Source of the DNA: Wallemia ichthyophaga EXF-994
Taxonomy: Eukaryota > Fungi > Basidiomycota
NCBI RefSeq assembly: GCF_000400465.1
Contig: NW_008806291.1
Span: forward strand, 195,680-227,679
Direction of reading: 5' to 3'
DNA: 32,000 nucleotides
The notes beneath the pieces were generated by a model, which did not search any database, was not told the origin of the DNA, and was given only the letters and a program-made list of their open reading frames with translations. The translations under genes were made by a program, and so were the position numbers. Shown piece after piece: positions 1 to 32,000 of this stretch; position 1 is the first letter of the stretch, and every line of letters begins with the position of its first letter.

Positions 1-111
1 TACACTAAATAAGCGTGAGCTAATAGCAGCGCCTGCTATAGCCAAGAGGGTGAATAGCTTTAGAAGGCTTTTTAGGGTGTTGTTTGTGTTATTTGCAGCA
101 CTCCCCGCCAT
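1..111 (-). CDS. STT3: 5' end of oligosaccharyltransferase catalytic subunit STT3 (runs off the window edge)
   Basis: Manual translation from ATG at 111 gives MAGSAANNTNNTLKSLLKLFTLLAIAGAAISSRLFSV. The first TM helix followed by SSRLFSV matches the STT3 N-terminus (..SRLFSV-I/LRFES..). It is below the ORF-track cutoff. Confidence 0.8.
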   Translation of the reverse strand, partial: MAGSAANNTNNTLKSLLKLFTLLAIAGAAISSRLFSV

Positions 112-133
112 GAATGTTCTTCCTGAGGTTGAA

Positions 134-147
134 ACGTTGCAACGTCA
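134..147. promoter_or_regulatory. 12-bp palindrome ACGTTGCAACGT overlapping a TGACGT bZIP-type core in the STT3/PDI divergent spacer
   Basis: Perfect palindrome at 134-145, with ACGTCA at 142-147 directly before the PDI ATG at 148. Function is inferred only. Confidence 0.35.
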
Positions 148-1011
148 ATGAAATTATCAATTTTAGCTTATAATTTGATAGTGGCAGTAGCTGTGGCTGG
201 TGTGGTGCAGCTAGACAGCAGCTCATTCAACCAAGCCATTCTATCCAACGATTATTCAACTTCATTCGTCGCTTTCACTGCTCCGTGGTGTGGACACTGC
301 CAGAGACTACACGCACCCCTAAACCAGGCTGCAAATAGCTTGGATGGCTTAGTCTCTTTTTACAACGTGGTCTGTCTCTTGTTCACGCCACGGCACTTCC
401 CTCACCCCCAAACAGAACTGCGACGACTCAAAAAACTCAAACATTTGCTCAAAATACAATGTGAAAGGGTTCCCCACGCTGAAAATGTTCAATCGCGGAT
501 CTAAATCACCCCCAAAAGACTACAACGGTGAGCGTACTTCTGCGGCTATATCGGAGTGGGCGGGGAGAGAAATGAGGAATGTGGTTAGTCGATTGGGTGA
601 CTACGGTGCTCTCCAATCGTGGCTCAATAAGGACACACACTCCCCCCACATACTCGTATACACTGCCAAATCATCCACACCCACTCTCCTTAAAGCTTTA
701 GGTCTGAAATTCCCAGGTGCTAAATTTGGAGTGATGAAGTCCACATCACGTAATGCTGAAGTTAAGGATGCTTTAGGGTTAGGTGAGAATGATATACCCG
801 CCCTATTCGTAATCACAGATGGCTCTATTGAGAATGCTGAAAGATATCAAGGTTTGTTGTAATTTGGAGTTTCTACACTTTCTTAACGTTCTGACACACT
901 TTAGGCAAATTGAAATATAAACCACTTAACCAATACCTACAACAAACACTGCCATCTCAATCGAAAACACCTCTTTCAAACGACTCAAAGAAGCCTAGAA
1001 CTGAGTTGTGA
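148..1011 (+). CDS. Protein disulfide isomerase family protein (MPD1/PDIA6-like): one active and one inactive thioredoxin domain
   Basis: Signal peptide and APWCGHC active site. Intron 370-415 joins FYNV|NCDDSKNSNICSKYNVKGFPTLK. Intron 852-904 leads to a last exon ending KKPRTEL*, an ER-retrieval-like tail, with stop at 1009-1011. Confidence 0.9.
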
Positions 1012-1122
1012 GTTGAGTTTAACACCAACTCGATTATATGTTTCAATTTGTTGTAGTGAAAATTTTGCATGAAAGAGTGACATATTGACTCGGAGGCAAT
1101 TAGCCACAGCCCAACCAAAACA

Positions 1123-2730
1123 ATGAGGAAGCTTTCATTAATGCGTGGAATAAGGGAAGAGGATTATGTCAAGTTGATTAGCGTTGATGGGTATGAGTAT
1201 TCAATAGAGACTGCCACACTCCGGCGCCACTCGACGATAATGTCTACGCTTTTTACTGGGTATGGGGGATGTACGGGTAAGCAGGATAATCAAGATAAGC
1301 AGGAAGTGCAATTCATCCCTACGCACACCACCAACTCATCGATCACCACCCCCACCCGCTCGGCATTCGAGCATGACGACATGGAAGAACGCGGCACACT
1401 TGACACACAACCTATTATTGAAACACCCTCCGCACACACGCTCTCCCGCGTAGCCAGCAAGATACGCAACAAATGCACACCACTCTCTCACCAACGCTCC
1501 TCGTTCAGCGGTGGGAACAACAGCAACGGTAGTGGAGACAGTCACAAGGCGTATACACAGGCACAATCGAGCATGAGCACCGGTGGTATCGGTCTCATGA
1601 ACCGCTCAACCTCCTCTCTACCCTCACCACCACCACCCACTTGGCAGAAATTGCGGGGTGATTCTCCGAAACAGTCACAGTCACAGTCACAATCATGTTC
1701 ACGGTCACTGCCGCGTCCACAATCACATGTTTCACTCTACTCTGGCCACTCTAGCTACTCGCATTACTCAGGTATGAAAAATTTAGCAGCTGCATCGCAC
1801 GAGATAGTAAACACGCCGAGTATCCATAACTCTGCACAATCCGATCACTCAAAGCACTCAACTCACCCTGCTCTCCCCGGCCTGGCTGAGGCTATTGAGC
1901 CACACTGCCAGAACACGCAGGGTGCTCTACGGGCAGTGCCTGCGGTGCGCAGTCGGTGTGGTGCCTGGAGCGATGTCTATAGGTGTAAGGATGAGGATGG
2001 TGATGCGAGTGGGAATGGCAATGGCATTAGACATAGAAATAGGAATGACGATAACCATTGCAATCGCAATCCGCTCGCTGTGGAACCCTTGTCTAGCACA
2101 CAAGACACGAAATGCACACCACACATACCTCGAACACCCCAAACACCCCAAACACCCGACACTCCCGACACTCGCATCCGCTACTCGCACGCCAAGAAAA
2201 AGGTCTGGGTGAGTGAGGAAGCCCAAACGGTGGAGGCGTGGGTAAAAGCAATGAGAAGCGGGAGTGCGAGTGTAGACGCCAACACCCTCTCACTCACAAA
2301 GTTGCTAACATGTCTGCGCAAATACGACGACATGGCCACACTCACACTAATTGAAGAACATCTAGCTGATAGGACGACGGCGACGAACAGTCTCAATCAT
2401 CTGCTTCTATCCAAACGACACAACCTGCATACATTGCACAGTGCGTCTGTCGTCAAAGTTCCCGCACACTTCCTGCCTCTCTTATCCTCAGAAGAGATTG
2501 ACGAGATTGGGGGGAATGATATGAAAATCATCTTGAATAGCACTAACACGCTTAATCTGTTACAGTTGTTGGTTTGTAGATGTTATTGGCGCTAGTTACT
2601 CTCTCACACCCAACAGGAATCTAACAGACTGCTCGTCAGTCCTTCCATGGCGTCAAAGCTCAGCGAATCACCTTGCTTGTCATTCAAGCTGCGCATACAC
2701 AACGAAGACTACCTGACTATCGATATGTGA
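1123..2730 (+). CDS. Hypothetical protein with a probable BTB/POZ-like domain interrupted by a long low-complexity insert
   Basis: 490-aa ORF plus a probable intron at about 2573-2616 (GTTTGT...CAACAG) and a last exon ESNRLLV...LTIDM*. The N-terminal VKLISVDGYEYSIETATLRRHSTIMSTLF and the C-terminal LLTCLRKYDD..LIEEHL segment resemble the two halves of a fungal BTB fold. Confidence 0.5.
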
Positions 2731-2923
2731 TAAGACACAAGGCACACAAACGTATCCTTCTTGATTACGAAATTGCACCAATACACACATACACACACTT
2801 AATACTTGTAAAACATACATACATAGCTGTTATTGATGAAAAATCATAAAGGATATACATAGAATCATTCAATGTCGTCGTCGTTGCTCATTGCTCATCG
2901 CTCGTTACTAGCTTTTGCGAGCT

Positions 2924-4959
2924 TCACTTCTTCACACTGCCTATGACAGACTGAGGAGCATACTTCTGTATAACTCCTGGTGGATGAAGCATGTCAAACT
3001 CTTCTGTCGCGTCTCTGCCCGCATAGAGCATGATTGCCTTCTCGCCGCCTGGATGTTCAGGCAAGAAGTTTGTAACGTCCAAGACCTCATCATGGACAAT
3101 AACCCAGCAATCGTCCTTAGATGTATGTTTCTTAACGTCTTCAACAGTGAACTCTGATTTAGTTTCAGTCTTCTTTGATGCTGGCTCGTCGATCTTCTCG
3201 GGCTCCATTTGTGCAGTTGTTCTGTCACCTTGTCTAGCTGGCTCACTTTGGGCTGGTGGTTGGGATGTGCCCGCGTTGCTGTCGTCCTGATGCCCCCAAG
3301 AGTACTCCAACGTCAGCTTCGAGTTGGATGGATCAATCCTAACCTTGGTCTCGAGCGGCTGACCGGCAACATGTGCACCCAACAATCCCAACCTCTGAGC
3401 AGCTTTACCGTTGAGATTCTCAGTGAGCATGTAGCGAGCTGCCGAATCACCAGCCACCCTACCGAAGACAACACAGCCAAGAAGTGATGATCCACCCAAT
3501 CTGTTGGCTCCGTGTACACCACCTGCTAACTCTCCACATGCAAATAGACCCGGTATGGTACCTTGTTCGCCGAGAATCTCAGCGGAGGCGTTTATTTCAA
3601 CACCACCCATAGTGAAGTGGAGAACTGGGGTCATTTGTGCGACATGGAAGGTGTCGTCCATCTTCCACTCATCTCCTTTGTCAAAGAAAAACTTCTTGCC
3701 ATATGGATCTTTCTTCTTGCCATGAGCAATATCGTTGTAGTCTTGGAACGTCTTGTTGAGTGCATCTGAAGAAACACCCATTTCCTTGGCGAGGTCGGAA
3801 CCGTTGGTGAATTTTTTCATTAAGCCACGTCCGACATAGTGCTTGCAGTGCCATTCACTAGGGGTGTGTTAGTTGTATGAATATATTTATAAACAACTGA
3901 CATTTGTCTGGATGCAGGACCATTTAATATCAAACGAATAGGATCTTTTTTAATTTCCCACATACGACCAGTGACATAATCACGATGACCAAGTTCATCA
4001 CAGAATCTTTGACCTTGGTTGTCAACAAGTAGACCACCGACACCTCTAAGCGCCTCAGCAGCTAAGAACTTAACCTTGGAATCAGGTTCCTTGGGATCTA
4101 CGAGACCGGTAGGATGAACTTGAACCTTCTCAAGATCAACGGCAGCGCCACCAATGCCAAGGACCATTTTATGACCGTCACCAGTGGACCAAGGACCGTT
4201 AGTGGTTGGGAGGTGCATTAAATCAGGGCGATGTTTAGCGAGTAAAGAGTTATCACCAAAATCAGCTGCATAACCACCTGTTGCGAGAATAACGGGACCT
4301 AATTCGGTGAATTTTTGACCATCTTTCTCATACTCAACGCCAGTGACGGTAAGGTCATTATCCTGAAGTAAGCGGGTGACGCATGATTTTTTGAGAACAT
4401 TTGCACGATTTGGTTGAGATTGAGCAAGGTCTTCGAGTTTCTCCATCAAAGCGTAAGTGATAGTCATTCCAGGGAATTGGCCACCTTCACCGCGGTGAGT
4501 GCGTGGCTGTGAGTGACCACCAAGTCTTGCAACTTTAGATAAATCGAGTTTAAATTCCTCTGTGAGCCATTTAATAGCGTCACCTGATTTACCCGTGAGA
4601 ACGTGAAGTAAATCATCCCTTGCGAGTTCTCTGGCTGACTTTTTAGAGTCTTGGAAGAAAACAGAGGATGAGTCCTTAATCTCATTTCTCATTTGAGCTT
4701 CAGTTCCAGCGCCATTTATTCCGCTTGTAGCTTTAGTTGAGTTGCCTCCAAAGAAAGATGCCTTGTCGATCACGACGACGTTTCCACCGCGTTCGAGGAT
4801 GGTGTGTGCTGTGTGCGAATGAGCGGGCCAATCAGAATAAAGCTATTACTCACCTGCAGACAGCCCGCTGAGACCGCCACCTAGATTTAAAAGTCAGATA
4901 GCTGTGAGTGGGTACACAGAACCACACTCACCGACTACGATTGTCTTTTGCTTGTCCAT
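2924..4959 (-). CDS. Soluble FAD-dependent fumarate reductase (Osm1/Frd1 family) with C-terminal cytochrome b5 domain
   Basis: Spliced N-terminus MDKQKTIVVG|GGLSGLSA|AHTILERGG (introns 4881-4931 and 4809-4853). Motifs GGNSTKATSGING, ATGG, QVHPT, AEALRG, LHFTMGG and HGANRLGGSSL are present. A third intron at about 3863-3905 joins ASRQI|EWHCKHY. The C-terminal b5 domain has DCW, HPGG and LHP heme-ligand motifs. Confidence 0.93.
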
Positions 4960-5042
4960 CTATTTAAATTTTGCTATTTGAAGATGGTCGTTGTAGATCA
5001 AGAGCTACTTACCCGGTGAATAACCGTAACACCCTATCAAAT

Positions 5043-5055
5043 CACGTGGACCAAT
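5043..5055. promoter_or_regulatory. Adjacent E-box (CACGTG) and CCAAT box upstream of the fumarate reductase ATG
   Basis: ATCACGTGGACCAATC at 5041-5056, about 85 nt upstream of the ATG at 4959. Motif match only. Confidence 0.3.
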
Positions 5056-5133
5056 CACAGCGCGGGAATTTAAAAGTGAAATTTATACAAAACTAATTAA
5101 TTGAAAATGAGAGGACGTCCAATCCCTCACCAG

Positions 5134-6275
5134 TTAATTTGTTTTTAATTTGCGTGGCTGTGATGTGACAACACTAAACGCCGCAGATCCAAGCTGGGTG
5201 AGAATGTTAAACGATGTAAAAGCGTACGATATCCCACACACCAACACACACAGTGTACCTAAAGTCATCTGGATATTCCAACCATTGCCATACCACCAGA
5301 TGCTAAATATCAGTGAGAGTGCCTTCCTCAAGCTGAGAATGAGGTTGACGGAGAGATTCGATACTTTCTATTCGATTCTTTAGTCGATTTCGGTTTAAAC
5401 ACTGTTCAACTCACAGCAGTCAACTTATTAACCCCAGTAATGCAAATTAACTGCGAAATCACATTCGCCAGTAGAAGGAGATACATGTGGGGTATATCCA
5501 CGTTCACGCCCAATCCACTCACCCCCACTCGGCCCGATCGATGAAAATTCTCAAGCTGAGGAATCAGTGCGGGTAGGAAGAGTGGTATAAGGGGAATAGC
5601 TAGAATATGAGTATAGAAGAGCATCTCCGGCCACGTATGTGAGCCGTACTTTGCGTATATCTTCTCCTGACTAACTCCCATTAGGCTGGATAAGAGGAGG
5701 GCGAGGGAGAGTAATGAGATGCCAGCCATGTAATTTGCATAATCTGTATAATCTGAGTATTCTAAATTGCTAGTGTAATTGTATTCTTTAGCTGATGGAT
5801 ATGGGGAATATAGAGTGGTTAAAATGGTGCCTGCCGTGACTATAACCACACAAATCACTTGTATCAAGGTATATCGCTTATTTAATACCACCCAACCTAA
5901 TAACATGGATATACATAACCCAGAACACCGAAACACCATATGTATCGGTAGTGGAATGCTAAACTTGAAAGCCAGATTGTTCAATATATTTACAGTAATG
6001 AAACCACAAACAATAAAAGCCCAATCATACAATGGTACTTGTCGTGATTTCAGTTGTGGGAGATGAGTGGATGGATTAAGACAAATGAAATTTGGCAGGT
6101 GATAAAGTGAAATAGCAGCGAATTGAGTGAACGTGAGCAAAACGCCAGCATCTGGAGCATTCCTCATCAAACCCTCCAAAGACCAAGCATTAGAGCAACA
6201 GCCACCGAAGATACCGAATAAAATGAATATCCAATCGTTGGATATCAGTATCAGTAGCCAGCTTAATATATTCAT
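5134..6275 (-). CDS. YEA4: UAA-family nucleotide-sugar transporter (UDP-GlcNAc transporter YEA4/SLC35B4-like)
   Basis: Motifs IFGGCCSN, LLTFTQF, NNLAFKFSIPLPIHMVFRCSGL, QEKIY and EMLFYTH, with multiple TM helices. An intron at about 5369-5414 joins VNKLTA|KVSNLSVNLILSLRKALSL. Confidence 0.88.
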
Positions 6276-6314
6276 CCCGTTAGTTGAATTCGTTGGCTGT
6301 CAACCACCAACTTG

Positions 6315-6953
6315 ATGTCGAAATTCATTCTTACAACCACCAAACCATTCATACGGTCTGTTACTCAGTATGTTTCTTACAATCCCCGGCGCTACGTTAC
6401 TTCCCCTCCAAACTCTACCGCCTTCGACACTCACGGCTTCGTCAAACGTCTCGAGCAAGAAGGCGTCCCCAAGCAACAAGCAGAAGGCATCATGCTTGGT
6501 CTCTCCAATGTTATCGACGAGAGTGTCAGGAATATGGCTGCAGATATGGTCAGTCGTGCGGAACACGACAGAAATCACTATACCCAGAAAGTTGATTTTG
6601 CTGCCCTAAAATCTGAAATACAACTTCACGAGAAGAGCGACCTTACCTCCCTTAAATCTGAAAACGAGAGACTTATGGGGGATGTAGAGAAACTCAAACA
6701 GAGATTGAGAGAGGAGATCACCCGCACTCAAGCTGGTGTCCGACTCGATTTGAACCTCGAGAAAGGAAGAGTCCGTGATGAATCCAGCGTTCAGGAACTT
6801 AAATTGAAGGAGGTGTCCGCGAGGATGGAGAGTGAAGTCGCTGCTGTACGCACACAAATGGAGTCATCTAAAATGGCACTATTACAGTACATTATTGGTA
6901 TTCTCACTGGTGGTGGTGCACTCCTCCTCGCTTACCTGAGGTTGATTACATGA
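6315..6953 (+). CDS. DUF1640 / CCDC90-MCUR1 / Fmp32-like mitochondrial coiled-coil membrane protein
   Basis: Presequence-like N-terminus, FDTHGFVKRLEQEG..QAE, a coiled coil with RLDLNLEKGR and a C-terminal TM helix. The first true ATG is 6315; the ORF track starts at a TTG. Confidence 0.88.
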   Translation: MSKFILTTTKPFIRSVTQYVSYNPRRYVTSPPNSTAFDTHGFVKRLEQEGVPKQQAEGIMLGLSNVIDESVRNMAADMVSRAEHDRNHYTQKVDFAALKSEIQLHEKSDLTSLKSENERLMGDVEKLKQRLREEITRTQAGVRLDLNLEKGRVRDESSVQELKLKEVSARMESEVAAVRTQMESSKMALLQYIIGILTGGGALLLAYLRLIT

Positions 6954-7013
6954 TTAGATAGATGGTTACTTAGTGTAAAGATATCCCTGTAATAAATACT
7001 CATACAACATGCT

Positions 7014-9464
7014 CTAGAATACAATACTAGTGAGTGCTTTTTGTGCCGCTTTCTTGGCTGCGTGGGGGTCTGAAGGTATGTGTTCAATGTCTTGATCCTG
7101 AGGTGTGGGTGTGTATGGATTTGCGGGTGCAGTTGCAGCAGGTGTCCCTTCTGCTACGGGTAATTTCGTTGTACTACTTGCACCACCTACACCACCCACG
7201 CCCCCCAGAATCCCCATCAACTCATCCAAAACCTCCCTGCCTGCCATCCGCGACGACCTATCGAGAAAGTCCGGTGGGCTGAATGCGCTTTTGAGTTTCT
7301 GACCCACGTCCACATCCACATCCACATTCTCTCCATCAAACACAACTTCATCACCGCCACGTCTAGGCAGTGAATCCGGGCTAGTCTGATCTAGAAGATA
7401 ATCAGTAGCGTCGTCCTTCTCACTTGACATTCCATCGACATCCTTCGATGGGGCGTCGCTATAGTGTGTTTTTTCGATTGTAGAGTTGTTTGAGGTGTTA
7501 AATTCGATACCGAGTCCGCTAGCGTGGTCGTATCTGTCTTTCCCTGTCACATCACCATCTCTCCCTCCTTTCCTTTCTTTCCCTCCTCTCAAATCTCCAT
7601 CTCCACCCACCTCATCCAACCCACATGCATACGACCGCAGTGCATGGCTGAGAGGACGATGAGCGGTGCGGTAGAGAGAGTAATCCCCAGTAGCGTAGCA
7701 AGCAAAGAGGGTATCGTAGGCCTCTTCCAGATGACGGAGGGAGGCCAATGTGAGAGAGTGAGTGTGAGTGTGAGTGTGTGCGTGATTGCCACCACTCGTA
7801 TTGCTCCAACTACTTCCACCATTTCCACCACTTTCATCACCCCTACCTCCCCCGCCACCCAGCAATACCCCGTTTAACCGTCCGAGCGACCTAGCGAGAT
7901 CGCGGACTACCCCCCTCACACCCCGCCAATACACCTCTGCTTTGCACGTGTAACGGAGCGCTACGAGCGTCACCACGGCCACTTTGCGTGAGTCGTGAAC
8001 GTGTTGGCGAAGCTCCCAAAGACGTGTCTTTGAAAGTACTGCTTTGGGTCTGCGTTGTGCGATGCTCGATGGTTTGATGAGGTGGGGAGGTGTGGTTGGT
8101 TGAGATTCTTGAGATACTTGAGACTCTTGAGATACTTGAGACTCTTGTGCTTGTTGTGGCTGCTGTGATTTTTCAGACTCTTGAGTGGCAAGTTGCTGCG
8201 ACTGCTGAGGTTGTTGCACCTGACCCTCCTCACCCCCCTCACATACCACCAAGCTGCTCTTACGCGACGCGGCAGGGGAAGGGGAGGGGGAGATATGAGT
8301 GATGGGAGTGCCGAAGCTGTTGCGAGTGAGAGGAGGGGCAGGTATAGATGCCGTGGCTGCTGCGGCTGCTGGAGTGAGATTGGAGGTGGAAGCAAGTTGG
8401 AGGTGCTGCTGCGAGACAGCTCTCTGTCTAACAGTATGTGGAGGTGGTTTGACTGGATGTGGGTGTGAATGTGTTGCGCTCGTTGTGCTGTGTGCATCGT
8501 ATGTGTTGTGCACTGCCGAGTGCGCCCGTGCTCGCGGTCTGTGGCGCCCTTGTGTGCCCATCTGCGTCACTACTCCTGTGTGCATCTCTAATAAGGACCG
8601 TTCAGGGTTGTAGTCGGTGTGGGCGTCTTTTACCTCGTGCTCTTTTTCTCCTTGCTCTGTCTCAATGCCTCGACTGTCCCGACTCGCCCTTTTACCTCCC
8701 TTGCCTCCCTCAAAAGCCCTGTTGACAGGTGAATGAACGTAGGTGATGGTGGGGGAGGTGCGTGGGGTGATATAAGTGCTGTGGTGGGGTATGTGGTTGT
8801 TTCTAGGGGAATTATTAGGGTGGTTAGTGTGATTCACCTGACCTAACTGACTCGAGTGACTCGATTGAGCTGAATGCGTAGAGTTACGCGTATACATAGC
8901 CTCCAGAGCCACCCGCTTATCATTGTCAACGAGGTGTTTGAGTGATTGGGTGTGTTCGCTGAAAGTGTCCTGGATTCTACTCAGCGTGTCATACACAACT
9001 GTCTTCTTATGTGTGTTTAAAGAGGGTTGAGTAAGGATGTTGAATGTAGTAACGTCAGAAATCTCACACTCGCGCAGAATGGCCTGCAAATAAGCCATAA
9101 CCTGTGTTCTGGATGTGGGAGTGTGTAGGAAGGCTATTGAAGAGAGAGTAATCAGGATAATAAGGGTGTTTAGCGGGTGGAATAGCAACCATACTACCCC
9201 GCCAAACAACTGTATATTGAGAAAAGAGTGAAAATTGTTCATATCATCCAAATCATTGAGATTATCAAGGCCATTGATATAGCTCACTCCGGCTGTGTTT
9301 ATAGGGTGTGTACCGAGGAGATAAGAGCTGATGAAGGAAAACTGGAGATTAGCTGGATTTATATCGATTGAACCGGGTAATTGAGTGGGTATAGTCGGTG
9401 TCGTCGGTGTCGTCGGTGCTATTGTCTGCGTAACATCCACATCATCCACGCCATCCACCTCCAT
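7014..9464 (-). CDS. Membrane protein, probable vezatin-like (myosin-binding, PF12632-type) with large low-complexity inserts
   Basis: 816-aa ORF. FSFISSYLL precedes a TM pair. LEAMY, RKVAVVTLVALRY...YWRGVRGVV and C-terminal EVLDELMGIL resemble conserved blocks I recall from fungal vezatin-like proteins. No search was run. Confidence 0.5.
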   Translation of the reverse strand: MEVDGVDDVDVTQTIAPTTPTTPTIPTQLPGSIDINPANLQFSFISSYLLGTHPINTAGVSYINGLDNLNDLDDMNNFHSFLNIQLFGGVVWLLFHPLNTLIILITLSSIAFLHTPTSRTQVMAYLQAILRECEISDVTTFNILTQPSLNTHKKTVVYDTLSRIQDTFSEHTQSLKHLVDNDKRVALEAMYTRNSTHSAQSSHSSQLGQVNHTNHPNNSPRNNHIPHHSTYITPRTSPTITYVHSPVNRAFEGGKGGKRASRDSRGIETEQGEKEHEVKDAHTDYNPERSLLEMHTGVVTQMGTQGRHRPRARAHSAVHNTYDAHSTTSATHSHPHPVKPPPHTVRQRAVSQQHLQLASTSNLTPAAAAATASIPAPPLTRNSFGTPITHISPSPSPAASRKSSLVVCEGGEEGQVQQPQQSQQLATQESEKSQQPQQAQESQVSQESQVSQESQPTTPPHLIKPSSIAQRRPKAVLSKTRLWELRQHVHDSRKVAVVTLVALRYTCKAEVYWRGVRGVVRDLARSLGRLNGVLLGGGGGRGDESGGNGGSSWSNTSGGNHAHTHTHTHSLTLASLRHLEEAYDTLFACYATGDYSLYRTAHRPLSHALRSYACGLDEVGGDGDLRGGKERKGGRDGDVTGKDRYDHASGLGIEFNTSNNSTIEKTHYSDAPSKDVDGMSSEKDDATDYLLDQTSPDSLPRRGGDEVVFDGENVDVDVDVGQKLKSAFSPPDFLDRSSRMAGREVLDELMGILGGVGGVGGASSTTKLPVAEGTPAATAPANPYTPTPQDQDIEHIPSDPHAAKKAAQKALTSIVF
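8100..8147. repeat. 9/18-nt tandem repeat (CTTGAGATA/CTTGAGACT) encoding QESQVS repeats
   Basis: Read directly: ttgagattcttgagatacttgagactcttgagatacttgagactcttg. Confidence 0.85.
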
Positions 9465-9580
9465 ACCAATTTCTAGTAAATCCTTATAAGCCAGGCTATA
9501 CCCGCGCTACAACCACTCACCCCTCATATAATCATCAATTGGTGTATCTCCAAATACAACACTCTCCATTTTCCACCTCG

Positions 9581-10338
9581 ATGAGCGCCAACAAGAGGAT
9601 TAGAGTGGGTTGCTAGTAAAATTCAACAATCGCTATTAATTTTCTAATCTCCTTCAATTTTACTAGTCGCTTCAAATATCCCGCCCCGTTGTCATAGGCA
9701 ATACAGCCCGCGCGATAACCCCCGAAGAGCGGGAGAAAGACGCTACGATTCCACCGACGCACACGCACCGATGGACGATATCGGTGCGCTCGCCTAGCCC
9801 TCAGCGTGCAGAAAGCAGCTATGACGAGGGATGCGAGGGGATACACGACGAGGGATTATCGACGTGGCTGCGACGCGTGCAAATACGTCTGCACGATACA
9901 TACAAAGACAATAACCGCACTCTCGACAAGCCCCCGTTCGTCGTTAGCGAGACTGGTTGGGGGGAGTTCGAGGTGGTGATCCGTCTCCATTTCCCAAGCG
10001 AGGCCGGTGAACGCCCCATGGTACTCCACCACATGCTCAAGCTCCATCCGTGGAACGTCACAAGCTCAATCCCCAGAGACGACGGCTTGCCTCCTACAGT
10101 GCACAGCTGGCAGTACGATGAGATCGTATTCAGCGATCCTCATGAATCTTTCTTCCACCTCCTCACATGCAATCCACCGCCACCCCTGCCAGATTCAGGA
10201 CCATTCAGCAAACAGGACATTCACAGCGAGACTACGAAACTCAACAAGGCCAGACGAATAACTGTTGCTGAGACTACCAAGCTGAGAGACGAGCTTATAA
10301 GAATGGAGGCTGAGTTGAAGGCGGTGAGGAGGGCGTGA
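9581..10338 (+). CDS. YAF9: YEATS-domain chromatin reader Yaf9
   Basis: Exon 1 9581-9604 (MSANKRIR), intron 9605-9666, then SLQISRPVVIGNTA..HTHRWTISVR..RLHDTY..PPFVVSETGWGEFEV..F..LHHMLKLHP..QYDEIVF, followed by a C-terminal coiled coil. Confidence 0.93.
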
Positions 10339-10355
10339 AAATTTGATCAAGCTAG

Positions 10356-10731
10356 TTACAAAGCGTATTTGATTATAAAGTACAAGGCCAACACCACCAC
10401 TATGACAAGTATTGTATATTTATATGTACTATTCGCATTTCTGATTTGTTTTCTTATGTTAGTTTTCTTGATACCATTGCTAAGACTGGCGATGAAACCT
10501 TCCTGCAGAGGGGTAAGAACGAGACACACACACTCACACACCCACACTGCCCATCATTCCCTGTATCTGCGACTCGGATTGGTCGTATATATCACTCGTC
10601 GCGCCACGCAGCCTGCGCAGCTTATCAGTCAACCCTTCCATTGACTCGTCGTTCTGCTGCTCCATTTCGCGGCTTTGGTGGTGTGTCAGAAGGTCTCTTC
10701 TTTTAAGCTAACGTAAAATATACTTGGACAT
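10356..10731 (-). CDS. Small tail-anchored Qc-SNARE (Sft1/Bet1-like)
   Basis: Spliced model MSN|REMEQQNDESMEGLTDKLRRLRGATSDIYDQSESQIQGMMGS|EGFIASLSNGIKK...TILVIVVVLALYFIIKYAL*. The first intron has a CTGAC branch site and AAAG acceptor; the second ends CTGCAG. It encodes a SNARE heptad plus a C-terminal TM. Confidence 0.75.
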
Positions 10732-10888
10732 GATTGTTTTATGATAAGACAACTCATAATCAGCATGTGTGCTTTGTTTGGTATTTGATAATCGAGTGAT
10801 TGTTTGTGCTAAATTACTTTTCAACAATCTCAACCCTATTGCGACATGAACGTAAACAAATGCATAAATAGACGTACAAACGAGGTGC

Positions 10889-13602
10889 TCACTTAGTCGA
10901 AGGAGACCGTTTATAATAAAGCATATAGCCATGCTTAGACACCACATCTTTCTCGCTGAGCTCACCGACACGGGAATCCTGACAACTGAACCAGTCTTGT
11001 CCGGAGCGTACGTTAGCCGTGTAATGCCCACTCTGGAGGGACCCGAAGTGGTTAGTGACAGCATACAGGTCGTATTTGAAGGGTGGAATTTGAGACGTGG
11101 GATTATTCTTGACATCGTCGCTGGCGCCGTGCTGATACTGATTCTGCGAGGTGAATGGCTGCACATGCGAACGCGATTGTATCTGAGGTGTGTATGGTGT
11201 GAGATCTAGGCCGCGCAAGGGAAATGCAACATTAGTTTCGACTTTATCGCAAAATGGACCCGCGTAAGCAAATCGTTTGAGTTGGATGAGGAGGACAGGT
11301 GGGAGGCGGGCTATAGAGAGACGTTTGACAGACCTTCGGGCTACTTTGCAGTTGGGACAGCGCCAAGCGTTGTCTTTCTCCATTATCTCATCTTTCAGAA
11401 AGGCATCGAGACAGGCCGTTAGCGATACACTACCCTTCAACCGCCGCGCTGGGACTGGGAGGGATAGATACATGAAGGCGTTGTAAGTAGTACTCGTCTT
11501 GTGACAGCTAAGACACTCCATTCTATTCCGAAATTGGCCTTGGAAGTAGTCGACTATGATGGAGTCGTTGAGTGTCTTGTAGCGCCGCCATTCTCTCTCA
11601 CTCCCCAGTGGAGTAGGGAGAGTTTCAAGCGCGGCTGCATTGTGCGATTGGTTGTCTACACTATTACCCCCAACACTACTTCCCACTTTGAGATCCTCGT
11701 GAAGTCCATCGAGTAGGAAAGAAAGAAACTCCTGCGCATCATGCTGGTCGGTGTTGTGGAACTGCCGCGCAAATGCACAGATGATTGAACGGAAAGTCAT
11801 TGGAGAGATGAATGTGAATTGCTCTCGCCACATGTGGCTGAGTATTTGACTGAAACTTTCCGCTAAGCGCCCTTGCATCCCTAATCTATTGGAATGGTTA
11901 ACGCAGCGGCGCCACAACCCACTCGTAAAGAAGCGTGCAAATGGGACCGTTGCGCTTAGACACTGCAGCGTTGAGTTCATGTAGCACGTATTGCCGAGGT
12001 TCTTGAGACCAGTCAGTCCAACCACCTCGCCGTGCCAGTAGGAGGCTTTGTAAGGTGAAGTGGAGAGAGAGGAAGTGGTAGTAGTGCTGGTTTGGTTAGG
12101 AGTACGTGTCATCCCACTCACACCACTCATCCCACTCACACCAGGTGACATGGGCTGGGCTGTGGGAGCGGGCAGCTTGGGAGTTGATCTACCACCCATA
12201 CCGATACTGCCACTCACGCTGGGGTAATCGATCGACAAACGTGGTCGGTATCCTGAGTAAGGTTCAGTGTCAACTTGATCACTCCGTCTGCGCGAGTGCG
12301 GAGGGCGAGAGGGGAGTGGTGGAGTGGGAAGGCTAGAACGAGGGTGGCGGGAAAGAGATGTTTGAGATTGTGGCTGGTATGAGATGTAATCGGATTGTTG
12401 GGAAGTGTGAGAGGGGGAAGGAGGGAGCTGTGAGGGGAATGAGAAGGAGTTGTGGGGTGAGAGAGGGTATGAACTCACGATATTATCATTGCTGTCGTTG
12501 CTGTCGTTGGGAACACCATTGAGCTTGCCAATGTCGGGAGCTGCACTGGCGCTGCGACCAGCCTTACCGACGAGGTCTGGCTGAGGCATGGAGCGAGAGG
12601 GAGTCTGATTTTGGTGGGATTGAACAGTGCCGCTACTACTACTACTATTGCTATTAGTACTGGCAGTATCATCCACACCACCTGGACCAATATTGCGTTG
12701 GTAAGCAGTAAAGCCGCCGTTGAGGACTGAAGAGGGTGGATGAGTAGGTAGACAATGAAACAACACAGATACTTACCCATAGGAGGATTCTGGAGGTCGT
12801 CAAGACTCATCAAACAGTCGAGGAGGTGTGATAAAGTGGGTGGAAGGTTGCTAACCTGGCAAGAATCATCGAAGACAACGGTATAATTGAATAAGTGACG
12901 TTTTGAGTAGACAAAGTGACCGCGTGTGGAGCTGGATTTGATGATGCGTTCGAGAGTAGCGGGGGAGAGGTGGGGAGTGAGAGAAACAGGGTCAATCCAG
13001 ACAACTCCAGCTCTACCCTTTCCACCTGGTGGGTGGAGAGAAATGCGTGATCGCTTGTAGAGGTCTAGAGGGCGGCAATCGAGGAGTAGAAGTGAGACAT
13101 CGCCGAAAGTTGAAGAACTGAGGAATTTGTAGAGTTTGAAAGGGTCGATGGAGGGTATATTAGTGGAGGGAGTGGGAATAGCGGGTGGAATAACCTCCCA
13201 ATTGTCGTTGTAGGAGGTCTTTTGAGTGTTTTGATTAGCCACAGCGTCCAACGCCAATTGTTCTTCTTGATCATGGTATAGTTGCGCATCCAATTGAGAC
13301 TTAAGAATAGCTTCAAGGGTACCAGCAGATTCGATAATAGTGGGTACATTGATTGATAAGTATTGAGTGATGGATGATGTTAACGAGTCTCTTCTCGATC
13401 TTAACTCGGGATGCTTAGATAGAATATCAGCAACGCCAGCTGCTCGTAACCAGAGTACAAACGCCTGTTCCTTATCATATGATTGAGTTAACTGGGCTGA
13501 TCTAACCAACTCAATCAACGTGTTAAACCAGGCCTTAATCGGGTAGGGCGAAGGTGGAATAATCGCTTCATCTCGTAGTTTATTTATTGCTGTGGATGTC
13601 AT
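10889..13602 (-). CDS. DOA4: Ubiquitin C-terminal hydrolase, Doa4/Ubp5/USP8-like (N-terminal helical domain, rhodanese-like domain, USP catalytic domain)
   Basis: Cys box GLKNLGNTCYMNS, QHDAQEFL, zinc-finger CLSC/CPNC and His box HFGSLQSGHY..DSRV. Rhodanese-like LLLDCRP..SRI. Intron 12727-12776 (GTAAGT...TTCAG) joins the two ORFs in the track. Confidence 0.9.
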
Positions 13603-13662
13603 TTGAGTATTTTTATTTTACTTGCTTTGATGATGATCGTATTTGGTTAACGAGAAACTACG

Positions 13663-13951
13663 ATGATTGGTCAGATTGCTCCGTGAGTTTGGAATCATTT
13701 GGTTGGAGTTGTAAATATTTAACAATCCTGCTCACAGCATCACTGGTAAATTCCGCAAAGGCGTTATTAGAGATATTAGCGTGTCATTGGGTTTGGGTAC
13801 TGCACTTGGCTACGCATACTGGCACATTTTCCACATTCCAAAGGGTGAGTTGGTGTGTTTGTAGGTATTCCCCTTCTAACAACCGTCCCCACCCACAGCA
13901 ACCCGTCGTGACCAATTCTACCTCAAATTAGCCGCAGAGAAGGAGAATTAA
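13663..13951 (+). CDS. COX9: Cytochrome c oxidase subunit VIIa (Cox9-like)
   Basis: Three exons give MIGQIAP|ITGKFRKGVIRDISVSLGLGTALGYAYWHIFHIPK|ATRRDQFYLKLAAEKEN*, matching the Cox9 pattern IAPITG..R..I.DI..G.LG...YW..FH...R..FY. Both introns are GTGAGT...CAG. Confidence 0.88.
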
Positions 13952-14820
13952 TTTGTATTTACAATCTCATTAATCTCTCTATAAATTGGTTTTATTTGGA
14001 TTGTTTTATATCGAATTTTGCTGTTTTTCCCATAGTATATCAACTGTACTATGAGTATTGCATTGCTTAATCCCTTTAAATACTCAACCAACCTATCCAC
14101 ACCCTCTTCACCAATCAAACCCCGCCAATTAAACACTCTTATTCCTACTTTCTCATTTGTCGGGGCTATCAACTGGCTACCCATCCTTACCAGGCTTATC
14201 CACTCCAGTAAATCACTTGAATCACTTGAATCACTCCCAGGTCTCTGTACTTCCCTCTCTTCCACACTGCACGAGCATCTGATATCCTTCGATTCATTTA
14301 AATAGTACCCATCACCCAATCTAACATTCCCTCCACTCTCACTTCTCCCATACTTGAACTCTATCCCTTCTAAATTCACTTCCCCCTCACTCATTACAAC
14401 TAACTCCCTAATACCGCTCATCTTCGTCGTGGTGGTGGTTTTTACCTAACCCGTTTTTTCCATCCACCTTGATAATATGCTTGTGGTTTCCATCAGCTAG
14501 GCTTAATTCCTTCTATCGATCAAGCCCGTGAAATCTTCCCCATATATCCTCTAGCGTGCACCAGAAACATATCGGATTCCAACTTCCCAACAGTCTATAG
14601 CGCGCAATTAAATTCTTAGGGATATAATTCTGGCGCAATCCTGTCAAGCTCGTTCAGGGCTATTTGTCAACCTTTTTTATTTGGACATTATCAAAACTCG
14701 TAGATCACCTATCTGAGAAGAGATAGGTGGGAGGGGGGAAATTCAACTCAAACAATATTCAGCGGTGGGTTGAGAAGAGGATGTGTATGAATTCCTGGAG
14801 CTTCTGGAGATGCTGGAGAT
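13948..14820 (-). CDS. Probable divergent RNase P/MRP subunit Rpp40-like protein (5' exons unresolved)
   Basis: The 157-aa ORF 13948-14421 contains LLEWISLVRMGSQ and VFNWRGLI, resembling the Rpp40 EW..(L/M)..LG and WRG(L/F)I blocks. Coding-like upstream segments extend to about 14820, but I could not fix the splice sites. Confidence 0.45.
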
Positions 14821-15145
14821 GCTTAGAAAATTATGATTTTGCTTAAATGTTCAGATTGTCAGTAGATCATATCTCTACCAAAGTTCAAGAATGGCCTTGA
14901 ATCATTGAAATTAGAAGCACAAAAATCACAGCAATACAATCCTCTCTTACAGACAAGATGACTGGGATATTGGTATGCGTGGTTAATATGTGTATTTTCT
15001 GTGATTAGGACAATGCATTTAATAAAACATACATTCTTGCTGCATATTTTGTGCAGCTACATTATACCGTTTAGTGTAATAAGCGCTCTGAAATCATTCT
15101 ATCAACCCTTATCGATCTTTTCGAGGAAAGCGATGAATCAATAAA

Positions 15146-15259
15146 CAGTGGAGTATCATGAATATTCACCAGCTCGACCTCCCCGTATAATAATTCGATG
15201 TCGTTATCGATAAGGGCACAACGGACGCTCTCCTCCCTGGCAAATACGATCCTTGGAAT
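15146..15259 (+). pseudogene. Degenerate partial duplicate of the downstream methyltransferase gene
   Basis: Gap-free 114-nt alignment to 15592-15705 with 90/114 identities by hand count. It has two in-frame TAA stops at 15188-15193. Confidence 0.85.
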
Positions 15260-15297
15260 ACACCACCACCACAACCACCACACCATAAAAAATCAGA

Positions 15298-15924
15298 ATG
15301 GATCTAGTAGCGAATAAAACATCAGACTACTCGGATATAAGTTATTGGGACGAGAGGTACACGAAAGACACCGAAGATACTTTCGACTGGTTTAAGCAGT
15401 ACCCAGATCTCAAACAAAGTCTTGCGCACCACATACCCAACAAAGACTCACGCATACTCATGCTCGGATGCGGCAACTCCTCCCTCTCCCGCGACATGTA
15501 CGACGACGGCTACACCAACATCCTCAACATTGATTATTCACCAGTGTGCATTGATAACATGACCAAAGCAAATGAATCGCGTAGTGGCATGCAATGGTGT
15601 GTAATGGATATTCGCCAGCTTGACCTCCCCGATAACTCTTTCGATGTCGCTATCGATAAGGGTACCATGGACGCTCTCCTCGCCGGCGTACGTGATCCTT
15701 GGAATCCTCAAGATAGCATTGTTCACGACTGTACGAGTGAAGTGAGAGAAGTACAGCGCGTACTCAAACCTGAACCATCATCCGTATTCATTTATCACAC
15801 CTACGCTCCCCCACACTTCCGTAAACCTCTCCTCAATACTGACCCCGATCATTGGGATCTGAGTGTGGAAAAGATGGGTGACTGGTTCAGCTACTTTTTT
15901 TACACCCTGCGTTATAAAGATTAA
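15298..15924 (+). CDS. Class I SAM-dependent methyltransferase, EEF1AKMT4/ECE2-N-like
   Basis: Intronless 208-aa ORF with YWDERY, FDWF, motif I ILMLGCGNSSLS, NIDYS, MDIR and FDVAIDKGTMDALL..DPWNP. Confidence 0.88.
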   Translation: MDLVANKTSDYSDISYWDERYTKDTEDTFDWFKQYPDLKQSLAHHIPNKDSRILMLGCGNSSLSRDMYDDGYTNILNIDYSPVCIDNMTKANESRSGMQWCVMDIRQLDLPDNSFDVAIDKGTMDALLAGVRDPWNPQDSIVHDCTSEVREVQRVLKPEPSSVFIYHTYAPPHFRKPLLNTDPDHWDLSVEKMGDWFSYFFYTLRYKD

Positions 15925-16632
15925 CTTTAACGCAGTGCGCCGCTTTTATAGAATTTTAATGCATGACTATCATTATTAACTACTATTATAATTAGCTGCT
16001 ATTTCATTAGCTAACATATCCACTTTCAGCGTTTTGTTTGTTATATCACGTCAAAGTTTTCACCTTTCACCAAGTCAATCGGTCTAGATAGGGAATAATA
16101 TGTAAGGAGAGCATGGCAGAATTCTCGCATCTTTCGTCATGAGTTAGCATCAGTCGGGTAGGTGCTGCTGTGGCTGAAGGGGTATTATTTAATAGCAATA
16201 GAAATCCACTCACAGTTAGGAGAAATTGTCAAAAACACATCCTCCACAAGTAAAGTAGCAAACTCAAGAAGCGATTCAACGAAAAGTCACTAGTCTTCCA
16301 CAATTAAGGTCAAACAGGGGTAAATGTGAACTAAGACGAGTGAGCAGATTAATTCACGGGGTCGATAAGTCGGCTTAAGCAAACTGGAACTTTGTCACAG
16401 AACATGTTCAAAGTCACAAATACGCATTTAAGGACGGTAAAGCTGTCTTTGAAAATGTTCTGATCTTATGAGGTTGTCAAAGAGAAGTTCTGATATCGAA
16501 CCAATCAAAGGAAGGTATCGTCACCAATTTCTAGACATCTAGTCGTTCTCCACAAGGGCATCGCAAGGAAGTCACATTCGACAGCAATTTTGCAGGTAAT
16601 ATCCGGCGTTTGGGTCTTTATTTCGGCTTTGA

Positions 16633-17094
16633 GGCTGCACAAGCACAGCATCACCACAATCAAGGCTCATTTATGGTGAAAAATTTCTCAGTGACACCAC
16701 CAAGAGATTCGAAAACCTCCGCCAACAACTGTACAGTAGGCTCGATAGGTTTGCGACTGATATTTACTTAGATCGCATTATCATTTGGTCACGTTGCATC
16801 CTCAATCATAAACGTATAACCTTGTTTGACCTTCAGTAGCATGCAGTCAAATGGTGCATCCCGGCACATTTGCACGCAGAGGTCAATTCAGGCCTTAATT
16901 TTACTCGTGGGATTTTCCCAACTAAGTCCTATTATAAAGAGACCTTTTCTTTGTGCAAAGTTGTTCAGGCGCAATGCCAAAGTAGATCTTTATAGGATTC
17001 AACTCGCGGGACAATCTTTCATCTCACAAGCATTTCCACTGACAATATCTTTCCAACTCTCACTGTTATCATTATATCTGACCAAGTAAAATAG
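16633..17094 (+). pseudogene. Possible degraded coding sequence of unknown family
   Basis: One frame stays open for about 154 codons apart from two internal TAG stops (16837-16839, 16993-16995). No recognisable motif. Confidence 0.25.
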
Positions 17095-17314
17095 TCTTAC
17101 ATTGATACCGTTTGATTTATAGTGCATTTGATATCGAGAGTATTTTGTGATAAGGTCTCTAAGAATGTATTCAGTGTGTCACAAGATCTGCGAAAGGCAG
17201 CACGACTCTATGTGTCAATCAGACATAAAAATCAGGTTAGGTGTCCCATGCATATTAATAGTGATAGTGATAGTAATATATTCATGTTAATTCACGCCAA
17301 TTCAATCGCACCCC

Positions 17315-18618
17315 TCAATGCTGTGCATCGCCGAGCGTCTTCCACAGCGCCTGCGTTACGCCCTGTACCGTTTCCGGTCTGAGTACGCTCGGATTAGCAG
17401 ACTGGGATTTACCGAACTGGATGACCTGTTTAACGAGCTGATTCATTTGAGCGTGGTTGATGTTGAGTGTGTTGGGTGGGTTGGCAGTCGTTGCGTTGCT
17501 ACTCTGCCGCTGCTTGGGCTGAAGAAACGCATCACTCTCCAACAACTCGGGTATAGTCATCCGTCGCCTTGCATCTCGATTAAGACAGCTCTTCATTGTT
17601 CGCAACACATCCTCGTCTACGCGCACAGCCAAGTCCTGTCGATGTACCGGCTCGTATGTCCCGTCCGCCTTGCGTTGTGCTGGTTCCACGGGGATTGAAT
17701 AAGTGGGAAAGTCTATAGCCACGCTCTGGTCCGGGATCGCCGCCAACTTCTTATGTATGTTCTGGTAGTGGTAAAATGGTGGATGGGAGTAAATCATCTG
17801 GTATAGGATGCAGCCCAGTGACCACACATCCGATGGGCGACCTAGCTGTGAGAGTGTATTAGTAATGTGTGATCGAGTGAGTTTGTCATTCCCACCTTTA
17901 AACCTCGTTTATTGCCAAGTCCACTCGGATTCGTGATGGCTTCCGGCGACATGTAGTTGATGGTGCCCACCTGCGAATCGCGCTGTATATTGGCCGTATC
18001 ATTCGGAATAGCCTTCGCAATCCCAAAGTCAATTAGCTTCAATGAACCCTTTACGAGAACGAAGTTGGCTGGTTTGAGGTCTGAGTGTACAATTGCTTCC
18101 TCGTGTATCGCGTGCACGGCTCGCAACATCTGCTCCCAGTACACACCGACGAAATTCATATTCAAACGTTTTCCCTGCTGCTCGTAGAGGAGGCGGGCGA
18201 AATCTATCTCACCGCACTCCATTCGCATGAGTAGCTTACCGCCCATTCTCTCCCAGTCCCATAACTTGATTATACGGTCATTACCCCGCAGACGCTGGAG
18301 GAGAGATATCTCATTGAGATACCCCGTCACCGTTTCTGGATCACACTTGTCGAGACGAACTCGCTTTATGGCGTGAAGCTCATTCTGTGTGCTGAGCACA
18401 CGGTACACTTTCGACGAACCTCCCTTGCCCAGCTCGTCGAGACGGAGATAGGGTATGCCGTTGACTGTGAGGTAACTGGGTGGACGCATCCCGAGGTAGG
18501 GGTTGGGTTGAGACCAGGACATTTGCTGCTGAGGGACGTATGAAGGGGGCTGAAGGGGAACTACTGCGTCTGTGAGGGGTGGAGGTGGGTGTTGAGAGTT
18601 TTGTTGTTGTTGAGAGTT

Positions 18619-18655
<37 letters not shown>

Positions 18656-20025
18656 CGCTGCTGTTCACGTTGTTGCTGCTCGTCAGCTTTTCGATCTTCT
18701 TCAGCTTTTCGATCTTCTTCAACTTTCCGATCTTCTTCAACTTTCCGCTCTTCTTCAGCTTTTCGATTTTCCTCAATTTTCCGCTCTTCTTCAACTCTCC
18801 TCTCCTCTTCAAGTTTCCTCTCCATTTCAGCTTTGCGCTCTTCTTCAGCTTTGCGCTGCTCATTAGACCTGCGCTGCTCTTCTCTTAACTTTTCTCGCCG
18901 CACCTCGCGTTCCTTTTCTCGAGTCTTCTCGAGCTCTAATGGGCGGTGCGAGGGGTGAATTTCACGCGACTCTTCGCGCTCGTCCTTCTCGACTCTCTCC
19001 GCCCTCTCAGACTTGTGAAATCTATCAGATCTATAAGTCGATCGCTCGTCCTCCTCATTTCTGATATCCGAGCGCAAAAGAGAGCGGGAAAGGGTAGGGG
19101 GAGTGTTATTGTGAGTATCACGCGCGCTATTCTCGCCTGTCGAGAGACCAGAGTAGCTAGAGTAGCTATGAGCGTTGCGAGCGAGGGGTGGTCTGTCTAT
19201 TGATCTTGGTGAATGAGTGGAGTGAGTGGAGTGAGTGGAGTGTGGGGAGTTGGCTGAGTATGAGTGCGGTGAGTAGCTAGTAGACTGGTATGCACCGCCG
19301 TCACTCGCGCTACCACTGCCACTGCGACTCAAACTAACATCCTCTTGGTCATTTCCACTGGGAATTCCATTTCTATTTGCACCACTCACGCCCCCGCCCA
19401 CACTGCCATCACCCTGCAACATCTGGATCATTGCCGGCGTCCACTTCTTGTCTGGTCGCTGGGGACGCTGAGTGCCAGCAGCCGGTCGCCTGCGTCTTAC
19501 GGTAGAGGTAGCAGTGCGCGGTTGAGGCTGGCTGTCGACACCCAAATTGGGAGTTTCCGGAACAAGACGGAGAGGGTGGTTGGATAAGGGAGTATCGGAG
19601 GGTGGCGATTCGCGCGTGAGGGTGTGTGTCGTGGCTGGTGTTTGCTGTGGTTGCTGGACGCTGCGTTTGAAATCAGGTGGTGTTGCTCTGCGTGGGAGGT
19701 TCGCGGTTGGGCGATTAGTGAGGTCCTTAAGTTCCTTGTGGGAGTTTGCAGTGCCCTTGTGAGGATCGCCGGTATCACCCACATCACCCACATCCACGCC
19801 ATCCACGCCGCCAATCTTGGCATTCGCGAGCGCGTTCCGCGACGCACTGGCGAGAAGAGCAGGATCGAAGCTGTCGTCATCATCGCTATCGTCGCTGTCG
19901 AGAAGGCGCTGATCGAGGTTGTGACGTTTAAGGAATTCCTGTGTGCCGGGGGAGAGGGAGGGGAGGTGTGGATGCGGGGCATGGCTGTGTTTATCTGGCG
20001 TAGCTGGCGTATCGGGCGTATCCAT
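17315..20025 (-). CDS. MPS1: Spindle-checkpoint dual-specificity kinase Mps1/TTK
   Basis: Kinase motifs LGKGGSSKVY, AIKRV, YLNEISLL, MECGEIDF, VHSDLKPANF, LIDFGIAKAIPNDTANIQRDSQVGTINYMSPEA. Intron 17846-17895 joins GLK|LGRPSDVWSLGCILYQ. The N-terminus is long and low-complexity. Confidence 0.93.
18601..18655 (-). repeat. (CAA)12 polyglutamine microsatellite plus adjacent CAA runs within MPS1
   Basis: (TTG)12 at 18619-18654 on the + strand, translated as Q12 then NSQQQQNSQ. Confidence 0.95.
18685..18850 (-). repeat. About nine imperfect 18-nt repeats encoding EE(E/D/N)RK(A/V/I/L) charged hexapeptides in MPS1
   Basis: Translation reads AEEERKAEMERKLEEERRVEEERKIEENRKAEEERKVEEDRKVEEDRKAEEDRKA. 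Confidence 0.9.
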
Positions 20026-20159
20026 GGTGTATTATATGTTATATCTACTAACGGTAATCCCCCTCCTCGTCGTCGATAAAGAAGAAAATAAAATAAAAAT
20101 AAAACAAATTGAAGACACAGCAATACAATGGCGACAGATTCTGCATAAATATATCACAC

Positions 20160-20880
20160 TCAACCGAGCACCCCCTTAAAAGCATCAGTGACGCGCTTTA
20201 TATCGTACATATTCAACACATATCCGTCGCTACGCGTGAGGTGACCACCATGACGCGCGAGACGGCTGCAATTGGGGCTTTTGAGGAGGTGAGAGTTTAG
20301 CAGATGAGCGGGTGGGCTAGAAACGCGGTCTATGCATCCAGGGACTATCTTTGGCGGGCCACCATCCACCACTATAAGCAGGCTGTTTGGTTCGAGGAGG
20401 ATCGGCGTGGCTGAGACATCTGTTTGAGCTACGAGATGAGTACCCAGTGTGAATGTGGCTGTCGTCGATTTGACACCCTGCGCGCACCCCTGGCCCGACT
20501 GGATAGCGTAGAGTTCTGCGTAGTTGGGATGCACTGCTGTGCACTCCTCTATGCGCTGGTAGAGCGTATCCATCCAAGCCGGGGTGCTGCTTTGTATCAG
20601 TTTGCCGGTTCGGGTGAGTTGACCACCTGTTTGATTAGAAATTGAGCAAATTTCGCAAATAAAGGAGAATAAACGGGAACACACCTATAAAGAGGTGCCT
20701 GTATCACTTTTTAATGTAATTTGGGCTTGGAAGTAGCGCTACCCACTTGTAACCGTCGTTGTACCGCCAGGATCGCTCAGTGATTGCTGAAATAGCCTCG
20801 AGAAGACCATCTAAATCGTGTCTGCTGAGCAAGTCCGGGATGTAAATCAGCCGATCAGAAACGAAATTGGCGGTGTTCAT
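20160..20880 (-). CDS. ALKBH6-like AlkB-family protein lacking catalytic Fe(II)/2OG ligands
   Basis: Exons 20880-20747, 20698-20685 (14 nt) and 20626-20160 give 204 aa: MNTANFVSDRLIYIPDLLSR..W..GYK|HLFI|GGQLTRTGKLI...TATFTLGTH..ILLEPNSLLIV..LLNSHLL..GGHLTRS. These segments parallel ALKBH6 [20 protein letters not shown] and LLLEPRSLLVL. Confidence 0.75.
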
Positions 20881-20907
20881 CGATGTTGGTGTACAAAACT
20901 TGGCTGC

Positions 20908-20941
20908 GGCTGAGAGTGGCTGAGAGTGGCTGAGAGTGGCT
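20908..20941. repeat. Three perfect copies of the decamer TGAGAGTGGC in the spacer between prefoldin 3 and the ALKBH6-like gene
   Basis: Read directly at 20911-20940, preceded by GGC. Confidence 0.95.
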
Positions 20942-20945
20942 ACTC

Positions 20946-21602
20946 TTACTCCTTCTCCTGCTGCTGCTCGACCTCCCTCTTCTCTCTCCTCCTCTTGACA
21001 TCAAAGTTCCAGATCCTGGCTGTATTGACGTCGGTGATAGTTGTTTGTTCCCTGATGAATTCCAAATCTTCATTGCACTGCTCGTACGAAACACCAGCCA
21101 GCTTCTCCTTCTTCTCGAGGAGCGCTATAGCCTCTGGTATTGTATAGCTGAGCATTGTATTTGCCTGTGTTTGCATATCAGTAGACGCATAAGGCTAACA
21201 CACCACCCACACCCAACCACAGGTACACCACGTCGCTCTTGTCCAGCTCAGCCTCCGCGTAAAGCGTGTCGTGCAGCTCAAACAGCGTTTTTGTCTTTGT
21301 GCCGTCCTCATTCGCGCCGTGCAAATGCCTAACCATGGACAGCGTCTTGGAGATGTCCGGTATCTTGACATCGAGGGATTTCTTCTTTTGTAGAAGTGAT
21401 ATTTCCATGTATCTGTACTTGGATGCCATCTCCTGGAACTGCTTCAACGCGCTGTCCACCTCTGCGCCCTCTCCACCGATATATTCCACTACGTCGGCCT
21501 GTTTTCCATTTTTGATGAGATATCCACAGCGTATACGCTCTAACCCACCACAAACGGCGCTGCCGGAATGTTCCGCGGATTCGTTGAGACTGATTCGCTC
21601 AT
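20946..21602 (-). CDS. PAC10: Prefoldin subunit 3 (Pac10/Gim2/VBP1)
   Basis: Spliced MSESVSTNPRNIPAAPFV|ADVVEYIG..QFQEMASKYRYME..KIPDISKTL..FELHDTLYAEA..VYLWLG|ANTMLSYTIPEAIALL..DLEFIREQTTITDVNTARIWNFDVKRRR. Confidence 0.95.
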
Positions 21603-21646
21603 TTCAGTTGGTCGTTCTTGTCGTTGACCCAAACCACCAAACCACC

Positions 21647-22582
21647 ATGCCGATCAATTTTCTCTTTTTTCCTCCGCTCTACTGCCCAGTCGGCATCTAT
21701 CGCTTGCTCAGTGATTCCCATGTTCGATCACCCATCTACTCGCTCTGTCGTAAGGGTTTGGCCACTGGGCTCATCACAGCGAGCGTCTACGTCCTTGTTA
21801 CTTATCCGATACAGAATCGCCTGCTCAGCATTTACCTCAGCTTGTTCTACAGCACTCCCTCCTCACACCGCTTCTCTACGCTGATGCTTGTCAGCACCCA
21901 ATTCACCGCCATTCTCCAGTTCTTCATCAACAAGCGCATCGCTCAGTCCCGGCGTCTCGCGTACTCCCTCACCATCCAATCCCGGGCTAAAGAAAACGCT
22001 TTCTGGGGCAAATATGTCGAGGAATTCAATCTTAACACTCCAGCTGGTCGATCGCTGCAAAATGAGGCGCTTAAGCAGGCAAAAACCAGAAAATCGGGCT
22101 GGAGCGGTTTGGTTGAGGGTAGAAAGCGCTCTAAAGCCCTCGCTTTGCTAATCAAACTCCTCCTCCTCCCCGTCGACGTCATCCCTCTTGTCGGCATCGT
22201 TATAGGTGCGACTCTCCGCTCTGTCGCCCTCACCAGACGCCTCCTCAAGCCATATTTCGCCGCGAAGAATATGTCCAAGTATCAGCGAGAAGTCTTCATC
22301 CAGCAGCGCTCTTTTGAGTTGAGGTGTGAGTCAGGCTGAATACGTTTTAACCGCCCAGTAACACCCCCTCCTCTCACAGCTTTCGGCTTTGCGGCTGCCT
22401 TACTCGAACGCACACCTTTCGTTGGCCTCCTCTTCTCCATATCTACACCCATTGCTGCCGCTATGATGGCTGTCGACTTTGAAAAACGCCAAAACTCGCT
22501 TCGTTGCGTTCATGACGCTGATAAACCTCCTTGGGGGAGTGTACACGTCGGTCACGCTATACCTCAGAAGAAAACGACATGA
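21647..22582 (+). CDS. EI24-domain membrane protein (Lds1/Lds2/Rrt8-like)
   Basis: ATG at 21647 begins MPINFLFFPPLYCPVGIY, with several TM helices and LLPVDVIPLVGIVIG..PYF..K. An intron at about 22326-22379 leads to SFGFAAALLERTPFVGLLFSIS..AAMMAVDFEKRQ. Confidence 0.75.
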
Positions 22583-22666
22583 ATGACTAGATGAACAAGA
22601 GTGGAAATGGGTGTGTAAATGAGAGATATTAATGATATCAAGGAGTCGCCTGGAATTTGCGCACAC

Positions 22667-23725
22667 CTACTTCCTAAACAGCTTCTTCCATCCTGAGACA
22701 TGTTTCGTCGCTTTGTTATCAGGCACACTAATGCCATCACTAAAAGCCATAGACATCATTGGTTCAGGAATAGGGTATGCTTTCATTTTGTCCTGTTGTT
22801 GAGCCGGTGATGATTTGGATTTATGGAGCTGCTGGTGTTGCTGTTGCTTAAATGGATCGCTCATCAAACTCTGGCTTCGATAGCGGGGTTGATCCGACTG
22901 GACCACCTCAATTGCATCGATATCACCATTACCATCCACTCCCCTCTCCCTCCTATCTTTCTCCCGCTTCTCCCTCATGGCACTCTCGCTCGCAGTCATC
23001 TCCAGCCTAGCCAGAGCATCCGAGTCGCTCTTCTCCCTCGTCTCAGCACTCCTCTTAAACTGCTCCTGCAGCGCTACCTCGCGTTCTTTCTCCTGCGCCC
23101 TCTTCGCCGCCTCTTCCTTCTCTCTGCGTATGCGCTCGCTGCGCGGTGGCTTCGCCTTGGGTTTGCGCGGGTAAACGAGCTGACCATCGGCTGTTAAAAT
23201 TGGGAGCTGAGACGGTGCGTCGAACCCCCACATACCGCCGCCCGTATCCACAGGCGCTTTTGAGTGCACCTGCTGGATGATAATTTGTGGTTGTTGGTGT
23301 GTTTTTGTGTTGCTGTTGGTCGTGTTGCTAGTCACACCGCTGAATATCCCACTAGACATAGCCTTGCTCGACCGCCCACTGCTACCACTGCTGATACTGC
23401 GATTCGAGCTCATCTTTGCCGCTATCTCATCCTCCCTTCTCTGTAGCTCCGCTTTGGCTCGCGCGATGCTGTAACGTGTTAGCATCCCTTTGGCCCAGAT
23501 CTCAAATCACCCAACTCACTCGGCCCATTCTTTTTCTGCACTTTTTGCTTCTTCTAACTCTTGCACATCTTGTGCTTCTTCCCAGTCAGTTGTAAACTCC
23601 CTCTGATATTGTGGGCTAATAAATCCATTTCGATTCTGGTTCATCTCCCTCACTTTCTCGGTGTGATGTTGACAATTACAGATAGCGGGGTGGTAGTACG
23701 CCTTGCAGCATGACATGGCTGTCAT
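22667..23725 (-). CDS. Hypothetical low-complexity/coiled-coil protein
   Basis: Two track ORFs are joined by an intron at about 23471-23520 (GTGAGT, GCTAAC branch, TACAG): ...EKEWAD|IARAKAELQRREDE.... No family recognised. Confidence 0.6.
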
Positions 23726-24067
23726 TCAACTGTCAGTTCATTCTGTTTTCAGGAACCACCCTTATCTGATGCTTGACAGGTCCAAGTAAATTTTTCATTT
23801 TAGTACATTTATTCATTAAATCAGTGTATTTTAATTGCGCCTGTATATTTGTTCTTTCTGTCAACCACCCCTCTCATTTTCTGGTGACCAGCTTTTTGGT
23901 GTTCCGACACCATGCATTACTTTGCAGTGCATTACATAGATATATGGCAAAATCAAAGTAACGTAAAAACTTATGATAATCTAAAGATGTGATACTTTCA
24001 AGGCTACACTCAAGTTGAAAGGAAACGAAATATAATCAAAATCAGTCAATACATCAAGACATGCCAG

Positions 24068-26402
24068 CTACTTCTTCTCAATCGCCCTATCGACGTTGAA
24101 GCAGGCTGAGATAAGAGAAACCGCACTAAAGCCCTGCGGATAATTACCCAGGGCCTGTCCGCCCTTGCCAATCTCCTCACTCAACAACCCCAGATTGCTA
24201 GTATACCCCAGAAAGTCCTCGAGCATAACGACAGACTGAGACAGCAGCTTTTTGTCGTATGCACCAGCGCGACATAGTGCCTCACACGCCCACAACGTGC
24301 ATAGCCCAAACGCTCCTTCCTCACCCCCAATTCCGTCATTCGCTTTCGTTACGTCGTAGCGCGATACGAGGTTGTTTGAAGTAAGCCCACCCTTTTCAGG
24401 TGATAATAAAACGTGCTTGAGTGTGGATAGCAGACGCGGGTCGGTGGGCGCGATGAAGAAGGTGAGGGGCATGATCAAGATGGAGCTGTCTAGCACATCT
24501 CTATTCTCGTAGCTCTGCGTAGTGAATTATTGAGAGGGCTTTCTAATCCAATCTTTAAACATACCTGCGAAAAGAAACCTAACTGCTTATTGTACCCCTT
24601 CTCTTGGATTTCCTCATAAATGTTGTCTCTATTTTCGAGCCACTTGAGGCGATTGGGGCAAGGTAGGCATCTCTTGTCTGCAAGGCGCAGTCCGCGGTCG
24701 ATAGCCACCCAGCACATGACCTGTGAGAGTAGTGAATTGTGTGAGTATGTTAAAATGTTCTGCAGTTTGCAAAATAACGCTTTTTCGCAAGTCGCATTTT
24801 GCAACTCAAACATTTGTAACATAACATACCTTGGAATACTAGTCTATGTCAGCCAAATAATTCTGAAACACCCCACTCACCAAGAAATTCTGCTTCTGAG
24901 ATCTAACCTCCCAAATAGAAAGATCTGGCTGATTCCATGCGTCGCAAACATAATCAACAAGCTTGCGCATGCCTACCCAGCAATCGTACGATAGCGGGTT
25001 AGCGTGTTTCTGAGCAAGATAGACGGCATCAAGGACAGCGCCGTAGACGTCGAGCTGGAGGTGGTCTGCTGCACCATTTCCAATTCTCACCGGCTTCTGT
25101 CCCCTGTGACCAGCTAGGTGGGGCAGCTCAATCTCTGGCATCTCACGCTGACCATGGATGGTGTAGACGATCTGCAGACTACCGTCGCTATTTGGGTGCT
25201 CGAGCAGGGAAGCTATCCAGTCAACATACGCATTTGCCTCTTCTTTGAAACCGAGCCTGACGAGGGCGTAGACGGTGAAGGACGAATCTCTAAGCCAAGC
25301 ATAGCGATAGTCCCAGTTCCGTCCCGCTCCGTGTAAGTCTTCAGGCAGGGAGAATGTCGGTGCGGCAATCACGGCACCTGTAGGTGCAAAAGTGAGCAAT
25401 TTGAGCGAGAGTGCTGAGCGCAGCACTTGCTCGCGCCACCGCCCCTTGTACTGCATCTTGGCCGACCACTGGAGCCAGTACTGCGTTGTGGATTCGAGGA
25501 GGTGTTCTGTAGAAGCGAAGGTGGGGGATGTACTATTATCCTCTCTTTCCGACAAGACTAAAGTAACCACTTGGCCTTCGGAGAGTGAAAATTTTATACA
25601 TACTGCATCGCCGAGGAAGCCGCGCTCAGCTGCATTGTGCGATGTTAATGATACCGCTGGATCTGATACCGCATCTGGTGCGCCGACAGTACAGCGCAAA
25701 TCGAGATTGATGTGGTCAGGGCAGTCGAAGTAGGCCGTGTTGCTACCGCTATCGACGCGCACGCTGTGCCCCGAACGTGCATAGTTGAATGCAGGAGCAC
25801 ATTCGCTGACAAACGACATTGTCCCGCGGAGACACTCGACGCGTCGAACGAGATGTGTGGGGCTGCTGAGGGGCATGAAATCTACCAGTGTGTGAGTATG
25901 TGAGTGTACACCTCTGTTCCTATCTCAGGCACGCACCGTCTACGTTAGCAACGGCTGTACCTGAATCAGATTGACATGCTTGATACGCTCCAACTCACCG
26001 TCGTCAGCCAGGAACTTTGTATTGAGGATGTTGGTCGATGGGAGATACATCTGCTTGTTTACAGTGGCTGTTTGTGGGTCAATACTCCAATGACCGCCCC
26101 TGCAGTGAAAATTTTAGCCCAAATTATCAGCGTGAGAAGACCCGTCTGTTCACAAGACTTACTTCTTCACATCAACAATGCGCGCAAAGATACTGTGGTG
26201 TGTTAACGCTGCTTTTATTTATCAGATATTCACCTGAGCCAACTCACCTAGGGGAATCGAAATAAGGCATCGAGAGCTGAGCAGTGGTACAGTTCGACGA
26301 CACTAAAGCCGCAGTCATGCAATTACCTATCACGCCATGTTCTTCAATATCCGTTTCACGCTCGTGGAAGCTTAGTTTGCTATTGGATGTTTGAAGAACC
26401 AT
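24068..26402 (-). CDS. Glycoside hydrolase family 15 protein (trehalase/glucoamylase-like, no signal peptide)
   Basis: Multi-exon gene. N-terminal IEEHGVIGNCMTAALVS..PYFDSP|SIFARIVD. Core LSLKLLTFAPTGAVIAAPTFSLPE..RNWDYRYAWLRD, GNGAADHLQLDVYG, SIWEVR (acid Glu), YSK VMCWVAIDRG and GLLSEEI..GNYPQGFS (base Glu). Confidence 0.92.
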
Positions 26403-26584
26403 CGCAGTTGAAATCAAGTCAAGTAAAGTGATTAAGAGTACTATTAAATCGACTAGGTAATACAAAGAACATGAAATGCTTACAAGAAACGTACAAGATC
26501 TGCTGTTTGCAATGGAGATTATTTTCTTTACATGGGAGTGCAAAGGTCGTGAGGTGAGGATCCAATTCTATACTACATTGAGGG

Positions 26585-27754
26585 CTATAAAGAATGCGGC
26601 GAGTGAGCACTAGGACGTCGTTCGCTGCTAGTAGAGGGGCTCAAAATACCCAGACCGACGCTGTCGCTAGGGCTAGGATTAGACCCCAAGAGGCTGAAGT
26701 TGGTGTCGACGGAGAGATTCATTGGCCTTTGGCTGTGTGCCTGCGGGGTGTAGTGCGATGAGCCCAGCGATAGCGGCGATAGTGGCTGTTCCATTCTAAA
26801 CCCGCCACCATACTCGGACGCATACGGCGACGAATGCGTGCTGTAGAGATCGGGTATGGGCGAGCCTGCGCTGGATGGACTTGGCGAGTAGGGATACGGA
26901 GGGATAGTGGAGTTAGCCGCGTTTGTAGCGTGTGTTGAGGTGTCTGGCGAAGTGACGAATATCGGTGGCTGGGCGGGTGGTGTGGGTTTAAGGGGAAAAT
27001 GGCTATTGGTGTTACCTCCGGTGGTGGCGTTGGTGTGAGCACCACTGCCAGTGTCCATACCATCACCACCTCCACCACTGCCACTCCAGGGGTAGTCAAA
27101 CGGCAAGCCACCATGCGTACCGTAGAGAAAGGCGTAAAGCTGCTTAACGACATCCTTCAGACACTGCGTCTCGCCCCGCGAATGCTCCAGCTGCTGCTCT
27201 AGAAAGAGTACACGCTGGTTGAGGGTGGCTATGGACTGGTTGGACTGCGACTGGCTAAGCTGGAGGAGGGCGACGGAGGAAGGGAGGTCTGTGCTACGTG
27301 CTGCGGTGCTTGTAGACGTACTGGCCTCTGCGCCGTCGAGTACCTTTCTTTTGATGTCTTCGAGCAGGTCCTTGCGCCCTCTGAGGAAGTTGGGGTGGGA
27401 GAACTCCCACACTTGGTGCTCTGGGTGTGCCTTTTGCCCGCGTGGCGTCTTGTTGCACTTATGGAAGCCATACATATTCAGCTGCCTGACAAAGGAACTG
27501 AAATTGGAGTGCTTGAAATGGGTAGGCAAGATTTCCGAAGAGAAGAGAGAGAGATTGGCAACTATAAAACTATCGCCAGCCAGATTCCACGAGATTAGAT
27601 TGTTGGTGTTGGCGTCGACCATCTCGTACAGCTTCGGGACGAAAGACGAGCTAGCGCCCTGCTTTGATTTCTTGGAAGCGTGCGGCGACTCATCATCGGA
27701 TAGCACCGAATTATCCCTTTTTATCTCATTTTTGTTCGGCTGCAGGAGGTCCAT
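26585..27754 (-). CDS. HSF-type DNA-binding transcription factor without receiver domain
   Basis: FVPKLYEMV..ISW..SFIV..ILPTHFKHSNFSSFVRQLNMYGFHK..WEFSHPNFLRGR..IKRK, then a short coiled coil and an S/P-rich tail. The first ATG is 27754; the track ORF starts at a GTG at 27835. Confidence 0.9.
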   Translation of the reverse strand: MDLLQPNKNEIKRDNSVLSDDESPHASKKSKQGASSSFVPKLYEMVDANTNNLISWNLAGDSFIVANLSLFSSEILPTHFKHSNFSSFVRQLNMYGFHKCNKTPRGQKAHPEHQVWEFSHPNFLRGRKDLLEDIKRKVLDGAEASTSTSTAARSTDLPSSVALLQLSQSQSNQSIATLNQRVLFLEQQLEHSRGETQCLKDVVKQLYAFLYGTHGGLPFDYPWSGSGGGGDGMDTGSGAHTNATTGGNTNSHFPLKPTPPAQPPIFVTSPDTSTHATNAANSTIPPYPYSPSPSSAGSPIPDLYSTHSSPYASEYGGGFRMEQPLSPLSLGSSHYTPQAHSQRPMNLSVDTNFSLLGSNPSPSDSVGLGILSPSTSSERRPSAHSPHSL

Positions 27755-27794
27755 GGTGGTTGGAGTAGCGAGAGTAACGCGAATAACTCGATTA

Positions 27795-28190
27795 ATGGAT
27801 TTGCGGACGTGAGCGGGAGTTGAAGCGCGGGTCACACGATAACAAACGTAACACAGCCTAGATGAGCATGTCCTAAATTATCTCAATAGGCGGGGATACT
27901 CGCAGACCGTTGAACTGCTAAAGTTGGAGGCGGGGCTCGTGGTAAATGCCGACGATAATTTTCTATCAGAGTGGTTCCAGGTGCTAAACGAGTGCAAGCA
28001 GAGCGAGGACTTTTCAAACCACTCCACCCAAGCCAAAACCAACCAACTCCAAGATTCGTATCAGTTGCTCGCCATCGAGCAGAGGAAATTGCACAAAACA
28101 CAGTCAATTGAGCAGGATAAACTCAAGACAATAGCCAGCAGATCATCATCCACTAATATCCCCAACCCGCACAATTTTTCAAGCGAGTGA
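27795..28190 (+). CDS. Small (115-aa) LisH/LUFS-domain protein
   Basis: Exon 27795-27808, intron 27809-27856 (GTGAGC..CGTAACACAG), exon 27857-28190 give MDLRTLDEHVLNYLNRRGYSQTVELLKLEAG..DDNFLSEWFQVL, a LisH motif plus the LUFS-type FLxEW signature. The 3' end could be spliced further at GTGAGT 28187. Confidence 0.65.
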
Positions 28191-28449
28191 GTTGCTATTA
28201 TGAGGTTTCACGGTGCGCATGTATTCTATACACTTTTGTTCTTTGTGCTTGTACTCTATGCATGGTATTTGGCCCGTATGTGATGCTCTCACGATGAAGA
28301 CAATTTCTCGTGCGCCGTTCCATGCCGTCCAACGAACGTGCATCCCCCCATTGAACGTGCGCTATTAGACACTCAATTAATGCACATGATTATGGCATCA
28401 ACTGAAATTCTACGCCAACTAGTGAAAGTAAATAAGTGTACTCTGCCCT

Positions 28450-30146
28450 CTACGTTCCTCCATTGCCAAATGCGATTCGATGGCTAGTCTGTCTTTGTTT
28501 CTCAGACAGAAAAGCTTAAAGTTCAGCTTAGTATTTGACTTATTATTCAAACGTGTTTAAATGTTGATTTTCAACACTTGTAGATTTTGAGCAGAAATTG
28601 TGACATTCGAGGGCTTGTTTGGGTATACTCTTGCGGCTCAAGTATTCTTTGAGATGGTACAAATTTCCTTAAGTTGAGCACTGCATCTCATTCGGTATTT
28701 TCACAGCTGTTCAGATTTGCAGATCGAAAATCCATTCGGTGCTGCTCTAAACAATCAGATTATCTCACAATATCAATCACGCATATTCCCACGCGTAATA
28801 TCATATCCCATACAATAAGAATTGTTTCAATCAAGCAAGCATTATTATTGAGACATTCAGAAGCACTACTCTCCCTCTTCGTCTCGAAAAGTCTCGAGCT
28901 TCCTCGAAGCTTTTTCAAGAGTGTCAAAGAAGTTAAAGAAAGACATTCATGCATTCGATCTTGTTGGCAGCTATTTTTTGGAGCATTGGGTGGGTTTGAA
29001 TAAACCTAGACAAAGCAATATCATCGACAAGATTATCTTCATTAGCCAAATTCAGCTCTTCAAGCTTGGTCATTATAAATTAAAGCAGCCTTCTTTAAAA
29101 TTTTTGTAGAATTCAGAGGTGATTTGGTTTTTGACACTGAGAATTTTCACGTTTGAAAGCTTCGCATCTCTCGTGAGATTCATCATCTCATTACCTGCAG
29201 TGAGCAATGGCTCTCTCATGTCAATCTTGTGGAATTTCACTGACAGTCTCGCCCATCCTGAAATTTCACCTCCAGAAATGCAATTTAACTGCGTCAAATC
29301 TGGCAAAGAACGGTTATTGAGAGCTTTTCCAATCTTATTTGTTTTGATAGAATATAAATTAAGCATCTCGCAAGGCAAATAAAGCTTCGGACGGTTTGTT
29401 TCAGTTCCTGAGACCAGTGAATCGTCGTAAGTAACTTCAAGCGCAGTGAGATTAGGCATTAGCTTGAGTAGAAGCTGAGCGCTTCCTAACGAATGAAAAT
29501 TTCTATTGCTGTGTTTTGAGCAGGGTCTTTTTAGTCTGATGAATTGGGAATTTTGGTTTCTGAATGTTTCAAGAGACTTCGCAAGTATACTCATGTCCAT
29601 CAGAGTATCGCGTAGGTCTTCGCTGTAAGTTTCTGGCATGATTTGCTGCGATTCAGCTAATAAGATAAGTTTCCTGCATTTGAGATTTCTTGATATCTTG
29701 AGGTTCGAAGTCTTCCCTGATGCATCTGTATCTTCCAGAGTAAAGCGAAAATTGTAGACAAACAAAGTGGACAAACCATCTTCGTCTTCGCATAGCATTC
29801 CATAACAGTTTTTTCTAGCCATGAGTGCCAAATGACCGACTATCAGGGCATTCCTCTCAGGTGCCGACAGCGAAGCCTTGAGCTTTCTTACCTCAAAACT
29901 CCTGTCAATGAACCAGGAAGACGACGAGTAGACTTATCCAGATACTTAGCATCTACATTGAAAGATTTTAATGTAATACTTGCCGTGATAATGAAGCATG
30001 GCTGCCCTCCAGCGCCGGTTAATCAATGACAGATACTAGATAGTCATGACAGAGAATGTTTCAGGGCTATCCTGGACAATGAGATCGGATATTGATTGAA
30101 TTAGCTCTGAGAAAAAATTGGAAGCGTTCAATTTGATAGTTGACAT
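28450..30146 (-). pseudogene. Decayed F-box/LRR-like gene (copy 1)
   Basis: From ATG 30146 one frame reads ..FFSELIQSISDLIV..TI*YLSLINRRWRAAM..C*VSG*VYSS.. and runs straight into the 252-aa ORF 29073-29831 (LLKLMPNLTALEV, LPDLTQLN). A frameshifted continuation reads TKLEELNLANEDNLVDDIALSRFIQTHPML. The 3' end is approximate. Confidence 0.6.
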
Positions 30147-30299
30147 AAGATTGAATTGGTGCGAGAGTGTGAGAGTGTGAGAACGTGGAAGTACGTAAGT
30201 AGAAGTGCGAGTAAATGAGATTATCAACCGGTAAATATGGTCTGCTATACTTTAAATGACATACTTGTAATAATCACGCGTGCGCAAAATTCACCTCCA

Positions 30300-31930
30300 A
30301 TTATTGAAACATACCAGGCAATGAAGCAATCAATCCAATTACAGTATGATGATACCTATCAAAAAATAACTGCGATCTGAGATTACCATCGTAATAAAGT
30401 GGTAGAGGACAGAGTTCATGATGCGTTGATTGTTTTTCACTTGGATATTTTGTCATTTTCAAGATTTTCCGTTGGCCTACGATATCTCGCCAATGGTTGG
30501 CGGGCTTGGTTGAATCTGGTAAGCTGTCAATAGAATTCACTGAGTCTTTGTCGATCTAGTTGTGAGACGACTGAATGATTTGTCAAAGGTCCTTTCAAGG
30601 GGAACATGTGAAATTGACTTTGATGCGGTTCATTGCCTAAGAAATGGATGAAGTCTGGTTGAAATTTGTAGAAAAAGAAAGATGCCCATGTCCCTGATTT
30701 GCAAATTACTATCGTAGTCAAATCATTTTCATGGCGAATACATTCTGATGAACTTCTTATAAAAATATTTTGCTTTAAACCGTTTCCCCGATTTATTATT
30801 CTCTTTTGCATAATCAACCTCTTTGATATGTGTGTTGATGAGGTGTAGATATTTAGAAAGGAGTCTACCAAAAGCTCCCTTCAAAGTTCCTTTATATGTT
30901 TTGATACGACGTTCAAAAGGAGAGAAAAGAAGTCGTCAAAGAAGCATATTTCATTCTTTTTGATGAATTTAGATAGCCTGAAATCTCTAATTCTGAGTGA
31001 CAGCAGATTCTGAAGCTTACGTAGCCTGCCGGGAACGTCATGGCCAACATATAGAACTGATTGGACACTCCTAAGCCATAGGCTTATAAAGGAAACTTAT
31101 CGATAGCGTAGGATTTTTTTCCCCAGCTATAATTAAAGTTGTCTTGATCCTTGATTTGTGGCTTTGTAGTGATCTGCTTCGTGAACCGTCCAAATTAATC
31201 TTTGTTTTATCAGCGCTCAAATCCTTGAGGTTGCTTGTTCCACCTAGTGATTCTAACACGCCTGAATAAGAGCATATCAAGCCAGCTGGACTAAGAAGAG
31301 ACGAGTGTTTTGTAGGTGGCGTCTCAAAATCCGCTTGTTATTTTCGGCCTTGAAAGTCTACGGTAAATACGAGATTTTCAAGCTTCTTTAATAGGGCTGG
31401 ATTTGGTATGTTGATGTGCCTAATGTCATGAGGAGATGCATAAATGTTCATAACATTAGAAAATGTGAGATAAAATGTGCTAAATAATGAAAGGGGCAGC
31501 TATTCGGTCTTTGGGTGTGGTTGAATCGGTGGCATATCATGATTGAAATCCTTGAATTATGGTAATCGGCTGATGGAAAGTTGAGACATCGAAGCAAGCA
31601 ACAATATCACTTCATCTCGCTCAGCTACTTGGTAATTACAGATATTTCAAACGACAATATCTCGCGAATGATTGACCATTCCAGTCAGTGGCACATTGTG
31701 CACGTCGTTAAAATTTGGCCAACTGAATACACCAATAAATGATTTCTGTGCATTGTTGAGCTCGATTATCATTGCTCTAATATCTGCTTCATTAAATGTT
31801 GGCTCCAACCATTTCCTGAGTCTAATGCAATCTCTTCCATTTTTGCAGACTGGTCCTTAGCTATAGATAATGTGCTTAATTCCTCTAAACCTAAGTACTT
31901 TATTATCGCGTATTTATTTGTTGATTCCAT
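30300..31930 (-). pseudogene. Decayed F-box/LRR-like gene (copy 2)
   Basis: MESTNKYAIIKYLGLEELSTLSI shifts frame near 31855 to VCKNGR. One frame then runs about 243 codons (31800-31071) with four internal stops, followed by LRKLQNLLSLRIRDFRLSKFIKK in another frame. Boundaries are approximate. Confidence 0.45.
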
Positions 31931-32000
31931 GGATGGAAATAAAACCTCCCGGTCATCAAATCTTGTAGATATCCTGGAAACATCGAGATTAACCAGGTTC

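Follow-up and report, generated by a model that had tools for sequence, protein, structure and literature searches.

The closest described system to the gene considered here is human ALKBH6, a member of the AlkB family of Fe(II)/2-oxoglutarate dioxygenases. Its structure has been solved (PDB 7VJS/7VJV), but its substrate and physiological role are not firmly established (PMC8892091). The metal ligands in the human protein are H114, D116 and H182, and 2-oxoglutarate is contacted by N103, Y105, R218 and S220 (PMC8892091). Other family members, namely ALKBH2, ALKBH3, ALKBH5, ALKBH8, E. coli AlkB and S. pombe Ofd2, have the same jelly-roll core and N-terminal lid, and all six keep the HxD...H triad and the 2-oxoglutarate-binding arginine. 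Dead oxygenases are known among the JmjC-domain proteins, where JARID2 and S. pombe Epe1 are without iron ligands and the oxygenase fold has been selected as a binding or scaffolding module. In open-access full text we found no report of a conserved dead member of the AlkB family.

Here we describe a gene of Wallemia ichthyophaga EXF-994, a halophilic basidiomycete, on the minus strand of the window (the whole 32,000-nt stretch of DNA that was analysed). Its product is probably an ALKBH6-derived pseudo-dioxygenase, in which the cofactor site has been lost while scaffold and lid have remained under selection, and which would act by noncatalytic binding, with expression coupled to the adjacent gene for prefoldin subunit 3. 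The parallel with JARID2 and Epe1 is one of concept only; these belong to another branch of the superfamily. Human ALKBH6 is the best PDB match of the protein by sequence profile as well as by Foldseek, and the likeness extends to the first strand (YVPDFI in ALKBH6, YIPDLL in Wallemia), the W-x11-GG spacing of the lid, the LLEPRSLL strand, the LG(S/T)H motif and a C-terminal L-x-R followed by a strand and helix. The two proteins differ in several respects: (i) ALKBH6 keeps the metal ligands and 2-oxoglutarate contacts, whereas all are replaced in the Wallemia protein. (ii) The Flip3 insert (E139–P158) of ALKBH6 is absent from the Wallemia protein. (iii) The pI of ALKBH6 is 8.55, whereas that of the Wallemia protein is neutral. 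(iv) The Wallemia protein is not detected by Pfam PF13532.

The gene has the three exons originally proposed for it, joined across canonical GT..AG introns into a stop-free frame of 204 aa, and it follows the prefoldin subunit 3 gene after a short spacer:

20881–20945, minus strand: spacer of 65 nt from the prefoldin-3 stop codon (20946–20948) to the ATG at 20880
20747–20880, minus strand: exon 1, 134 nt, with the ATG at 20880; residues 1–44 plus 2 nt of codon 45
20699–20746, minus strand: intron 1, 48 nt, GTGGGT...ACAG
20685–20698, minus strand: microexon GCACCTCTTTATAG, 14 nt, which finishes K45, encodes H46-L-F-I49 and begins G50
20627–20684, minus strand: intron 2, 58 nt, GTGTGT...TTCTAATCAAACAG, with the acceptor end ACAG
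20160–20626, minus strand: exon 3, 467 nt, including the TGA stop codon at 20160–20162; residues 50–204

The spliced product matches the annotated hypothetical protein J056_001834 / XP_009269737.1 of EXF-994 with 100% identity, as it does proteins from other W. ichthyophaga strains. As had been noticed at the outset, the prokaryote-style ORF list misses this gene structure and contains at the locus only a GTG-started fragment of 174 aa (20160–20684), together with a 58-aa ORF in exon 1. Exon 1 carries the conserved first strand, DRLIYIPD, and the lid (Flip1) segment ITERSWRY, and exon 3 encodes the predicted jelly-roll (DSBH) core bearing the degenerate cofactor site. Introns of 48 and 58 nt fit the mean intron length of 61 bp in the W. 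ichthyophaga genome (PMC3849046).

Relatives of the protein are few. A HMMER (phmmer) scan of 1.84 billion representative proteins returned, besides the protein itself, just four, all partial, which were traced to prefoldin-linked Wallemia-like loci (L001–L005); none of them bridges to canonical ALKBH6. Word-indexed protein searches with the single protein and with a five-sequence profile returned only the protein itself and fragments, and a metagenome scan with the Wallemia profile gave no matches. From the contigs of the partial relatives we obtained four further lineages, L001, L002, L003 and L004/L005, and built the orthologous gene in each. L002 and L003 derive from Logan assemblies, and L004/L005 and the very AT-rich L001 from ENA metagenomes. 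Protein identity to the window protein is 33–60% among these loci (33% in L001), and 50 alignment columns are invariant among the five orthologues.

All orthologues have open frames of 199–207 aa, and the position of intron 1 is common to all. Exon 1 is kept in L001, L002, L003 and L004, as is its GT donor, which follows ..TACAA or ..GTAAA, and counterparts of intron 1 occur at the unchanged position in 4/4 orthologous loci, with lengths of 43–59 nt. Intron 2 has counterparts of 45–50 nt in L002–L004 and none in L001. The 14-nt microexon, which the original prediction had read from the window only, recurs in L002, L003 and L004 between canonical splice sites, reading K-H-Q-(F/L)-I-G, and L001, which is without intron 2, reads KHKYFGGQL contiguously across the microexon sequence; it is thus confirmed in four other lineages, three times as an exon and once read straight through. 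K45 and H46 do not vary among the five orthologues. The contiguous reading in L001 proves by direct comparison that this is the coding frame of the microexon. An alternative two-exon model, with a 58-nt intron (GTAGCG..TATAG) and an in-frame product of 220 aa, was rejected because L001 reads the microexon contiguously and L002–L004 keep the 14-nt exon.

Domain models do not recognize the protein. Pfam gave no relevant match for either candidate gene model or for any of the five orthologues, PF13532 (2OG-FeII_Oxy_2) being absent even at E 10, and single-sequence phmmer against the PDB reached ALKBH6 with an E value of just 0.26. When the PDB was searched with the five-orthologue profile, human ALKBH6 (7vjs) came at rank 1 (E 0.012) and AlkB-family chains (demethylases) also occupied ranks 2, 3 and 5. 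Alignment by hhalign to human ALKBH6 gave a probability of 95.8% (E 8.4e-9, 178 columns), and alignment to a 15-sequence vertebrate ALKBH6 profile gave 96.7% (E 3.7e-10, score 69.6) over 181 collinear columns, spanning residues 10–198 of the query and 22–232 of ALKBH6. The HMM search suggested with the original prediction thus succeeded with an ALKBH6 profile and failed with PF13532. For 100 column-shuffled controls the mean hhalign score was 14.5 (sd 2.6, maximum 21.5) and for a reversed-alignment control it was 14.7, which places the real score more than 20 sd above the shuffled controls.

MAFFT independently yields the same collinear alignment, and the gap-free alignment of NYAELYAIQSGQG to NHVLVNQYLPGEG given in the original prediction is reproduced by both programs. 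Identity to human ALKBH6 is 23–26% over ~180 collinear residues. The motifs common to the two groups keep their order and spacing: YIPDF, W-x11-GG, N-x-x-L-x-x-x-x-x-G-x-G, T-x-x-L-G-x-H, LLEPxSLL, xG, D, N and L-x-R. Shared residues include W38, K45, G50-G51, H113, L126, S131-L132, G146, D149, N160, L179 and R181. A lid comprising Flip1 and Flip2 is present N-terminal to the core, where residues 33–65 align with human A45–P76 with a single one-residue gap and W38, K45 and G50-G51 match W50, K57 and G62-G63 of human ALKBH6. On these alignments the protein is clearly related to ALKBH6, with a similarity far beyond chance. With human ALKBH6 itself as the protein-search query, the best 120 of 1621 matches are all vertebrate.

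A structural model was obtained as well. AlphaFold2 run on a shallow alignment of Wallemia-like sequences only gave an unusable model (pLDDT 38.7), and with ALKBH6 rows added to the alignment it gave a model with a pLDDT of 79.6, a pTM of 0.79 and the expected order of strands and helices. Foldseek placed ALKBH6 (7vjs) first among PDB matches of the latter model (E 4e-10, TM 0.59), followed by ALKBH3, ALKBH2, ALKBH8, ALKBH5, Ofd2 and AlkB, which are poorer matches than ALKBH6 (E 6e-6 to 3e-4, TM 0.46–0.54). Because the good model depends on the ALKBH6 rows, this fold match is partly circular, and we count the modelled structure as consistent with an AlkB fold rather than as independent evidence for it. 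The AlkB-fold match that had been sought was found at the level of sequence profiles and in Foldseek, with ALKBH6 at the top of the PDB profile search and of the structural search.

One could suppose that the ALKBH6 resemblance is spurious and that the gene is an unrelated, lineage-specific orphan, since Pfam finds nothing, the phmmer relatives are limited to four partial sequences from L001–L005 and the shallow-alignment AlphaFold2 model failed. We consider this exceedingly unlikely in view of a full-length, collinear hhalign match so far above its shuffled controls, the AlkB-family chains at PDB profile ranks 1, 2, 3 and 5, and the common motifs with their preserved order and spacing. The gene is better read as derived from the ALKBH6 line of AlkB dioxygenases, with the nucleotide-recognition lid retained and the jelly-roll scaffold probably retained as well.

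What the protein has not kept is the cofactor site. When the five orthologues are aligned with human and vertebrate ALKBH6, every cofactor contact listed above for the human protein, plus R224, is replaced in 5/5 orthologues, mostly by conserved residues. In the window the replacements fall in four short segments:

20502–20510, minus strand: codons Y89-A90-I91, in place of N103/Y105 in the alignments
20469–20477, minus strand: codons G100-V101-K102, in place of H114-x-D116; K102 is invariant in 5/5 orthologues
20337–20342, minus strand: codons P145-G146, in place of H182-G183; the distal metal-binding histidine is lost
20205–20225, minus strand: codons G184-Y-V186-L-N-M-Y190, in place of R218-V-S220-L-T-I-R224; G184 and Y190 are invariant

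Among the metal ligands, H114 is replaced by G/S, D116 by an invariant K, and H182 by P in four lineages and by K in L001. Of the 2-oxoglutarate contacts, N103 becomes Y/F, Y105 becomes I/V/L, R218 becomes an invariant G and S220 becomes V/I/L; R224, of the RxxxxxR motif, becomes an invariant Y. The HxD loop is shortened by 5 residues relative to that of ALKBH6, and the W. ichthyophaga segment in this region, G94–T104, contains zero His, Asp or Glu. These alignments agree with most of what the original prediction had proposed for the site, namely that all canonical catalytic ligands are replaced, that H114 and D116 give way to G100 and K102 in a loop about 5 residues shorter, and that RVSLTIR becomes GYVLNMY. 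Its pairing of LLHGI with PPKIV was wrong, in that LLHGI aligns with IVPGC and G183 of ALKBH6 matches the invariant G146, but the histidine is lost regardless (H182 to P145).

Rebuilding of the metal site from other side chains had been named as an alternative to its loss. In the five-orthologue alignment we found no conserved His, Asp or Glu that would substitute for the triad at or beside the old positions. A broader form of this idea is that the protein is still an enzyme, with a refitted active site or cofactor that might use, for example, the invariant H46, H113, E87, E128, D137 and D149, or with metal-independent chemistry. Several His, Asp and Glu residues are indeed invariant in the five orthologues, H113 is invariant in vertebrate ALKBH6 too (as H132), and the conserved, non-random replacements would be compatible with a new ligand pocket. 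However, none of these invariant residues lies at a triad position, and the canonical 2-oxoglutarate pocket is hydrophobic or aromatic in every lineage. The two former metal-ligand loops, residues 91–100 and 141–150, are moreover the least confident parts of the model, with residues 145–147 its lowest-confidence stretch. We know of no precedent for AlkB-family catalysis without the HxD...H triad, and we consider a refitted enzyme improbable.

The reading of the gene as a pseudo-dioxygenase is the one that the residue replacements support. Canonical binding of Fe(II) or 2-oxoglutarate would be impossible for such a protein, so that it should not be an oxidative demethylase, and the replacements predict that it lacks Fe(II)/2-oxoglutarate-dependent oxidative activity.

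Since it lost the cofactor site, the gene has long been under purifying selection in five Wallemia-like lineages. Between lineages pS is 0.72–0.89, that is, saturated, and pN is 0.21–0.48. Identity is 0.43–0.72 at first codon positions, 0.61–0.84 at second positions and 0.28–0.38, or near random, at third positions. Since the loss is shared by five lineages whose synonymous sites are saturated, it must be old. No variation is seen among the five orthologues at K102, G184 and Y190, three residues that stand at former catalytic positions.

These numbers bear directly on the possibility that an ALKBH6 gene has recently become a pseudogene and still has an open frame by chance. All catalytic residues are gone and no Pfam match is left, as a pseudogene would lead one to expect. 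Yet frames of 199–207 aa have stayed intact in five synonymously saturated lineages, together with the splice sites and the microexon of 14 nt; the residues that now stand where the catalytic ones were are conserved or invariant (K102, G184, Y190); and second codon positions are 61–84% identical while third positions are near random. The recent-pseudogene alternative, which had been put forward together with the original prediction, is thus contradicted, and we assign it a next to negligible probability. The other loci are not contaminants or mis-assemblies of one genome, which is ruled out by their GC contents of 30–53% and protein identities of 33–60%.

For the pseudo-dioxygenase, the pattern of conservation suggests what may have been selected. 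The former pocket would be filled by the conserved hydrophobic and aromatic side chains of Y89, I91, V186 and Y190. The invariant K102 stands where ALKBH6 has its metal-binding aspartate and may form a pair with E87, also invariant and expected to face the pocket from the strand that carries Y89 and I91. Two surfaces are the best conserved and would be candidates for binding: (i) the lid, with W38, Y40, K45, H46, G50-G51-Q52-L53, L59 and Q61, and (ii) the minor-sheet/C-terminal loop, with D137, P140-P141, G146, D149-R150, P155 and L159-N160. Because these are the best-conserved surfaces, the selected activity is most likely the binding of a ligand or partner and not catalysis. The partner would be the normal target of ALKBH6, a nucleic acid or nucleotide, or else a protein. 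The pI of the orthologues is 6.4–7.8, and this near-neutral value lends no particular support to general nucleic-acid binding. A cofactor site rebuilt with conserved non-ligand residues, in a protein whose lid and scaffold have been selected, would amount to a natural experiment pointing to a noncatalytic scaffold activity.

A further proposal goes beyond the gene itself: the dead protein could be the only ALKBH6 orthologue left in Wallemiomycetes, serving as a lid-mediated reader or adaptor that is possibly linked to the prefoldin chaperone, were it co-expressed with prefoldin subunit 3 from a conserved transcription unit of bicistronic or overlapping type. We regard this as rather unlikely, though it would have consequences. 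Were it the sole orthologue, the ALKBH6 function kept in this lineage would need no oxygenase chemistry, and the gene would be a natural separation-of-function allele for ALKBH6. According to the genome paper, W. ichthyophaga has four AlkB-like (PF13532) proteins (Table S1; PMC3849046); with no PF13532 match, the window protein would fall outside that number. Annotation by domain models misses derivatives of this kind, and the window protein is accordingly filed as 'hypothetical' with no Pfam domain.

The setting of the gene is also conserved. In 5/5 lineages the same-strand reading frame of prefoldin subunit 3 ends 17–65 nt before the ALKBH6-like ATG; the spacer measures 65 nt in the window, 18 in L002, 30 in L003, 52 in L004 and 17 in L001. 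A perfect tandem repeat of 10 nt x 3.4 (20908–20941) makes up more than half of the spacer in the window. Gene order in L002 and L003 is prefoldin, ALKBH6-like gene, protein kinase, and in L004/L005 and L001 prefoldin is likewise directly upstream of the ALKBH6-like gene. A metagenome scan with the vertebrate ALKBH6 profile recovered 33 loci, and tblastn found a prefoldin-3 gene in the flanks of 0/33, a result that bears neither way on an ancestral linkage of ALKBH6 and prefoldin-3.

In other W. ichthyophaga strains the two genes are annotated as 371-aa models, which raises the possibility that the true product is a fusion with prefoldin-3. The sequence of the window offers a possible in-frame intron of 125 nt (20949–20825), whose donor, GTAAGA at 20949, is strong and whose acceptor, CAG, precedes 20824, and several strain annotations adopt it (P0002, P0004). 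Use of that intron, however, costs the protein its N-terminal 19 residues and with them DRLIYIPD, a strand common to all orthologues and ALKBH6. The prefoldin tails of L001–L004 end differently and without a comparable donor, and the window, L002 and L003 share the ATG context CAAC(G/A)(A/T)CGATGAAC. Because the conserved first strand would be deleted and the donor is not conserved, we regard the fusion as a predictor artefact and reject it as the main form; that it is the true product is very unlikely.

Same-strand adjacent ORFs in a conserved configuration with a very short spacer, as seen here in five lineages, are the arrangement by which fungal polycistronic pairs are recognized, and polycistronic or read-through transcripts have been documented in other basidiomycetes, mainly in Agaricomycetes, in a survey outside which Wallemiomycetes fall (Gordon et al. 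2015, PMC4503453). As the spacers are too short to hold a terminator and a promoter of their own, expression of the ALKBH6-like gene would be coupled to that of prefoldin subunit 3 upstream: transcription would begin within the prefoldin gene, or read-through would place both ORFs on one transcript. The conserved 17–65-nt spacing provides a concrete candidate locus for bicistronic or overlapping transcription in an early-branching class of basidiomycetes. The sequence of the window protein was not found in the table of differentially expressed genes of the genome paper, which uses GME identifiers. In the supplement of the same paper, GME4070_g has a length of 615 nt, equal to that of the CDS, a match in length only. 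The ALKBH6-like gene evolves quickly, and by eye the adjacent prefoldin exon is much better conserved.

In all five lineages, comprising the window and its orthologous contigs L001-L005, the stop codon of prefoldin subunit 3 lies only 17-65 nt upstream of the start of the ALKBH6-like ORF. Because the interval is so short, the arrangement suggests that the ALKBH6-like gene may be transcribed either from an internal promoter or as part of a common read-through (bicistronic) transcript. The relevant features of the window are:

20881-20945, prefoldin-3/ALKBH6-like spacer
20908-20941, perfect tandem repeat within the spacer, 10-nt × 3.4, unit GGCTGAGAGT on the + strand
20825-20949, minus strand, possible in-frame intron of 125 nt, donor GTAAGA, acceptor CAG

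The 10-nt repeat is absent from the spacers of the other lineages (L001-L005 compared) and is what accounts for the greater length of the W. ichthyophaga spacer. If the candidate 125-nt intron were spliced out, the prefoldin-3 reading frame would continue into the ALKBH6-like protein from residue 20 of the latter, and several strain annotations have adopted this fusion model (371-aa proteins P0002 and P0004). However, the intron is not conserved in the other lineages, and the fusion would remove a conserved strand of the ALKBH6-like protein.

The prefoldin and ALKBH6-like genes are arranged likewise in L001, a deeply divergent, very AT-rich metagenomic contig from ENA (998 nt, 30% GC), in which the ALKBH6-like gene has no intron 2. 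This contig extends the ALKBH6-like family past the Wallemia species represented among the sequence hits.

In the published W. ichthyophaga expression data (PMC3849046, Additional file 5), a 615-nt gene, GME4070_g, which is exactly as long as the ALKBH6-like CDS, has RPKM values of about 159 at 10% NaCl and 106 at 30% NaCl. We treat this candidate match to the ALKBH6-like gene only as a lead.

Downstream, 134 nt separate the ALKBH6-like stop codon from the ATG of a protein kinase gene:

17842-20025, minus strand, first large exon of the kinase gene
18683-18857, 18-nt × 9.7 repeat in the kinase N-terminal region, encoding EEERK(V/A)E-type units

From its sequence, the kinase appears to be MPS1/TTK-like. 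The N-terminal region is long and disordered with a polyglutamine run, and the ORF reaches the start of the catalytic domain only at its C-terminal end.
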